DNA of 64,000 nt from a virus (IMGVR_UViG_3300009551_000005:36494-100493); one strand, 5' to 3'. Shown: positions 1-64,000, counted from the first letter of the stretch. Notes: a model not told the origin generated them from the letters alone. Made by a program: numbers and translations.

Positions 1-2
1 CG

Positions 3-788
3 AGCGACCCGGATGGTCCGGGCACTCTCCAGCTCGCGGCCGCCGTCGGCACCGCGTTCGCGACGACGCGCACGCCGGTCATCGGTGCGTACGCGCCCCT
101 TGTCGTGAACAGCGCGGGTGGCACGAACATCGACAACATCACCGCCGGCGACACGCTGACGCTCCAGCAGGTCATCAACGCCGTCGCGCTCCTCAGGAAC
201 GCGAACGTGATGCCCCACGAGGACGGCTACTACCACGCGCACATCGGCGCGCTGTCGGTGCCGCAGCTCTACGCGGACCCCGTGTTCCAGCGCCTGAACC
301 AGTCGCTCCCGAACGGGGACATCTACCAGACGGGCTTCGTCGACACGATCAACGGCATCAAGTTCTTCTTGAACACGGAGTCGCCGCTGTACGCGTCGAA
401 CAACGTGGGCAAGCTCACCGCGACCGCGTCTTCGGGCGTGTACGCGGCGGACATCGGGTCGGAGATCGTGAACGGCAACGGCGTCCAGATCGGCATGGTG
501 CTCATCACCGGCCGGGGTATCACCTGGGAGAAGCGCCTCGACGAGTCGAACTACGTCACCGAGGCCGGCACCACCGGCAAGATCGGCCAGTTCGATGTCG
601 TGAACAACGGCATCCAGGTCATCACCGAGGGCATCCGCCTCATCATCCGCGCGCCGCTCGACAAGCTTCAGCAGGTCGTGTCGGTCTCGTGGAGCATCTC
701 TACGAGCTTCTCGAGCCAGACCGACTACCTCGCGCAGAGCGGCCCCCAGGCCTACAAGCGCGGGATCGTCCTCCGCCACGCGGCGTAA
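3..788 (+). CDS. Major capsid protein, C-terminal part (5' truncated by the window)
   Basis: Frame open from base 3 to TAA at 788; C-terminal IIRAPLDKLQQVVSVSW resembles the D-x-L-x-Q tail of N4-gp56-like capsids; lies upstream of the neck/tail genes. Confidence 0.65.
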   Translation, partial: SDPDGPGTLQLAAAVGTAFATTRTPVIGAYAPLVVNSAGGTNIDNITAGDTLTLQQVINAVALLRNANVMPHEDGYYHAHIGALSVPQLYADPVFQRLNQSLPNGDIYQTGFVDTINGIKFFLNTESPLYASNNVGKLTATASSGVYAADIGSEIVNGNGVQIGMVLITGRGITWEKRLDESNYVTEAGTTGKIGQFDVVNNGIQVITEGIRLIIRAPLDKLQQVVSVSWSISTSFSSQTDYLAQSGPQAYKRGIVLRHAA

Positions 789-975
789 TCCGCTTCCCTT
801 CGCCGAGCGCCTCGGAGATCACCTGCGAGGCCTCGGCGAACGAGTCGCATACGCAGGGCACTTCGCCCGGAACGTACGCGAGCCATCCCTCTCCTTCGCC
901 CTCCGGCCCGACGATTCCGAACACCTTGGACACCTCGAAGAGGTGGTCGAAGTCGACATCAACGGACACCTTCAT
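700..975 (-). CDS. Small hypothetical protein (MKVSVDVDFDH...)
   Basis: ATG at 975 lies 10 nt downstream of a minus-strand GCGGCATC motif (986-993); 3' end overlaps the capsid gene. Confidence 0.35.
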   Translation of the reverse strand: MKVSVDVDFDHLFEVSKVFGIVGPEGEGEGWLAYVPGEVPCVCDSFAEASQVISEALGEGKRITPRGGGRSRACRPGGRSARGSRSGSRSS

Positions 976-992
976 GGCGTCGTTCGATGCCG

Positions 993-1016
993 CCGTCGGT
1001 GATCGATCACAGACGG
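993..1016. repeat. 24-bp palindrome copy 1 (1 mismatch), intergenic between divergent promoters
   Basis: CCGTCGGTGATCGATCACAGACGG. Confidence 0.95.
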
Positions 1017-1048
1017 TGCTAGCCTCCACCGGAGACGGAGGAATCCCC

Positions 1049-1429
1049 ATGGCGAGGCACGTACCCAACAAGAACAGCGAAACCGCGGTCCGCGCGCCCA
1101 TCCAGGGCGGCACGCTCGGTGTCCCCGCGCAGCCCCAGGCCGCGCCGCTTCCAGGCCCGTTCGTTCATCGGCAGCAGGGTCCCAGGCCGCCGGAGAAGAA
1201 GCCGCGGCGCTGGGAGGTGATGGACAACCCGAGGAAGGGCTCCGACGGTGATTGGCGCGTCCTCTTGAACCACGCGGTGGTCATCCTGAAGAGCGGGAGG
1301 ATCGTGACGGCGCTCAACTACAACCTCGATGAGCTCCGCGCACAGGGCGTGAAGCTGAAGCCCCTCGACCCGCCGGACGAGGAGGAGAACAAGCCCGAAG
1401 CGGACGGCGAAGAAGCCGCGGCGGAGTAG
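1049..1429 (+). CDS. Hypothetical virion-module protein
   Basis: GGAGG RBS before ATG 1049 (MARHVPNK); TAGCCT -10 at 1020-1025. Confidence 0.7.
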   Translation: MARHVPNKNSETAVRAPIQGGTLGVPAQPQAAPLPGPFVHRQQGPRPPEKKPRRWEVMDNPRKGSDGDWRVLLNHAVVILKSGRIVTALNYNLDELRAQGVKLKPLDPPDEEENKPEADGEEAAAE

Positions 1430-1433
1430 CTCT

Positions 1434-1646
1434 GTGGGAGTGGAGCTCGTCTACTCTTGCGACGTCTGCAAGGACGTGGCTCACGAGAAGGACTTCTACG
1501 CGGGCAAGCCGCGGTGGACCACGATGAACATCAACTCTCCGAGCATCCCCGGCGTGGGCATTGCGCAGGTGGCTCTCTGTTCGGAGAGGTGCCTGGTGAA
1601 CTGGCACGAGAAGGAAGCTCGTAGGCTGAGAGGCGGTGCGCGGTGA
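1434..1646 (+). CDS. Small Cys-rich (zinc-finger-like) protein
   Basis: CDVC...CSERC; GTGA overlap with the next gene. Confidence 0.55.
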   Translation: MGVELVYSCDVCKDVAHEKDFYAGKPRWTTMNINSPSIPGVGIAQVALCSERCLVNWHEKEARRLRGGAR

Positions 1647-2053
1647 CCCAGATCTCTTCGACCAACCGGGTGAAGGCGCGCCATCACATGGGCTACGGCG
1701 GCGTCACGCAGGCGCAGACGTTCATCTTGGGCGTGCCGGCGGCGACGCAGCAGCAGTTCATGATCGAGAACGCGCTGAACCAGCTTCTCCCCGAGTCGCT
1801 CCCCAAGTTCGAAGAGATCCTCAAGCAACTCGACGGCATCGAGGAGCGTATCTGGAAGGCCATCGGGAACTTCGAGGCGAACAAGGTCGGCAACATCGAG
1901 GTCAACACGAAGGCCGACCAGGACATGATCCGCGGCTACCTCTTCTTCCAGGGCGCGCTCGCGAACATGCTCCTCGTGCCGCCGAATCCGAACGACATGC
2001 GCCCGTGGATCGGCGGAAGCGGTGGGATCAACGCGCCCGTGATGCACGGATAG
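1643..2053 (+). CDS. Putative head-tail adaptor/completion protein
   Basis: 136 aa, helical; position after the capsid gene. Confidence 0.5.
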   Translation: MTQISSTNRVKARHHMGYGGVTQAQTFILGVPAATQQQFMIENALNQLLPESLPKFEEILKQLDGIEERIWKAIGNFEANKVGNIEVNTKADQDMIRGYLFFQGALANMLLVPPNPNDMRPWIGGSGGINAPVMHG

Positions 2054-2076
2054 CAGAGCGGCAGTAGCCTCTCTGC

Positions 2077-2466
2077 ATGAGCCCCTATCGTCAGCCCGGC
2101 AAGATCACTCCCACCCGCAACCCTCGCAGCGTCTTCGGCGCTGGCCTCCTGATGCTGGCCATCGCGGTGCCCGTCGGCGCGGCCACTTCGTCGACCACGG
2201 GATGCGGCGCTGCCGCCGTCGTTCCGACGGTGGTCTCGCAGTTCCCGCAGTTCGAGCAGCTCTATCAATGCGTGAGCTCCAACTGGGGCAAGCCCGTCGA
2301 CCAGATCGTAGGCGCCTGCGGTCAGCAGTTCGCCAACGTCATCGCGGACATCATCGCGGACATCGAGATCACCGCAGGGCTCATCGGCACGCCGAAGGAT
2401 CCCTACGCGGCCGAGCCTCGCGTCCAGACGCTCGTCGCTGCCAAGCTCGCCGCGGCGAAGAAGTAG
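2077..2466 (+). CDS. Secreted or lipoprotein-like hypothetical protein
   Basis: Hydrophobic signal-like segment followed by TTGC; TAGCCT-N6-ATG leaderless start. Confidence 0.6.
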   Translation: MSPYRQPGKITPTRNPRSVFGAGLLMLAIAVPVGAATSSTTGCGAAAVVPTVVSQFPQFEQLYQCVSSNWGKPVDQIVGACGQQFANVIADIIADIEITAGLIGTPKDPYAAEPRVQTLVAAKLAAAKK

Positions 2467-2472
2467 GCATAC

Positions 2473-3093
2473 GTGTCCGACATCCGCCCGCTCACGCCCG
2501 GGGAGGCCGAGGACTCGCTCGCCAACCGGCTGAGCGGGATGGCGGACCGCGTGCGCCAGATCCCTACGCGCTTCGGCGCGCGCCCTTACAGGACGTTCCT
2601 CGTGTGGACGCGGTGGGGAGGGAAGATGCGCGGTGACGGCAACGAGGAGGTCACCAACGAGCTCGAGCTCCTGCCCACGCCGGAGGTCCAGAGCCTCGAC
2701 GCTGTCACCTTCTCCGCGTTCCACGCCGGCAATCTGCCGGTGGGTTCCATCCGCCTGATGGGCGTGTCGGTGCGTCTCTACTCCTACGACATGCTCGTCG
2801 GGCGTCTCATCCCCAAGTGCGTAGATCCCGACAGCGGACGCGTGGAGGTGGCGGCCGCGTACGAGCACCTCCCCCAACCGCTCGACTTCTATTACGAGGT
2901 CCGCGAAGACGGTCGGCAGCTCCCGCTCAGCGTCGACTGCCGGCCGGAGCGGCGTCGCTTCCAGCTCTTCTCGTGGCCATTCAAGAAGGCGGAAGACGTG
3001 GAGTGGACGCTCATGCTCGAGAAAGCGAGTGGTGACCGCACGCGCGCGGGTCTACCCCAGCTCTCGGAGCGCGGACCGCAGGAGGGTACGTGA
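2473..3093 (+). CDS. Putative head-closure/neck protein
   Basis: 206 aa, beta-rich; synteny within the neck module. Confidence 0.5.
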   Translation: MSDIRPLTPGEAEDSLANRLSGMADRVRQIPTRFGARPYRTFLVWTRWGGKMRGDGNEEVTNELELLPTPEVQSLDAVTFSAFHAGNLPVGSIRLMGVSVRLYSYDMLVGRLIPKCVDPDSGRVEVAAAYEHLPQPLDFYYEVREDGRQLPLSVDCRPERRRFQLFSWPFKKAEDVEWTLMLEKASGDRTRAGLPQLSERGPQEGT

Positions 3094-3287
3094 GGTTCGC
3101 GCTCGTCTTCCTCGTTGCGTGCGCGTCCGCTCCTCCGCCTCCGCGTGAAGCGCCCGTCACGTGGTCTTTCTGCGACGGGCTCGCGCCGCCGGAGTGCGCG
3201 GAGGAACCGCTTTGCGCCGTTCGTCCGGTCACTGATCCGAAAGGCTTCTCGCGTCCGAAGTGCTTCAGCGCTTCTTCAGGACGATGA
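3090..3287 (+). CDS. Small Cys-rich putative lipoprotein
   Basis: MRFALVFLVAC lipobox-like N-terminus; GTGA coupling. Confidence 0.5.
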   Translation: MRFALVFLVACASAPPPPREAPVTWSFCDGLAPPECAEEPLCAVRPVTDPKGFSRPKCFSASSGR

Positions 3288-3582
3288 TCGAAGGCGTCGC
3301 GATCATCTCGTTCTTCAACATGAGCTGACGCATCACGAACCAGCGGTAGGCGACTTCCTCCGCGTGCGCAGCGAGCCACTGAGCCTCACGCACTGCGTCT
3401 GCGCCGTTGCCGATGAGCATCCTTTGGAATGCGATCTCCGCGCGCTTGCGGAGCTCCAAGGTCTCCTCGAGATCCTTTCGCGCTTGGCTCCCCGGCTCGA
3501 AGCGCTTCAGGAGCTCCTGCACGGGGTCACGCGCGCTTGTCACGATCTCGAGCTCGTCCGAGTCGGTGCTGGGGATGCTCAT
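3265..3582 (-). CDS. Hypothetical protein
   Basis: GCGGCATC-N9-ATG on the minus strand; helical 105 aa. Confidence 0.65.
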   Translation of the reverse strand: MSIPSTDSDELEIVTSARDPVQELLKRFEPGSQARKDLEETLELRKRAEIAFQRMLIGNGADAVREAQWLAAHAEEVAYRWFVMRQLMLKNEMIATPSIIVLKKR

Positions 3583-3617
3583 GGCTCGCGCGATGCCGCC
3601 CCCGTACGATCTTCCTT

Positions 3618-4142
3618 GTGCCGACCTTCGACGCGCTCGATCCCGGGAAGCTTGCCGCGTACCTGAACGGGCAGCTCCGCGACCGCACGCGCAGAGGCAT
3701 CTACTCCGCGGCGGTTCTCACGCACCAGGAGATCGTCGTGCGTCTCATCCCCGGGGAGAAGCCTCCGCCGGTGGACCGCGGCGCGTATCGCGCGGGCTGG
3801 CGCGTGGAGATGACGGAGGAGGGCGCGGACATCGTGAACAAGGTGCCGCAGGCGGCCATCATCGAGCTCGGAGTACGCGCGGCGAACGTGAAGCCCGGCA
3901 AGGCGATGATCGATGCGCTCGCTGAGTGGGCGCGCAGGAAAGGACTGCTCGGTAAGGGAGTGCGACGCGACGATCCGCAGCTCCGCGGCGTCGCATGGGC
4001 CATCGCCACCGCCATGCGAAAGGGCAAAGGCATCTTCGTGCGAGCTGGACGCGAGGGGCTCCGCATCGCGGAGCGGGGCAAGGAGTTCTTCGAGAAGAAG
4101 GCGGTGGAGGAGGTCGCGAAAGCGATCAGCGAGGGTCCGTGA
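3618..4142 (+). CDS. Putative neck/tail-completion protein (HK97 gp10-like)
   Basis: PVDRGAYRAGW...N.VPQAAIIELG motif; TACGAT-N7-GTG start. Confidence 0.6.
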   Translation: MPTFDALDPGKLAAYLNGQLRDRTRRGIYSAAVLTHQEIVVRLIPGEKPPPVDRGAYRAGWRVEMTEEGADIVNKVPQAAIIELGVRAANVKPGKAMIDALAEWARRKGLLGKGVRRDDPQLRGVAWAIATAMRKGKGIFVRAGREGLRIAERGKEFFEKKAVEEVAKAISEGP

Positions 4143-4983
4143 ACGGGTGCTTGGAGCTCCACGAGCGCGCGTGCTCGAGGCGCTCGTCGCCCTTCGGGCA
4201 GGGTCCAAGCTCCCCGGTGAACTGGCAGAGTCCAGCCTTGGCACGGAGGCTCTTTCTCATCATGTGGAGCGCGATGCGCGCCGCGAGCCTGCGGTTACCG
4301 CGTACCGCCTCGCGCGTGACGGGTACCGCGCCATCCCTCGAGGAGCATCCGTAGGACCACTCCCGCGCGTCGTCGTAGAGCGCGATGCCCCCGCAGTCGT
4401 AGTGCACCTGCCAGAGCGAGACCGCGATTCCACCGTCGCAGTCACCCTGCATCATCGTGACCGCGTTCTTCGCACGCCACGCGGAGTCGTTGCACCTTTG
4501 GGCGTCCACGTACTCGCGGAAGTGTGAGCCCTCGTAGTCGGCCACCGCGGCGAGGAGTATGGCGGTCCGCGCACGAGACTCATCACCCTCAAACGCGGGC
4601 TGCTCGCGAAGTGCCACATGCGCGATGTCGCCGGCGAGCTCCGTGAAGGGCACCGTGGCCTTCGACTCCTTCACCCACGACCGCATCGCCTCGAGGACGT
4701 GTGCGGCGAGGCGCTCCTCGACCTCCGGCGAAACTGTCGGCGGGAGAGGCGCGGGCGGAGCAGAGGAAGACGCGACGGGCACAGAGCTCGGAGCAGGAGG
4801 CGTCGGGATGGAGACCGCTGCCACTGTCGTAAGAAGGCGCGCCGCGGAGGCGGATGTCATCGGGCGTGGAGAGGTCATCGCGTTGTCCACCGCAAGGATG
4901 ACTCCGAGGAGAACGATCGCGGCTGCGAGCACACCGAAGAAGGTGAGCGCGTTCTTGAGTGCGTTTTTCATGGTGTGGTTCAT
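4126..4983 (-). CDS. Membrane-anchored lysozyme-fold/lytic transglycosylase-like protein
   Basis: N-terminal TM helix, Pro/Ser linker, then YEGSHF and DGGIAVSLWQVH resembling SLT motifs I and II; GCGGCATC motif upstream. Confidence 0.5.
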   Translation of the reverse strand: MNHTMKNALKNALTFFGVLAAAIVLLGVILAVDNAMTSPRPMTSASAARLLTTVAAVSIPTPPAPSSVPVASSSAPPAPLPPTVSPEVEERLAAHVLEAMRSWVKESKATVPFTELAGDIAHVALREQPAFEGDESRARTAILLAAVADYEGSHFREYVDAQRCNDSAWRAKNAVTMMQGDCDGGIAVSLWQVHYDCGGIALYDDAREWSYGCSSRDGAVPVTREAVRGNRRLAARIALHMMRKSLRAKAGLCQFTGELGPCPKGDERLEHARSWSSKHPFTDPR

Positions 4984-5026
4984 GGCGCGCGCCGGGATGC
5001 CGCGCCAGGGGTGGTAGGCTCTCCGC

Positions 5027-5806
5027 GTGGGCCTCTATGACCTCCTCCGGCAGTTCTTCGGGCCCTTCAAGAGCCCTGCTGGCGATCCGCCGGGGCAACC
5101 AGTCTCCGCGGCGAGCTTCTTCGGGCAGGTGTGGCCACCGCGCAATCCGCCGCCCATCGCAGTGCCGACAGAAGACGGTCGGACCGTCGCGCTGAGGCAG
5201 CTCCGCACCTACGTGGCCAACCTGACGTTCTTCCGCCCGGGCAACACCGGTGCGCGCCCCATCCCCGTGCGCATTCCTGAAGACCACTTTCACATCGAGT
5301 GGCCAGAGCGCATCGAGGACATGATCATGCCGTGCATTGCGGTGGTGGAGTCCAACGGACCCTACCTCTCCATCGGACTCGGCCCGAGCTACATCGACCC
5401 GCGCTCCGAAGACGTCTACGCGCCAGGCACCGTCGTGCAGTGGCAGGCGGAGTACCGCGAGAAGATCAACCTGGAGATCTGGACAGAAGAGAAGAGCCAG
5501 CGACGCGCCATTCTCGCGGGACTCGAAACCGCGTTCTCTCCGGCGGAGCAGATCTCGGGCGTGCGCTTCCTGATGCCAGGATTCTTCGGGCAGCTCGTCA
5601 CGTTCGACCTCAACGCGCGGCGCATCATCGACGACAAGGACAGCGCGATCCGTCGCCGGCGAGCGCAGGTGGAGATGGGCATGCGTCTCACGACGGTGCG
5701 GCTCGTGAACAAGGTCACGCTGCGCCCGGTGACGAGCGCGGTGGTTGGCTTCCCCGGGGAGGTCGACCTGTCACTCGACGAGAATGCGACCGTGCTGCCT
5801 CCCTAG
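5027..5806 (+). CDS. Putative tail terminator/completion protein
   Basis: Immediately upstream of the sheath; TGGTAGGCT-N6-GTG. Confidence 0.55.
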   Translation: MGLYDLLRQFFGPFKSPAGDPPGQPVSAASFFGQVWPPRNPPPIAVPTEDGRTVALRQLRTYVANLTFFRPGNTGARPIPVRIPEDHFHIEWPERIEDMIMPCIAVVESNGPYLSIGLGPSYIDPRSEDVYAPGTVVQWQAEYREKINLEIWTEEKSQRRAILAGLETAFSPAEQISGVRFLMPGFFGQLVTFDLNARRIIDDKDSAIRRRRAQVEMGMRLTTVRLVNKVTLRPVTSAVVGFPGEVDLSLDENATVLPP

Positions 5807-5869
5807 CCGAGGCGCTCGTCACGGGGGTGGCACCCTGTTACCTTCCGCCGGGAGAGCAAGGAGCAAGCG

Positions 5870-8506
5870 ATGGGAGCCTCGTTCATCCGCCGGTACACGT
5901 TCGACCCCGGCAGCACGGTCCTCCTCAACATCGAGTCGGTCAACATCCTCGACCTCCAGCCGCCGGCGTCCATCACCGGAATCGGCTCGGGGACGGCGAT
6001 GCTGGTCGGCGAGTTCGAGGATGGTCCGTTCAACTCGCCGTTCAACGTCGGGTCGACGACCGGCTCGACGGGGCTCGTCACGCTCGCAGGAGCGCTCGGG
6101 TACACCTACAACGGCGTGCAGGGGCAGTACCCGTGCGCGGTCCAGCGGAAAGCCGACGGCGCGGTCTTGCCGGAATACTGGAACGGCAACGGGTTCGTTC
6201 AGCTCAACGCGAAGCAGTTCGCGGCGCTCGTCCTCTGCCGCGTGAACACCAGCGTGGGCAGCGTGAGCTTCACGCGCCTCGCGTCGATCACGGGCTCCAT
6301 CGTCAGCTACTCGTACCAGCTCTCCGCTTCGCAGGTTCTCGCTCTCGACCTCGGACTCGGAGCCGGCGCGGTGAGCGCGACGTTCTCCGCCGCGGCTGCG
6401 ACGGTCACCGGTTCCGGCGCAACCTTCGCGAGCATCACCGCCGGTCAGACCGCGGTGCTCGGATACGACGGGCAGCCGAACGTCACCGTCACCTTCCAGA
6501 GCGGTGACAACTCGCAGGCGTGCGCCATCGCGCGCATCAACGCGGTGTTCGGCTTCGCGTTCGCCTCGACCTCTGGCGGGCAGATGTCGCTGACTGGCCT
6601 TCAGCAGGGTAACGGCGGGCAGGTGCGTGTCATCTCCGGCACCGCGCTCACGAATCTCGGGCTCACCGTCGCCAACACGAGCGGGACGGGCAACGTCGCC
6701 AACATCAATCAGGTGGCGTTCAACGAGGTGCAGTCGGTCATCCAGACCGCCGTCGCTGGCACGAAGGTGGAGCAGGACTCCTCGGGACGTCTGCGCATCT
6801 CCAACACCGCGACGCCGGGCACGGGCGCCATCACGGTGGCATCTGCGACGACGGCCACGGGCCTTGGGTTCACGGTGGGTCAGCAGGGCACCGCGACGGG
6901 TTACGCGTACCTGACGGGCACCGCGATGACCATCCCGCCGACCTTCGCCGGCGGCGAGACCGTGACGCTCGGGATCGACAACCTCCCGAACTTCGTCACG
7001 ACGTTCCAGGCGGGTGACACGACCGCTGCGCTCATCGCTTCGCGCATCAACGCGGCCGCGGTGGCGGCGGGCTACCCCGCGACCGGCTTCACGTTCGCGA
7101 CGGCGCTCGGTTCGAGCCCCTTCTACCTGAACCTCCAGGGCTTCACGCAGGGCGGTCAGATCCGCGTCGTTGGCGCGAGCGCGGGCTCGGTGCTCACGAA
7201 GCTCGGGCTCACCGTCGGCACGCAGGTCGGCACGGCGCAGCGCGACGGCACGCTGCCCGCGGGCACGCGCGTCCAAGTCCCCGGCGGAACGCTCTACGTG
7301 ACGATGCAGACCATCAGCGTCACGGCCATCGCCATTCCCGGGCAGACCGCGAGCGGCGTGGGTCCGTACAGCGTTCCGGTCCGCTTCGCGGTCGACGACG
7401 GCACGGGTTCCGCGTCTTCTGCGAGCGCGATCACCAGCGTGGTCGCACCGCCGGACATCGCCGCGTTCAGCGTCCTGAATCCGCTGCCCACGACCAACGC
7501 GCTCACCGAGGCGCAGATCGACGCGGCTTACGTCCAGGCGTTCAACTCCACGCTCGACCAGAACGGCGTCGCGTCGGTCGTGAACATCGTCTGGAGCGCG
7601 CGCCAGTCCAACCAGGTGCGCAGCGCGGGCGGACAGAACGCCATCGCCGCGAGCAACGCAGGCCTCTACGGGCGCGTCTTCGTCGGACGCACGCCGATGG
7701 GCACCGCGGAAACCACCGCGTTCAGCACCACCGCGTCGCCAGGCGTCGGTACGTACCGGAGCGACCGGTTCATCTACGTGTGGCCGCAGGTGAACACCTT
7801 CGTGCCGCTCATCGCGCAGCGCGGTCCTGCGGGAGGCGCGGCGTTCAACGCGTCTGGCAACGTGGACGTCGGTGCCGACGGCTTCCTCGCGTCGCTCATG
7901 TCGCAGCTCAACCCCGAAGAGAACCCGGGGCAGGAGACCGGCTTCACTGGCGGCGCGCAGGCGATGGAGACCGCGTTCCAGCCCGGCGGCTCGCAGTACA
8001 CGGCAACGCTCGGCGGCGCGGGTCTCCAGGTCGACGACTACAAGCAGTGCAAGGCGCTCGGCATCTGCGCGCCTCGCTTCGACCAGGGTGTCCTCATCTT
8101 CCAGAGCGGCGTGACCAGCGTCGACCCGGTGGCCAACAGCGGGCTCGCGCCGATCTCGCGCCGGCGTATGGCGGACTTCCTCGAAGACTCGGTCGCACGC
8201 TTCGCCGTCTCGTACGGCAAGAAGCTTTCGACCTACCGCCGGCGCGCGGGTCTCTGCCAGGCCATCCGCATCTTCCTCCGCGGACTCCTCTCCGCGGACG
8301 ACCTCTCGCAGCAGAGGATCGGCGGGTTCAAGGTCGACGGGAGCGCGCGGGCAGGCAACACGCCGGCGCTTCTCCAGGCGGGTCTCTTCCGCATCAAGAT
8401 CAATGTCCAGCTCCTGCCGTCGATGGACTCCATCGTCCTGGAGTTCAACGTGGGCCAGAACGTGTTCGACGTGACCGAGTCGGTGCCGCTCCAGCTCGCG
8501 GCGTAA
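5870..8506 (+). CDS. Contractile tail sheath protein
   Basis: 878 aa; N-terminal ITGIGSGTAMLVGEFEDGP and C-terminal ISRRRMADFLEDS sheath-like motifs; followed by a tube-sized gene. Confidence 0.85.
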   Translation: MGASFIRRYTFDPGSTVLLNIESVNILDLQPPASITGIGSGTAMLVGEFEDGPFNSPFNVGSTTGSTGLVTLAGALGYTYNGVQGQYPCAVQRKADGAVLPEYWNGNGFVQLNAKQFAALVLCRVNTSVGSVSFTRLASITGSIVSYSYQLSASQVLALDLGLGAGAVSATFSAAAATVTGSGATFASITAGQTAVLGYDGQPNVTVTFQSGDNSQACAIARINAVFGFAFASTSGGQMSLTGLQQGNGGQVRVISGTALTNLGLTVANTSGTGNVANINQVAFNEVQSVIQTAVAGTKVEQDSSGRLRISNTATPGTGAITVASATTATGLGFTVGQQGTATGYAYLTGTAMTIPPTFAGGETVTLGIDNLPNFVTTFQAGDTTAALIASRINAAAVAAGYPATGFTFATALGSSPFYLNLQGFTQGGQIRVVGASAGSVLTKLGLTVGTQVGTAQRDGTLPAGTRVQVPGGTLYVTMQTISVTAIAIPGQTASGVGPYSVPVRFAVDDGTGSASSASAITSVVAPPDIAAFSVLNPLPTTNALTEAQIDAAYVQAFNSTLDQNGVASVVNIVWSARQSNQVRSAGGQNAIAASNAGLYGRVFVGRTPMGTAETTAFSTTASPGVGTYRSDRFIYVWPQVNTFVPLIAQRGPAGGAAFNASGNVDVGADGFLASLMSQLNPEENPGQETGFTGGAQAMETAFQPGGSQYTATLGGAGLQVDDYKQCKALGICAPRFDQGVLIFQSGVTSVDPVANSGLAPISRRRMADFLEDSVARFAVSYGKKLSTYRRRAGLCQAIRIFLRGLLSADDLSQQRIGGFKVDGSARAGNTPALLQAGLFRIKINVQLLPSMDSIVLEFNVGQNVFDVTESVPLQLAA

Positions 8507-8517
8507 GGAGAAGGACG

Positions 8518-8964
8518 ATGGCAGGGCAGCGCATCCTCGGACAGGAGATCGTGATCCTCATCACGGAGAACGGCGTTCTCCAGGAGACGCTCGACTCCGT
8601 CCAGGCGTTCGAGTTCTCGTGCGACTTCGAGGTGAAGTCCCAGGCCTACATCGGCCTGAAGACGCAGCTCAAAAGATTCGTCTTCAAGGGCATCTCGGGG
8701 TCATTCGACCTCCACGTGCACACGGCCGATTACTTCACGTTCCTTCAGGACGTGAAGAACACGGCGCAGAGCCTGACGCCCAACACGAACTTCACCGCGT
8801 CCGGCGCGTTCAACTTCCCGAACGGCGACACCGCCGAGACCACGTTCCCCAACCTGGTCTTCGGCAAGATCGATCACAACGTGAAGGCAGCCGGCGACTT
8901 CTTCGACATCAAGGTCCCCTTCGAGGGGAGCGACCTCGACATCGAGCTCCAGATCAACGTCTAG
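8518..8964 (+). CDS. Tail tube protein
   Basis: 148 aa, beta-rich; AAGGAG RBS; directly after the sheath. Confidence 0.75.
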   Translation: MAGQRILGQEIVILITENGVLQETLDSVQAFEFSCDFEVKSQAYIGLKTQLKRFVFKGISGSFDLHVHTADYFTFLQDVKNTAQSLTPNTNFTASGAFNFPNGDTAETTFPNLVFGKIDHNVKAAGDFFDIKVPFEGSDLDIELQINV

Positions 8965-9134
8965 GCGAGGGGTTGTTCCACCGGAGGCGCGCACAGGGCG
9001 TCGTCGGCGGCTCGGGCAACCTCCGACTTCCCCGCCCATCCTCGCCGGGCCTGGATGGGGGAGAGGAGGTCTGGTGAGAGAGCGCCTCCCCAGCCCGGGG
9101 CCGTCGTCGCCCGACTAGAAAGACGAGGAACATC

Positions 9135-9857
9135 ATGGAAGGCATCAAGAGGAGCTTCGGTCCCAAGATCGACAGCAGCGAGCCGTCGGCGGAGGAACGT
9201 GCGGCAGTGGGCGCTGTGGGCGGTCATCCCGCGTTTCGCGACGCACCCCCGCCTGGCGTGCCCAAGGTGAAGACGCGCGCTCCTGAGCAGGAGATCGACG
9301 AGGAGGACGAATCGGAGCTCGTCGAAGAGGCAGGAGCTCCGCCGGACGACGACAGCCCGGGCAACGCCGCGCAGGACGACGATGACGATCCCAAGCCGAA
9401 GCTCAACGCGGCGGCTGATGACGTCCCCTACCCGGACTTCGAGGAAGAGGACAACTGGCCGGCGTGGGCGGTCCTTCCCAAGCAGGTGAAGCCGAAGCCC
9501 GGCACGCGCATGGAGTGCTTCAAGTTCGAGGCGGAGCACACCGAGGACCAGCAGGAGCACTGGTGCATCGTCTGGCCGCTCAAGGACAAGGAGCAGGCCA
9601 ACGCGTACAAGAACACCGCCGGCACCGCGGAGCGCGCCATCGCGGAGCTTGCGAAGATGGGTCTGCGCGTCGTCGACGGGCTGCCCGCGCGCTGGGACGT
9701 CACGCCGGCGACGTCGGGCAGTATCATGGGTTTCTGGAACGTCATCGGCGCGAAGGGGCGCCAGATGCTCCAGGAGTGGTACGCGAAGGCTCACGCGTTC
9801 TCCAAGGAGGAGCGGAAGGTTTTTTTCGCGCGCTGCTACGGTTCCAAGAGGGCGTAG
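9135..9857 (+). CDS. Tail assembly chaperone (G-like)
   Basis: Between tube and tape measure; GAGG RBS; slippery site near the 3' end. Confidence 0.7.
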   Translation: MEGIKRSFGPKIDSSEPSAEERAAVGAVGGHPAFRDAPPPGVPKVKTRAPEQEIDEEDESELVEEAGAPPDDDSPGNAAQDDDDDPKPKLNAAADDVPYPDFEEEDNWPAWAVLPKQVKPKPGTRMECFKFEAEHTEDQQEHWCIVWPLKDKEQANAYKNTAGTAERAIAELAKMGLRVVDGLPARWDVTPATSGSIMGFWNVIGAKGRQMLQEWYAKAHAFSKEERKVFFARCYGSKRA

Positions 9858-10120
9858 CAGCGGGGGACGACATCGAGGACGCGCTGGAGGCGCTGGGCGG
9901 GGACAGGATCTTGCTCGCCTACGCCTTCGCGCAGTCCTGCGACCCGGACGACATGCTGAGGAAGATGAAGCGTCAGCACATCTACCTGTGTCGGTACATG
10001 CACGTGTCGCTCGAGCGCGTCGAGGACATGGATGCCGAGGAGATCCGCGACTACATGGAGGAGCTCTCCGAGGTCATCAAGCAGGAGACTCCCACGCCGG
10101 CGGGGCCCGGCTCGCAGTGA
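9821..10120 (+). CDS. -1 frameshift extension of the tail chaperone (GT-like, about 328 aa fused)
   Basis: T TTT TTC heptamer at 9821-9827; the -1 frame is open to 10120 and encodes YLCRYMHVSLERVEDMDAEE. Confidence 0.75.
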   Translation, partial: FFRALLRFQEGVAAGDDIEDALEALGGDRILLAYAFAQSCDPDDMLRKMKRQHIYLCRYMHVSLERVEDMDAEEIRDYMEELSEVIKQETPTPAGPGSQ

Positions 10121-10212
10121 GCTCCCAGCCCGCCGAAGGGGTGCACCTCTCCGGCGGGCCAGTTCCGGCATCCGCCCCGTGGGCGGTCTGACCGACAGCT
10201 CTCCTGATGCCG

Positions 10213-10236
10213 CCGTCGGTGATCGATCACCGACTG
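10213..10236. repeat. 24-bp palindrome copy 2 (1 mismatch), intergenic
   Basis: CCGTCGGTGATCGATCACCGACTG, ending 3 nt before the TAGCGT -10 of the tape measure gene. Confidence 0.95.
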
Positions 10237-10251
10237 TGGTAGCGTCACCAC

Positions 10252-12189
10252 ATGGCAGGCAGCGGCCCGTCGGCAGAAGTCAGGATCTCGCTTCAGGTCG
10301 AAGAGGCCAAGGCGCACGCCGCCATCGCGCGCACGAGCGCGATGTTCGGGAAGATCGCGCAGTCGGCGCAGCGCGCGCTGCACGGCGCCATGGAGGCGGT
10401 GTCGGGATTCGCTTCCACGATGTTCAAGGCCGCAGGGATCGCCGGGCTCGTCGGCGGCCTGGCAGGAGGTTTCGGCCTCGTCGAAGGCGCCATGGAGGCG
10501 GCGCGCGCGGCGGAGAGTCAGAAGAAGGCCATCGCTCAGACATTGGCCATCACGGACCAGAGCGGCGCGTCTTTCGCGCAGCTCAAGGTGAAGGCCGCCG
10601 GGCTCCGCGAGGAGTTCGTCGAGATGGGGATGAAGGCCGGAGTCATGGGCTCCGAGGTGGCCTCCATCTTCCAGGAGATCGCGGAGAGAAGCGGGCGGCC
10701 AACGTCTGCGGTGAAGGAGCTCACCGAGAAGATCGTGCAGGCCGGGCGCGTGGTCGGTGACACCGAGACCATCACGCGGGGCATGCGCATGCTCGAGATG
10801 GGCATGACGGGTGCGCGCAACCCGATCGTGGCGCTCATCCGGTCCACCGGTGTCCTCAAGGGTTCCATCCACGACGTCTCGCACGCGCTCTCGAAGATGA
10901 AGCCGGAGGACCAGCTCCGCGCCGGTGAGGAGGCCATCAACAAGCTCGCCGCCAAGGCGAAGGATCTGCCGCTCACGTTCGGGCAGATGGCCAATCAGCT
11001 CAAGCAGATGAAAGAGAACGTCCTCGAGAACATCGGGGGTCCTCTCATCAGCGGGATCATGCCGGCGCTCATGGAGGTCCAGAAGTGGATCGCTGGTCAC
11101 CGGCGCGAGATTGAGGCCTACGCGAAGGCGCTCGGGCAGAAGGTCGGCGAGTGGGTGAAGGCGGCTGCCAAGATGATGGGCGAGGCCTTCAAGTGGATCG
11201 ACACGCACTCGAAGGAGATCTCCGACGCCATTCAGGGCGCGGCGTCGGCGCTCAAGTCCGTCTTCAGCTTCATCATCGCGCACAAGGAGGTCATCGCCGG
11301 GATGTTCGCGGCGAAGGCGCTCGGCGGGTTGGTGGGAATGGGTGGTAAGGCCGGAGCCGCCGCCGCGGGTATCGGCATCTACAAGGAGATTCTCGAGGGC
11401 GTGAAGGATGCGGTCGACAAGGCCTTCGTCCACAAGGAGACGAAGCACGAGGCGGCTGGCGCGAACATGAACGCTGGCATGGACGCCATCCAGCAGATGT
11501 ACAAGGCCAAGAACCTCCAGGGGCTCCTCGACTACCAGAAGCAGTTCGTCGAGTACGCGGAGCAGTGGGACGGCGAGAAGGGCAAGAAGGCCGCCACGAA
11601 GTTCATCGACAAGTACATCAACGCGCTGTGGGACGAGCAGTCTCGCCAGTCCGACCGGATGCACGATCTCGCGATGAAAGCCGACGACGGCCGGCGGACC
11701 ATCCAGGACACGCTCATCGAGATCGGCAAGGCGAAGGACTCCTACGGGAAAAACTTCATGGGACCGACACCGGACTTCGAGGGGCAGTCGAACGAGCAGG
11801 GCGCTTACATCGCGAAGATCTACAACGACGCCATCACAGCGCAGGACCAGGGCATGCAGATGCAGGCCGCGATCCTCCTTCGCTCGAGCGACATGGCGCG
11901 CCAGGCGCTCATCAACTCCGGCGTGGAGATCTCCGAGGGCATCGACAAGCTCGCGGCCATGGTCGGAGGCTCTGCGGGCGAAGCGCTCAAGAAGCTCTTC
12001 ACGGATCGCCAGGCGTCGCTCAACAAGCCGACGATGACGCAGAACTTCAGCGGCGGCCAAACGTTCCACATCACGCAGGACTTCAGGAAGGCGGACCCCG
12101 ACAACGTGGCGATCGTCACGCGGAAGGACACCTTCAAGCGGGCGTTCGCGCGCGGCTTCGCGAAGACCGCCATCTTCCAGGGCAGCTAG
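10252..12189 (+). CDS. Tape measure protein
   Basis: 645 aa Ala/Gly-rich helical protein after the chaperones. Confidence 0.85.
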   Translation: MAGSGPSAEVRISLQVEEAKAHAAIARTSAMFGKIAQSAQRALHGAMEAVSGFASTMFKAAGIAGLVGGLAGGFGLVEGAMEAARAAESQKKAIAQTLAITDQSGASFAQLKVKAAGLREEFVEMGMKAGVMGSEVASIFQEIAERSGRPTSAVKELTEKIVQAGRVVGDTETITRGMRMLEMGMTGARNPIVALIRSTGVLKGSIHDVSHALSKMKPEDQLRAGEEAINKLAAKAKDLPLTFGQMANQLKQMKENVLENIGGPLISGIMPALMEVQKWIAGHRREIEAYAKALGQKVGEWVKAAAKMMGEAFKWIDTHSKEISDAIQGAASALKSVFSFIIAHKEVIAGMFAAKALGGLVGMGGKAGAAAAGIGIYKEILEGVKDAVDKAFVHKETKHEAAGANMNAGMDAIQQMYKAKNLQGLLDYQKQFVEYAEQWDGEKGKKAATKFIDKYINALWDEQSRQSDRMHDLAMKADDGRRTIQDTLIEIGKAKDSYGKNFMGPTPDFEGQSNEQGAYIAKIYNDAITAQDQGMQMQAAILLRSSDMARQALINSGVEISEGIDKLAAMVGGSAGEALKKLFTDRQASLNKPTMTQNFSGGQTFHITQDFRKADPDNVAIVTRKDTFKRAFARGFAKTAIFQGS

Positions 12190-12235
12190 CGGAGTCGGAC
12201 GGGCCTTGATACCGTCCGGGTCATAGGAGAAGACG

Positions 12236-12391
12236 ATGGCGTTCCCCGACAAGAGCAAGAACGGCAAGGGCGGAAGCAAGGACGCGAGCGAGAGCCCGGA
12301 CGCGAGCGAGTCGGAGTCCAGCTCTTCTTCGGAGTCGGCGGAGAGCGAGAGCTCGCCGCTCGAGAAGTGGGCCAAGGCCCAGAAGAAGTGA
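12236..12391 (+). CDS. 51-aa Ser/Glu-rich peptide (not in the ORF track)
   Basis: AGGAGA RBS, TGATACCGT promoter-like site; MAFPDKSKNGKGG...SPLEKWAKAQKK. Confidence 0.65.
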   Translation: MAFPDKSKNGKGGSKDASESPDASESESSSSSESAESESSPLEKWAKAQKK

Positions 12392-12423
12392 CGCGCTCGC
12401 GCGCCGGCGCGGAGGTGTAACCC

Positions 12424-13725
12424 GTGGCCAGCGCGAGCTCCACGATCCTCATTGAGGAGATCACCAGCCAGCCTGGCCAGGTGCGTCGTTCGATCCTTCT
12501 CTCCGGTCCCACGCTCCCCTTCATGGGGCCGGAGTGGGGCTCGGAGCGGAACGAGAAGATCACCTGGTACCCCGGCAACAGCCAGGCGACCTGGCAGCTC
12601 ATCGGGCCCAAGGCGGTGCCCATGCAGTGGCAGGGTCACTGGAGCCGCCAGCAGATGGGGAGCCGGCCGGCGATCTTCCACGACGTCGACGGCACGCCGC
12701 AGGACATCGTCGACCCGTCCATCCTCCGCGAGAAGATGGAACAGATCTCGCTCGGCGGGCGCATCGTCCGGGTGACGTGGACGGTGCAGCAGGCCGGCGG
12801 GCAGCTCTCCGCCGCGCAGCAACGCGCGCTCGGGCAGGGCACTTCCCCGCAATCGCAGGGCTCCATCGTCCGCGAAGGCAGCCTCACGAAGTTCTCGGTG
12901 AAGCCCGAGACGTGGGACGACATGCCGTGGGAAGCGACGTTCAACTGGACGAACTTCGGCACGCGTCAGGCCCCTGCGAAGGCGTCGCGCGCGCCGTCGC
13001 TCGGGAGCTCCGCCGGCAAGATCAAGGCGTCGACCTCGCAGCTCAAGAACCTCTCGACGGGCACGCCGGTCGTGGCCTCCAACCCGTCGGTCCTGAACAG
13101 CGCGAGCTTCGTCACGCTCGGACAGCTCGAGAGCTTCCCCTTCGCGCTCGAGGCGGCGCTGGCGGCCACGGTGTCTACGGTCGTAGGTCTTGCGGATCGA
13201 CTCTCCTCCGCCGCACTGGTTGGTCAGCAGGTGGCCGTGGTGCCCCTCGCGGTGCAGCAGGACTCCGTCGCGGCTGCGCGTCTCGCGGTGACGGAAGCGC
13301 TCCTCCTCGAGGACCAGCTCGGGCAGACGCCTTGGGAGCTCCAGACGCTCGGGCAGGAGGTGAAGGACATCCTCGCCGCCATCCAGCGCTACCAACCGAT
13401 TCATGAGGAGCTCGAACAGCTCGCGCTCCTCGCCGCGGAGATGCGCGACGAGCTCCAGGCGCAGCTCTCGACGCCTCCGCTCAGTGGTCGCCGCTCCGCG
13501 CTCGGGCAGGGCGGTGGAGGTGTGACGGGCGCTGTTCTCGGCTTCTACGTGGTGAAGGCGGGCGACACGCCGGAGACCATCGCGCGCGCGTGGTACGGCG
13601 ATGACACGCTCTCCACCGAGATCCTCAACGTGAACGGTCTGCCGTGGCACATCGTCACGCTGCCGCCGGGTCTCCGCCTCCTCATCCCGCGGGTGAAGGG
13701 TTCAGGCGTCACGAAGAGCATCTGA
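12424..13725 (+). CDS. Tail tube initiator/baseplate protein with C-terminal LysM (gpX-like) domain
   Basis: YVVKAGDTPETIARAWYGD...ILNVNG LysM motif; follows the tape measure. Confidence 0.75.
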   Translation: MASASSTILIEEITSQPGQVRRSILLSGPTLPFMGPEWGSERNEKITWYPGNSQATWQLIGPKAVPMQWQGHWSRQQMGSRPAIFHDVDGTPQDIVDPSILREKMEQISLGGRIVRVTWTVQQAGGQLSAAQQRALGQGTSPQSQGSIVREGSLTKFSVKPETWDDMPWEATFNWTNFGTRQAPAKASRAPSLGSSAGKIKASTSQLKNLSTGTPVVASNPSVLNSASFVTLGQLESFPFALEAALAATVSTVVGLADRLSSAALVGQQVAVVPLAVQQDSVAAARLAVTEALLLEDQLGQTPWELQTLGQEVKDILAAIQRYQPIHEELEQLALLAAEMRDELQAQLSTPPLSGRRSALGQGGGGVTGAVLGFYVVKAGDTPETIARAWYGDDTLSTEILNVNGLPWHIVTLPPGLRLLIPRVKGSGVTKSI

Positions 13726-13737
13726 TAGATTCCGCGC

Positions 13738-14082
13738 GTGGCAATCGTCGTCGCCCTCGTCGTCGCGCTCTCTGCCTCGCTCGCGGCGAACGTGGTTCAA
13801 GCAGTGAGGCTTCGGCGCGCGAAGCGCCAGGAAGAGAAGATCATGGCAGCCATCGACGTCCTCACCGCGCAGGTCACCGAAAACGTCACCGTGGACGGGA
13901 GCGCGATCCAGCTCCTCAACAACATCGCGGCGCAGATCCAGGCGGCCAAGAGCAGCGAAGCAGCACTCGAGGCTCTCGCTGCGCAGCTCAAGTCGAGCGC
14001 CACCGCGCTCGCTGCGGCGGTCACCGCGAACACGCCGGCGGCACCTCCGGCGAGCCCTCCGCCTCCCCCGCCTGCGCCCTGA
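13738..14082 (+). CDS. Membrane-anchored coiled-coil protein
   Basis: N-terminal hydrophobic helix; TGATAGATT-N6-GTG; possible second start at ATG 13843. Confidence 0.6.
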   Translation: MAIVVALVVALSASLAANVVQAVRLRRAKRQEEKIMAAIDVLTAQVTENVTVDGSAIQLLNNIAAQIQAAKSSEAALEALAAQLKSSATALAAAVTANTPAAPPASPPPPPPAP

Positions 14083-14108
14083 GCACGGCGCAGCGGTAGG
14101 CTGCTCCC

Positions 14109-15971
14109 GTGTACCTCATCCCCTCCTGCAAGGTGCGCCTGGCCATCCGCTTCGACGAGATGGGGGCGCACCGTGACCTGAAGACCAAGGCCGACGCTCA
14201 GAACGCCACCGCCACCACCAAGAACCTCTCCGGCGTGAAGGTGGAACGCGGTGACCTGAAGCTCGTGCAGGACGGGGATGCGCCGCCGGGCGTGTCGCGT
14301 CTCATCCTTCTTTCGTCGAGCAGCGTCTCGCAGATCCAGTCGAACCAGCCGAACGCGCTCCAGCAGGACAAGGGCGGGTTCCTGCGCATCGCCAACAGCA
14401 TCCCTCAGCGATCGCAGGACAAGCTCACGTACGACGTCCTCCTCATCCCGACTGAGGCGACGTGGAAGAAGAACGGCATCCGCGAAGCCGACCACCTCAC
14501 GGTGAAGTTCCCCTACTCGCAGTTCCCCTTCGACCCACGCCTCGTTCGCTCCGTCGCGATGGAGCTCATCATGGGGTGCGTGAAGCCGGAGGACTACGAG
14601 GCCGGCGTGAATGGGGAGTACCGCACGCTGCCCGATGGCTCTCAGGAGCTCCGGTCTGTCGTGCCCGACACGTACACCGACAACCAGGGAAGGCCGCGCA
14701 CCAACACACGCTTCCAGGGCTTTTGCGACACGTGGGAGAACGAGTGGCCGACCGACGGAGAGCCGATGGTCACGCTCGAGGGGCGCGACAACACGCAGCT
14801 CATCATCGACCAGACGGTCTCGCCGCGGCTCGTCGTCGACATGAACAAGCCGATTCACGAGGCCGTGGCGCAGTACCTCTCGCACTTCCCGCAGTGCGAG
14901 GGGCTCAGCGTGGAGTACCTACCGCCGGGGGAGACGCCGCCGGTGCTCAGCAAAGTGCTCGCGAACACCGCGTTCCGTCCGCAGCTCGGACCGCAGCCCT
15001 CGAAGGGCGGTCAGGATCTCAAGGCGTGGGACTACCTCACGGACATCGTAGGCGCCGTCGGTCACTCCATCCGCCTCGACGGCACGCGGGTCATCATCCA
15101 GCGCGTGCGGAGCTTCATGACCTCCGCGTCGGTGCGCCGGCCGGACGATCCGTACACCGGAAGAACTGGGCCCGCGGGTGAGCGCCTCGAGTGGCGGCGT
15201 TTCCTCTGGGGCAGGAACATCGCGAGCCTCAAGACCAAGCGCACGTTCACGCCCACGCGCTCGCCGGTGAACATCGAGGTCCGCATCTACAACCATGCGA
15301 CGAAGCAGCTCATCGTCGGGCGGTTCCCCGAAGACCACGACCGCCAGGTGTACGCGATCCCGGGTGACGCTTCTCCTGACCAGAAGTGGGAGGTGCGTCG
15401 CATCGGCTACGCAGGGATCAAAGACGCGAAGACCGCGAAGCTCATCGCGCAAGAGCTCTATGAAAGCCAGGGAAGGAACGAGCTCGAGGTGGAGCTCCAC
15501 ACCGACGATCTCGCGAGCTACGCGGGAAGTGACGATGACCCGGACATCCTCGACGCCACCGCCGGCGACACCATCGAGGTCATGACCGCGGAGGCCGCGG
15601 CGGACGAGAGAGACAACGAACAGGTCACGCTCGCTGGCGTTCTCGCGAGCTCCTCGCGCGCACGGCAGCACATCAAGAACCTCGGCTTCACCGACGAGTT
15701 CGCGGACGCGTTCGCACAGGCGAGCGCCAACAGCGCCTTCGTTCAGCAGTTCCGGCTGAAGGAGCTCGAGTCGAAGTGGACGATCGGCGACGGTGGCGGA
15801 GGAGGCATCGAGCTCACGGTCGCCGGCACGAACTACCAAGAGGTCAGGAGCGACAAGGTGGGTCTCGACGAACCGGACAACAACCCCGGTCTGCCGCCGC
15901 TCCCCGGTCCTAACGCTGGCCCGCCCGCGAACCTGCCCGCGCCTTCCGGCTCGCCTTCCGGTTGGATCTAG
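14109..15971 (+). CDS. Baseplate hub protein (gpD/gp27-like)
   Basis: 620 aa; VTLEGRDNTQLIID motif; between the LysM gene and the spike. Confidence 0.7.
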   Translation: MYLIPSCKVRLAIRFDEMGAHRDLKTKADAQNATATTKNLSGVKVERGDLKLVQDGDAPPGVSRLILLSSSSVSQIQSNQPNALQQDKGGFLRIANSIPQRSQDKLTYDVLLIPTEATWKKNGIREADHLTVKFPYSQFPFDPRLVRSVAMELIMGCVKPEDYEAGVNGEYRTLPDGSQELRSVVPDTYTDNQGRPRTNTRFQGFCDTWENEWPTDGEPMVTLEGRDNTQLIIDQTVSPRLVVDMNKPIHEAVAQYLSHFPQCEGLSVEYLPPGETPPVLSKVLANTAFRPQLGPQPSKGGQDLKAWDYLTDIVGAVGHSIRLDGTRVIIQRVRSFMTSASVRRPDDPYTGRTGPAGERLEWRRFLWGRNIASLKTKRTFTPTRSPVNIEVRIYNHATKQLIVGRFPEDHDRQVYAIPGDASPDQKWEVRRIGYAGIKDAKTAKLIAQELYESQGRNELEVELHTDDLASYAGSDDDPDILDATAGDTIEVMTAEAAADERDNEQVTLAGVLASSSRARQHIKNLGFTDEFADAFAQASANSAFVQQFRLKELESKWTIGDGGGGGIELTVAGTNYQEVRSDKVGLDEPDNNPGLPPLPGPNAGPPANLPAPSGSPSGWI

Positions 15972-16137
15972 CCTTCCTGCAGCTTTTAGGGCTGCGGCTC
16001 AGTGCGTGTAGGCTCCCGGGGTTGTTGGACCGTCCTGCCCGAGGTCGTAGCACGCAGAATCGACCGCGCCACCAGCTCTTCGTATTGGACGAAGCCACTC
16101 GCGCTCCCAACCTCGGACCGTCCGCAATCTTTCTCCG

Positions 16138-16161
16138 CCGTCGGTGATCGATCACCGACGG
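16138..16161. repeat. 24-bp palindrome copy 3 (perfect), intergenic
   Basis: Ends 3 nt before the TAGCGT -10 of the spike gene. Confidence 0.97.
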
Positions 16162-16177
16162 TGCTAGCGTCACCGGC

Positions 16178-17140
16178 ATGGGACACAACGACGGGAGGGA
16201 CCACGCCCCGATCCCGATGCCCGGCGGCGACACGCGCGAGTGGGGGTGCTTCGGCATCGTGCAGCCGGCAACGTCAGGCTCCGGCGCGTCCATCCGCTTC
16301 TACGACGATGACGGCAACCCGCTGCCCGAGGGATACCTCGTCGACGTGAAGCTCATGCCCTCGGGCACGATCGTCCCGTGCCTCGTCGCGTCCTTTCTCG
16401 CGGGCCAAGGCGAGGCGTGCTTCTTCCCGTTCAACGCCGGTGACGAGGTCTACGTGATGGTGCCCGAAGGCGACGAGCGCGCGGGCTGCACGATCGTCGG
16501 ACGGTGCAACCAGGCGCTCGACGTCTTCCCGCTCCAGGTCGCGGGGCAAGACGTCACGCAGAACAACTTTGGCTTCGTGCGCATGCGCACTCCGTTCATC
16601 GTCGAGACCGCGAGCTCACTTCTTCTACGGCACTCCGTCTCCGGTGCGTTTCTCGCGTTCGATCTCTCCGGCGCGCTCACCATGGCACCCGGTGACGGAG
16701 GAAGCCTTCATCTCGGCCCAGACTTCCTCGGCTTCCAGACGCTCGACAGCTCGGGCAGCGTGCAAGTGGTTCCCGCGAACGGATCGCAGGGCAATCAGGT
16801 GCAGATGAACGCTGACGCTACGAGCTTCCTTCTCGACGGCTCTGCGAGTCAGCTCCTCACGACGGGCACGCTCACGCTCGCGACCGCGGGCAACCAGTTC
16901 TGCGGGCACGCGCTCACCGTGGAGCAGTTCCTCACCATCATGCAGGGGATCGTCATCCCGCCGACAGGTCTCACCGGACCGACCATGTGGGCCGCTCTTG
17001 CGGCGGCCATCACCGCGGGCAACGCGACACCCCTCGACACCACGGTCATCACGCCGGCGCTCACGTTGGCCCTCACCACGCCAGGGACTCCCGCGCCGGG
17101 CACGTTCGGAGTGGCCTGCCCGGGACTCCTCATCGGCTGA
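16178..17140 (+). CDS. Baseplate spike protein (gpV/gp5-like)
   Basis: OB-fold-like FFPFNAGDEVYVMVPEGD followed by beta-repeat segments. Confidence 0.7.
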   Translation: MGHNDGRDHAPIPMPGGDTREWGCFGIVQPATSGSGASIRFYDDDGNPLPEGYLVDVKLMPSGTIVPCLVASFLAGQGEACFFPFNAGDEVYVMVPEGDERAGCTIVGRCNQALDVFPLQVAGQDVTQNNFGFVRMRTPFIVETASSLLLRHSVSGAFLAFDLSGALTMAPGDGGSLHLGPDFLGFQTLDSSGSVQVVPANGSQGNQVQMNADATSFLLDGSASQLLTTGTLTLATAGNQFCGHALTVEQFLTIMQGIVIPPTGLTGPTMWAALAAAITAGNATPLDTTVITPALTLALTTPGTPAPGTFGVACPGLLIG

Positions 17141-17175
17141 GAATCCTTGGGCGGCGCGGGAAAGTGCCACCCGCG

Positions 17176-17252
17176 GTGAAAAACCTGTTGCGCTATAGCG
17201 CAGGTGGTTTATAGTTTCCCTTATGAGCGGCGCTGAGGGCGCGAAAGGGGAA
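17176..17252 (+). promoter_or_regulatory. Sigma70-type promoter cassette copy A with a palindromic operator
   Basis: TTGCGC(17188)-N16-TATAGT(17210); A-tract UP element; TGCGCTATAGCGCA palindrome over the -35; near-identical copy at 35.9 kb. Confidence 0.8.
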
Positions 17253-17258
17253 ACGACG

Positions 17259-17477
17259 ATGCAATTCGAAAAGTTCGCGGTGTGGGCTGACGTTTTCGGC
17301 TACCTGGCGATGGGCGCGACTCTTCACTACCAGGCACCCATGGATGCGCGTCCGCGCCGCGTGCGCATCGTCCGCATCTTCAAGAACGCCAAGCTCCGCA
17401 TCGAAGCTGGCGACCTTTCCTTCACCGCCGACGAGGGTCATCTCTCGCGCTTCCGGCGAGAAGTCATCGCCGCCTGA
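17259..17477 (+). CDS. Hypothetical protein (accessory island)
   Basis: AAAGGGG RBS before ATG 17259. Confidence 0.7.
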   Translation: MQFEKFAVWADVFGYLAMGATLHYQAPMDARPRRVRIVRIFKNAKLRIEAGDLSFTADEGHLSRFRREVIAA

Positions 17478-17539
17478 TTCGGTCTCTCCGACCCGGCTTC
17501 GGCCGGCTCAGAGCGAACGAAACGAAAGGGGAACGACCG

Positions 17540-17914
17540 ATGACGTACCTGGATCTGGTGCAGGCTTTGGAGCTTAAGAACGAGCAGCACATGGTGCTCT
17601 GCGAGATGGCGATGCAGATCGACCGTCTCGAGCGCAACGTTCGCGAGGGCTCGAAGGAGTTCGCGGAGAAGGTCTCGAATTGGCAGAAGCGCATCGAGAG
17701 CGACGACATCATCCACAACACGTTCAGCTACCCGAACATGCTGCTGGAGATCACGAAGGACCAGACGGCGCTCGGAGCGCTTTTTCACTCCTTCCGCATC
17801 ACCTTCAAGGTCATCACTGGGATGACGCTCGAGAAGGCGCAAGAGGAGCTCGTGGAAGCGGAAGGCGAAGGCGTGCCGAGCATCTCCAAGGCCGGCAGGA
17901 GCACTCCGCGATGA
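17540..17914 (+). CDS. Hypothetical protein
   Basis: AAAGGGG RBS; ATGA-coupled to the next gene. Confidence 0.7.
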   Translation: MTYLDLVQALELKNEQHMVLCEMAMQIDRLERNVREGSKEFAEKVSNWQKRIESDDIIHNTFSYPNMLLEITKDQTALGALFHSFRITFKVITGMTLEKAQEELVEAEGEGVPSISKAGRSTPR

Positions 17915-18102
17915 AGCGCACCATCACGCCGCCGCGCGGTACCGCTTCAACGCTTCCCCCCGTTCCGCGTCTCTCGAGCGCAGCCACGCTGCCGACGGTG
18001 CCCGTTCCGCCACCGTCACCGCCCAATTCCTACTGCATCTGGTGCGAGAAGCCCTCGCACGAGTGTTCGTGTGACGGCAACGGAGTCGACCACTGGAGAT
18101 GA
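17911..18102 (+). CDS. Small Pro-rich protein with CxxC
   Basis: ATGA overlaps at both ends. Confidence 0.55.
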   Translation: MKRTITPPRGTASTLPPVPRLSSAATLPTVPVPPPSPPNSYCIWCEKPSHECSCDGNGVDHWR

Positions 18103-18386
18103 CCATGGACCAGAAGATTCAGGACAAGAAGGAAGCGATCTTCAACGTCTACCTCGCGGCTTACGTCTCGACGGTGTTCAACGAGAAACCCGCACCAAAA
18201 GTGAGTCCGCAACTCACCGCCGTCGAGCACGCGACTGCGAGCGCGATGGGCGTGAACCACGGACTGAACGCGAAGGACTGCGCACCGCGCGCTCTCTCCG
18301 ACTTCTGGCAGCTCTTCGAGCAGAAGCTCGGGCGGACGACGCCTGCGGTGGGGACGGAGGCTCTCGTGCCCAAGGACGTGTCATGA
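18099..18386 (+). CDS. Hypothetical protein
   Basis: ATGA-coupled chain. Confidence 0.6.
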   Translation: MTMDQKIQDKKEAIFNVYLAAYVSTVFNEKPAPKVSPQLTAVEHATASAMGVNHGLNAKDCAPRALSDFWQLFEQKLGRTTPAVGTEALVPKDVS

Positions 18387-18577
18387 AGTTCCACGTCTAC
18401 ATCGCGCGTGGTCCCAACGCCGCGTCGACGATGATCGAAGCATCAGACTCCAAGGACGCTCTCAAACAAGCGGCGACTCTTTGGGATGAGCAGCGCGAGA
18501 ACATCAACGTGCACTCCGTGAAGAACTGCACGGAGATGGGTTGCGGCGAGGGCTACGAGAAACGGAGGTTTGCATGA
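18383..18577 (+). CDS. Hypothetical protein (MKFHVY...)
   Basis: ATGA-coupled chain. Confidence 0.55.
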   Translation: MKFHVYIARGPNAASTMIEASDSKDALKQAATLWDEQRENINVHSVKNCTEMGCGEGYEKRRFA

Positions 18578-18891
18578 GCGTCATCGGGATTCCCAAGAGC
18601 ATGAAGCACTTCCTCATCCGCGACGGGAAACGTCACAAGCTCACGCTCGACTTCCCCGAAGCTTCTTTCGCGCGCGTCGCCGACGAGAAGTGCCCGCATT
18701 GCGGCTCCGAGCAATTCGGCGTCGCGGGCACCGGCAAGCGGCCGAGCAAGGACGATCGCGCGTGGGAGGCTGACGCGGTCAGCACGTGCTGCAAGAAACC
18801 CGTCGGCACGATCCGAGTCGAGACGGGCACGCTCTTCGGCGTGCGCGAAGACGCGGAGGTTCTCTCCGGCCGTTACGGGCGCGTCTACTGA
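18574..18891 (+). CDS. Zinc-ribbon hypothetical protein
   Basis: CPHC...CC; GGAGG RBS. Confidence 0.6.
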   Translation: MSVIGIPKSMKHFLIRDGKRHKLTLDFPEASFARVADEKCPHCGSEQFGVAGTGKRPSKDDRAWEADAVSTCCKKPVGTIRVETGTLFGVREDAEVLSGRYGRVY

Positions 18892-18907
18892 CTGCTACCT
18901 TCCCGGC

Positions 18908-19294
18908 ATGGGCTTCCCGCCGCCGGACCTTCCTCCGCCTGTCCCCACCAGCATCGCGCTCTCGCAAGACGCGGCGTTTCCTGCGATCCCAGGCGCCGTG
19001 GGCCAGGCGGCCTCCATCGCGCTCTGCCTCCTCAAGTTCAAGCCTCCCTTCCGCGCGTTCACCTTCGGATTCAAGATCCCGGGCTTCCCTCCGAAGCTCC
19101 CTCAGCTTCCCCGTCTTCCCTACGGCGTGAACTGTTTTCTCCAGCCAGCGCCCGCTCTCATCCCTGACCAGGCGCGAACGCTTCTCGGCGGAATCGTGTC
19201 TCCCAATCCGCTCAACCCCGTCGCCGGCGTCGAGCCTGGTGGTGGGAGACCGGTGCTCCTGCAACCCGATCCCGACGACAAGCCGGGGGCATAA
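18908..19294 (+). CDS. Pro-rich baseplate-region protein
   Basis: TGCTACCTT-N6-ATG leaderless start; resumes the structural operon. Confidence 0.6.
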   Translation: MGFPPPDLPPPVPTSIALSQDAAFPAIPGAVGQAASIALCLLKFKPPFRAFTFGFKIPGFPPKLPQLPRLPYGVNCFLQPAPALIPDQARTLLGGIVSPNPLNPVAGVEPGGGRPVLLQPDPDDKPGA

Positions 19295-19296
19295 CG

Positions 19297-20217
19297 ATGC
19301 CCGGCGGCGGCACTTGGGGCACGGGAGCCTGGGGCGGTGGCGCGTGGGTTGGCGGAGGCGTCAGCTTGGCGCTCACGCTCGCGTGGGCGCGAAGGGAGAA
19401 CTGCATCAGGCTCCAGTTCAACGAGCCCGTGTACCTCTCCGATCTCCTCGACGAGTTCGACGCCTCGAGACCGGAGCTCTTCACGGTGACCGCGGTGACA
19501 GGAACCGTCGGTCTCGACGGACTGCCCGCGCGCGCGGTCGCGCCGGCGACGGTGGCCTACCCCGATCCGTTGAATGACCCGGTGGCGACGCCGGCGACGT
19601 TCAACACGATGCTGGACGTGTGGCTCGACCGGAAGATGTCGCCCTATCCCGCGGCGTACGTCGTGACGTGCCAAGGGCTCGCCGGCGACCCTGCTGGCGC
19701 CACGCTCCTCGACCCAGGCCAGAGCTCCTTCCAGCTCCTCGGAGTGCAGCAGGACCTCGTGCCGCCGACGCTCGACCCCATCGCGGACCGCGGCGGAGAC
19801 TTCGCCAACCCGTCGACGCTCTCCGCCGCGCAAGCGGCCAAGATCCCGAACGCGGGACCGACAACGCCTCTCGGCACCTACCTCGCCGACGGCACCGGTG
19901 CCTACGCGCGCGACCGCGGAATCGAGAGCTACAAGAAGCGCATCGTGCGAGCCGTCCTCGCGCGGCGCGGAGCCTTCATCCATCTGCCGACGGATTGGGG
20001 AGGAGGACTCGCGGGGATGGGCAAGGCGCTCGCCACGCGTGCTCGCGTCGAGCAGGCGCAGAGCGCGATCCTCCAGATCGTGCAAAGCGACCCGGAGACC
20101 GCGCAGGCGCGCGTGATGCTCCTCCTCGAGCCAACTGGCGTGTGGCGCGTCTCCATCGTGGCGCGCTTGCGCTCTGGTCCGGTCATCAAGTTCGGCACGC
20201 AGCTCTCGCCGCAGTAA
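19297..20217 (+). CDS. Baseplate wedge protein with C-terminal gp25/gpW-like domain
   Basis: RGAFIHLPTDWGGGL motif similar to gp25 family GE..F.P.FG; precedes baseplate J. Confidence 0.65.
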   Translation: MPGGGTWGTGAWGGGAWVGGGVSLALTLAWARRENCIRLQFNEPVYLSDLLDEFDASRPELFTVTAVTGTVGLDGLPARAVAPATVAYPDPLNDPVATPATFNTMLDVWLDRKMSPYPAAYVVTCQGLAGDPAGATLLDPGQSSFQLLGVQQDLVPPTLDPIADRGGDFANPSTLSAAQAAKIPNAGPTTPLGTYLADGTGAYARDRGIESYKKRIVRAVLARRGAFIHLPTDWGGGLAGMGKALATRARVEQAQSAILQIVQSDPETAQARVMLLLEPTGVWRVSIVARLRSGPVIKFGTQLSPQ

Positions 20218-20226
20218 CCTTCGTGC

Positions 20227-20526
20227 ATGTCCGACCCTGAGAGCGGTGAGGAGTACGCGAAGAAGTTTCACGCGAACCAGCGCATCACGGGCTACGGGCT
20301 CGAGACCACGATGCACCTGCCATGCCCCTTCTGCGCGGAACCCGACTTCCGTGTCTACAGGGTCATCGACTCTGAGATCGCGTGGAAAGAGCCGGCGGTT
20401 TGCAAGCACTGCGAGCGTGGTCTCGAGCTCGTCATTGAGAGGACAGCGACCGGCACCACGATGCAGTTCTTTCAGTCCTCCGGCCCGGAACAGCCGCGTT
20501 GGTCCAACATGCCCCGTCGCGGGTAG
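20227..20526 (+). CDS. Zinc-finger hypothetical protein
   Basis: CPFC...CKHC; TAACCT-N6-ATG. Confidence 0.6.
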   Translation: MSDPESGEEYAKKFHANQRITGYGLETTMHLPCPFCAEPDFRVYRVIDSEIAWKEPAVCKHCERGLELVIERTATGTTMQFFQSSGPEQPRWSNMPRRG

Positions 20527-20535
20527 TCTCCATCC

Positions 20536-21645
20536 GTGGACCTCGCGACGCGCCTCGACCTCTTTCAGACCGGCCGGCAGTTCTTTCGCCAGCGCACGAC
20601 GAGCATCGACCCCGCCCAGGTCGACATCCTCGGATCGGATGCGAACCTCATCGTGGGTGGCCAGTCCGTCATGGCCGCGAAGGTCGTGCAGCAGGTGGCC
20701 TACCAGAGCGGTCGGCACTTCGTGGCCGGGTGCTTCGATGAAGATCTCGACCGCTACGCGTACGACAAGTGCTTCGGGCTCCTGAGGAAGGGCGCATCAC
20801 CGGCGGTCTCGCAAGTGCGCTTCTTCCGCGCCGGCGGTGCATCAGGAAGCATCCCCGCGGGCACCGTTCTTCGCACCGTCGGCGGGCAGGTGGAGCACGT
20901 GATGGTCACGCCGGCGGTCTTCTCTTCCGGCGGTCTCTCCGCGACGTGTTTCACGCGCGCGACGCAGGCGGGCAAGAGCTCGCAGACCGGCGCGAACACC
21001 ATCCGCACGTTCGCCAACCCGACGGCCATCTTCGACCAGACGATCCAGCTCACGAACGACGTGGCCACCGCTGGCGGTGAAGACCGCGAGGACGACGACA
21101 CGTTCAAGGGACGCATCATCCAGTTCCCGCAGAGCCTCGCGAAGGGGACGAACCCCGCCATCCAGTTCGGCGCGCTCACCGTGCCCGGAGTCGTGAGCGC
21201 GCTGGCACAAGATGCGGTCGACCCGTCGGGTAACAGCGCACGCGTCGTGAACCTCTTCATCGCGGACTCGACGGGCGTCGCCAACGCGGCTCTCGTCGCC
21301 AACGTGGTTTCCGTCCTGCCCGAGTACAAGGCCGGAGGCATCGCGGTCGTCCTCTTCACGAGCATCCCGCAGATCCTGTCGATCGTGACCGCGCTCCAGT
21401 TCTCGGGGAACGTGGACACGGTCTCGCTGACCGCCGCGGTGTGGAACGCGCTCGTGGAGTTCGTGAACACGCTGCCCGTCAACGCGCCGCTCTACAGGAG
21501 CGACCTTCTTGCGGTCGTGCGCAGGTTCAAGCCGCTGGGCGTGGTGCCGTGGGGTGGGAGCATCGTGTCGCCGGCGGGGGACGTCTTCCCCACGCTCGGT
21601 CAGACCATCAGGACGAGCCTCGCGTACGTCAGCGCTGCTTCCTAG
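20536..21645 (+). CDS. Baseplate J-like protein
   Basis: IPAGTVL, AGGEDREDDDTFKGRI, ALTVPGVVSA: typical baseplate J motifs. Confidence 0.88.
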   Translation: MDLATRLDLFQTGRQFFRQRTTSIDPAQVDILGSDANLIVGGQSVMAAKVVQQVAYQSGRHFVAGCFDEDLDRYAYDKCFGLLRKGASPAVSQVRFFRAGGASGSIPAGTVLRTVGGQVEHVMVTPAVFSSGGLSATCFTRATQAGKSSQTGANTIRTFANPTAIFDQTIQLTNDVATAGGEDREDDDTFKGRIIQFPQSLAKGTNPAIQFGALTVPGVVSALAQDAVDPSGNSARVVNLFIADSTGVANAALVANVVSVLPEYKAGGIAVVLFTSIPQILSIVTALQFSGNVDTVSLTAAVWNALVEFVNTLPVNAPLYRSDLLAVVRRFKPLGVVPWGGSIVSPAGDVFPTLGQTIRTSLAYVSAAS

Positions 21646-22372
21646 ACTTCGTCGCAACTGGCGGAGGAAGAAGCATCGGGATGATCCCGATGGGACGCTC
21701 GAGCGTCTTCGTGATGAGGTGCATGACCTGCGCTCCACCACCGCGGACGATGTGCCGGATGGACGACCTCGCGTTCCTCAAGACATCAGCCACGCGGCAG
21801 AGTCCCTCCCACGCCTCATCTGAATATGGAATCACCGCGACATCGTTCCAATCGCCGTGGTACTCGCGCGCACCATCGCCGACTGCTCGAAGCCTGCGCA
21901 TCTCCTCAGCGTCTTTCTCCCAGCCCTTCAAGCTTTGCTCGAAGTCCTTGGAGTGTGAACGCGTGAACCACCGGTCTTGCCGCTTGTTGCTGCCGTCGTA
22001 CCTCCTGTTGACCTTCGTGATCCCGGCGGTGTCGTTTCCGCGGACCAACGCTCGCTCGAGCCGTTCGAACGACAGCTTCACGTGGACTTCGACGTCGTTC
22101 ATCTTTTCCCTGTCGAGGGGTTCGAACGCGTCGGGTTTCTCCCACTTGGAAAGGTCCGAACCGACCGTGATGACTGGCTCCCACACGTATCGGATCACCT
22201 TCTCGAGCTCCGCCTGAGCCTTTTCCTTCACCTCGTTGATGGTGTCCGCGCGCAACTCTTCGTCGCCGACCTTCGCGAAGAAGTTTTTCCTGTCACGGTC
22301 GAAGAGAATGTCGACCCATCCGTGTTTCGTTTGGAGCTTGTCGACGACGTAGGGTTTGAGTGCGCGGCCCAT
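21629..22372 (-). CDS. Hypothetical protein (MGRALKPYVV...)
   Basis: TAATG coupling with the upstream minus-strand gene; more AT-rich codons than neighbours. Confidence 0.7.
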   Translation of the reverse strand: MGRALKPYVVDKLQTKHGWVDILFDRDRKNFFAKVGDEELRADTINEVKEKAQAELEKVIRYVWEPVITVGSDLSKWEKPDAFEPLDREKMNDVEVHVKLSFERLERALVRGNDTAGITKVNRRYDGSNKRQDRWFTRSHSKDFEQSLKGWEKDAEEMRRLRAVGDGAREYHGDWNDVAVIPYSDEAWEGLCRVADVLRNARSSIRHIVRGGGAQVMHLITKTLERPIGIIPMLLPPPVATKSRKQR

Positions 22373-22938
22373 TAGCGACTCCTCGTGAAGCACGCTTCGC
22401 GGAACATCGCGAGAAGGACTGCGGCGGTGGATTGGGCGAGCGGTTCGAGCTTCTCCGTCGGCTTCTTCAACCCGGGGTGCTGATAGGTCCAAGGTTCGGC
22501 AGTGACCATGAGAGTCAGAACCGGCGAAGTGACCGGGTTCACCCAATGCCATCCGTTCGGTTCCGTCATCTCGTAGCTCGAACCCTCGGGCAGACGGAGC
22601 ACCATCACAGTTTCCGCCGGGTCGCTGGAGTCACGTGAAGTGCCAACGCCCATCTCGTAGACGCCCGAAGCCTGGATGATCTTCACTGCGCTCGGCCAGG
22701 GGTGCGGGTGGTAGAGCGGCGTGCCACACGGATGGATGCGGTGGAGGTAGAGGCGAAGCGAACCGTGTTTCGGATGCTTCACGCTTCGCCAGAGCCGTTC
22801 GACGCGCGGCTTGTCGTAGTCCACGTCCAGCGACGTCCAGTCCGAGGGATCGTCGCAGATGAACGGGAGCGCGCTTTCGAAGTCTTCAAGCGCTGCGAGG
22901 AGCTCCCCTTTCCTGTATGTCCTTTTCTCTTCAGCCAT
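22372..22938 (-). CDS. Cupin/cysteine-dioxygenase-like protein
   Basis: LYHPHPWPS (HxH) and distal WHWV His; GCGGCATC-N8-ATG. Confidence 0.6.
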   Translation of the reverse strand: MAEEKRTYRKGELLAALEDFESALPFICDDPSDWTSLDVDYDKPRVERLWRSVKHPKHGSLRLYLHRIHPCGTPLYHPHPWPSAVKIIQASGVYEMGVGTSRDSSDPAETVMVLRLPEGSSYEMTEPNGWHWVNPVTSPVLTLMVTAEPWTYQHPGLKKPTEKLEPLAQSTAAVLLAMFREACFTRSR

Positions 22939-22953
22939 GGCGCCGCGATGCCG

Positions 22954-22977
22954 CCGTCGGTGATCGATCACCGACGG
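22954..22977. repeat. 24-bp palindrome copy 4 (perfect, extends to 28 bp), between divergent promoters
   Basis: CGCCGTCGGTGATCGATCACCGACGGCG at 22952-22979. Confidence 0.97.
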
Positions 22978-22996
22978 CGCTGCTAGCCTCCTGCGC

Positions 22997-24904
22997 ATGG
23001 CCAACGGCGTCGGCGCTCTCACTCCCCAGGACCTCCTCGCTGCGTGGCAGTCGGGGGCCGATGAGGGCTACACGCAGCCGCTCATCGCTGCCGGTGACGG
23101 CCAAGGCCTCGAGGTCTTCTCGCAGGCGGCCGTGCAGCTCGCGCGCGTCAGCCAGTGCTCGGACAACACGTTCGGCTCGTTCTACATCCTGCCCTGGAGC
23201 GGTCAGACCGCGCCGTCGGCAGGGGGAGCGCAGCAGGCGACGGTGACCATCACCGTCACGAGAAACCTCAGGCTCGACGTTCCGCTCGTTCTCCCCGCCG
23301 GCGCGTTCGTCGAGGAAGTGGCGTTCGACTGGGGTCCCACCGGCGCTGTGCCGGTGCAGACCGGGCGACGTTTCCAGCTCCTTTCGAACGTCGTGTTCTT
23401 CAGCGGTGACAGCGGCCCTTACAACGTGATCGCGCAGGCTGAGAAACCGGGGTGGGGCTACAACAACCCGCAACCCGGCTCCATCTCACTCGTCGACCAG
23501 CCGGGCAGCGGCTACGAGAACACGCTCGCATCGGTGACGTTTGACCCGGGCTCCGGTCCACCGACTCCGCGCTCGCTCTCCGCGCTCCTCATCTCCGCGC
23601 CGCAGCCGGACATGTTCGTGCTCGAACACGTGGGCCAGTACGTCGCGTTCACCGCCGGCGCGAACGTCGGGCAGGTGGCCAGGATCTCCGCGGTACAGCC
23701 CCCGGTGCCGCCGACATCGGGAACCACCGCGGTCCTCGACTCCATTCTCTGTTTCGAGTGCACGACGTTCTCTGGCCCCTTCTTCGCCGGCGAGCTCGCG
23801 ACCTTCAAGAGCGGCGGCGTGACGGTGGGTTCGGGCACTGTGCTCGCCAGCGCAGTGAACCCCGCAAGCGGAAACCTCCGCACCGTCGTGCATCTCTCCT
23901 TCGACAGCGGCTTTGCCGCCGGTGTCACCTGCACCGGCGTATCCTCCGCGCTCTCGGCGACGCTGACGCGTTTCCTCTACCGCCCGAGCTTCACCGCAGA
24001 GGCGCCGTCGGGTGGCGCGGGAGGAGCCTCGTGGAAGGTCCTCGACTGGGCGGCAGATCTCGGGGTCGAGGTGACCAACGCCGCGCAGCCCTCCGGCGGA
24101 AGGCTCGGAGTGCTCGACGAGCTCGGGAGAGAGCGCGGAGTGCCGCGCGCGGGAGGCGAAGGAGACATCCCCTATGCGAAGCGCGTCCACGCTGCGCCGG
24201 ACAAGGGGAGCACGAACGCGCTGAAGCGCGCGTTGAACAAGCTCCTCGGCCCGGGCTCGCAGTGGTGCCTTCGTGAGGTGGGCACCGCGCTCCTCCCCGG
24301 CATGTTCTACGACGGCGGGCTCGAGACTCCTTCGTCGACGCCCGGGCGTGGAGAGAACGACTGCTACGACGTCGACACTGTGAGCTGGAGCGGCGGCGTC
24401 TACGTCGGCACGTTCAAGTTTCAGGAGCCGTGTGTCTACGTTGACGCGAGCGGAAACCAGCGGATCTTCGGGTACGTCGGATCGACCGTGGGAGGGCTCA
24501 CGATGATCCGCCGGCAGACGACGCAGGGCGCGTTTCCCGCAACGTCTTCGCCGACCGACAGGGTCAAAGGTCTCATCTCCGGCGCGACCTATCAGCCGCT
24601 CGCGAACCCGGTTCAGAGTCCGAGTTTCACCGCGCGGCGCTTCCGCATGGTCATGAACTACGCGGAGTTTCGCGCGTTCTTTCTCGTGGGCCTGCCGCCA
24701 TCGAACGCCGGCGAGTTCGGTTTCGCGTACGACTCGGGCACCTCCAACGCGTATGACCTGACAGGCACCGTCTACCCGACCTTCTACGACGGCTACCCCG
24801 TGGACTTCGCGGAGGAGTGCATGGCCGTATGGAACACGATGAACGCCACGAAGGATGGCGGCGTCGGGTTCGACCTGTACCTGGAACCCGGCCCCTGCTC
24901 CTGA
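22997..24904 (+). CDS. Baseplate wedge/fibre-attachment structural protein
   Basis: 635 aa; LDELGRERGVPR...YAKRV resembles gpI-like wedge proteins. Confidence 0.6.
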   Translation: MANGVGALTPQDLLAAWQSGADEGYTQPLIAAGDGQGLEVFSQAAVQLARVSQCSDNTFGSFYILPWSGQTAPSAGGAQQATVTITVTRNLRLDVPLVLPAGAFVEEVAFDWGPTGAVPVQTGRRFQLLSNVVFFSGDSGPYNVIAQAEKPGWGYNNPQPGSISLVDQPGSGYENTLASVTFDPGSGPPTPRSLSALLISAPQPDMFVLEHVGQYVAFTAGANVGQVARISAVQPPVPPTSGTTAVLDSILCFECTTFSGPFFAGELATFKSGGVTVGSGTVLASAVNPASGNLRTVVHLSFDSGFAAGVTCTGVSSALSATLTRFLYRPSFTAEAPSGGAGGASWKVLDWAADLGVEVTNAAQPSGGRLGVLDELGRERGVPRAGGEGDIPYAKRVHAAPDKGSTNALKRALNKLLGPGSQWCLREVGTALLPGMFYDGGLETPSSTPGRGENDCYDVDTVSWSGGVYVGTFKFQEPCVYVDASGNQRIFGYVGSTVGGLTMIRRQTTQGAFPATSSPTDRVKGLISGATYQPLANPVQSPSFTARRFRMVMNYAEFRAFFLVGLPPSNAGEFGFAYDSGTSNAYDLTGTVYPTFYDGYPVDFAEECMAVWNTMNATKDGGVGFDLYLEPGPCS

Positions 24905-24916
24905 TACGTCTACCGC

Positions 24917-26632
24917 ATGCCCGGTGGCGGAAAAGCGATCGTCATTCAGACGCAGGAACGGGCGGTCTCGCCCGACATCAACAGGGCCCAGATCTTTGGC
25001 CAGTGGCAACTCGCCGAGGTCCTCCGTGGCCTCATGGACGTCACCACGACCGATGACTTCGACGCCGGCGGCAACGCTGCGAGCTCGCTCTCGATGGGCA
25101 CGCCGATGCGCGCGGAGATCTTCTCCGGCCTCGAAGTTCGTCCGCAGACAGGTGCGGGAGTCCTCGACCTTCAGGTGACGCCCGGCGTGGCGACGTGCGT
25201 TGCGCCCGACGGTGACACCGACGCTTCGGTGAACAAGGTCGTCTCCGATCCCGGCATCAATGTGAACGGGCTGCTCCAGATGACGGCCAACTCGTCGGGT
25301 TCGACGAGGATCGATGTCATCGAGGTGCAGTTCGCGCAGCTCGTCCTCACGACCGACAACCGCGACATCTTCAACCCGGCGACGGGTCTCTTCACCGCGA
25401 CCAACGTCACGAAGAGCACGCAGGGCTATCTCACCGCGCTCTCCGGCACGCTCGTCTCCGGCAACGGACCGCCATGCATCCGCGTGCGTGCGGGCACGCC
25501 CGGCGGCGGGCTTCCTGCGAACCAGAGCGGCTGGACCCCCATCGCCGTCGCCTTCGTGCCCAACGGCGCGGTGCAGTGCGATGACATGGACTTCTGGGAC
25601 GTGCGCCCGCTGGTCTCTGACCGGCAGTTCAACCTGACCGACACGAGCTCGATGTCGTACATGAAGCGCTTCATTGGGAGCGCGAACGACCAGGACTCCG
25701 GCGGTCACACGTACGTGACGGGCATCGCAGAAGCGACGTTTGGCGCGCGGCGCGTCGGTGGAAACCTGCTCACTGGATGTCCCAGCGTCGACACGCTGCC
25801 GACGGCGAACTTCGACGCGCAGCTCGCGCGCGACCAAGACGGCGGGTCGCTCCCGTCTTCAGGCCTCTGGTACCTCTACCTGCTCTTTCCGGGAAACCTT
25901 CCGCGGTGGGCGCGCTACACGCGCAGCGCTCCGCGCGTCCCGCGTTCGCCGCGCGGGATTCCGGTCGTGTCGGGCACCGCACCGCAGCACGTGACCGGCA
26001 AGCCGTCTTCTGCGATCAACCTCCCCGCCGCATGCGGGCTCGGGGGTAGCACTCAGAACGGCGTCTGCATCATGTCCAGCGTCACGTCCTCGAGCACGCC
26101 TCACGGCGGCTCGGCGGATGGGCAGAGATTCTTTCCGTCGATCGTCCAGAGCTTCGGCGCGGCGACGAGCTCTCTCGACACGTGCACGTGGAACCTTGTC
26201 GATGGGACCACGCATCCGCCCAACGCCCGGTCGATCCTCGTGTCGCTCACGATGACCATCAGGTTCACGGGCACGGGCGCGGCGTACACGCACACGGGCG
26301 TGGGCGGCACGCCTCCCAATCCGGTCCAGATGGGAACCGTGGCGACGGCTCCAGGCGCTCCCGGCGCAATCAACCAGATCGCGAACGTGTTCCCGAGCTC
26401 GAAGATGATCTCGATCATCGCCACGGCCGGCTTCTACGACGTCCAGGTGGTGACCGAGACGCTCGAGATCCCGCTCTTCCCGGTCTATCCGGCGTCGGTA
26501 GCGAACCAGACTCGGAAGATCCAGTGGAAGCCGAACTTCAACACCAACTTCCTCCTGATCTCAGGCTCGAGCTCCCCATCCCTTCAGGGGACTCCTCAGA
26601 TGCAAGTCGTTGGCTGGACGATGCACGACTGA
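24917..26632 (+). CDS. Tail fibre/receptor-binding protein
   Basis: 571 aa; NSSGSTRIDVI fibre-anchor-like motif; last large structural gene. Confidence 0.65.
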   Translation: MPGGGKAIVIQTQERAVSPDINRAQIFGQWQLAEVLRGLMDVTTTDDFDAGGNAASSLSMGTPMRAEIFSGLEVRPQTGAGVLDLQVTPGVATCVAPDGDTDASVNKVVSDPGINVNGLLQMTANSSGSTRIDVIEVQFAQLVLTTDNRDIFNPATGLFTATNVTKSTQGYLTALSGTLVSGNGPPCIRVRAGTPGGGLPANQSGWTPIAVAFVPNGAVQCDDMDFWDVRPLVSDRQFNLTDTSSMSYMKRFIGSANDQDSGGHTYVTGIAEATFGARRVGGNLLTGCPSVDTLPTANFDAQLARDQDGGSLPSSGLWYLYLLFPGNLPRWARYTRSAPRVPRSPRGIPVVSGTAPQHVTGKPSSAINLPAACGLGGSTQNGVCIMSSVTSSSTPHGGSADGQRFFPSIVQSFGAATSSLDTCTWNLVDGTTHPPNARSILVSLTMTIRFTGTGAAYTHTGVGGTPPNPVQMGTVATAPGAPGAINQIANVFPSSKMISIIATAGFYDVQVVTETLEIPLFPVYPASVANQTRKIQWKPNFNTNFLLISGSSSPSLQGTPQMQVVGWTMHD

Positions 26633-26657
26633 TAGCTCGGCTGTTACATTCCGGGAC

Positions 26658-27146
26658 ATGGCTACTCCCGAGGAGATTGGACAGGAGCTCGTAAAGCACG
26701 GCATCGCCGCGGTAGTTGCCGGCGTGACCGCGCTCTTCGTCTCCGGCAAGTCGCTCCTCAAGCGTCACAAGGAGCACGGCGAAACCATCGCCAAGCACAC
26801 GCAGTCCCTCGGGGACGTGGACGTGAAGCTCGTCGCGCTCGGACAGGCTGTCGCGACGATCACCGCGAACGTCGACGCCAAGGTCGCAGCGCTTCGCAAA
26901 GACGTCGACTCCGATCTCGACGTCTTCGACGAGAAGCTCAAGAAGCATTGCGAGAAGATCGACGTCGACGTGCGCGCATTGCACGACAAGATCCACGGCG
27001 TGCGAGAGAGCTCCCACGACTTGGCAGACCGCGCGGAGGTCGCGCGTGTCATGACGGAGGTGACGGAGAGATGCCTGGAGATCGCGAAAGACACAGCGGA
27101 GCTCAGGGGGATGGTCGAGATGATGGTTTCCGTGCGGAAGCGGTGA
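26658..27146 (+). CDS. Single-TM coiled-coil protein (lysis module candidate)
   Basis: TGTTACATT-N7-ATG; TM helix HGIAAVVAGVTALFVSG. Confidence 0.6.
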   Translation: MATPEEIGQELVKHGIAAVVAGVTALFVSGKSLLKRHKEHGETIAKHTQSLGDVDVKLVALGQAVATITANVDAKVAALRKDVDSDLDVFDEKLKKHCEKIDVDVRALHDKIHGVRESSHDLADRAEVARVMTEVTERCLEIAKDTAELRGMVEMMVSVRKR

Positions 27147-27277
27147 CCGAGCCCGACTCGCTCCAGATGGCGAAGCGGAAGTTCGACCTCGTGACTCGAG
27201 ACATCAAGGAGTCGCAGCGCCTCGCGAAGACGCGTCTGCGCGCCATCCTCGCGTCCACGGGCACGGACCGTCGGTGA
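27143..27277 (+). CDS. 44-aa peptide whose TGA stop lies inside palindrome copy 5
   Basis: GTGA coupling; ends ...GTDRR*. Confidence 0.45.
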   Translation: MTEPDSLQMAKRKFDLVTRDIKESQRLAKTRLRAILASTGTDRR

Positions 27278-27291
27278 TCGATCACCGACGG
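27268..27291. repeat. 24-bp palindrome copy 5 (perfect)
   Basis: Ends 6 nt before the TAGGCT -10 of the holin-like gene. Confidence 0.97.
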
Positions 27292-27334
27292 CGCTGCTAG
27301 GCTCATCCGGGAGACCTCAACAGGAGCCCGGACA

Positions 27335-27664
27335 ATGCCCGACGAAGCCAAGACCGAACCGACCAAGATCGACGCGCCGAAGGAGATGGCCAAAGTCATC
27401 GTCGCCGGCGACCCGCCTGCCAGCACCACGTCTCTTCAAGGCACGAGCGCAGGCTTCGCCACGCGGCAGTTCGCGATCACCGCGCTCTGCGTCGCCGGCG
27501 GGTTCCTCGGCTTCTTCCTCGGCAAGGTGACGTGGGAGCAGGTGACCACGTTCGTGCCGATGGTCGCCGGCGCGTACATCGGCGCGCACGCGATCGTGGA
27601 TGGCGTCGCGCGCCACGCGCTCGGCAAGGTCCTCGTCTCGCACAACGAGAACCGGGGCGAGTGA
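27335..27664 (+). CDS. Putative holin (2 TM)
   Basis: Two hydrophobic helices, AGGAG RBS, end of the structural module. Confidence 0.55.
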   Translation: MPDEAKTEPTKIDAPKEMAKVIVAGDPPASTTSLQGTSAGFATRQFAITALCVAGGFLGFFLGKVTWEQVTTFVPMVAGAYIGAHAIVDGVARHALGKVLVSHNENRGE

Positions 27665-27667
27665 GCC

Positions 27668-27820
27668 CGCGCTCCCCCTTCCCCTTTACCCCTACCCCCT
27701 GATCTTCTTTTTCTAGATCTGATCTTTCGATCCCGGGAGGGAGAGAAAAGCAGAGCAATGCCGCTCTTAGATCTCGAATAACGGATCTTAGGTTGGGGGT
27801 TGCAGGGGGAAGGGGACGCG
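27668..27820. other. Candidate replication origin
   Basis: Non-coding and AT-rich; six GATC sites; flanked by inverted C-tract and G-tract arms; directly upstream of the helicase genes. Confidence 0.5.
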
Positions 27821-27834
27821 GCATCGCGCGAGCC

Positions 27835-29382
27835 ATGCCGGCGAAGCTCATCATCGACAACCGCGTGCGCGTCTTGGCGTCCGAGCTCACACCGGGCGCG
27901 GTGGAGCGGCTGAAGACCGCGTTCGAGCACGAGAATCATCACCGCAGAGCGCTCGAGCGGATGAATGTCCCGACGTACGGGGAGCCGCACACGATCGTGA
28001 CGTGGGAGGCGTGTTCGCCGGCGGGCAGCGGGTGGTGCGCGAGGAAGAGGAACTACAAGCAACCCGACCTTCATCTGACCTTTCCCCGCGGCGCTCTTGG
28101 ACGCGTGCGTGAGTGCCTTGCCAACGAAGGCGTGGACTGGACCATCGAGGACCGCCGGACGCTCGGAAAGCCGCTCACGGGCTCGTTGCCTGAGCCTTCC
28201 GTGGAGCTGCGTGGGTATCAGGAGGAGATGGTTCAGGCGATGCTCGAGCGCCAGAACTGCATCGTCCGCGGCGGAACGGGGTGCGGGAAGACGGAAGGAG
28301 GGCTCGCGTTTCTTCAGCGCGCAGACGTGCGCGGGCTCGTCATCGTCTGGAGCAGTGCTCTTTTCGAGCAGTGGGTGAGACGCATCCAGAAGACGTTTGG
28401 CGTGCCGAAGAGCGCCGTCGGCATCATTCGCGGCAAGGTGCGGAAGATCGGAACCGTCACCGTGGCCATGCAGCAGACGCTCTCGCGCATGGCGGAGAGC
28501 GGAGAGATCGAACAGTACGCGGACACGTTCGGCGCGGTGCTCGTCGACGAGGTTCAAAAGTTCGCGGCGCCGTCGCTCATCGACGCGATCGATTCGTGGC
28601 GCGCGCGGTGGCGCATCGGCATATCCGCGGACGAGCGGAGGAAGGACCAGAAGGAGTTTCTCATCTACGACCTCTTCGGCGAGGTGGCCTACGAGATCAC
28701 GCGCGAGGAGCTCCTCAAGATGGGGCACATCGTGAACGTGGAAGTGAGAGTCATCCCCACGAACTTCCGCGCGGATTGGTACGGCGTGGCCAACGAGGAT
28801 GAGCCGGACCGCGAGGTTGACTTCGACCGGCTGCTCAACGAGATGCGAGCCGACGAAGACAGGAATGCGCTCATCGTGAACGCGGCGCGCGATGAGGTCC
28901 GCGAGGAGATCGTGACGATCGTCATGACGCGCCGGCGCGAGCACTGCCTTCTCCTCGAGGCCGCGCTCAACGGGTACGGGTTGAGGACAGGGCTCATGAT
29001 CGGAGGCGATGACTTCCGGCCGGCGTTTCACAAGACGCAGGCGGACATCGACGCCGGCAAGTGCCTCTGCGCCGTCGGCACCATCGAGGCGATCGGGACG
29101 GGCATCGATATGCCGGTGGCTAAGGCTGCGGTCGTGGGCTCACCGCTCATGGGCAACAAGCAACTCGCCAACCAGGTATGGGGGCGGTTCTGTCGGAAGG
29201 TCGAAGGGCTCGGAGGAGGGAGGCTCTATCTCCTCTGGGACCAGCACGTGTATCCGAAGCACCTCGCCAACGCGCTCGCGTGGTTCCCCAAAGTGCTTGT
29301 GTGGGACGGAGATGATTGGGTCGACGGGCGTAACTTCCAGAAAGCTTGGAGACGCGAGCAGAGTGGACTGGGCGCGGCATAG
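27835..29382 (+). CDS. Superfamily 2 (UvsW/XPB-like) helicase
   Basis: LRGYQ Q-motif, GTGCGKT, DEVQ, QVWGR; GCGGCATC-N9-ATG. Confidence 0.88.
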   Translation: MPAKLIIDNRVRVLASELTPGAVERLKTAFEHENHHRRALERMNVPTYGEPHTIVTWEACSPAGSGWCARKRNYKQPDLHLTFPRGALGRVRECLANEGVDWTIEDRRTLGKPLTGSLPEPSVELRGYQEEMVQAMLERQNCIVRGGTGCGKTEGGLAFLQRADVRGLVIVWSSALFEQWVRRIQKTFGVPKSAVGIIRGKVRKIGTVTVAMQQTLSRMAESGEIEQYADTFGAVLVDEVQKFAAPSLIDAIDSWRARWRIGISADERRKDQKEFLIYDLFGEVAYEITREELLKMGHIVNVEVRVIPTNFRADWYGVANEDEPDREVDFDRLLNEMRADEDRNALIVNAARDEVREEIVTIVMTRRREHCLLLEAALNGYGLRTGLMIGGDDFRPAFHKTQADIDAGKCLCAVGTIEAIGTGIDMPVAKAAVVGSPLMGNKQLANQVWGRFCRKVEGLGGGRLYLLWDQHVYPKHLANALAWFPKVLVWDGDDWVDGRNFQKAWRREQSGLGAA

Positions 29383-29406
29383 GGCTCGGCTCGGAGGAAC
29401 GAGCAC

Positions 29407-30231
29407 ATGCCGAGAGCGAGAGGTGGGGTTCAGGAGAAGACGGCGGCCGTTGGTGATCGATCACCGACGGTGCCCGCGCCGACGGTTGGACCGGGCGGTG
29501 TTGTCACCGTGAAGTGCCCCGACTGCGGGGTCGACCAGTCCCTCGGAGCGCTGACCAAGGAGGGCGGGTGCCGGATGTGTGAGGCGCCCATGCTCAAGTT
29601 CTTTCCGGCGGAGGCGCGAACGCAGCAGCTTCCCGGAACGGAGACGCCGCCGGCGACGGAATCTCCCAAGACTCCCCCGCTCCCCGGCGCAGAGCCGAGA
29701 CCTGGCGATCCGACGTGCGAGGAGTGCGGCGCGCGTCTCACCATCGCCGGTGACAAGAAGTTCTGTCCCGACATCTCGATCAAGCCCCACAAGTCGAGTC
29801 AGATCGTGGCCGCCGGCGATGCTCCGTTTTCCATCAAGCCGTCACCGGCGACGCAGGCTGCGGTGAAGGAGATCGTGAACGAAACGGTCCTCAAGCGCGA
29901 GAATGCGTGGCGCGAGACGATGCCCGGGGCAGAGAACATGAAGCCTTGGGACCCTCCGACCGTCAGCGTGGATACAGGCGCTAACCCCACAACGGTTCAC
30001 GTGAACGGTGCACCACCGTCGTCCCGTGTCGAGGTCGGTGAGATGGCGTTCGCGCCGCAGCAGTATCACTCGTTCCGCGTGGGTCCGTTCTCCATGACCG
30101 GGCCGGTGGGCACCGAGCGCAAGATGCTTGCGCATCTGCACGAGCTCCAGTCGGAGGAGTTCGATCGGCAGCTCGTCGCTTACCAAGCATTCATGTCGAA
30201 GCTCTACGGCGACAAGGGCAAGCGCGGGTAG
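29407..30231 (+). CDS. Zinc-ribbon hypothetical protein
   Basis: Several CxxC pairs; GGAGG RBS. Confidence 0.65.
   Translation: MPRARGGVQEKTAAVGDRSPTVPAPTVGPGGVVTVKCPDCGVDQSLGALTKEGGCRMCEAPMLKFFPAEARTQQLPGTETPPATESPKTPPLPGAEPRPGDPTCEECGARLTIAGDKKFCPDISIKPHKSSQIVAAGDAPFSIKPSPATQAAVKEIVNETVLKRENAWRETMPGAENMKPWDPPTVSVDTGANPTTVHVNGAPPSSRVEVGEMAFAPQQYHSFRVGPFSMTGPVGTERKMLAHLHELQSEEFDRQLVAYQAFMSKLYGDKGKRG
29447..29470. repeat. 24-bp palindrome copy 6 (1 mismatch, synonymous), in CDS
   Basis: CCGTTGGTGATCGATCACCGACGG, encodes AVGDRSPTV. Confidence 0.95.
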
Positions 30232-30235
30232 GCCG

Positions 30236-30727
30236 ATGCCACGCCGATCTCAGAGGGACGTCCTCGCGAGAGTCGAGGGCGAGTCGAAGCTCCGCGCGGT
30301 CATCGGTGATAAGCCGCCGCGGAAGAGGAAGCACGGGGCGTCTTTGCGCGCGTGGGCAGACGCGCTCGAGGCGGCGGATGGGATGCTGGCGAGCGGAGAG
30401 TACGAGGGCATCCGTCCTCTCCAGCTCCTCGCGCTCTACGCTCGCCTGCACGAGCGCGTGTACGAGGGAATGCCCGACTCGGAGCTCAAGATGAACCCGC
30501 GTGCGCGTGCCGCCGGCGCGGCCGCGATGACGAGGCTTGTCGCAGAGCTCGGGGATGAGGTGGAGGTGGTCGCGTTCTTCCGTTGGGCGTGGCACCGCGA
30601 AGTGGGACGCGAGGCGTGGCGGAAGCAGAACAACGGCGGCAATGGAGGACGTCTCACGTGGCAGGCGCTCTCCTCGGGCAGGGTGCTCACCGACTACAGG
30701 GTGGACCGGAATCGGAAGGCGGGATGA
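30236..30727 (+). CDS. Hypothetical protein (possible helicase loader/initiator part)
   Basis: Helical 163 aa upstream of DnaB; function inferred from position only. Confidence 0.55.
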   Translation: MPRRSQRDVLARVEGESKLRAVIGDKPPRKRKHGASLRAWADALEAADGMLASGEYEGIRPLQLLALYARLHERVYEGMPDSELKMNPRARAAGAAAMTRLVAELGDEVEVVAFFRWAWHREVGREAWRKQNNGGNGGRLTWQALSSGRVLTDYRVDRNRKAG

Positions 30728-30966
30728 CGATGTCGGAGATGACGAAGGAAGAGATCCGCGCGCACATGAGCGACATCGAGAAGAGGCTCTACAGCGCGAT
30801 CCAGAAGCACGGGCAGGTGAGGCTCGGGAACATCGTTCACGAAGTGGCCGCCGGCGAGCAGGTGGAGATCGGCGTCATCGTCGCTGCGGCCAACGCGCTC
30901 GCGACGGTGGGCCTCATCGAGACGGTGAACGTGAAGGGCATCCCGTTCTGGCGCGTGTGCGAGTAG
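30724..30966 (+). CDS. Small winged-helix-like protein
   Basis: ATGA coupling; LATVGLIETVNVKG wing-like ending. Confidence 0.55.
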   Translation: MTMSEMTKEEIRAHMSDIEKRLYSAIQKHGQVRLGNIVHEVAAGEQVEIGVIVAAANALATVGLIETVNVKGIPFWRVCE

Positions 30967-30970
30967 GACC

Positions 30971-32488
30971 TTGCCTGCTCCGAGGGGAGGCTCCAACGCC
31001 GGAAGTTCGGCGGACCGGAAGCCGGTAGATCTCCAGATCAACGTCGACGTGGGCAATGAGCAGGCGGTGCTTGCCGCCGCGATGCTCGTGCCGGAGGTGC
31101 GGAAGAAGTACGCGCGGTCGATCTCGCCTGAGACCTTCCTCGTGCCAGACCACCGACCGATCTGGCACTCCATTCAGGAGTGCGAGCGCCTCGGCATCGA
31201 GTGGACCGGCGCGGTTGCGAAGAGGATCTGCGGCGACACGCTGAAGCCCGAGCTCCTGAAGAATGTCCTGGCGCTCGGCGCGGCGAAGGATGCAGCGTTC
31301 CATGTGGAGGAGCTCCAGAGGGATAAGGCGCGCCACGCGGCGTCCACTGGGCCGCTCGCTTCCCTCATCCAGGCGCTGCGCGACCCGACCTCCGCGCCGG
31401 ACCGTGTGAAGGCGCTCGCGCGTCACGTCGCGCAGGCCTTCGACCAGGTGACGACGCGTTCCACCATTCGCGACCCCGCGGAGGTCGTGCGTCAGGTGAT
31501 GCTCCAAGTGGAGGCGGCCGCGCGCGGTGACGTGTACCCACCACTCGGCATTCCCGGCCTCGACTTCTTCAAGGACGGTCGCCGGCGCATCTTGGCCGGC
31601 TCCGGTCCGGGTCTCGTGACGATCATCACGGCGCGCACGGGGTGCGGTAAGACGACGGTGGCCAACCAGTGTCTCCTCGGTCAGGAGGGAGTGGAGGGAC
31701 GCGCGGGAGGGCAGCGCAGGTGCCTCCTCGGGTGCTGGGAGATGGGCGCCGAGAAGAGCATGTGGCTTCTCGGTTGCCAGTCGCTCGGGTGGTCACGCTC
31801 CGCGCTCCTTCAGGGTGATGGCCCGTCCTCCAAGGTGACGTTCGACCGCATCACGCACGAGGAGAAGGTGCAGCTCGAGGAGCGCCTTCACGAGCTCGGA
31901 AAGTGGATCGTCTTCTGGGACAACCCGTTCGTCTCGACGATGCGCCAAGGGCGGCGCAATTCCAACGAGGAAAACCTCGATGTCATCCGCCAGGGCGTCG
32001 TCGATGCGGGGTGTGAGTTCGTCGTGCTGGATCTCTTTCGCTTCGCGCTCGCGGACGCGAACCCCGCGGCGGAGGATTGGCTCCTCAACAACACGCGTCG
32101 CATGTCCAAGGAGGAGCGCGTTCACCTGATGCTGGTGAATCAGCAGCTCGTGAAGGGCGACGCCGGCGTCGAGATGCGCCCCGACAAGCGCCCGACGCTC
32201 TCCGGCAACAAGGGCTCCGGCGGATGGTTCGAAGCCGGCGACACGTTCATCGGCGTGCACCGTGAGGCGCTCTACAAGCGCGTCGACGACGACAAGCTTC
32301 AGCTCATCGTCCTGAAGCAGCGCGAGGGCGCGTGGCCTCTCATGGTGGAGTGCGACTTCGATCCCGACAGCGGCATGATCTCCGGCGGCGTCGAGCGTGA
32401 CTACGATCAACCCGGGCAGGCCGGGGGAGACGTGGACGAGTTCATGAAGATGAACGTCGTGAAGCGCGGCCCACGGAGGAAGGCATGA
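30971..32488 (+). CDS. dnaB: DnaB-like replicative helicase
   Basis: ARTGCGKTT Walker A, VVLD, LVNQ, RPTLSGNKGSG, KQREG. Confidence 0.85.
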   Translation: MPAPRGGSNAGSSADRKPVDLQINVDVGNEQAVLAAAMLVPEVRKKYARSISPETFLVPDHRPIWHSIQECERLGIEWTGAVAKRICGDTLKPELLKNVLALGAAKDAAFHVEELQRDKARHAASTGPLASLIQALRDPTSAPDRVKALARHVAQAFDQVTTRSTIRDPAEVVRQVMLQVEAAARGDVYPPLGIPGLDFFKDGRRRILAGSGPGLVTIITARTGCGKTTVANQCLLGQEGVEGRAGGQRRCLLGCWEMGAEKSMWLLGCQSLGWSRSALLQGDGPSSKVTFDRITHEEKVQLEERLHELGKWIVFWDNPFVSTMRQGRRNSNEENLDVIRQGVVDAGCEFVVLDLFRFALADANPAAEDWLLNNTRRMSKEERVHLMLVNQQLVKGDAGVEMRPDKRPTLSGNKGSGGWFEAGDTFIGVHREALYKRVDDDKLQLIVLKQREGAWPLMVECDFDPDSGMISGGVERDYDQPGQAGGDVDEFMKMNVVKRGPRRKA

Positions 32489-33132
32489 AGAACAAGATCA
32501 CGAACACGGCAGAGCAGGCGGACAAGGACCCGACATCGGTGCTCACTGCCGCGGCGATCCTCGGTCCGAGCGGAGCGATTGAGGCGCAGGAAGCGCAGGG
32601 TCAACGCGAGCTTGTCGCTGCGGGAACGCTCCTGCCCAGGGAGTTTCACGACAGCGCGGCGCTCGAGAAGTTCGGCGTGAAGTTCGGTCAGGTCGTGGAG
32701 GGTGACGATCTCTTCGTCCATGCGGAGCTTCCGCCGGGATGGCGTCTCGAGGCGAGCAGTCATCCGATGCACTCTGACCTTCTCGATGAGAAGGGGAGAA
32801 AGCGCGCCGGCATCTTCTACAAGGCCGCGTTTTACGATCGGAGGGCGACCGGCTCCGCCAAGCGTCGGGTGACCGTGAACTGGAACTTCGATCCGCCGCG
32901 AGCGCCCACGCGCAAGCGCGTCGAGGTCCTCATGGAGGGACACGCGGAGCCGCTGAAAGCGTGGCCTTGGTCGGCGCAGCATGACCCGGAGCAGGAGCGT
33001 CAGAAAGATGAGCCTCACGACAAGTGGATGGCGCGCAACGTCTTCTACGCGTCCGACAAGGAAGCGAAGGAGTGGGCCGACAAGCATTATCCCGAGCGGA
33101 ATGATCCTGCCGCGTACTGGGACCTTCCCTGA
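32485..33132 (+). CDS. Hypothetical phage protein
   Basis: ATGA coupling; IFYKAAFYDR motif. Confidence 0.7.
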   Translation: MKNKITNTAEQADKDPTSVLTAAAILGPSGAIEAQEAQGQRELVAAGTLLPREFHDSAALEKFGVKFGQVVEGDDLFVHAELPPGWRLEASSHPMHSDLLDEKGRKRAGIFYKAAFYDRRATGSAKRRVTVNWNFDPPRAPTRKRVEVLMEGHAEPLKAWPWSAQHDPEQERQKDEPHDKWMARNVFYASDKEAKEWADKHYPERNDPAAYWDLP

Positions 33133-33162
33133 GCAGACCGGGCCGCGGCATCAGACGCGGCC

Positions 33163-33843
33163 ATGACCTACAGAGCGACGCGCGGGGGACGAGCGGCGAG
33201 GCGCAGGAAGCACAAGGACAAGGAGCACGCGAGGGAGCTCCGTGCTGGAGTCCTCGAGTGGCTGGCTGACCACCCGCCTCGCCTCTATCCCACCATCGAG
33301 CATGGGGAGTGGCAGACGCGGGGTGGCGATGTCGGCTACTACGTCGAGTTCAGCGCAGCGCCGCGCCCGAAGCACCCCATCTATCGCGTGCCCGCGATGC
33401 CCGCGAACCCGCGGTTGATCTCGCCCGATCGTCTCGGCGAGATCTCCATGTACGAGCCCATCACTATGCGTCCCATCGCGATGGGGTTGCAGGCCGGTTC
33501 GACGTATCTGCGTTGGTGGAACTGGGAGCCTGTTCGCGGTTCTTTCGGACCGGCGGAGGCGGACATCTATCACCTCGCGGGCAAGGCGGAGTCGTTCGCT
33601 ACCCGGTGCTCGGCGCTCATCCGCGAATGGAATCTGAGGTCGCTCGCGCGCCAGGCTCACCTCGACATGATGTACGGAGAAGCGTTTCACGGCGGTCCGT
33701 CGATGAGGCTTCTCAGTGAGCATTACGTCGACTGGTTCGACGAGCTCGCGAACGCGATCTGCGACTGGCGTGGAAAGCTCCGCACGCGCTACGTCCTTCC
33801 GCCGGAGGAGTTGGGCGCGTCACCCGAGGCGGTGGTCCGGTGA
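33163..33843 (+). CDS. Hypothetical protein
   Basis: GCGGCATC-N10-ATG. Confidence 0.65.
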   Translation: MTYRATRGGRAARRRKHKDKEHARELRAGVLEWLADHPPRLYPTIEHGEWQTRGGDVGYYVEFSAAPRPKHPIYRVPAMPANPRLISPDRLGEISMYEPITMRPIAMGLQAGSTYLRWWNWEPVRGSFGPAEADIYHLAGKAESFATRCSALIREWNLRSLARQAHLDMMYGEAFHGGPSMRLLSEHYVDWFDELANAICDWRGKLRTRYVLPPEELGASPEAVVR

Positions 33844-34826
33844 TCCGCACGACGCGCGCCGCGGAGATCTTCACCGCGCTCGGGCACGCGCCTCTCCCCC
33901 GCGATGTTCGACCACATGCGTTTTGGGTGCTCTGCCCCGTCCATGACGACCACGATCCCTCGTGTCATGTGCGCTCGGACGGTCCGCGCGCCGGCTCTTG
34001 GCGCTGCTATTCCTGCGGCGCGCGCGGCGACACGACGGACCTCGTGCAGATCAAGCTCGGGCTCTCGTTCCGCGAGGCTCGTGATTGGCTCGGCGACGCG
34101 CTTGTCGATGACAAGGCGTGGGAGCCGCTGCCTGCGCGCGTGGTTGTCGTTTACCAGACGTCTCTGTCCAACCTGCGCGTCCCCAAGGGCGTGAACTTCT
34201 CGCCGCTTGAGGAGTGGCCGACACCGGCGCGCCGCTACCTTCTCGAGGAGCGCAAAGTGCCCGAGTGGCAAGCGGAGAGGTGGGGCATTGGGTACGCCGC
34301 GCGTGGCCGTCTCTCGGGCAGAATCGTCCTGATGCTGCGCAACGCGGAGCAAGAGCCGCGCAACTACATGGCGCGTTCTTTTTGCGGTCACGAGGAGCGC
34401 TATCTCACGCCGCGCGGCGACGAGGTGCCTGACTACACGGCGCTCTTCGGAGAGGAGAACTGGAAGACCTCGCGCGCGCTCGACCGCGTCTATGTCACCG
34501 AAGGAGCGCTCAACGCGCTCGCGGTCGAGCGCGCGCTCTCGGTGAACGATTACCAGTGCCCGACGATCGCGGCGGTCGGCGGCGCTTCGGAGCTCAGCAC
34601 GTCCCACACCGCGAAGCTCGCCATGTTCCGCGAGGTGGTCGTGCTCTCTGACTCGGACAAGGCCGGCGACGGGTTGGCGGACAAGATGCGCGCCGCGCTC
34701 AAGCGTCTCTTCATCGCGCGGAACGGGAAGCTTGTGCGCGTGCGTGTGCGCGGCGGCAAGGACATCGACGAGATGGACAAGGACGAGCTCGTGCGTCAGA
34801 TCCGTGACTTGGAGGAGCCACTGTGA
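33840..34826 (+). CDS. dnaG: DnaG-type primase
   Basis: CHC2 finger CPVH...CYSC; TOPRIM VTEG and DSD. Confidence 0.88.
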   Translation: MIRTTRAAEIFTALGHAPLPRDVRPHAFWVLCPVHDDHDPSCHVRSDGPRAGSWRCYSCGARGDTTDLVQIKLGLSFREARDWLGDALVDDKAWEPLPARVVVVYQTSLSNLRVPKGVNFSPLEEWPTPARRYLLEERKVPEWQAERWGIGYAARGRLSGRIVLMLRNAEQEPRNYMARSFCGHEERYLTPRGDEVPDYTALFGEENWKTSRALDRVYVTEGALNALAVERALSVNDYQCPTIAAVGGASELSTSHTAKLAMFREVVVLSDSDKAGDGLADKMRAALKRLFIARNGKLVRVRVRGGKDIDEMDKDELVRQIRDLEEPL

Positions 34827-35074
34827 CCGCGTGGAACAAGGGAACGGGCACAACGCCGTGGGGAGACCTCGCCAAGAAGGATCCCGAGGAGGCCAAGCGC
34901 GAGATGTATCGCGCGCTCTTTCGCGCTGGCGGGAGCCGTCGCAGGGCAGCGGAGTTTCTCGGTGTCTCGGACTCTCTCCTCGAGGCTCGAATGCACCAAC
35001 TGGACAAGAACGCAGCGCGTCGCGTCCGGGCGCTTCTCAAGAAACGGTTCACTCTCCCCGACAGAGCGGCATAG
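34823..35074 (+). CDS. Fis-like HTH protein
   Basis: ALFRAGGSRRRAAEFLGVS. Confidence 0.7.
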   Translation: MTAWNKGTGTTPWGDLAKKDPEEAKREMYRALFRAGGSRRRAAEFLGVSDSLLEARMHQLDKNAARRVRALLKKRFTLPDRAA

Positions 35075-35086
35075 GCTCGCACTGAG

Positions 35087-35404
35087 ATGCCCGCATTCCA
35101 CGACTTCACCGCGCTCGTCAGGAGCAACCCGGCGGAGGCCAAGGAGAAGCTCATCGCCGATTACAAGGCGGCGCACTGCTGTCTCACCGATGTTGCGCTC
35201 AAGCACGGCGTGCAGCTTCGCACCGTGGGCGCGTGGGTGAAGGAGCTCGGGATCGGCGTGGAGCTCCTTCTCCTCGAGGACCAGGCCAAGAAAGAAGGAT
35301 GGCACCACGGCCGGCGCGGTGGACGTCCCCCCAAGACCGCCAAGCGCGCGAAGCGGTCCACCGTCGGTGATCGATCACCGACGGCGCGCGGGAGTCGCAG
35401 GTGA
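35087..35404 (+). CDS. HTH DNA-binding protein
   Basis: LTDVALKHGVQLRTVGAWVKELG; basic GGRPPK tail. Confidence 0.65.
   Translation: MPAFHDFTALVRSNPAEAKEKLIADYKAAHCCLTDVALKHGVQLRTVGAWVKELGIGVELLLLEDQAKKEGWHHGRRGGRPPKTAKRAKRSTVGDRSPTARGSRR
35361..35384. repeat. 24-bp palindrome copy 7 (perfect), in CDS C-terminus
   Basis: Encodes TVGDRSPTA. Confidence 0.97.
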
Positions 35405-35868
35405 ACCCGCTCTTCGAAGAAGCTGAGCAGGTGACGCGGAGCGTGGAGGAAACGCGGACCGTGGCGCGCGCGGAGACCATCACGTTTCTTCGCGGGCTCG
35501 AGCGGTGCCTCTCGACTCTGGGCACGCTCCGCGGACTCCCGAATCTCGCGCCCGGGCGTCAGCGAAGATTCCGGGGCATCCAGGTGCGCGCGCGGTCTTT
35601 CGCTGCACCCCTTCGTGAGGGAGCGTTCGAAGCATCTCTGGTCTTCGACGAGCACGCGCGTCTCATCCTCGCGTGGATCTCTCCGGGCATGGGAGCGGTC
35701 ACGCGTGAAGCGCTCGACGGTGACCTCCTCGTCGAGGATGTGATGCCCGCCGCGCGCGCCGCGGTGGAAGCTCTCCGTCTTCACGTGGAGAGATCGCGTG
35801 CCGCGCGTGAGCGGTACGAGGAAGCGGCAAGCCTCGCGCGGAGGCTCAACGAGGCGCTGGCAGCCTGA
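35401..35868 (+). CDS. Hypothetical protein
   Basis: GTGA coupling, 155 aa. Confidence 0.6.
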   Translation: MNPLFEEAEQVTRSVEETRTVARAETITFLRGLERCLSTLGTLRGLPNLAPGRQRRFRGIQVRARSFAAPLREGAFEASLVFDEHARLILAWISPGMGAVTREALDGDLLVEDVMPAARAAVEALRLHVERSRAARERYEEAASLARRLNEALAA

Positions 35869-35902
35869 GAAAATCTGGGCTTCCAGAAAAGTGACAAGGC
35901 GG

Positions 35903-36002
35903 GTGAAAAAACTTCTTGCGGTATAGCGCAGGAGGTTTATAGTTTCCCTTGTGAGCGGCGGTGAGGTAGACCGCTAAAAGCGCTGAGGGCGCGAAAGGGG
36001 AA
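35903..36002 (+). promoter_or_regulatory. Sigma70-type promoter cassette copy B
   Basis: TTGCGG(35916)-N16-TATAGT(35938); shares GTTTATAGTTTCCCTT and GCGCTGAGGGCGCGAAAGGGGAA with copy A. Confidence 0.8.
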
Positions 36003-36006
36003 CGTC

Positions 36007-37395
36007 ATGAACAACACGCAGACCGTGAACGGGATCGATCATCTTCTCTCCCAGGTGGGCTTGCCTGGTTCGGTGCCGACGCCGGCTCCGGTGCGCGGGC
36101 AGACGGTGAGCGAAGAGGGCAAGGCGCGGAGCCAGGCAGACTTCGAAGCCGCGCAGGCGATGGGATTCGCGCCCAAGCAGAGCATCTACGAGCGCGGCAC
36201 GATGGTGGTGCAGGCCGGCGTGAACAAGGCGCGCCGCGAGCGCGCGAAGTTCGACAAGCTCCCCTTGGCCGAGGAAGCGGCGCGCGACCTTCACGAGCGC
36301 GTGCAGTCTGAGGAGCGCTTCGACGAGACCGTCCGCGCGCACATCCTCCGCATGAACAAGGAGGGCCAGATCGTCCTCCCGACCAACGAGGGCGGCGACC
36401 GGTTCCTGGTCGAGCACCAGGCCATCGGCGGCCTCGCCTCGCGCGCCGGCATCCCCCAGGCGGGTCACCTCAAGGTCGCGTGGCCGGAGCTCCGCGCGCT
36501 CATCTGGAACCGCTGGCAGGACCGTCTCTCGACGCAGGAGAAGGCGAACAACGCGGAGCTCCTCCGCGCTGGCAAGAACCCGACGCACGATGACGTCGTG
36601 CTCAGGACGCGGAAGTGCGGCGACGAGCGCAGCATCTACGGGACGGTCTCCCCGGGTTACACCGCCTACGACGCGGACCAGATCGCGCAGGCCATCGAGA
36701 TTGCGACCAAGGGCACCGGCGCGCGGGCGAAGGTTCTCTACGACGGTTCGCGAACCAAGTTCGAAGTCCTCTTTCACTCGGACGTGAAGCCGACGGATTA
36801 CGTGGCGGGTGAGTTCTTCAAGGGTGGTGTCGTCATCTCCACCTCGGACATCGGCGAGTCCAGCATCGTGGGGCGTACGATCCTCTGGCAGAACCTCTGC
36901 CTGAACCTCGCGATCGTCGACAAGGCCACGGCGGGTCTCTTCCGCATCCGCCACATGGGCAACGTCCAGGAGCTCGCCAAGAAGTTCCGCGAGGGCTTCG
37001 CCACCGGCATGCAGCGCCTCGAGCACTTCCGTGAGCGCTGGGGCTTCGCGGTCCGCGAGAACGTGGTCACGCAGGCGCGCGCCGCGCACGAGGAGACGAA
37101 GCTTGTCGACGTGGAGGACATCTTCCCCGGTCTCTTCCGCGGAATCCTCGACGCGGAGATCCTGAAGGTGAAGGGCGACCGCGAGACCGTCGTTGATGCG
37201 CTCATGGACTGCTGGCGCAAGGATGAGAGCAGCGCCACCGCGACGGTTCGCACCTCGCGCGCCGCGGTGGTGAACGCCATCACCCGCTACGCCCACGAAG
37301 TGAATCAGGACCCCTGGGCGGAGGAGGACATCCAGCTCGCCGCCGGGCAGATCGCCTGGTCCTCCAAGCCGCTCCCCTTCGCCGCGAAGGAGTGA
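36007..37395 (+). CDS. DUF932-like phage/plasmid protein
   Basis: VSPGYTAYD, ISTSDIGESS, LCLNLAI, FRIRHMG, VNAITRYAH motifs. Confidence 0.7.
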   Translation: MNNTQTVNGIDHLLSQVGLPGSVPTPAPVRGQTVSEEGKARSQADFEAAQAMGFAPKQSIYERGTMVVQAGVNKARRERAKFDKLPLAEEAARDLHERVQSEERFDETVRAHILRMNKEGQIVLPTNEGGDRFLVEHQAIGGLASRAGIPQAGHLKVAWPELRALIWNRWQDRLSTQEKANNAELLRAGKNPTHDDVVLRTRKCGDERSIYGTVSPGYTAYDADQIAQAIEIATKGTGARAKVLYDGSRTKFEVLFHSDVKPTDYVAGEFFKGGVVISTSDIGESSIVGRTILWQNLCLNLAIVDKATAGLFRIRHMGNVQELAKKFREGFATGMQRLEHFRERWGFAVRENVVTQARAAHEETKLVDVEDIFPGLFRGILDAEILKVKGDRETVVDALMDCWRKDESSATATVRTSRAAVVNAITRYAHEVNQDPWAEEDIQLAAGQIAWSSKPLPFAAKE

Positions 37396-37541
37396 GGGAA
37401 CGAGGCGAGGAGCGGGGCAAAGGCCTCGCTCCTCCGAGCCTCGGCCGCCGCGTGGGCAGTCGTTCCCCCGACGCTCACCCCCCGCGCGTGCCGCCGAGAC
37501 TCGGGGGAGCGATCCCACCGGAGAAAGGCTGAGGGCCAAGA

Positions 37542-38498
37542 ATGAATCCGAGGGCTGAGACGGTCGCCGCGGTGTCGGCGGAAGTTGTGAAGAAGCACGG
37601 AAGCGGCGCGGTGCTGATGAAGGGCGAGCCCGGCGAGATCATGCTCACCGAGCGCGGAGTGGTGGACACCGGGAGCCTCTCGCTCGACCTCGCGCTGGGC
37701 GTGGGCGGGTGGCCGCGCGGTGCGATCGTTGAGCTCTTCGGCACCGACGAGGACGCCAAGAGCGCGCTGGCGTTTCACGCTTGCGCGGAGTTCGGCAAGG
37801 AGGAAGGCGTGCCCGCCATCATCGACGCGAGTCACAACGTCGACATGGAACGCGCGCTCGACATGGGCGTGGACACCTCCCGTCTCCTGGTCTCGCAGCC
37901 AGACAACGCGACGCAGGCACTTGATATCGCGGAGGTCATGACGCGCTCGGGCGCGGTGGACCTTGTGATCCTGGACTCTTTCGGCGCGCTCCTCGCGCTG
38001 GAAGACGAAGGCTTTGACCGTCGCCCTCACGTCGCGCTTCGTCAGATCTGCGCCATCGCGAAGCGCACTGGGACGACCGTCTTTTTCATCACGCGTCACG
38101 GTGACGCTCCGGTGGCCGGAGGTTGGGGCATCGGCAACTCTCTCAAGTTCTACGCCAGCCTGCGCGTGGACGTGCGTCGTGAGGACGGCGCGACTGTGGC
38201 GAACGTGTGCAAGAACAAGTTCGCGGCTCCCTTCGCACGCGGGCGGTTTCGCGTGGGACGTTCTGGTGTCGAGAAGTCCGCGGAGCTCTTCGATCTCTGC
38301 ATGAAGCGCGGTGTCATCCGGCGCACCGGCCGTCTCTTCGAGTACGTCATCGCCGGCGCGTGGTCTCCGCTCGGCAACTCCGAGGAACGAGCCATCGACG
38401 CCATCCACTCCGGCGTGGGAGCCATGCCGGGGCTGGAGGGGTATCTCCGCCAGAGCGTCATGGAGAAGGGAGCGACCGCGCCTGGGGAGGGAGCATGA
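37542..38498 (+). CDS. RecA paralogue with degenerate catalytic motifs
   Basis: TGSLSLDLALGVGGWPRG, LKFYASLRVDVR, KNKFAAPF; Walker A reads GTDEDAKS. Confidence 0.85.
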   Translation: MNPRAETVAAVSAEVVKKHGSGAVLMKGEPGEIMLTERGVVDTGSLSLDLALGVGGWPRGAIVELFGTDEDAKSALAFHACAEFGKEEGVPAIIDASHNVDMERALDMGVDTSRLLVSQPDNATQALDIAEVMTRSGAVDLVILDSFGALLALEDEGFDRRPHVALRQICAIAKRTGTTVFFITRHGDAPVAGGWGIGNSLKFYASLRVDVRREDGATVANVCKNKFAAPFARGRFRVGRSGVEKSAELFDLCMKRGVIRRTGRLFEYVIAGAWSPLGNSEERAIDAIHSGVGAMPGLEGYLRQSVMEKGATAPGEGA

Positions 38499-39157
38499 GC
38501 CTGGATCTCGAGAGGAGCATCTCCGAGCTCCGCGACGGGCGCGTGACCTTCGAGGACTTCGTTCAGGACACGCAGCCGGTCATGCAGGGCATGGCGCGGA
38601 AGATCATCAGGCAGTGGAAGGCGCCGAACTTCATGGCGCCTGAGGACGTGGCTCAGGAAGCCTTCCTCGCCGCGTGGCAGCGCGTCTGGACGTTCGACGA
38701 GAACCGCGGGACGGAGCTCCGGCGGTACGTCATGTGGAACGCGAAGGACCGCGCGACGAAGCACGTTCACAAGGCGCGCCTCGGCTCGAGGCCGCACCGG
38801 GGTGAGTGCAACATGCGGAGCGTGCAGGAGGTCCCTTCGACTCCGCACCTCCAGGATGAGGACTTGCCGGAGGGCGAGAGGCGAATGCGGCTCCCGCACG
38901 AGGAGCCAAGGCAGGAGGAAGGACTCGAGCGACGTGACGCCATCCGCCGCGCGCTCGCGGCGTGTGGACGGGGTAGGAAGGGTGCGGTGGAGCGCGCGGT
39001 GGTGTTGGCGGTGGCGGAGAAGGGGAGCATCGCGCCGGCGGCGCACGCGCTATATCGCGACCGCGCGGAGAGAAGACGCCTAGGACTACGGTCTTTGGCG
39101 CACGCGGAGGAAGTCACGTTGGCGGCGCTCGAGCGAGTCGCTGCTCGTTTGGGGTAA
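38495..39157 (+). CDS. Phage sigma-70 family factor (region 2)
   Basis: EDVAQEAFLAAWQRVWTFDENRGTELRRYV. Confidence 0.8.
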   Translation: MSLDLERSISELRDGRVTFEDFVQDTQPVMQGMARKIIRQWKAPNFMAPEDVAQEAFLAAWQRVWTFDENRGTELRRYVMWNAKDRATKHVHKARLGSRPHRGECNMRSVQEVPSTPHLQDEDLPEGERRMRLPHEEPRQEEGLERRDAIRRALAACGRGRKGAVERAVVLAVAEKGSIAPAAHALYRDRAERRRLGLRSLAHAEEVTLAALERVAARLG

Positions 39158-39201
39158 CAAGATCAACCGGCCGCGACGCGGCCACAGAAGGCGAGGACAT
39201 T

Positions 39202-40635
39202 ATGGCTGCGACGACGACCGAAGAGACGGCGACCAAGAAGGCGACCAAGAAGAGCACCCAGAAGCCCGGCGAGAGCATCATGGGGCCGCTCGTGTGTGGG
39301 ATTCACCGCGACATGACGGTGCGCGAGGTCCTGGTTGAGAACAGCGGGCTCACCGAGGAGACCGCGGCCAGCTTGCCCACCGAGGCGCTCATCCAGCTCG
39401 TGACGCGGAAGGTGCTTCGCGATTGGCCCAAGGATTCCAAGGACCTGACGCAGTGCGTGCAGTGCAAGTCCATCTCCAACAAGGAGTACGACAACTGCCT
39501 TTTCTGCGGCTCCGAGGACACGGTGAACGAGATCCTCTCGGAGAAAGTCATCGACGACTTCAAGGCCGCGTGTGAGGCTGGGGTCGCGGCTTCCGTCGGT
39601 GATCAACCGACGCCGGCGAGGGAGGCCGCGAAAGGCGAGGACACGATGGGACCGAGCACGCACACGGCTCCGGCCGGGGGCAAGAAGAACGGAACAGCGA
39701 AGGCGGAGGAGTCCACTCCGAACCTTCTCGCAGGAGGATTGCCGCCGGGCGCGAAGCCCGCGGCGACGAGCACCGCGCTCGCGAAGGCGGAGCCCAAGGC
39801 GTTGGCGAAGCCTCAGACGGAGGACGATCTCGACAACGCCATCGCGAAGTTCGAGAAGCTGAAGGCCGGCGCGATGGTCTCCATCTGGGACCTCGGTGAC
39901 TACCTTCGCAACGAGATCTACGAGACGCAGCTCTGGAAGCAGCGGACCGAAGAGGTCGAAGAGAAGGGCGGCACGACCAAGAAGCCGGGCCGCTGGAAGA
40001 CGTGGGAGAGCTTCTGCAACTCGGAGCTCCAGTGCGTGCCGGCGACGGCGATGAACTGGATGCTCATCGCGAAGACGTTCACGCGGGACGACGTCGCGCG
40101 CTGGGGTCCGACCAAGCTCGGGATCCTCGCCACGGCTCCGAAGGAGGAGCTCGACCGCGTGAAGAAGAGCATGGAGGGTGGCGCGTCCGTCCGTCAGCTC
40201 CTCGGAGAGGTGAGCGACGCGAAGAAGAAGCACCCCGGCAAGGGTGGGCGCACGCTCGGTGTTTCGCGCGGCAAGTACGGCGGAGAGGCGAGCGACGCGC
40301 AGAAGGAGGCGCGCAAGGCGAACCTCCAGAAGAACGCCAACGCCGCCAAGAGCCGCGCTCTCAAGGAGGCGGAGAAGACGCCGCGCGAGGCGAAGATCAC
40401 GGTGGCCGCCATGATCGGGAAGCTCGGGCGGATGAAGTTCTACCGGACCGACGCGGTGGCGGCGAAGGCGAAGGACAAGAAGCTCGTCGCCACGAAGATG
40501 GACCACAACCCGGTGGGCATCATCGAGCTCCCCTTCCAGAAGGGGATGCACCTGGTCATCAAGCTTAAGTCCGTCGGTTCCGATGGTGGGTGGTGCGGCG
40601 ACGCTGAGTTCAAGCGCATCGAGGAAGAGGAGTAG
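39202..40635 (+). CDS. Large hypothetical protein with zinc ribbon and Lys/Ala-rich regions
   Basis: CVQC...CLFC; WKTWESFC motif of ParB-associated DNA-binding-type domains. Confidence 0.65.
   Translation: MAATTTEETATKKATKKSTQKPGESIMGPLVCGIHRDMTVREVLVENSGLTEETAASLPTEALIQLVTRKVLRDWPKDSKDLTQCVQCKSISNKEYDNCLFCGSEDTVNEILSEKVIDDFKAACEAGVAASVGDQPTPAREAAKGEDTMGPSTHTAPAGGKKNGTAKAEESTPNLLAGGLPPGAKPAATSTALAKAEPKALAKPQTEDDLDNAIAKFEKLKAGAMVSIWDLGDYLRNEIYETQLWKQRTEEVEEKGGTTKKPGRWKTWESFCNSELQCVPATAMNWMLIAKTFTRDDVARWGPTKLGILATAPKEELDRVKKSMEGGASVRQLLGEVSDAKKKHPGKGGRTLGVSRGKYGGEASDAQKEARKANLQKNANAAKSRALKEAEKTPREAKITVAAMIGKLGRMKFYRTDAVAAKAKDKKLVATKMDHNPVGIIELPFQKGMHLVIKLKSVGSDGGWCGDAEFKRIEEEE
39593..39613. 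repeat. Degenerate palindrome copy 8 (in-frame 3-nt deletion)
   Basis: CCGTCGGTGATCAACCGACGC, encodes SVGDQPTP. Confidence 0.7.
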
Positions 40636-40676
40636 CGGCATCGCGCGCGGACGAGACCGGCGGCATCATCGGGCGC

Positions 40677-43313
40677 ATGCCCGAGTTCGTGAACGGCTTC
40701 GTCCGCGGCGGTTCCATTCACCTCCTCACGCGCACGCCGTCCGGTGTGCAGACCACGACCTACCCAGCCGAATACGTCGCCTTCGTTCGGCACGCAGATC
40801 TCCCCGGAGATCTCGAGCGCCATCTCTCCGCCTCGCAGTTCGTCTCCAGCGCCCGGCGCGAGGGCGCGTTCCTTCGCCTCGGCTTCCGCTCCCACGCTTT
40901 CCGCGACGCGCTCTGTCAGTCTCCCAAGTCACCGCTCGCGCAGCACGGCATCGCCACCTACGAGGGCGACGTCGACCCGGTGCGCCGCTGGCTGACGGAC
41001 CATCCAGAGGCGACCATCCAGAGGCCGCGCCGTTGTTGGCTCGACATCGAGACGGACTCCCGCGTGCCTGCGAAGCGCGCGAAGGAGGGAGCCGCGCGCG
41101 TCCTGTCCTGGTCCGTCATCGCGGACGACCCGCGGCGCGTCCGCTTCGACGTCCTCAAGGCAGACACCGACACCGCGGAGGCGGAGCTCCTCGGCCGTTT
41201 CTGGGAGGCGGTCGCTGACCTCGACCAGGTGCTCGCGTGGTTCGGTGACATCTTCGACTTCCCCGTCCTCAAGCTTCGCTCCAAGGCGCGGCGCGTCCGC
41301 TTTGACGAGGACCGTCTGCTTTTTCTCGATCACGCAGAGCTCTTCGAGCGGCACAACAAGAACAGCTCGCAGTCCGGCGAAGAGAAGCAGTCGATGGCGC
41401 TTCAGAACATCGCTGTGGCTTCCGGCGTCGCCGGCAAGCTCGATGAGGAGGGGCTCATCCCCGGCAAGGCTATGGGCGCGCAGACCTGGGAGATGTGGGA
41501 GGCGGGTGGCGAGTGGAGAGACCGCCTCGTGCGATACATGGTTCGCGACACGGAGACCATGCGTCGCATCGAGGGGAAGAACGGATACGTGGCGCTTCAG
41601 TCCACGATCTGCGAGGCGTGCACGCTCTTCGGTGACTCGAGGTCGCTCAAGCCGACGCGCCAGCTCGACGCGTTCATGCTCCGCTTGGGCGCAGCGCGCG
41701 GGCAGCGCTTCCCCACGCGGCGGTTCTTCGACGAGGACGTTGCCGACCAGCACGACCAGTTCAAGGGCGCCTACGTCATGGATCCCAAGGTGCGGGGCAT
41801 CGGCAAGGACATCCACGTCGTCGACTTCTCGCGCATGTATCCGGCGAACATCCTCACGTTCAACATGAGCGCCGAAACGAAGAAGCTCGTTCCGGTGACC
41901 GGTCCGATCCCTGAAGGGTGCTGCCGCACGCCCACGACGGGCGTCGGGTTCACGACCGCTGAGCCGGGGCTTCTCGTCGTCGCGTTGAAGGAGCTCCTCC
42001 GCCTCCGCAAGGAGTGGTCCAAGAAGCAGGCATCGTTGCCGCCGGGCACGACGGATTGGGAGGACGCTGGCCGCCGGTCGGTCGCTTACAAGGTCGCGGC
42101 CAACTCGTTCTACGGCGTCGTCGGCTCGCCGTTCTCGCGCTTCTTTGACCGCGCCATCGCGGAGTCGGTCACGCAGACGGGCGTGTGGCTCCTCAAGATG
42201 ACCATTCACGCCGCGGAGGAGCGCGGGTGGAAGGTGGTCTACGCGGATACCGACTCGTGCTTCGTGCAGGGTCCCACCGATGAGGAGTTCACGGCGTTCG
42301 CCAAGCATTGCAACGAGGTGCTCTATCCCGAGGCGCTCAAGAAGTGCGGCTGCGTCGAGAACGCGGTCGAGATCGCGTACGAGAAGAAGTTGAGCCGCGT
42401 CGTGTTCGTCTCCGCGAAGCGCTACATCGCGAGCTACGCGCACTACAAGGGCAAGGCCGCCACCTCCGACTCCAAGCCCGAGATCAAGGGCATCGAGTAC
42501 AAGAGAGGCGACGCCAACAAGCTCGCGCGTCGCCTCCAGGCGCAGGTCATCGATCTCCTCGTCGGCGGTCTGAAGGTGGTGGAGGGAGCGCCGTCTGATG
42601 ATCTCTCGCGCTACCACGAGCTCGTTTCCAAGATGCGCTCCCACGTGCTCGACGATGCGCTGCCGCTCGACGAGGTGCAGATCGCGCAGAAGATGACGAA
42701 GGATGCCGGCGACTACAAGAACGCTCCGCCACACGTGCGCGTCGCCAAGATGCTCGCGGAGCGTGGCGAGGACGTTCAGGAAGGCGCGCGCATCGCGTAC
42801 GTGGTGACCGACGGCTCTGTCTCGCCGATGACCGTCATCCCCGCCATCGACTACACCGGGCAGGAGGCGGACCGGCACTACATCTGGGAGGACAAGGTGT
42901 TTCCGCCGACGCGCGCGCTCCTCGAGGCCGCGTTTCCTGATGAGCCGTGGGAGCCGTGGGCCAAGACGCGTCCACCCAAGGTGCGCTCCAAGAAGAGCGC
43001 CGAAGGACAACTCGAGCTCGGGCAGCAACCGACGCTTTCTCCGCTGCCCAAGCCCTCGGAGAGTGCCGTCGGTGATCGATCACCGACGGTGAAGAAGCCG
43101 AAAGAGTTCGTGGCCGTGCTCGACCAGTCCAGGCTCCCCGGGCGCGATCTCACCGTGGTGCGCGACATCGTGGCGCGTCACCCAGGTGACCGACCGCTCG
43201 TTCTGGACCTTGGGCTCGAGGGAGGACGGCGCGCGAAGATGAGCACCATCTTCACGTGCGACGGGAGCGAGGCGCTGGCGGAGGAGCTCAAGAGGTTCCG
43301 CGCGGCATCGTGA
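40677..43313 (+). CDS. polB: Family B DNA polymerase
   Basis: Exo I DIET, Exo II FDF, DFSRMYP, KVAANSFYG, YADTDS, KRY. Confidence 0.95.
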   Translation: MPEFVNGFVRGGSIHLLTRTPSGVQTTTYPAEYVAFVRHADLPGDLERHLSASQFVSSARREGAFLRLGFRSHAFRDALCQSPKSPLAQHGIATYEGDVDPVRRWLTDHPEATIQRPRRCWLDIETDSRVPAKRAKEGAARVLSWSVIADDPRRVRFDVLKADTDTAEAELLGRFWEAVADLDQVLAWFGDIFDFPVLKLRSKARRVRFDEDRLLFLDHAELFERHNKNSSQSGEEKQSMALQNIAVASGVAGKLDEEGLIPGKAMGAQTWEMWEAGGEWRDRLVRYMVRDTETMRRIEGKNGYVALQSTICEACTLFGDSRSLKPTRQLDAFMLRLGAARGQRFPTRRFFDEDVADQHDQFKGAYVMDPKVRGIGKDIHVVDFSRMYPANILTFNMSAETKKLVPVTGPIPEGCCRTPTTGVGFTTAEPGLLVVALKELLRLRKEWSKKQASLPPGTTDWEDAGRRSVAYKVAANSFYGVVGSPFSRFFDRAIAESVTQTGVWLLKMTIHAAEERGWKVVYADTDSCFVQGPTDEEFTAFAKHCNEVLYPEALKKCGCVENAVEIAYEKKLSRVVFVSAKRYIASYAHYKGKAATSDSKPEIKGIEYKRGDANKLARRLQAQVIDLLVGGLKVVEGAPSDDLSRYHELVSKMRSHVLDDALPLDEVQIAQKMTKDAGDYKNAPPHVRVAKMLAERGEDVQEGARIAYVVTDGSVSPMTVIPAIDYTGQEADRHYIWEDKVFPPTRALLEAAFPDEPWEPWAKTRPPKVRSKKSAEGQLELGQQPTLSPLPKPSESAVGDRSPTVKKPKEFVAVLDQSRLPGRDLTVVRDIVARHPGDRPLVLDLGLEGGRRAKMSTIFTCDGSEALAEELKRFRAAS
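43066..43089. repeat. 24-bp palindrome copy 9 (perfect), in the PolB C-terminal linker
   Basis: Encodes AVGDRSPTV. Confidence 0.97.
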
Positions 43314-43320
43314 TGGTTAC

Positions 43321-43407
43321 GCGGCCTCGGAGGGACGAGCACACCGCGTTCAATTCGCGGGGTGGGGGTTCGACTCCCCGCCGCGTCTAGAAAGCCTCCG
43401 AGGCCGC
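43321..43407 (+). ncRNA. tRNA-like structured RNA lacking a D-arm
   Basis: 13-bp terminal stem; CCGCG-TTCAATT-CGCGG hairpin; GGGG-TTCGACT-CCCC T-arm; GCGGCATC motif 11 nt upstream. Confidence 0.6.
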
Positions 43408-43544
43408 GATGTCTCCTGACGAACAATCCAAGATCGAACCGTGGTGGAAGCAGCTCGCCTATCGCGTGAAGATCTGTCAGTTCCCTTGCCTTCACTGCCT
43501 TGAAGTCTGGAACTGGTTGATGGCACCGCGGCATATCCGTCCTC

Positions 43545-44180
43545 ATGCCCAGAGGAAGAGGAAAAGTGGAGGTCGCGCCGGCGGCCGAGGCAGTGCAGGA
43601 GACCGCGAACGGCGCGGGAAGTGACAACGGCGCGCAGCTCGCGCGCGAGCTCGCAGCGGCGCAGTACCCCGTGGCTGTGGAGCGCGTGAACAAGGCGGTG
43701 GAGCGCCCCATTCAGAAGGGGTTCGAGAAGATCCTCGAGACGCTCTTCATCGAAGATCCCTGGGCGACGTTTCAGGACCTCGAGCAGAAGCTCGCGCTCT
43801 TCGACCGTCGCACCGACCCAGGTTCCACGCTGGAGGCGTTGGACCTCGCGGAGACCAACGCGCGTTCGGCGCACCGTCTCTTCTGCACGGCGAAGGTCGC
43901 GCACCGCGAGTGGGAGCTCGAGAACGCGCTCGTCTTCAGCGCGATGTACGCGGAGGCCACGGCGTCGCTCCAGCAAGAGAAGGACTCCAAGGCGCGCAAC
44001 AAGGCCATCACCGACGCGGATGTCACTCACCGCGCGGTCGTGCTGTTCCCGGATGAGTACAAGGCTCAGGAGGTGCGCAAGACGAAAGTCGAGATGATGG
44101 TGAAGAGCATGGAGAACCTCGCGGACATGTGGAAGAGCCGCGTCTTCACTCTCCGTGCTATCCAAGAAGCGCAGCGGTAA
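43545..44180 (+). CDS. Helical protein, possibly a UvsY-like recombination mediator
   Basis: Coiled coil with KAITDADV; GCGGCATA-N9-ATG; lies before the SSB-like and RecA genes. Confidence 0.5.
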   Translation: MPRGRGKVEVAPAAEAVQETANGAGSDNGAQLARELAAAQYPVAVERVNKAVERPIQKGFEKILETLFIEDPWATFQDLEQKLALFDRRTDPGSTLEALDLAETNARSAHRLFCTAKVAHREWELENALVFSAMYAEATASLQQEKDSKARNKAITDADVTHRAVVLFPDEYKAQEVRKTKVEMMVKSMENLADMWKSRVFTLRAIQEAQR

Positions 44181-44263
44181 ACGCCGCCGCGCGGTAGCCA
44201 GCCCGCAATTCAGTCCCAGTTCTGTGAACCCGCGGCGCGAGCCGCATTCGAAGCGAGAAGACC

Positions 44264-45742
44264 ATGCCCACTGAGTTCAATTCCGTCGACGAGTTCCTCA
44301 AGTACCAGGTCGGCAATCGCGCCGGTCGCCTGAAGGGTTGGAGGAAGAACATCGACGAAAACCACGGCGCCGTGAAGGTCGTGTTCCACACGAAGCAGCT
44401 CCCAGTCATCCTCTGGCAGCACGCGAACATCCCGCAGATCGTCAACCGCCTGAAGGACGAGGAGGAGGTCGAGGAGCTCTGGAGCGGGAAGTGGAATTGC
44501 TGGGAGGATGAGGGCTACCTGAAGGGGCAGCGCGACTTCGACGAGAACAACAAGGTGAAGGACGTCTGGCCCACGCACTGCGGTCAGTGCCGCCTTCAGA
44601 CGTGGCTCTACCTCGAGGTGCTGAAGGGTCACATCCCGTTCTATCAGCCACTCTTCCGTTTCAGCGCCGCGGATGCGGAGCGCGACACCGTGCTCTTCGC
44701 CGGCGGGATCACCGGCCTGCACCCCGAGTTCAAGGATCTCGACAACGACACGAAGTCTCTCGTGAAGGAGTCGGGAATGGAGCTCGGCACCGCGTGGAAG
44801 CAGGAGAACTGGGCGAAGGCGGTCTGCCTCTTCACCGTCGCGCAGCTCGATGACCCGGGTCTCGGCATCATGATCTCGGAGGAGACGCAGCTCCTCTTCC
44901 AGAAGTTCCAGACGGAGCTCAGGAAGACCATCCAGAGGAAGCAGGTGGACGCGCAGGCGCGCGAGAAGGGTCTCGGCAATCCGTTTAGGAACCCCTATCC
45001 GTTCCGGTGGGATTACGACGGGAAGCCCAAGAGCAAGAAGATCTCGGACATGTACGACTGCACCGCGCTCGAAGAGCCCGTGCCCGAGGACGTTCTCAAG
45101 CTCGTGATGGGCACGCCGCCGGACATCACGAAGCAGAAGCTCCGCCACAACCAGCAGGAGATGCGCGCTTATCTCGAGGAGCACCAGATCAAGGGCGTGA
45201 AGATTCCCTGGGACGAGATCTACGACGTGCCCAAGCTCGTGGATGACAAGGACGACGCCGCGTTTCCTCACGGCGCTAACGCGCCGGCGGAGGAGAAGGG
45301 CAGGACGCCGGAGGTCAGCACCGTCGGTGATCGATCACCGACGGCTCCCGATCCCAAGGCCGCGGCGCTGGCAGAAGCGAAGGCCGCGCGTAGCATCCCG
45401 ACGGCCGAGGACGACGCCAACTTCCCGGGCGCGGTCGCCGAGTGCTGGGACGACAAGAGCGGGTGCAAGACGTGGATGTGGTCCGACGCTCATACGTGTC
45501 CGAACCCGAAGTGCGGACGCATCTGGGACCCCGAGAAGGCTGCCGCCGCGAAGGCTGCGGAGGAGGCGAAGAAGGCGGCCGAGCAGCCCGCCCAGGAGGC
45601 TCCCCGTCCGCGCGGCAGGGGACGCGGCGCCAAGGCCGCGGAGACCGCAGCTCCAGCTCAGGAAGCGCCGCCGGCGGCCGCCCAGACGACCTCCATCCCC
45701 GCGCGCGGGAAAGAGGTCGGCGGAGACAAGGTCGGTTTCTGA
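44264..45742 (+). CDS. Putative ssDNA-binding protein (gp32-like) with low-complexity tail
   Basis: H...C...CxxC zinc ligands; position beside RecA; function inferred. Confidence 0.45.
   Translation: MPTEFNSVDEFLKYQVGNRAGRLKGWRKNIDENHGAVKVVFHTKQLPVILWQHANIPQIVNRLKDEEEVEELWSGKWNCWEDEGYLKGQRDFDENNKVKDVWPTHCGQCRLQTWLYLEVLKGHIPFYQPLFRFSAADAERDTVLFAGGITGLHPEFKDLDNDTKSLVKESGMELGTAWKQENWAKAVCLFTVAQLDDPGLGIMISEETQLLFQKFQTELRKTIQRKQVDAQAREKGLGNPFRNPYPFRWDYDGKPKSKKISDMYDCTALEEPVPEDVLKLVMGTPPDITKQKLRHNQQEMRAYLEEHQIKGVKIPWDEIYDVPKLVDDKDDAAFPHGANAPAEEKGRTPEVSTVGDRSPTAPDPKAAALAEAKAARSIPTAEDDANFPGAVAECWDDKSGCKTWMWSDAHTCPNPKCGRIWDPEKAAAAKAAEEAKKAAEQPAQEAPRPRGRGRGAKAAETAAPAQEAPPAAAQTTSIPARGKEVGGDKVGF
45321..45344. 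repeat. 24-bp palindrome copy 10 (perfect), in CDS linker
   Basis: Encodes TVGDRSPTA. Confidence 0.97.
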
Positions 45743-45760
45743 CGCGGCATGATGAGCGCC

Positions 45761-46957
45761 ATGCCCAGGCGCTCACAACGTGACCAAGGGCTCTTCGCAG
45801 TGGCGAAGGAGCTCGACGACTTCAAACAGGCCGCCCACGTCCTCCGCAGAGTCCGAAGCGTGCCCACGATCTTCCCGATCGTGGACCATGCGTTCGGCGT
45901 GGGCGGCCTCCCCATCGACCGGTTCGGCCTCGTGCACGGTCCCTCCTCGGAGGGAAAGACCACGTTCACGCTCGGCCTCATCCTCTCGTTCATCATCCTC
46001 GAGCACTTCGCGCGGCTCATCGACGCGGAGCGAACGACGCCCATCACCTGGTGCGAAGGGCTCATGGCCAAGCTCGCGCACTCACCGCTTTTCGGCGCGC
46101 TTCGTCCGACCACCTATGAGGAGGTCGAAGCGAAGGTCAGGCGCGACTCGCACAAGCGGAAGAAGCTCCTCGACGAAGGCAGACTCCCCGCGAACACGAG
46201 CTGCCTCTACATCGTCGACTCCATCCGCAAGCTCACGCCGGCGAACATGTTCCAGAAGATCGCGCTCGACGCTGCCGGTAAGGCGCAGCGCGGGGGTGGG
46301 AAGCTCGGTTCCGACGGGATGGGAGGACGTGGCGCGCAGATCAAAGCCAACTACAACGCCGCGTGGTGCGACGAGCTGACGCCGCTCCTCGACGACACGG
46401 GCGCGGGGATGATCTGGATCGCGCGCGAGACGAAGGACAACGACGGCAACGAGACCGCGACGAAGATGTCCTACACGGACCAGGGCGTGAAGGTGGGAGG
46501 CGGAGCCGCGCCGTATTACGACGCGTCCTACGTCGCGCGCGTCGAGAAAGACGCGTGGGTCTACGAGAAGAAGCTCACGAAGGAGGAGCGCGAGGCTGGT
46601 GCCAAGAGCCCGATCGTGGGCGAGAGGTTCCGCGTCACCATCAGGAAGACCAAGGTCACCGGTAAGAAAGAGAAGGTGACGATGGGCTTCTTCCACACGG
46701 CCAACGGAAACCTCGAGGGCGTGCCCGAGGGGTTCGATCGACCGCGCGACGTTCTGGAGCTCGCGTTGAAGTTCGAGGTCGTCCGTCAGGGCGGGTCATG
46801 GTTCTCGTGGGACAAGACGCGCCTCGGCAACGGTGAGAACAACGTCCTCCGTCGGCTCCACGCGGAGCCGGACCTTTGCCAGCGGCTCGAGGCCGCGTGT
46901 CGCGAGCGCTTCGCCAACGTCGCGCCGGAAGTGGAGGCGGAAGATGCCGAGGCCTAG
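45761..46957 (+). CDS. recA: RecA/UvsX-like recombinase with intact motifs
   Basis: GPSSEGKTT, IDAE, IVDS, GGGAAPYYDAS; GCGGCATG-N9-ATG. Confidence 0.85.
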   Translation: MPRRSQRDQGLFAVAKELDDFKQAAHVLRRVRSVPTIFPIVDHAFGVGGLPIDRFGLVHGPSSEGKTTFTLGLILSFIILEHFARLIDAERTTPITWCEGLMAKLAHSPLFGALRPTTYEEVEAKVRRDSHKRKKLLDEGRLPANTSCLYIVDSIRKLTPANMFQKIALDAAGKAQRGGGKLGSDGMGGRGAQIKANYNAAWCDELTPLLDDTGAGMIWIARETKDNDGNETATKMSYTDQGVKVGGGAAPYYDASYVARVEKDAWVYEKKLTKEEREAGAKSPIVGERFRVTIRKTKVTGKKEKVTMGFFHTANGNLEGVPEGFDRPRDVLELALKFEVVRQGGSWFSWDKTRLGNGENNVLRRLHAEPDLCQRLEAACRERFANVAPEVEAEDAEA

Positions 46958-48488
46958 GGGAAGTTTCAGCGCGCCGGAGCAGGCGGACATGTTCGCGAGC
47001 GCGCCGCCGGTGGAGGAGAAGCCCGGAAGGAAGTGGACAGACGAGCAGCAAGCGATCTTCGCGGACCGGAAGCATGGCGATGACGACGTGATCGTGGAGG
47101 CGCGCGCGGGCACCGGAAAGACCACGACGATCGTGCAGGCCATGGCGAGCTCGGGGAAGCGGGGTAGGAAGCTCCTCACCGCGTTCAACGTGTCGGCTCA
47201 ACGCGATCTTCAGACGAAGCTTGGCGAGGCCGGCGTGGCTTCCGCGGAGGCGCGCACGCTCAACTCTCTCGGCTATGGCGCCTGCTATCAGCAGCTCGGA
47301 CGCGTGGAGGTGGATGAGGATAAGGGGTTCATGATCGCCATGGACCTCGTCGGCAACGAGAAGCAGAAGGCCGCGCCGGTCTCCAAGCTCGCTCGCCTCG
47401 GCAAGATCACGCTCGCTTCGACTCTCGAGGAGCTCGAGGATCTCGCGGACAGGTTCGACATCGACTGCCCGTTCGGACAACCCGACAAGGGGCTGCTCGC
47501 CAAGGCGGCGTTGGCGGCGATGGAGGCCGCGAAGCAGAAGCTCGAGACCATCGACTTCGACGACCAGCTCTGGCTCCCGTGGGTGTTCGACCTGAACCCC
47601 AAGGGGTTCGACGAGGTGTACTGCGACGAGGTGCAGGACCTGAACCCCGCGCAGGTGGACCTCGTATTGAAGGCGCGCCGGCGCGGAGCGCGCTTCTGCG
47701 CCATCGGCGATCCGATGCAGGCCATCTACGGGTGGCGCGCAGCCGACGACGCCATGGGCAAGATCCGCGAGCGGCTCGGTGCGCGGACGCTGAAGCTCAC
47801 GACCACGTTCAGGTGCGCGCGGAGGATCGTCGACGAGGCGAGGAAGCTCGTGCCCGATTACCGCTCGATGGAAGGTGCTCCCGATGGCGTGGTGGAGGAG
47901 GTCCCGAACTGGACGATGCGGAAGCGCGCGAGACCGGGAGACTTCGTGCTCTCGCGCGCGAATGCGCCGCTCGTCGGGCTCTGCATCGCGTTCGCAAAGG
48001 AGGGCAGGCGCGCGTCGGTCCAGGGGCGCGACATCGGCGCGAAGCTCCAGACGATCGTGAAGAAGAGCAAGGCGGGAACGCCCGAGGAGCTCCGCACATG
48101 GGTCGACGATTGGAAGGCCAAGGAGGTGAAGAGGCTCGAGGCGCGCGGCCGCTCGACCGATCTCGTCACCGACGCCGCGGCGTGCATTCACGCCTTCTGC
48201 GAGGGCGCGCGCTCGGTACAGGAGGTGACGCGCATCATCGACGACGCCTTCGACGATGACCCGTCCAAGGGCGACAAGATCGTGCTCTCCACCGTCCACC
48301 GCGCGAAGGGGCTCGAGCGCGACCGCGTGTGGCTCCTCAAGGGCACGTTCAAGACGGCGCTCGGGAGCGTCGGGCGTGGGGGTGAGTTCTTCGGCGGTGA
48401 ACAAGAGAAGCTGCCCACGCAGGAGGAGCTCAACATCCTCTACGTGGCCATCACGCGCGCGAAGCGGGAGCTCTACTACGTGACGTGA
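46944..48488 (+). CDS. UvrD/Rep-like SF1 helicase
   Basis: ARAGTGKTT, DEVQD, GDPMQAIYGWR, STVHRAKGLE, YVAITRAK. Confidence 0.92.
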   Translation: MPRPRGSFSAPEQADMFASAPPVEEKPGRKWTDEQQAIFADRKHGDDDVIVEARAGTGKTTTIVQAMASSGKRGRKLLTAFNVSAQRDLQTKLGEAGVASAEARTLNSLGYGACYQQLGRVEVDEDKGFMIAMDLVGNEKQKAAPVSKLARLGKITLASTLEELEDLADRFDIDCPFGQPDKGLLAKAALAAMEAAKQKLETIDFDDQLWLPWVFDLNPKGFDEVYCDEVQDLNPAQVDLVLKARRRGARFCAIGDPMQAIYGWRAADDAMGKIRERLGARTLKLTTTFRCARRIVDEARKLVPDYRSMEGAPDGVVEEVPNWTMRKRARPGDFVLSRANAPLVGLCIAFAKEGRRASVQGRDIGAKLQTIVKKSKAGTPEELRTWVDDWKAKEVKRLEARGRSTDLVTDAAACIHAFCEGARSVQEVTRIIDDAFDDDPSKGDKIVLSTVHRAKGLERDRVWLLKGTFKTALGSVGRGGEFFGGEQEKLPTQEELNILYVAITRAKRELYYVT

Positions 48489-48505
48489 GCGGCATCCCCG
48501 CCGCC

Positions 48506-49213
48506 ATGCTGATGCTCAACACGAGCGACTGGCACCCCGATAAAAGGACGATGAACTACCCGCGCTTCGACGACGTTGCGCAGGCGGTAGAGCAGACCGT
48601 CGACGTGGCCATCGCCGAGAAAGTGGACCTCTACGCGTTCAACGGAGACCTCTGCGATCCCGACGCCGGCCCGATCGTCCTCCGGTGCGCAGGACTCGCG
48701 GTCCGTGCGTCCGCGCGCCTTTCCTCGCACGGGATTCAGAGCGTGTGGGTCGCTGGCAACCACGACGTCTTCGAGGACGGTTCGGGTCTGACGTCGCTCA
48801 ACCCGCTCCACGGGATGCCCGGGATCGTGACGGTGGCCGAGCGTCCCACGCTCTTCGAGGAGTTCGGCATGAACATCCTCTGCCTGCCCTACTCCGCTGT
48901 CTCGCATGCGTATGACCCTGAGGAGTGGGCCAGGAAGGCGCTGGAGGGCAGCCCCGCTCCCAAGGTGCTCGTCCTCGCACACCTCCACGTGAAGGGCATT
49001 GTGCCCGGCGAGGAGACGCGCGAGATGGGGCGCGGACGGGAGCTCTGGTTTCCGCGGGAAGTGTTCCGCGGCAAGGAGGACCGCGTCGCCATGTTCAACG
49101 GCCACTACCACGCCGGCGGAATCCACGACGGGATCGTCATTCCTGGATCCCTCGCTCGGTTCACGTTCGGGGAAGAGTCGAGCAAGCCTTCGTTCTTGCT
49201 CGTGGAGCTGTGA
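48506..49213 (+). CDS. sbcD: SbcD/Mre11-like metallophosphoesterase nuclease
   Basis: SDWH, GDLCD, GNHD, GHYH; GCGGCATC-N9-ATG. Confidence 0.88.
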   Translation: MLMLNTSDWHPDKRTMNYPRFDDVAQAVEQTVDVAIAEKVDLYAFNGDLCDPDAGPIVLRCAGLAVRASARLSSHGIQSVWVAGNHDVFEDGSGLTSLNPLHGMPGIVTVAERPTLFEEFGMNILCLPYSAVSHAYDPEEWARKALEGSPAPKVLVLAHLHVKGIVPGEETREMGRGRELWFPREVFRGKEDRVAMFNGHYHAGGIHDGIVIPGSLARFTFGEESSKPSFLLVEL

Positions 49214-49237
49214 CATGACGTCGAGAAAGGCAAAGCG

Positions 49238-49687
49238 ATGAGCCGCCGGGGTGCGAAGATCGCCGTCGGTGATCGATCACCGAAGGTGCGGAGAGTCGCG
49301 GTGGAGAAGGATCGCGACCTCGTGACGATCGGTCCCAAGTCGCTCGTGTGGGGAGGGACGCTGCAAGATCTCGTGTTGGCGGCGGGCTTCACGAGTCCTG
49401 AGCGGTTCTGCGAAGGGAAGTTCTTCCGCCTTCGTCCTCCGCGCGGGAACGCGGAGAATGCGCGCGCCACGGCGGCGACGCTCAAGCACTTCGGAGCGCT
49501 GGGCGTGCAGGTGGAGTTGCCCGAGGAGGAGCACGCGGCGATCGGACACGAAGAGGAGCAGGGCTCACTCATCCTCTCGATGTCGCTCCGCGATGCGGTG
49601 ATGCAGACGGCGGAAGCGGCAAACACCGCGGACCGTCCCAAGATGAAGGCCGCGCTCGAGCGTTCGCTCGCGGCCGCGAAGATCTGA
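49238..49687 (+). CDS. Hypothetical protein, possibly a detached SbcD C-terminal domain
   Basis: Between sbcD and sbcC; sbcD ends right after its nuclease domain. Confidence 0.5.
   Translation: MSRRGAKIAVGDRSPKVRRVAVEKDRDLVTIGPKSLVWGGTLQDLVLAAGFTSPERFCEGKFFRLRPPRGNAENARATAATLKHFGALGVQVELPEEEHAAIGHEEEQGSLILSMSLRDAVMQTAEAANTADRPKMKAALERSLAAAKI
49263..49286. repeat. 24-bp palindrome copy 11 (1 mismatch), CDS N-terminus
   Basis: CCGTCGGTGATCGATCACCGAAGG, encodes AVGDRSPK. Confidence 0.95.
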
Positions 49688-49697
49688 GGAGGCGAGG

Positions 49698-50060
49698 ATG
49701 AACTTCGAAGGATGGGTCGCGGACGTGCGCGTGCGCAGGGACAACGCGCTGAGGAACGCTGACCGGCACAAGGAGCGTGGGTTCGAGGGGCTCCTCGCCG
49801 CGGAGCTCGCGAACTGCCGCGCGATGGCCTACGAGAATGTGCTCGAGCAGGTCACGGTTTTTCAGCAGAAGTGGCAGAAAGAGCCGTTCACCGATGAGGA
49901 GAAGCTCGAGAAGTTCCTCGGTATCCTCAGGAAGGCGCGCGCGGCGCTCGTCACCTACCCGATCAGCAACCCGAGCTTCGCGCACGAGGAGCTCCGCGTT
50001 GTCCTCGAGTCCATCGAGATGATGACGTGGCTCATTCACGCGCAAAGGAAGCCGTCGTGA
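49698..50060 (+). CDS. Hypothetical protein
   Basis: GGAGG RBS, helical. Confidence 0.65.
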   Translation: MNFEGWVADVRVRRDNALRNADRHKERGFEGLLAAELANCRAMAYENVLEQVTVFQQKWQKEPFTDEEKLEKFLGILRKARAALVTYPISNPSFAHEELRVVLESIEMMTWLIHAQRKPS

Positions 50061-52030
50061 TCGTCGGGTTGCGCCTTGAGAACTGGCGCTGCTACCGCGG
50101 CGAGCAGGAGATCCGTCTCGCGCCCAAGGCGTACGGCGTGCACGCGCGTGTCGGGGGAGATGAGGACCGCTCCAACTGGGCGGGTAAGAGCGCGCTCTTC
50201 GAAGCCGTCGACTTCTCGCTCTTCGGGCGTCTCAACCCGGACCGCGGAGACCTCGTTGACGGGTGGATCTCGCGCGGCGAGAGCAAGGGCATGGTCGCAC
50301 TCCTCCTCGAGGCTGACGGCGAGCAGTTCCTTGTCGAGCGCGGGAGGAAGGGTAGGAAGGGGTACGTGAAAGCCGCGCGCCGCGGTGCGGAAAAGGTGGC
50401 CGAAGGAGACGAGGCAGAGCGCGAGATCGCGGCGTGGCTCGGGCTCTCCAAGGAGGACTTCCTCGCGTGCGCGTACTTCCGACAGCGTCAGACCGCGCGC
50501 CTGGTGCTCATGGAGTCGGGTGACCGGATGAAGGTCGCATCGTCGTGGTTCGGACTCGAGCCGTTGAAGGTCGCGGAGACGCACGCGCGTGACGAGTATC
50601 GCGGTCGCGCGGAAGAAGAGGCGAAGCTCATTGCCACCGCCATGGAGCTCGAGCAGAAAGCTGCGCAGGCGCTCGGAGTTGAAGTTGGAAAGGACCTCGC
50701 GCAGATGGCGGCCGAGGCGCGTGTTGCGTTGGAAGGCGTGGACAAGGACATCGCCGCGCGAGAGGTGTCCAAGCAGGCGGCGTTCAAGCGCGCGGAGGCG
50801 GTCAACGGCAACAAGGGCGTGCGCCTGGCGGTGGAGAGCATCAACAAGCTCCGCATTGAGGGGAAGGCGCTCCGCGCGAAGGTCGACGCCGCGGACAAGG
50901 TGGCGCTCGAGAAGGAACGAGATCTCCACCGTGCCAACGCTGCGCAGCTCCTTCAGGAGGTCTCGCCGCTTGTCCGCGACGTGGAACAGAAGAACCTCCT
51001 CATCCGCGGCGGATGGGGCGGGCAGTGCCCTGTCGCGCTCTTCCCTTGCCCGGCGGCGCAAGAGGTTCTGGCGCGGAAGGAGAGCGCGTCGAAGTTCGTC
51101 GAAGAGAACCATCCCAAGGTCGCAGCGCTTCGCGCTCGCCACGCGGAGGAGGAAGCCAAGGCGCGCTCCGCGGAAGCCAGGCTTCAGGAAGTCATCCGCG
51201 ACGAAGGACGACTTCAGGAGATGCGATCGCGCGTGAAGGAGCTCATTCCGCTCGAGGAGCGCGCGGAGGCACTGGCGAAGGAAGGCCTCCTCGAGGACGG
51301 TCCGGCGTTCGAAGAGCTCGAGGCCGCAGGCAAAGCGCTTCAGACGGCGCGCGAGGCACGTGAAGTCATCGCCTACCGCCTCGCGGTGGCTGAGGACGCG
51401 CTCAAGAAGGCAGCCGAGGCGCGCGAGAAGGCCAAGGCGATGCGCGCGGAGGCGCGTGCGTCACACGAGGCTGCGCAGGTGGTCCTGCTCACGCGCCGGA
51501 CCGTGGGCGAGGCGGCGTTCGGCGAAGTGGAGCGCGGCGCCAACGCGAGGCTCGCGCGGTGCGGGGTCGATCTTCGCGTGCGCGTCGCGTGGGAGCGTGA
51601 GGGGCGCGACCCGGCGCGCTACTGCCTCGAGTGCGGCTCTCCATTCCCATCTTCGCGCGCGGTGAAGACGTGCACGCTCTGCGGCGCGGACCGGGGCAAG
51701 AACCTCATCGACGAGCTGGAGCTCCATCTGTCCGACCACTCCGGCGCGGCGGAGGACATGGGCGGTCTTGCCGTGCAACTCGCGGCGGCCGAGTACGTGG
51801 CCAGGAAGCGCGCCTCACGGTGGCAGGCGGTCCTCGTCGACGAGCCCTTCGCGCAGTGTGACGTTGCTCACCAGCGCGCCGTCGCGCGCCATCTTGCGGA
51901 GGTTCTCGCCAATGGACACTTCCGTCAGGCGCTCGTCACGGCCCACCAGGCGCAGGTTCTCAACGCTCTCCCGGGGCGCATCGAAGTGGCGCGGCAAGGG
52001 GAGTGGAGCACCATGAGGGTCGCATCATGA
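50057..52030 (+). CDS. sbcC: SbcC/Rad50-like SMC ATPase
   Basis: LENWRCY, SNWAGKS, coiled coil with CPV hook, VLVDEPF Walker B, TAH. Confidence 0.88.
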   Translation: MIVGLRLENWRCYRGEQEIRLAPKAYGVHARVGGDEDRSNWAGKSALFEAVDFSLFGRLNPDRGDLVDGWISRGESKGMVALLLEADGEQFLVERGRKGRKGYVKAARRGAEKVAEGDEAEREIAAWLGLSKEDFLACAYFRQRQTARLVLMESGDRMKVASSWFGLEPLKVAETHARDEYRGRAEEEAKLIATAMELEQKAAQALGVEVGKDLAQMAAEARVALEGVDKDIAAREVSKQAAFKRAEAVNGNKGVRLAVESINKLRIEGKALRAKVDAADKVALEKERDLHRANAAQLLQEVSPLVRDVEQKNLLIRGGWGGQCPVALFPCPAAQEVLARKESASKFVEENHPKVAALRARHAEEEAKARSAEARLQEVIRDEGRLQEMRSRVKELIPLEERAEALAKEGLLEDGPAFEELEAAGKALQTAREAREVIAYRLAVAEDALKKAAEAREKAKAMRAEARASHEAAQVVLLTRRTVGEAAFGEVERGANARLARCGVDLRVRVAWEREGRDPARYCLECGSPFPSSRAVKTCTLCGADRGKNLIDELELHLSDHSGAAEDMGGLAVQLAAAEYVARKRASRWQAVLVDEPFAQCDVAHQRAVARHLAEVLANGHFRQALVTAHQAQVLNALPGRIEVARQGEWSTMRVAS

Positions 52031-52416
52031 ATGGGACGAACGGGCACGCTTTGAACGGGAACGGAGCTGAGCTTTACGCTGCGCAGATGGCGAAGCGCTG
52101 GCCGCGGGTGAAGTCTCTCCGGTTCCTGGTCGAGGTGGTGGGCGAGAGCCCGGTGAAGGGTGACAGCGGAGCGGCGACGCTCCTCAAGGCGGGCACGAAG
52201 ATCCTCTACATCGCGAGGGGCGGCAACGGTTCGCTCAGCGCAGCGTTCGCGCGCGTGTGGGCGGAGGCGAGAACGCGGTGGGGGCGGGACCGCGTCGCGT
52301 CCATCGATCAGTGCGGCTTCATCCTCGAGCACGAAGACGGGCGCATCGAGCACGTGAGCGATGAACCGTCGACGGAGATCATCGACAACGCGCCAGCGCG
52401 GGAGACGAGGAAGTGA
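52027..52416 (+). CDS. Hypothetical protein
   Basis: ATGA coupling. Confidence 0.6.
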   Translation: MNGTNGHALNGNGAELYAAQMAKRWPRVKSLRFLVEVVGESPVKGDSGAATLLKAGTKILYIARGGNGSLSAAFARVWAEARTRWGRDRVASIDQCGFILEHEDGRIEHVSDEPSTEIIDNAPARETRK

Positions 52417-52646
52417 AACGCGTCTACGGAATCCCGGTTCGAAGACCGCTCGGATGGATTCCGAGATGGACGCATCGGGGTGACGTTCTTCCGTTGCTCT
52501 ACGTCCTGTTGATCATCGGCATCGGGATCGGCGCGTGGTTGTGGCTTCGTGCCAAGGCCGATCGGTGCGAGGAGAAGGGTGGCGTCTTCTTCTACCGGGA
52601 AGGCAAGTGCATCACCGGTGACAACCTGCGGAGGATCGATCCGTGA
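52413..52646 (+). CDS. Small membrane protein
   Basis: One TM helix followed by CEEKGG...C. Confidence 0.6.
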   Translation: MKRVYGIPVRRPLGWIPRWTHRGDVLPLLYVLLIIGIGIGAWLWLRAKADRCEEKGGVFFYREGKCITGDNLRRIDP

Positions 52647-52728
52647 CGCTCCTTCGCGCTTGTGGGCTGGGCGTTCTCGCGACGGTCCTCGTCCTCTGGC
52701 TCCTTTATGAGCTGGCGAAGGAGTAGCC

Positions 52729-53307
52729 ATGCCTCGCGCCGTCGGTGATCGATCACCGAAGGGCCCGCACGTCATCGGGCTCGACCTCTCCAAGAACGCG
52801 CCGGCGGCGGTGGCAGTGCCCGCGACGTTCGCCGCCGGCGACGGCGCACTGGCTTGGGGCACGGTGAGGAAGTGGAAACTCGAGGCTCAGGACGACACGC
52901 TCGTGTGGCGCGAGAGGAACGTGCGCGAGGGGCTTCGGTCCTTCCTCGTCTCGCTCGAGCGCGAGGGCTGCAAGATCCAGGGTGTCTACGCAGAGGACTA
53001 CGCGCACACGCAGATGGCTCGGCGCGGCGGGTGGATGCTCTGCGAGGTCGGCGGCGTCGTGCGCGTGATGCTCGCGGAGGTGTTCGGGCAGACCATGCGG
53101 ATGGTGGTCGCCGCCAGCGCTCGCAAGCTCCTTCTCGGCAAGGTCCCGCGGGAGAAGACGTCGGGCATGCCGGTGAAGGAGTACGTCTTTCGCCGGCTCC
53201 GTCAGATGCGGTCGGGGTTCACGGACTTCGATCACGCTGACGCGTTCGTGGTGGCCAACTACGGACTCCACGATCTCGGACTCCCCTGTCTCGCGTCTGA
53301 GGAGTAG
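52729..53307 (+). CDS. RuvC-like Holliday junction resolvase
   Basis: IGLDLS, YAED, DHADAF RNase H-fold acidic residues. Confidence 0.75.
   Translation: MPRAVGDRSPKGPHVIGLDLSKNAPAAVAVPATFAAGDGALAWGTVRKWKLEAQDDTLVWRERNVREGLRSFLVSLEREGCKIQGVYAEDYAHTQMARRGGWMLCEVGGVVRVMLAEVFGQTMRMVVAASARKLLLGKVPREKTSGMPVKEYVFRRLRQMRSGFTDFDHADAFVVANYGLHDLGLPCLASEE
52739..52762. repeat. 24-bp palindrome copy 12 (1 mismatch), CDS N-terminus
   Basis: Encodes AVGDRSPK. Confidence 0.95.
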
Positions 53308-53317
53308 ATTCCTCCAC

Positions 53318-54070
53318 ATGGCGAGGAACGAGAAGGCACGGGAGAAGTCTGCGAAGAAACCGCCCACGCCCAGGGAAGATGGACCGCGCATCGTCGGCGA
53401 CCCGGTGAGGACGCCGCTCGACGACGTGGAAAAGAACCCTTGGAACCCGAACGAGATGACCGCGTTCGAGCAGGAGTCGCTGAAGGACGGTCTTCAGCAC
53501 GACGGCTGGCTCGCTTCGTTGGCGCTCACGATCTGGGGCACCGACGAGAAGGGGCGGAAGAAGAACCTCATTATCGACGGTGAGCACCGGTGGACCGTCG
53601 CGAAGCAGCTCGGGTTCAAGGAAGGTCCGATGGTCTTCCTTCACGGCGTGACCGAGGCGCAGGCCAAGGCGCTCACGATCAAGCTCAACGCCAAGCGCGG
53701 CTCTCCCAACGAAGAGAAGCTCAAGATCATCGTGAAAGAGCTCGAGTTGAAGCTCCAGGTGCCGAACCTCTCGCTCGACCTCGGCATCGAGCAGGAGAAG
53801 CTCTCGATGATGCTGGCCGCGCCTCCCCTGGTCCTCGAGGGAGAGACGCCGCCGGAGAAGAACGGAACACCGCCGGGTGAGATGCCCTCGGGCATGACGT
53901 CGCACGTGCGCATGGTGCAGCTCTTCTTCAACGAGGAGCAGCACAACGAGTTCCTGGCGGCCGTGAAGAAGCTCGGCCCCATCTACTTCAAGAAGGATCC
54001 CAAGAAGCAGACGTCGACCGACATCACCATGGAGGCGATCCGTCGTGCTGTCGCTGCAACTGAGAGCTGA
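53318..54070 (+). CDS. ParB/Srx-like N-terminal domain protein with putative C-terminal ribbon-helix-helix
   Basis: NPWNPNEM, LIIDGEHRW, LNAKRG; C-terminus VRMVQLFF-NEEQHNEFLAAVKKL...STDITMEAIRRAV. Confidence 0.8.
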   Translation: MARNEKAREKSAKKPPTPREDGPRIVGDPVRTPLDDVEKNPWNPNEMTAFEQESLKDGLQHDGWLASLALTIWGTDEKGRKKNLIIDGEHRWTVAKQLGFKEGPMVFLHGVTEAQAKALTIKLNAKRGSPNEEKLKIIVKELELKLQVPNLSLDLGIEQEKLSMMLAAPPLVLEGETPPEKNGTPPGEMPSGMTSHVRMVQLFFNEEQHNEFLAAVKKLGPIYFKKDPKKQTSTDITMEAIRRAVAATES

Positions 54071-54947
54071 GGTCAACGACAAGTCCGTCCAAGCGCTCCT
54101 CGGCAAGTCGGCGGACAAGAAGGACTACAGCGTCTCGCTCACCAACGACGTCTCGGTGTTCAAGGCCAACGGGCAGCGTCTCATCACGCTCCTCCGCGGT
54201 GCCATTCCCGAGGACGAGGCGGAGAGCGCATACCCGTTCCTCCACTGGCTCCGGCACTACCGGACGATGAACCGCGGCAAGTACAGCGGGAAGGAACGAT
54301 TCAAGAAGCTCAAGGGTGACGGGACGATCTCCAACACGAACCACGCGCAGCCGGTGCGTTCGGCCATCGCCGGGTTCTTCGACCGCTACCCGCGCTTTCC
54401 GTACTGCCGCGAGACCGCGTTCGTCACCGAGAAGCCTGAGGAATGGGGCGCGTGCCTGCCGCTCATCCAGCGTGCCGGAGACCTCTTCAAGCTCCACGTC
54501 GCGGACCGGTACAAGGCGCAGCTCGACGCGGCGAAGAAGACGCACCCCGCGTACATCATCAAGGGCACACCGTTCACCACGGTGACCATCAACAACTGCG
54601 TCGCCGGCGGGTATCACACCGACGCCGGCGACTATGGTCCGGGCTTCGGCGTCATCGCGGTCCTCCGCCGCGGGAACTACAAGGGCTGCGAGCTCGTCTT
54701 CCCCAAGTACCGTTGTGCCGTCGATCTCCAGGACCGCGACGTCATCCTCTTCGACCCTCACGAGGTGCACGGCAACGTGCCTTTCGCGGACCAGGAGGGC
54801 GAGGAGGGCAAGGACTGGGAGAGGATCTCGATGGTCTTCTACTTCCGCGCCAAGATGCTGGAGTGCCTCTCGCCGGAAGAGGAGCTCGCGCGAGCGAAGG
54901 CGCGCGGCGCCCTCGAAGCGCCTGAAGAGGAGCTCCCGCAGCCGTAG
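54045..54947 (+). CDS. TET/JBP-family 2OG-Fe(II) dioxygenase
   Basis: PFTTVTINN..GYHTDAGD (HxD), HEVHGN, RISMVFYFR; GFFDRYPRFPYCRET. Confidence 0.88.
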   Translation: MLSLQLRAEVNDKSVQALLGKSADKKDYSVSLTNDVSVFKANGQRLITLLRGAIPEDEAESAYPFLHWLRHYRTMNRGKYSGKERFKKLKGDGTISNTNHAQPVRSAIAGFFDRYPRFPYCRETAFVTEKPEEWGACLPLIQRAGDLFKLHVADRYKAQLDAAKKTHPAYIIKGTPFTTVTINNCVAGGYHTDAGDYGPGFGVIAVLRRGNYKGCELVFPKYRCAVDLQDRDVILFDPHEVHGNVPFADQEGEEGKDWERISMVFYFRAKMLECLSPEEELARAKARGALEAPEEELPQP

Positions 54948-54963
54948 CGTCATCAGGGGAGCC

Positions 54964-55851
54964 GTGAAAGCCAACTCTCTGTTCAAGGACTTCTGCGCCT
55001 TCGCGTGCGGTCAGCTCGCGAGCGGTGACATCGATCCCACCTACCCCGTCCTGAAGCGCTTCTACCGAGTGGAGAAGCTCTCGCGCGAGCAGGCGCTCTG
55101 GCGGACGGTGCTCTATCTCGCCTGGTACGACCTCGGCTCCGCGGAGCGCATCTGGCGCAAGTACCCGAATCCGTTCCTGCCGACGGATTCGGAAGTGCGC
55201 GGGCTTTCGACGGGCACCGAGCGCCGATCGTTCCGGGGCAACACCAAGGTGCTCGACTTCCTGGGTGCGCTCCTTTCGCGCGCATCGCTCGAAGGAGGCT
55301 CGCTCGAGAAGTGGGTCGACTCGTTCTTCGTCGACGATCCGACGAAGGGGTGGGACCGCGCGCGCGAGGAGCTTCAGGAGCTCGCGTTCGCGGGACCTTG
55401 GGCGAGCTACAAGTGGGCCGACCTCCTGAAGCACGTGCACGACGCGCCTATCACCGCGAGCGACATCGGCGTCGGCGGACGCGGAGAGACCGCGGGGCCG
55501 ATCCCGGGGATGGTGCGTCTCACCGGGCTGCCTTGGCAGGAGTGCGCCAACGACGTGAAGAAGCAGGTCGCGCTGCTCAAGCGCGCGCAGGATGCTGGCG
55601 TGCCCTTCAACGGTCTCGACCAGCTCGAGACGGCGCTCTGCGACTTCAACTCCTTGTGCAAAGGCGGCTACTACGTCGGGCACGACATCGACACGCAGAT
55701 GAAGCATCTCGAGCACGTGAAGGACCGCGGACTTTGGGATGCGCGCGTGGTTTTCGAGGACAGGTTCCGCGGCGAGGTCTCCGGCGGATGGTTCGGTGTG
55801 CGCAAGGAGCTGAAGACGCTCTACCGCGATCAGAAAGTGCTCATCACTTGA
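54964..55851 (+). CDS. Amino acid:DNA transferase (aGPT-Pplase2-like, glycosylase fold)
   Basis: GDIDPTY, TERRSFRG, GPWASYKWADL, ETALCDF..GYYVGHDID. Confidence 0.8.
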   Translation: MKANSLFKDFCAFACGQLASGDIDPTYPVLKRFYRVEKLSREQALWRTVLYLAWYDLGSAERIWRKYPNPFLPTDSEVRGLSTGTERRSFRGNTKVLDFLGALLSRASLEGGSLEKWVDSFFVDDPTKGWDRAREELQELAFAGPWASYKWADLLKHVHDAPITASDIGVGGRGETAGPIPGMVRLTGLPWQECANDVKKQVALLKRAQDAGVPFNGLDQLETALCDFNSLCKGGYYVGHDIDTQMKHLEHVKDRGLWDARVVFEDRFRGEVSGGWFGVRKELKTLYRDQKVLIT

Positions 55852-56738
55852 TTCACCTCGAGGGCATGGGTATCGTGGGCTCCATCTTGGCGTGGCACCT
55901 CCTCAACGCCGGGCGCTCCTTCACTTGGCACGACATCGACGCGAAGGTGCGCGCGTGGACTGCGTCGACGGGCGCTATCTACCCGAGCGGAGACGTCTTC
56001 GACGCGATGAACTACGAGGTCTGGTCGGACTGGTGCCACGGTGAAGCTCCGTGGGAGCGCTTCATCGGCCGGCACTACGAGACCTCGGGCTGGTGGTACT
56101 GCACGAAGAGCGCTCCCCACGGCGCCAAGGGCAAGCCGGTGGCGAGGTTCGGCATGCTGCACCGCGGGCCAGCGCCGTCGATGCACTTCAACGCGCAGAG
56201 CTTCGTGCCCGCGACGCGTGCCTACTTCCAGAAGATGCGCCGCGAGGGAACGCCGTCGGGCGCGCGCAAGGTCATCACCCACGGCTTCAGTCAGCGTCTC
56301 GACCACTACGTGTGGGGCTGGACGCGGAAGGTGAAGCTCGATTGGACAGCGCTCCGTCCGTACGAACGACACGAGCGCGCGGCTGTCTATCTCCGGCGCG
56401 GCCGCTTCGTCATGGCGTACGCGTACCCCATCCCCGGTGAGCCTTGGTGGTACGCGGGTTCGAACCTCATCGTGCAGAAGAAGGCGAGATCGTTGGTCAT
56501 CCCGCCGAAGTACGAGACGTGGAAACGGAACTTCGAGGAGCTCTCCGGTGGCGCGGTGCGCATCGTGGAGGAAGGTCCGTTCATCGAGGGATGGCGACCC
56601 GCCGGGGCAGATCTCGACGGAGACCTCGTGCGCGAGATGGACGGCGCGCTCGTCCTCAAGCCGTTCTGGAACAGTGGCATCCGTCACTCCCCGTTGACGA
56701 TGCGCGCGGCAATGGACGCGCTCGGAGGTGCAAGATGA
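55848..56738 (+). CDS. FAD-dependent oxidoreductase/lyase (DAO-like)
   Basis: TTGA-coupled start; GMGIVG dinucleotide fold, AWTASTGA, EGWRP, NSGIRHSP. Confidence 0.78.
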   Translation: MIHLEGMGIVGSILAWHLLNAGRSFTWHDIDAKVRAWTASTGAIYPSGDVFDAMNYEVWSDWCHGEAPWERFIGRHYETSGWWYCTKSAPHGAKGKPVARFGMLHRGPAPSMHFNAQSFVPATRAYFQKMRREGTPSGARKVITHGFSQRLDHYVWGWTRKVKLDWTALRPYERHERAAVYLRRGRFVMAYAYPIPGEPWWYAGSNLIVQKKARSLVIPPKYETWKRNFEELSGGAVRIVEEGPFIEGWRPAGADLDGDLVREMDGALVLKPFWNSGIRHSPLTMRAAMDALGGAR

Positions 56739-57244
56739 TCGTGTTTCTCGTCGGAGCTCCTGGAGTCGGAAAGACCACGCTGGCGCGTCAGCTCATCGGA
56801 CCGGACGCGTACCTGGTGCCCAAGCCGAAGTGGACGGTCGGCAAGATCGTCGCCGCGGGTCACTATAACGGCGGCACGTTCGATGGCGCGGACACGGTGC
56901 CCTACAACGGCGTCGAGGACTGCCTTCGTTTCTGGGAGCAGCAGCTCGAAGGCAAGGACACGCTTTTCGACGGTGACCGCTTCTCGCATGAGAAGGTCGT
57001 GAAGTGGGCGCGCGAGAAGACGCTCCTCGTGAAGTGCATCTATCTCCATGCGCTGCCGGACACGCTCGCGGCGCGGAGGAAGCAGCGCGGCTCGAATCAG
57101 AACGAGACATGGCTCAAGGGGCGCATGACCAAGGCCGCGAACTTCCAGAACCTCTTCGCATCGAGGGACATCGTGCGCGTTCACGCAGACGTCTCGCCGG
57201 AGGAGATCTACAAGCGCGTCGTCGGAGAGTTCGGGTGGCGCTGA
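56735..57244 (+). CDS. P-loop kinase, 5-hydroxymethyluracil-DNA kinase-like
   Basis: GAPGVGKTT, FDGADT, DGDRF, RGSNQNETWLKGRMTK. Confidence 0.78.
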   Translation: MIVFLVGAPGVGKTTLARQLIGPDAYLVPKPKWTVGKIVAAGHYNGGTFDGADTVPYNGVEDCLRFWEQQLEGKDTLFDGDRFSHEKVVKWAREKTLLVKCIYLHALPDTLAARRKQRGSNQNETWLKGRMTKAANFQNLFASRDIVRVHADVSPEEIYKRVVGEFGWR

Positions 57245-57603
57245 CGAAGATCATTCGCAACGTCCTCGAGAAGGCGTTCGGCAGGTTCTATGAGGGCCCC
57301 GAGTGTCCCGAGCGTATCGCCGACGAGGCGGTGGAGTTCGCGAACAGGAACCCGATCGCCACGCGCGAGGACTGGGTGATCTTCGCGCAGGACCTCGCGC
57401 GTGAGGCGTACAAGAGCGGGTGGCAGCGCGGCTTCGAGCACGTGGAGCGCGCTGAGACGCGATTCCCTTGGCAGGAGGGGATGCCCGACGACATCGCCAA
57501 CGGCGTCGACCCAGACTGGCGGGCAAACACGAGCGGCATCGACCTCCACAATCCGCACGGTCCTGTGCTGGTTGAAGAGGAGGCGATGGGCGATGACGAC
57601 TGA
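57235..57603 (+). CDS. Hypothetical protein
   Basis: Overlapping GTG start with GGAG RBS. Confidence 0.6.
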   Translation: MALTKIIRNVLEKAFGRFYEGPECPERIADEAVEFANRNPIATREDWVIFAQDLAREAYKSGWQRGFEHVERAETRFPWQEGMPDDIANGVDPDWRANTSGIDLHNPHGPVLVEEEAMGDDD

Positions 57604-58264
57604 CGTGGCGAAGCAGGAGAGCGGCGGGATCGAATGCTCGCGGTGCGGCGAGAGGACCGACGTGGTGAACGAGCTCGGGTTCTGCCAGCGGTGCATGCAA
57701 ACGCTCGCTGGCGCGCCGGTGGTGGGCGCTGAAGTCACGGAGAATGCTTCGACGTTCGAGTGGGCGACCGCTCAGGTGGGCAAGCACCTTTTCCACCGAG
57801 GGCACGGCTTCGTCGGCGAGGTAGTCGGTGCCATTCGCGCCGGTGAGCACAAGGGGCCCAACGGTCGCCCGGTGACTGCACCGGTCCTTCTTTTCAAGGG
57901 CGGTCACACGATGGTCGCCAACGCGCGCGCGGTCCAAGAGCTCACCGTCGAGGGCGTGACGCTCGTCAACAAGACCGCGGAGTGGATCGGCCTCGTTTTG
58001 AACCGTTCCATGCGGCTCGGCGGAGCGCTGGGCATCGAGCCCGAAGACGCCATCAAGCTCCTCACCGCCGTCATCGCGTCCCAAGCGCGTCACCTTCAGG
58101 CGACGGAGCTCCCCGCGCGCGAGCCTCCCGTCGATCCGCTCATCCCGGATGTCCCCGGTGTCGTTCCCACCGCTCCCGTCGGTGATCGATCACCGACGGC
58201 GTATCGCTTCAGCGAAGAGGAAGCCGGGCCGAGCTCAGACAGAAAGCGTGAGGAGACGACGTGA
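57593..58264 (+). CDS. Hypothetical protein with N-terminal zinc finger
   Basis: CSRC...CQRC; GGAGG RBS. Confidence 0.65.
   Translation: MTTDVAKQESGGIECSRCGERTDVVNELGFCQRCMQTLAGAPVVGAEVTENASTFEWATAQVGKHLFHRGHGFVGEVVGAIRAGEHKGPNGRPVTAPVLLFKGGHTMVANARAVQELTVEGVTLVNKTAEWIGLVLNRSMRLGGALGIEPEDAIKLLTAVIASQARHLQATELPAREPPVDPLIPDVPGVVPTAPVGDRSPTAYRFSEEEAGPSSDRKREETT
58176..58199. repeat. 24-bp palindrome copy 13 (perfect), CDS C-terminal tail
   Basis: Encodes PVGDRSPTA. Confidence 0.97.
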
Positions 58265-58884
58265 ACCCCTATCACTCGCACCAGGCGCTCGCGTCCGTCG
58301 TCGAGATGTACAAGGGCATCCTCGAAGACCAGGACCGTATCCAGAAGCTTCAGATGGGTGAAGCGGAGCGGCTGAGGAAGTCTCTCGATGTCGCGGAGAA
58401 GATGCGCCGCGAGCAGGTCACCAAGGCGTTCGAGGCGCAGGCGGAGGTCCAGAGCCTCCGTGAGCTCATCGCGATGGTGGTCAACGGGGTCGCGCAGACC
58501 AAGGCGGGCATCGGCAAGGGCAAGCCTTGGACGCTCGACGAGATCCTCGAGACGCTCAGACCTGCGCTGGTACCTTCGCCTGATGCCGTTCGTCAGCAAG
58601 AAGCAACGCCGATGGATGCACGCGACCGACCCGGAGATGGCGGATCGGTGGGAGAAGCACACGCCGAAGGGCAAAGAACTGCCGGAGGAAGCGAAGAAGC
58701 GGGAGCCGTCCAAGCTGGAGAAGTGGGCGCGCCGCAACAACCGACGTTCGTAGTCGCGCCCGGGCGCGAGGTGCCTGCGAGGTTCCGCACCAACGTGCCG
58801 ATCATCGGCAAGACGGACCTCACGCGGCCGCCGGCGGGAACCACGACCGTCGAGCGTCTCACGGGCTTCAACAGGCAAGGATGA
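58261..58884 (+). CDS. Coiled-coil hypothetical protein
   Basis: GAGGAG RBS; coupled at both ends. Confidence 0.6.
   Translation: MNPYHSHQALASVVEMYKGILEDQDRIQKLQMGEAERLRKSLDVAEKMRREQVTKAFEAQAEVQSLRELIAMVVNGVAQTKAGIGKGKPWTLDEILETLRPALVPSPDAVRQQEATPMDARDRPGDGGSVGEAHAEGQRTAGGSEEAGAVQAGEVGAPQQPTFVVAPGREVPARFRTNVPIIGKTDLTRPPAGTTTVERLTGFNRQG
58583..58753 (+). CDS. Nested 56-aa basic peptide (MPFVSKKQRRWMHATDPEMADRWEKHTPKG...)
   Basis: TGGTACCTT-N6-ATG leaderless promoter; +1 frame inside 58261-58884. Confidence 0.65.
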   Translation: MPFVSKKQRRWMHATDPEMADRWEKHTPKGKELPEEAKKREPSKLEKWARRNNRRS

Positions 58885-59255
58885 AGCGCTCCGGCAAGAA
58901 GCGCGGCCACCTCCAGCTCGTGGAGACGGCCAAGCGGTCCTTCAAGCCGAGTCAGTTCTCGCCTGGCATGGTGATGGACATCATGGTGGGCATGGACGGT
59001 CCGCGCGCGGCTGCGTGGATCGTCCGCGCGCACCGTCGGAGCTTCCACCGCTCGGGACTCGTCAGCCTCAGCATCCCTCTCGAGGACTCGAAGAAGCTGC
59101 CGCCGTGGTTCCGTATCGGCATCGAGTGCCTGAAGCGGAGGAAGCCCACCGGCACGCCGAAGACGGCGAAGTGGCGCGTTGTTGAGCGGCAGGACGCGGA
59201 GCGGAAGACCTACGTGCTGTTTTGGCTCGGGTGGGGAGCTGTCGCGAATGGCTGA
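58881..59255 (+). CDS. Hypothetical protein
   Basis: ATGA coupling. Confidence 0.55.
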   Translation: MKRSGKKRGHLQLVETAKRSFKPSQFSPGMVMDIMVGMDGPRAAAWIVRAHRRSFHRSGLVSLSIPLEDSKKLPPWFRIGIECLKRRKPTGTPKTAKWRVVERQDAERKTYVLFWLGWGAVANG

Positions 59256-59505
59256 CGAGCTGAAGGTCATCCCGATGCCTCATCGCTATGCGCCTCCGTG
59301 GGCGCTCTGGGTGGTGGGTGTCTATTCGGACCGCGACGAAGATGGGGAGCTTTACTGGAGCGCGGAGTGCCGGCGGTGCGGTGCGCACTATCCGCCTCAG
59401 ATGAAGGGCGCGCCGGCGGCGCTCAAGTGCACCTCCGGCATGGTGCGCCGGAGGATCGGCTTGTTCGCGTCGGACCATGTGAAGTGCGAGGAGAAGAAGA
59501 CATGA
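59248..59505 (+). CDS. Small zinc-binding hypothetical protein
   Basis: GGAG RBS; CRRC...C...H..C. Confidence 0.55.
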   Translation: MADELKVIPMPHRYAPPWALWVVGVYSDRDEDGELYWSAECRRCGAHYPPQMKGAPAALKCTSGMVRRRIGLFASDHVKCEEKKT

Positions 59506-60353
59506 CCGGAATGGTGAATCAGTGGGGAATGCAGGGGACTGAGAAGAAGCTCCTCGACCACGGCTACGTGCGGGTCATCGAGCTCTGGGGAAGCGATCAG
59601 CGCGTCGTTGAGAGCGCGCGCATGTCCACCGGCAAGGACTTCAAGGGGTGGGGCCCGCACGAGGGCGTCTGCAAGCGTTGCGGCGCGAAGGAGTCCGAGG
59701 CGAAGGAGAAGGCCGTCCAAGTCGGCAAGGCGCGCTCCTTCTGCGAGGAGGATGTGGCGGGCAACCATGATTGGGAGCGGAAGCCCGGCGATGAGAAGCT
59801 CCTCGGGTACCTCTGGAAGAATCAGCACACGACGCCGTTCGAGATGGCGGGTCTCACCGTGGAGGTCCAGGCGCCGATCTTCGTCTTCCGCGAGTGGCAC
59901 CGGCACCGCACGCAGAGCTACAGCGAGGCGTCCGCGCGCTACGAGCCGTTGCCCGACCTGAACTACGTGCCCTCGATTGAGCGCTGCCTGATGGGCGGAG
60001 GTCATCTCACGAAGCAGGCGGGCAGCGTTGCCGGCGCGGAGGAGCTCAACGCAGCCGGCGCGGAGCTCTTCCGCCATCTCCTCATCGAGGAGTACGAGCG
60101 GTGCCAGCAGACCTACGAGCGCGCGCTGAAGGGAGGCATCCCCAAGGAGCTCGCGCGTCTCGTCTTGCCCGTCGGTCGTTACTCCAAGATGCGCGCGAGC
60201 ACGGATCTTCTGAACTGGCTGAAGTTCCTCAAGCTGCGCATGGACGCGACCGCGCAGTGGGAGATCCGCCAGTACGCCGAAGCCGTCGGCGAGATTGTCG
60301 CGTTCAACTTCCCGCGCGTGTGGGAGTTCTTCCTCGAGTCGAGGGCAAAGTGA
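59502..60353 (+). CDS. thyX: Flavin-dependent thymidylate synthase
   Basis: HTTPFE, REWHRHRTQSYSEASARY (RHRx7S), KELARLVLP, AQWEIR. Confidence 0.95.
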   Translation: MTGMVNQWGMQGTEKKLLDHGYVRVIELWGSDQRVVESARMSTGKDFKGWGPHEGVCKRCGAKESEAKEKAVQVGKARSFCEEDVAGNHDWERKPGDEKLLGYLWKNQHTTPFEMAGLTVEVQAPIFVFREWHRHRTQSYSEASARYEPLPDLNYVPSIERCLMGGGHLTKQAGSVAGAEELNAAGAELFRHLLIEEYERCQQTYERALKGGIPKELARLVLPVGRYSKMRASTDLLNWLKFLKLRMDATAQWEIRQYAEAVGEIVAFNFPRVWEFFLESRAK

Positions 60354-60727
60354 GCGAGCTTCCCGGGAGGCGGAACGACAAGGGAAAGTGGCGCTTCTCG
60401 CTCTTTCCGTTCGACGCGCTCCGCGCGGTGGCGAACGTCCTCGAGCACGGCGCTCGCAAGTATGCGGAGTGGAACTGGCTCGACATCCCAGATTCCAGGG
60501 AGCGCTGTCTCAACTCCCTCATGCGCCACACGTTCGCGTGGTGGCAGGGCGAGACCTGGGACTTCGGCACGCCGGAGGAGCCCGGAACGGGAGAGCGTCA
60601 CCTCGCGTGCATGGCCTGCAACGTCATCTTCCTGCTGACGCTCGAGATCCGCGGGAAGATCGACTCTGAGCCCAGGGTGCAACCGGACTGGTGGCGCGCC
60701 GTCGGTGATCGATCACCGACGGCGTAG
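60350..60727 (+). CDS. DUF5664-type dATP/dGTP diphosphohydrolase domain protein
   Basis: NDKGKWRFSLFP..L..VANVLEHGARKYAEWNW, LMRH, HLACMACN. Confidence 0.8.
   Translation: MSELPGRRNDKGKWRFSLFPFDALRAVANVLEHGARKYAEWNWLDIPDSRERCLNSLMRHTFAWWQGETWDFGTPEEPGTGERHLACMACNVIFLLTLEIRGKIDSEPRVQPDWWRAVGDRSPTA
60699..60722. repeat. 24-bp palindrome copy 14 (perfect), last codons of CDS, adjacent to a GCGGCATC motif
   Basis: Encodes AVGDRSPTA*; GCGGCATC at 60727-60734. Confidence 0.97.
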
Positions 60728-60755
60728 CGGCATCTTCCGCGCCAGGAGGTCCGGC

Positions 60756-61088
60756 ATGGCCAAGAGGTGCGGTGTCTGCGCGAAAGCGTACAGGACGGGG
60801 CAGATCGGGTTCGTCCGCGAGAAGGGGCGCCTGCGCGGCTGTAAGGTCTGCCCTGCGTGCGTCACGAAGTACGGCGTGCTCCTCATCATGGCCACGCCGG
60901 CTGTCGAGCTCGCGCCCAAGCGCCAGAAGCTCTCTCACTCCAAGCTGAAGACGCATCTGAAGGCGATGGCGAAGGTCCTCGCCGCGGGCAACGTCGACGG
61001 AGACCTTCACGTGAAGAGCAAGATCGAAGGCCTCGAATCCGCCATCGAGGCCATCGACTCGGGACGCTTTCACGAGGGTGATTCGTGA
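60756..61088 (+). CDS. Zinc-finger hypothetical protein
   Basis: AGGAGG RBS; CGVC...CPAC. Confidence 0.6.
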   Translation: MAKRCGVCAKAYRTGQIGFVREKGRLRGCKVCPACVTKYGVLLIMATPAVELAPKRQKLSHSKLKTHLKAMAKVLAAGNVDGDLHVKSKIEGLESAIEAIDSGRFHEGDS

Positions 61089-61681
61089 GCACGCGATCGG
61101 ACTTCCTCTTGCTTGTTCATCACATTGGAGCGTCCGCGGCGACGTTGGCCGTCGCGATGAAGGTGCCCGAGGAGTTTCTTCCCGTCGACGAGAACATCGA
61201 GGAGAGGTTCTCCGAGCACTCCGTTGGCCATCCGCTCGCGCCCGGGCTCACCGGCGACCAGCACCCGTGCTTCAAGCTCCTCACCGAGGCGGCGAAGTTC
61301 GTCATGTGGATGGAGCGGCCCACCGAGTACATGAAGACGTACTCCGAGGGTCCAAGCTTCATGATGGAGTGGTACGAGAGCGTGCTCACGAGGCGCTCGC
61401 GCACTGTGAAGGTCTCCTGCTCGGGCGTGAACGAAGGCGACGACTGGCAGGCGTTCTGGGAAGCGCTCCTCGAGCACGTGGAGGCGATGGAGGAGGACCA
61501 CGACCCGCTCGAGTCCCTCGACCGACGCATCTACGAGAACCTGCTCGTGCAGGGTGAGCCCGGCGTGGAGCTCTTCATCACGCCGGCGGAAGCCCAAGCC
61601 TTCCGCGAATGGCTTGAGGCGCTGCCGTGCTACGTCCACGCGAGACCGCCGTTCATCTTCCAGGAAGGGGTGTCCGAGTGA
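61085..61681 (+). CDS. Acidic hypothetical protein
   Basis: GTGA coupling at both ends. Confidence 0.6.
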   Translation: MSTRSDFLLLVHHIGASAATLAVAMKVPEEFLPVDENIEERFSEHSVGHPLAPGLTGDQHPCFKLLTEAAKFVMWMERPTEYMKTYSEGPSFMMEWYESVLTRRSRTVKVSCSGVNEGDDWQAFWEALLEHVEAMEEDHDPLESLDRRIYENLLVQGEPGVELFITPAEAQAFREWLEALPCYVHARPPFIFQEGVSE

Positions 61682-62466
61682 GTGACCGAGAGGAAGAGAA
61701 GACCATCAACTCGAAGATCCTCGGCGAGGCGCGCGAGGGTGAAGTCACCGTCGGTGATCGATCACCGACGGCGCTGAAGCCGACGCTCGTCTGGCATTGC
61801 ACGCAGATCTCCTGCGGTCAGCACGAGGAGGCTGGCGAGGGTGACGGGCTCGGCGACGAGCGCCCCTGCCACTTCTGCGCTGGGCGGTTGGAGGGCACCG
61901 CGCGCGTCAGAGCGCACATCCCCACGCGCGCAGCGCTCTACGTCGTCGAGTGTGTCGTCCCCAAGCCGGGGGAAGGCGACAACGTGGAGTTCAGCGTCTA
62001 CCCGCCGCCCAACGACTTCACGCCCAAGGAGACCATCGAAGCGATCCAGGAGCTCGTGCGCACGTCCGCGGAGCGTCTCGCCGAGAAGGTGAAGACGATG
62101 GATCGCACGCCGCTTATCGCGGACCTCCACGCCGTGAAGAAGCCGCGGGACCTCGCGAACCTGAAGCCGCGGAAGTGCATGGCGACGGGCTGCAAGAACG
62201 ATTGTACGCACGTCGTGACCCTTCTCCTGCGCACGCGCGAGCAGCTCTACAAGGGAAAGCCCATGCGCATGCGCGTGGGTCTCGTCGTCTGCTCGCGTCC
62301 CGAGCACCGGCCCAAGAACGCCGATCCGTTCTTCGCCAACAAGGGAGACTGGGAGCGACTCCTCGAGCACTTCGACCGGAGGAAGTGGCCGCGACCCCAC
62401 CGTATCCTCACCGACGTGGACTACGTGCCCATCGACAAGGATCCCGATCTCGAGGGCTACGAGTGA
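61678..62466 (+). CDS. Cys-rich hypothetical protein
   Basis: GTGA coupling; two Cys/His clusters. Confidence 0.6.
   Translation: MSDREEEKTINSKILGEAREGEVTVGDRSPTALKPTLVWHCTQISCGQHEEAGEGDGLGDERPCHFCAGRLEGTARVRAHIPTRAALYVVECVVPKPGEGDNVEFSVYPPPNDFTPKETIEAIQELVRTSAERLAEKVKTMDRTPLIADLHAVKKPRDLANLKPRKCMATGCKNDCTHVVTLLLRTREQLYKGKPMRMRVGLVVCSRPEHRPKNADPFFANKGDWERLLEHFDRRKWPRPHRILTDVDYVPIDKDPDLEGYE
61748..61771. repeat. 24-bp palindrome copy 15 (perfect), CDS N-terminal region
   Basis: Encodes TVGDRSPTA. Confidence 0.97.
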
Positions 62467-62951
62467 TGGGAGCGCAGTACATCCACCGATGCGAGAAGTG
62501 CGCAGCCGTCGCCATCATCCAGGACCTCACGGGACACGTCGTGTGCGTCTGGAACAAGATGGCGTGGTCGCTCCCCGGCGGGAAGGTGGAGCCCGGGGAG
62601 ACGCCGCCGGTGGCGGTCCTGCGCGAGTGTCGTGAGGAGATAGGGCTCGACCCCTGCAACGTCTTCTACGTGGGCCAGGTCTACGAGGGACCGGGGAGCC
62701 TCGACCCGAAGATGCACGTCCATGTCCTGCGCATCGTCACCGGCGTGGACTTCGAGCCGCGCCAAGTGGAGGAGGACAGCCCCGTGCGCGTCGCCTCGCC
62801 GCGATGGCTCATCAAGAACGCCGGCCCCTACGCGCCCTTCTACAAGGGCATGTACCAGCTCATCGGGCGCGCGAAGCGGATCGCTCCGCACAACGCGCAC
62901 GCGCGCATGAAGCTCGGCTCCACTCTTCTCGAGGACGTTGGGAAGTTCTGA
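62466..62951 (+). CDS. Nudix hydrolase
   Basis: PGGKVEPGETPPVAVLRECREEIG Nudix box. Confidence 0.9.
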   Translation: MGAQYIHRCEKCAAVAIIQDLTGHVVCVWNKMAWSLPGGKVEPGETPPVAVLRECREEIGLDPCNVFYVGQVYEGPGSLDPKMHVHVLRIVTGVDFEPRQVEEDSPVRVASPRWLIKNAGPYAPFYKGMYQLIGRAKRIAPHNAHARMKLGSTLLEDVGKF

Positions 62952-62977
62952 GCTCGCTCGGCGGCATCTTCGCCGTC

Positions 62978-64000
62978 ATGACCAACCACCACGATCCGCG
63001 CCTTTACGACTCTTCGTCCAGCAGCGAAAGCGAGAGTGAAAGCGAGAGCCAGGAGCCCGAGGACGGCGCCAGCTCTGAGCCCTCCTCTTCATCCGAGTCT
63101 TTCGACAACCTGACGCCGGCGGAGCGCGTGCAGCGCGTGGCAGCCGACGCTGTGAACGCCATCTCCAAGTTCTGGCAGGTCTGCTACGAGGAACAGACCG
63201 CGGTCCTCGACAAGACCATCGACCGGCTCAACGAGGAGCGGAACAAGGTCATGACGCTCGAGAAGAGCGTCTCGCTCGTCGGGCGCCAGACCAGGGACGA
63301 AGCGCGCAAGCAGAGCGCAGAAGTGGACGCCGCGGCGTTCGTCGCCAAGACCGCGCGTGACGAGCTCGCGGCCGTGCAGGCGAAGCTCAAGGAGAAAACG
63401 GAGCTCGCAGATCGTCAGCGGTCACGCATCGGAGATCTGGAGCGCGCTGCCAAGGCGGGACCGGGCCACACGCATCGCTATGCGCTCGAGCGGCTCGAGA
63501 TCCTCGAAGCGTTCATGAAGGAGCAGGGCATCAAGTTGCCGGACTCCCACGAGCCGACCTATCCCGGCAACCAGCTCAAGGATCTCCGCGCGCGCGTCGA
63601 GAACCAGGACGAGGCGATCAAGGAGCTCAACGAGAGGCTCAACGCGGAGCGCGAGGACGGCAAGAAGCACAAGCTCAGGAACGTGGAGCTCACCAACGAG
63701 GTCACGGAGCTCAAGACGCGCCTGTCTGCCGCCACCGTGGAAGCGCAGCGCTACAAGTCCGACCTCGCCATCGCGCGCTCCGCCGGTGACACGCTCCGCC
63801 AGCGCGTCGAGGAGCTCCAGGGGCAGGCTGCCGTGGAGCTCGAGAAAGCGAACCAGCAGGCGGGCCGCACGCACGATCTCCTCGAGGAGTCGAAGACCGA
63901 GATCCAGGGGCTTCGTACGCGCGCGAAGGACCTCGTTGCGAAGAACGAGCACTACTTGTCCGTCATGCGCGCGGCGACCACGCGGCTCGACCAGTTTCTC
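62978..64000 (+). CDS. Long coiled-coil protein (3' truncated by the window)
   Basis: GCGGCATC-N9-ATG; Ser/Glu-rich N-terminus then heptad-like repeats; no stop seen before the window end. Confidence 0.7.
   Translation, partial: MTNHHDPRLYDSSSSSESESESESQEPEDGASSEPSSSSESFDNLTPAERVQRVAADAVNAISKFWQVCYEEQTAVLDKTIDRLNEERNKVMTLEKSVSLVGRQTRDEARKQSAEVDAAAFVAKTARDELAAVQAKLKEKTELADRQRSRIGDLERAAKAGPGHTHRYALERLEILEAFMKEQGIKLPDSHEPTYPGNQLKDLRARVENQDEAIKELNERLNAEREDGKKHKLRNVELTNEVTELKTRLSAATVEAQRYKSDLAIARSAGDTLRQRVEELQGQAAVELEKANQQAGRTHDLLEESKTEIQGLRTRAKDLVAKNEHYLSVMRAATTRLDQFL

Follow-up and report, generated by a model that had tools for sequence, protein, structure and literature searches.

A probable thymine hypermodification operon of at least five genes, predicted to act after replication, in a 100-kb phage genome

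A phage gene for a TET/JBP dioxygenase, followed by genes for amino acid transfer and phosphorylation, raises the question of which base in the DNA is modified and whether this happens before or after replication. We addressed this question computationally for a 64,000-nucleotide stretch (the window) of a phage whose complete genome is 100,493 bp. Four successive plus-strand genes occupy positions 54045–57244, encoding from 5′ to 3′ a TET/JBP dioxygenase, an amino acid:DNA transferase (AADT, formerly aGPT-Pplase2), a flavoenzyme and a P-loop kinase. An earlier note had described four consecutive, mostly coupled genes; this stands, with two overlaps and one gap, but the order in its title, with the kinase in second place, does not. 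The gap, between the dioxygenase and AADT genes, is 16 nt long and has AGGGGAG ahead of the GTG at 54964, whereas the AADT and flavoenzyme genes overlap in TTGA (55848–55851) and the flavoenzyme and kinase genes in ATGA (56735–56738). The note's four-gene unit was also too short, as it omitted a fifth member, a ParB-like gene on the same strand (53318–54070) that overlaps the dioxygenase start by 26 nt. The region 53318–57244 is most likely a single operon, comprising at least five genes, for thymine hypermodification after replication.

A promoter-like motif, TAGATT-N7-ATG, lies on the plus strand at 53305–53320, directly 5′ of the ParB-like gene, and is the sole match to this pattern in the window; its TAG also terminates the RuvC-like gene that lies upstream. 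The broader class TAGNNT-N6-8-ATG/GTG has 14 plus-strand copies where 2.9 are expected, and 13 of the 14 precede open reading frames of at least 114 aa. Eleven of those 13 copies fall in the 13.8–59.5 kb half, the half with recognizable virion genes, and the copy at the ParB start is the only one of its class in the replication half. The proposal that the operon has a promoter of the structural-gene class holds for the motif class but not for its placement, which is before the ParB ATG rather than the dioxygenase gene. The motif is a putative promoter, and the operon may act late.

The dioxygenase (54045–54947, plus strand, 300 aa) matches Tet_JBP (PF12851) at 75.3 bits against a cut-off of 34.9, and its profile aligns with human TET2 over a region that includes the HxD and RIS motifs. 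Homologue alignments begin at residue 2, supporting the GTG start at 54045. All 36 homologues compared keep H191, D193, H242, R260 and C274; these include the HxD...H iron triad (H191/D193/H242) and the 2-oxoglutarate-binding arginine (R260), and C274 is followed by a conserved C-terminal extension, SPxEELxRAK. With its ParB neighbor, an extension after the last cysteine and no co-occurring C5-methyltransferase, the sequence fits the ParB-dependent T-dioxygenase subclass of PMC13229309.

Several lines of evidence suggest that thymine is the probable substrate of this dioxygenase and 5-hydroxymethyluracil (5hmU) in DNA its probable product. As the note had said, a ThyX flavin-dependent thymidylate synthase gene is nearby (plus strand, about 59484–60353; PF02511 at 141–142 bits), with a start that can be placed anywhere within 59298–59574. 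Since ThyX supplies dTMP, ordinary T would be incorporated; a dCMP deaminase gene lies within the first 36 kb of the genome. Profile searches found no match to a C5-methyltransferase (PF00145) or to a ThyA-like gene or hydroxymethylase (PF00303), either in the window, as claimed, or across the whole 100,493 bp, the wider search that the note had called for. In the 24 viral records that encode a member of the flavoenzyme family, Tet_JBP occurs in eight, a ThyA-like gene in 12 and both in none. It is this mutual exclusion, together with the presence of ThyX and the lack of methyltransferase and hydroxymethylase matches, that points to thymine. If the dioxygenase instead acted on 5-methylcytosine (5mC) made by a host or unrecognized methyltransferase, with the downstream enzymes using 5hmC, it would resemble other members of its family, which includes phage 5mC dioxygenases; 5mYOX97 and 5mYOX176 oxidize 5mC too in vitro (PMC13229309). 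Such a substrate is very improbable given a complete genome with no C5-methyltransferase match and only one such gene, separated from TET by about 40 kb, in 48 records with close TET relatives, and given that TET, in records with the same downstream module, replaces ThyA-type hydroxymethylases and never dCMP-type routes. To our knowledge, moreover, the uracil ring is the only ring on which AADT and kinase chemistry operates.

The ParB-like protein (250 aa) is probably the activator of the adjacent dioxygenase, as this dioxygenase subclass needs a ParB-like activator on double-stranded DNA (PMC13229309). It matches phrog_2159 (ParB-like, E 8e-18), with a weak Pfam ParB_N match (17.5 bits), and its family profile matches ParB/Noc/Spo0J structures at E about 1e-3. 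The AF2 model (pLDDT 87.5) finds ParB, Noc and KorB as its top Foldseek matches over about 145 columns and predicts a ParB N-terminal nucleotide-binding domain, about 50 helical residues, a disordered linker and a C-terminal strand-helix-helix domain, an architecture that appears to be without a full helix-turn-helix DNA-binding domain, as in the subclass. ParB homologues are found at 57 of the 80 closest TET loci, mostly directly upstream. Separately, a high-copy palindrome with the core GGTGATCGATCACC is scattered over the genome in 18 perfect copies, and a related 99.6-kb phage has a different palindrome, GAAAAGCGCTTTTC, in 17 copies.

The AADT (54964–55851, plus strand, 295 aa) matches PF18724 at 38 bits (cut-off 26.2), the outcome that the note had anticipated, and weakly matches the solved AADT 25qc_A. 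D24, Y51, Y55, E86, W146, K150, E222, T223, C226 and D241 correspond to the glycine-, metal- and nucleophile-binding residues assigned in PaMx11 gp46 (PMC11472151), and across 25 sequences all ten show little or no variation; the roles kept include the catalytic C226, metal binding by E222/T223 and glycine binding by W146/K150/D24. The kinase (56735–57244, plus strand, 169 aa) has the Walker A motif GAPGVGKT and matches PF18751 (Ploopntkinase3) at 32 bits against a cut-off of 27, as well as phrog_800 (E 2.7e-11); the Gordonia/Rhodococcus cassette kinases score 171–199 bits on the same Pfam model. Its pairwise E value with PaMx11 gp49, a validated 5-hmdU DNA kinase, is 7e-4. The expected P-loop kinase was thus recovered but not as a member of the validated 5-hmdU kinase family, PF18748 (HMUDK_HMUD1), to which it has no match at E ≤ 0.01; the validated gp49 itself scores just 18 bits on that model. 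Encoded close to an AADT within a thymine-modification cluster, and with homologues that nearly all related loci place near their AADT and flavoenzyme genes, the protein is probably a 5hmU-in-DNA kinase.

The flavoenzyme (55848–56738, plus strand, 296 aa) has no Pfam, PHROG or NCBIfam match and no PDB match by sequence search. It is the predicted structure that identifies it as an FAD enzyme: the AF2 model (pLDDT 94) has the two-domain GR2-type FAD oxidase fold with GxGxxG and matches D-amino-acid oxidase, glycine oxidase, CmiS2, iminodiacetate oxidase and MnmC with Z of 19–23 over about 275 residues. GxGxxG (G6, G8, G11), GWRP and WNSGIRH are invariant in the family, as is H3 of the first strand, which places the start at TTG 55848, upstream of the ATG at 55866 used in the public 290-aa gene call. 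The note's view of this protein as a DAO member like PaMx11 gp47 agrees with the predicted fold, but the suggested DAO (PF01266) search gave no match, compared with 57 bits for gp47; in sequence the protein belongs to a family of its own, for which Pfam has no model. In hhalign with gp47 the Rossmann region alone aligned, at a probability of 21.6% (0.4% in a second run), and the solved gp47 entries 8Z2O and 8Z79 are absent among the best 50 structural matches listed. The invariant G-W-R250-P pairs with R242 of gp47 (G-I-R-P), a carboxylate-binding arginine (PMC11472151), only when the two are forced into a global alignment, whose probability is negligible.

Because homology to gp47 is detectable only in the Rossmann motif and DAO gave no match, the substrate of the flavoenzyme is predicted from fold, position and fusions. 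Its gene nearly always adjoins an AADT gene with a kinase gene near, and both accompany it on the same strand at 22 of 24 loci; the usual arrangement is AADT, flavoenzyme, kinase. Two members of the family are fusions, P0372 with a GNAT acetyltransferase and P0428 with a P-loop kinase, mirroring gp47-gp48-gp49 of PaMx11. The modeled fold and this setting suggest a probable aminoacyl-thymine oxidase yielding 5-aminomethyl-dU. Among the 80 closest TET loci, just three include a flavoenzyme gene, so its combination with TET is uncommon.

We propose that ThyX and dCMP deaminase would provide ordinary dTTP, so that replication proceeds with T, and that the dioxygenase, aided by the ParB-like protein, would convert T in DNA to 5hmU. 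The kinase would phosphorylate the hydroxyl to give 5-phosphomethyl-dU, and the AADT would swap the phosphate for an amino acid joined through its alpha-amino group, with glycine the likeliest choice, to give glycyl-T. The FAD oxidase would then oxidize the N-C(alpha) bond, and hydrolysis of the imine would release glyoxylate and leave 5-aminomethyl-dU in place. This last role is supported by the closest folds, as glycine oxidase, iminodiacetate oxidase, CmiS2 and MnmC cleave N-carboxymethyl amines. Kinase, AADT and FAD chemistry is known from PaMx11 (PMC8989533, PMC11472151), and T oxidation and ParB dependence from PMC13229309; for the present proteins we infer the catalytic steps, which amino acid is added, what base results and how extensively and when the DNA is modified. 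The core of the note's scheme, in which incorporated T is oxidized in DNA and passed to the kinase, AADT and flavoenzyme, is favored by the TET/ThyA exclusion, the retained gp46 residues and the glycine-oxidase/MnmC-type fold; its omission of ParB and its DAO and kinase family assignments are not. The most reasonable explanation, which we hold to be rather probable, is the complete five-gene route from T through 5hmU, 5-phosphomethyl-U and glycyl-T to 5-aminomethyl-dU. The latter would be the final base because no acetyltransferase was found in the genome: in agreement with the note, which saw none adjacent, a scan of 103 open reading frames found no GNAT.

About 75 of these 103 have no Pfam match, so an additional unrecognized modifying enzyme is possible. 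The product of a 122-aa gene of unassigned function (57235–57603, plus strand), which shares its first 10 nt with the end of the kinase gene, may be an example. It has no Pfam or NCBIfam match and was not found in the other cassettes searched, yet a 42% identical counterpart occupies the equivalent position in the related 99.6-kb phage (L007 9425–9763); it is possibly a lineage-specific accessory. That this conserved, kinase-coupled gene adds a step, or that the flavoenzyme performs a reaction other than that of gp47, on another adduct or by another oxidation, so that the same front end leads to a base other than 5-aminomethyl-dU, is in our view unlikely. The separate sequence family of the flavoenzyme would fit such an outcome, as would an AADT specificity that is unreadable from sequence, since the residues checked do not vary among the 25 AADTs, regardless of partner. 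Yet the nearest folds are N-substituted-glycine oxidases, the G-W-R-P arginine may correspond to gp47 Arg242, albeit at low alignment confidence, and the GNAT fused to one family member needs a free amine, as in PaMx11. We are more doubtful than dismissive about a different role for the proposed chemistry, namely sparse, sequence-specific marks that serve regulation, replication or packaging, as opposed to bulk protection from restriction. ParB-dependent enzymes prefer NTR and modified just 1–35% of T in E. coli, and their authors raise this possibility (PMC13229309); the promoter-like motif is also common to the operon and virion genes. No sequence feature restricts the targets, however, and the characterized AADT/kinase pathways of M6, ViI and PaMx11 modify much of the T and protect from nucleases (PMC8989533, PMC5889632).

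The five-gene route to 5-aminomethyl-dU is of a type already known. A route based on T oxidation was proposed by Lee et al. in 2021 (PMC8989533), the oxidation step was demonstrated by O'Toole et al. (PNAS 2026; PMC13229309), and the same genes were listed for Rhodococcus phage Tonitrus in a 2025 note (PMC11955845); the gene set is also present in cultured Gordonia/Rhodococcus phages. The 5mYOX clade C1 T-dioxygenase pathways share the ParB-like gene directly upstream, the TET/JBP protein with C-terminal extension, the lack of a C5-methyltransferase and the linked P-loop kinase and AADT, but there the oxidation step alone was demonstrated and the main text describes no flavin/FAD enzymes in these neighborhoods (PMC13229309). 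PaMx11 gp46-gp49, which produces 5-acetylaminomethyl-dU (PMC8989533, PMC11472151), has the AADT, FAD enzyme and kinase in the same order in a single operon, identical AADT active-site residues and a similarly compact flavoenzyme (286 aa for gp47) of the same superfamily fold. In PaMx11, however, 5hmdU is made before replication by the ThyA-like hydroxymethylase gp51 rather than by TET and ParB, the acetyltransferase gp48 is present, and the flavoenzyme sequence family and kinase Pfam family differ. Tonitrus and Gordonia Sourvirus phages such as CaiB (PMC11955845) encode the ParB-like, TET-like, AADT, Ploopntkinase3 and flavoenzyme proteins, the last 31–34% identical to ours and mostly annotated 'hypothetical protein', but in these phages the kinase gene comes before the flavoenzyme gene, and the cassette lies at the left end of the genome beside the terminase. 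The MnmC oxidase domain, which converts cmnm5U to nm5U in tRNA, shares the fold (Z about 20) and the proposed chemistry on a glycyl-methyl-uracil, but differs in its tRNA substrate and fused methyltransferase and has no detectable sequence similarity to the flavoenzyme.

It is possible that the flavoenzyme family, for which there is no Pfam model, yields a hitherto undescribed base. We also entertain, as a long shot, that the ParB-like protein binds the GGTGATCGATCACC palindrome through its C-terminal ribbon-helix-helix-like domain, loads or spreads from those sites, and recruits the dioxygenase, which would confine hypermodification to phage DNA. If so, palindrome-bound ParB would constitute a parS-like self-marking system for base modification.

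The operon lies on the + strand, which carries nearly all genes of the window (G+C 65%), in an IMG/VR virus record of 100,493 bp with direct terminal repeats and an estimated completeness of 100%. Reading of the DNA and its ORFs confirmed that the four genes claimed by the earlier note at 54045-57244 are real and coupled, and corrected both their order and the start of the unit, which opens one gene earlier than claimed with a ParB-like gene (53318-54070; PHROGs, E 8e-18). The TET/JBP-family dioxygenase gene (54045-54947, GTG start) overlaps it by 26 nt and is followed by the gene for the amino acid:DNA transferase (AADT; 54964-55851, GTG start with AGGGGAG ahead of it), that for the flavoenzyme (55848-56738, TTG start inside a TTGA overlap) and that for the kinase (56735-57244, joined to the flavoenzyme gene by an ATGA overlap). 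Possibly a sixth gene of the unit, a reading frame of 122 aa (57235-57603, +) begins within the last 10 nt of the kinase gene. For the flavoenzyme, TTG 55848 is a more likely start than ATG 55866: the family alignment shows an invariant His3 in the first beta-strand, a strand that the public annotation (290 aa, from ATG 55866) cuts off.

The gene upstream of the ParB-like gene encodes a RuvC-like resolvase (PHROGs), and the neighbouring genes form a replication/recombination module (primase, two RecA-like proteins, PolB, a UvrD-type helicase, an Mre11-like phosphoesterase, an SbcC-like ATPase and RuvC). A blastn search of the operon against phage genomes returned just one 75-bp match, at chance level, and NCBIfam gave no useful name for any of the proteins. 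PolB found distant matches alone among phage records (23-28% identity) and no clue to the host; the host-like RecA, searched against one genome per species, gave a single weak match (35% identity, a Gaiellaceae MAG), a weak hint of a host in Actinomycetota.

Several lines of evidence suggest that thymine in DNA would be the starting substrate. The earlier note had seen neither a C5-methyltransferase nor a hydroxymethylase in the window, and this absence extends to the complete 100,493-bp genome, in which PF00145 (C5-methyltransferase) and PF00303 (ThyA-like) are without any match. The genome encodes ThyX and a dCMP deaminase, and therefore an ordinary dTTP supply. The dioxygenase scores 75.3 bits against Tet_JBP, above the Pfam cut-off, and across 36 homologues its iron triad (H191/D193/H242), R260 and C274 are invariant, C274 being followed by a conserved extension, SPxEELxRAK. 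Among phage thymine dioxygenases, O'Toole et al. set apart a subclass that depends on ParB (PMC13229309). Its members adjoin a ParB that combines a nucleotide-binding with a C-terminal domain, extend at the C-terminus beyond the last shared Cys, have no C5-methyltransferase in the neighbourhood and are linked to P-loop kinases and AADTs. At the sequence level, the operon carries all of these marks. In the model of its ParB (pLDDT 87.5), a ParB N domain is followed by a short run of helix, a disordered linker and a C-terminal strand-helix-helix unit; ParB, Noc and KorB are the best fold matches. In IMG/VR, 57 of the 80 loci with the closest dioxygenases hold a ParB homologue, mostly immediately upstream, while a kinase is present at 44, an AADT at 30 and the flavoenzyme at only 3; a C5-methyltransferase occurs in one of 48 records of close dioxygenase loci, ~40 kb from the dioxygenase gene. 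Complex prediction for the dioxygenase and ParB (median score 0.00) speaks neither for nor against binding.

The AADT and the kinase score above their Pfam cut-offs, as does the dioxygenase. The AADT scores 38 bits against the ADDT family (formerly aGPT-Pplase2). Functional residues have been assigned on the solved structure of gp46, the AADT of Pseudomonas phage PaMx11 (PMC11472151). Alignment with gp46 indicates that the glycine-binding D24, W146 and K150, the metal-binding E222 and T223, the nucleophile C226 and the phosphate-pocket residues are all kept. The kinase, with its Walker A motif, matches Ploopntkinase3 (32 bits), as do the kinases of the related Gordonia and Rhodococcus phage cassettes (171-199 bits), whereas the validated 5-hmdU DNA kinase of PaMx11, gp49, leans weakly to PF18748; we therefore infer the kinase substrate from context.

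The earlier expectation of a DAO match failed for the flavoenzyme, which is without any Pfam match. Its family is tight and isolated: a search of 1.84 billion representative proteins yielded 217 clusters (50% identity) at E <= 1e-3, of which 190 still match at E <= 1e-30. Neither its sequence nor its profile gave anything significant against PDB chains. The AF2 model (pLDDT 94) nonetheless matches D-amino-acid oxidase, glycine oxidase, CmiS2, iminodiacetate oxidase and the MnmC oxidase domain with Z of 19-23 over ~275 residues. Several of these oxidases cleave N-carboxymethyl amines; MnmC, for example, converts cmnm5U to nm5U in tRNA. PaMx11 gp47, an FAD enzyme, performs the same kind of cleavage on glycyl-thymine in DNA (PMC8989533), and its gene occupies the same position as that of the flavoenzyme. 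Unlike the flavoenzyme, gp47 matches Pfam DAO, and hhalign of the flavoenzyme against gp47 alone or a five-sequence gp47 family alignment detects no relation beyond the Rossmann motif. The solved gp47 entries, PDB 8Z2O and 8Z79, were not among the 50 matches listed per fold search. Two natural fusions support a role matching that of gp47: one joins the flavoenzyme to a GNAT acetyltransferase (P0372, 456 aa) and the other to a P-loop kinase (P0428, 643 aa) whose kinase part weakly matches 5-hmdU kinase. The GNAT fusion fits this role because acetyltransferases require a free amine, which the predicted oxidase reaction would yield.

The 24 viral records with the flavoenzyme family bear on how 5hmU is supplied. 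Eight carry Tet_JBP, all without a ThyA-like gene, and twelve carry a ThyA-like gene, all without TET; both genes are missing from the other four, of which three are fragments. AADT and kinase genes share the flavoenzyme strand in 22 of the 24 loci, usually in the order AADT, flavoenzyme, kinase. Because TET and ThyA-like genes exclude each other alongside one downstream module, the dioxygenase and the hydroxymethylase seem to be interchangeable sources of its 5hmU, as Lee et al. 2021 had already inferred (PMC8989533). As to the end product, GNAT, glycosyltransferase, radical SAM, PLP enzyme and amidotransferase families were not found among the 103 ORFs of the genome. 5-Aminomethyl-dU is thus the most economical prediction, although most of these ORFs are without any Pfam match.

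The promoter proposed for the operon, TAGATT-N7-ATG, is present at 53305-53320, ahead of ParB, and belongs to a real, leaderless-like motif class. Genome-wide on the + strand, TAGNNT-N6-8-ATG/GTG occurs 14 times against 2.9 expected under a first-order Markov model, and 13 copies coincide exactly with the starts of ORFs that encode at least 114 aa and lack a Shine-Dalgarno sequence. Eleven of these 13 fall at genome 13.8-59.5 kb (13784-59477), the half with recognisable virion genes; the ParB copy is the sole one in the replication half. The late action read into the motif is something we infer rather than observe.

The 100-kb genome contains 18 perfect copies of a palindrome core, GGTGATCGATCACC, including those at window positions 52739 and 58176, and TAGNNT promoter-like boxes lie directly downstream of three cores. 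In its place, the related 99.6-kb phage (record L007) has another palindrome, GAAAAGCGCTTTTC, present 17 times, whereas the reversed control of GAAAAGCGCTTTTC is absent. The data do not support a general link of repeated palindromes to ParB-TET cassettes: a 14-bp palindrome recurs in this phage and its close relative but in none of about 100 other such loci, and ParB action on the dispersed palindrome therefore remains speculative.

Other genes were noticed in passing. The 122-aa protein has an acidic tail and no family match; a 42% identical protein occupies the same position in the related L007 phage. The ThyX match of the L007 phage is split into two pieces (10907-11257 and 12077-12505, ~820 bp between), which suggests an inserted element (intron, intein or homing endonuclease). 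Right after ThyX in the window, a 135-aa protein (60320-60727) has a dATP/dGTP diphosphohydrolase N-terminal domain (PF18909, 95.7 bits). Domains of this type occur in MazZ proteins of 2-aminoadenine phages; a 2-aminoadenine genome is ruled out here by the absence of PurZ (PF00709) from the genome. A match to the MT-A70 family of adenine methyltransferases (71.9 bits), encoded outside the window at genome 17485-17964, means that the phage may have a second DNA modification.

The operon is a further member of a kind already described (PMC11955845, PMC8989533, PMC13229309). All five gene families also occur in Rhodococcus phage Tonitrus and in seven Gordonia phages, among them CaiB; there the kinase gene comes ahead of that for the flavoenzyme rather than after it as here. 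In Tonitrus these genes have been listed as a thymidine hypermodification system (PMC11955845). Because the five genes are present in these cultured phages, the prediction is directly testable by nucleoside mass spectrometry. New here are the corrected operon, the exclusivity of TET and ThyA within the flavoenzyme records, and a likely function for the flavoenzyme family, for which Pfam has no model. Enzymes like those of the operon are also of interest for developing tools with which thymine or 5hmU in DNA can be labelled or mapped. Post-replicative thymine hypermodification initiated by phage thymine dioxygenases is a recently established theme in which experiment so far covers the oxidation step only; this locus is a compact, complete candidate pathway that would run wholly on the DNA polymer to its predicted product, 5-aminomethyl-dU.
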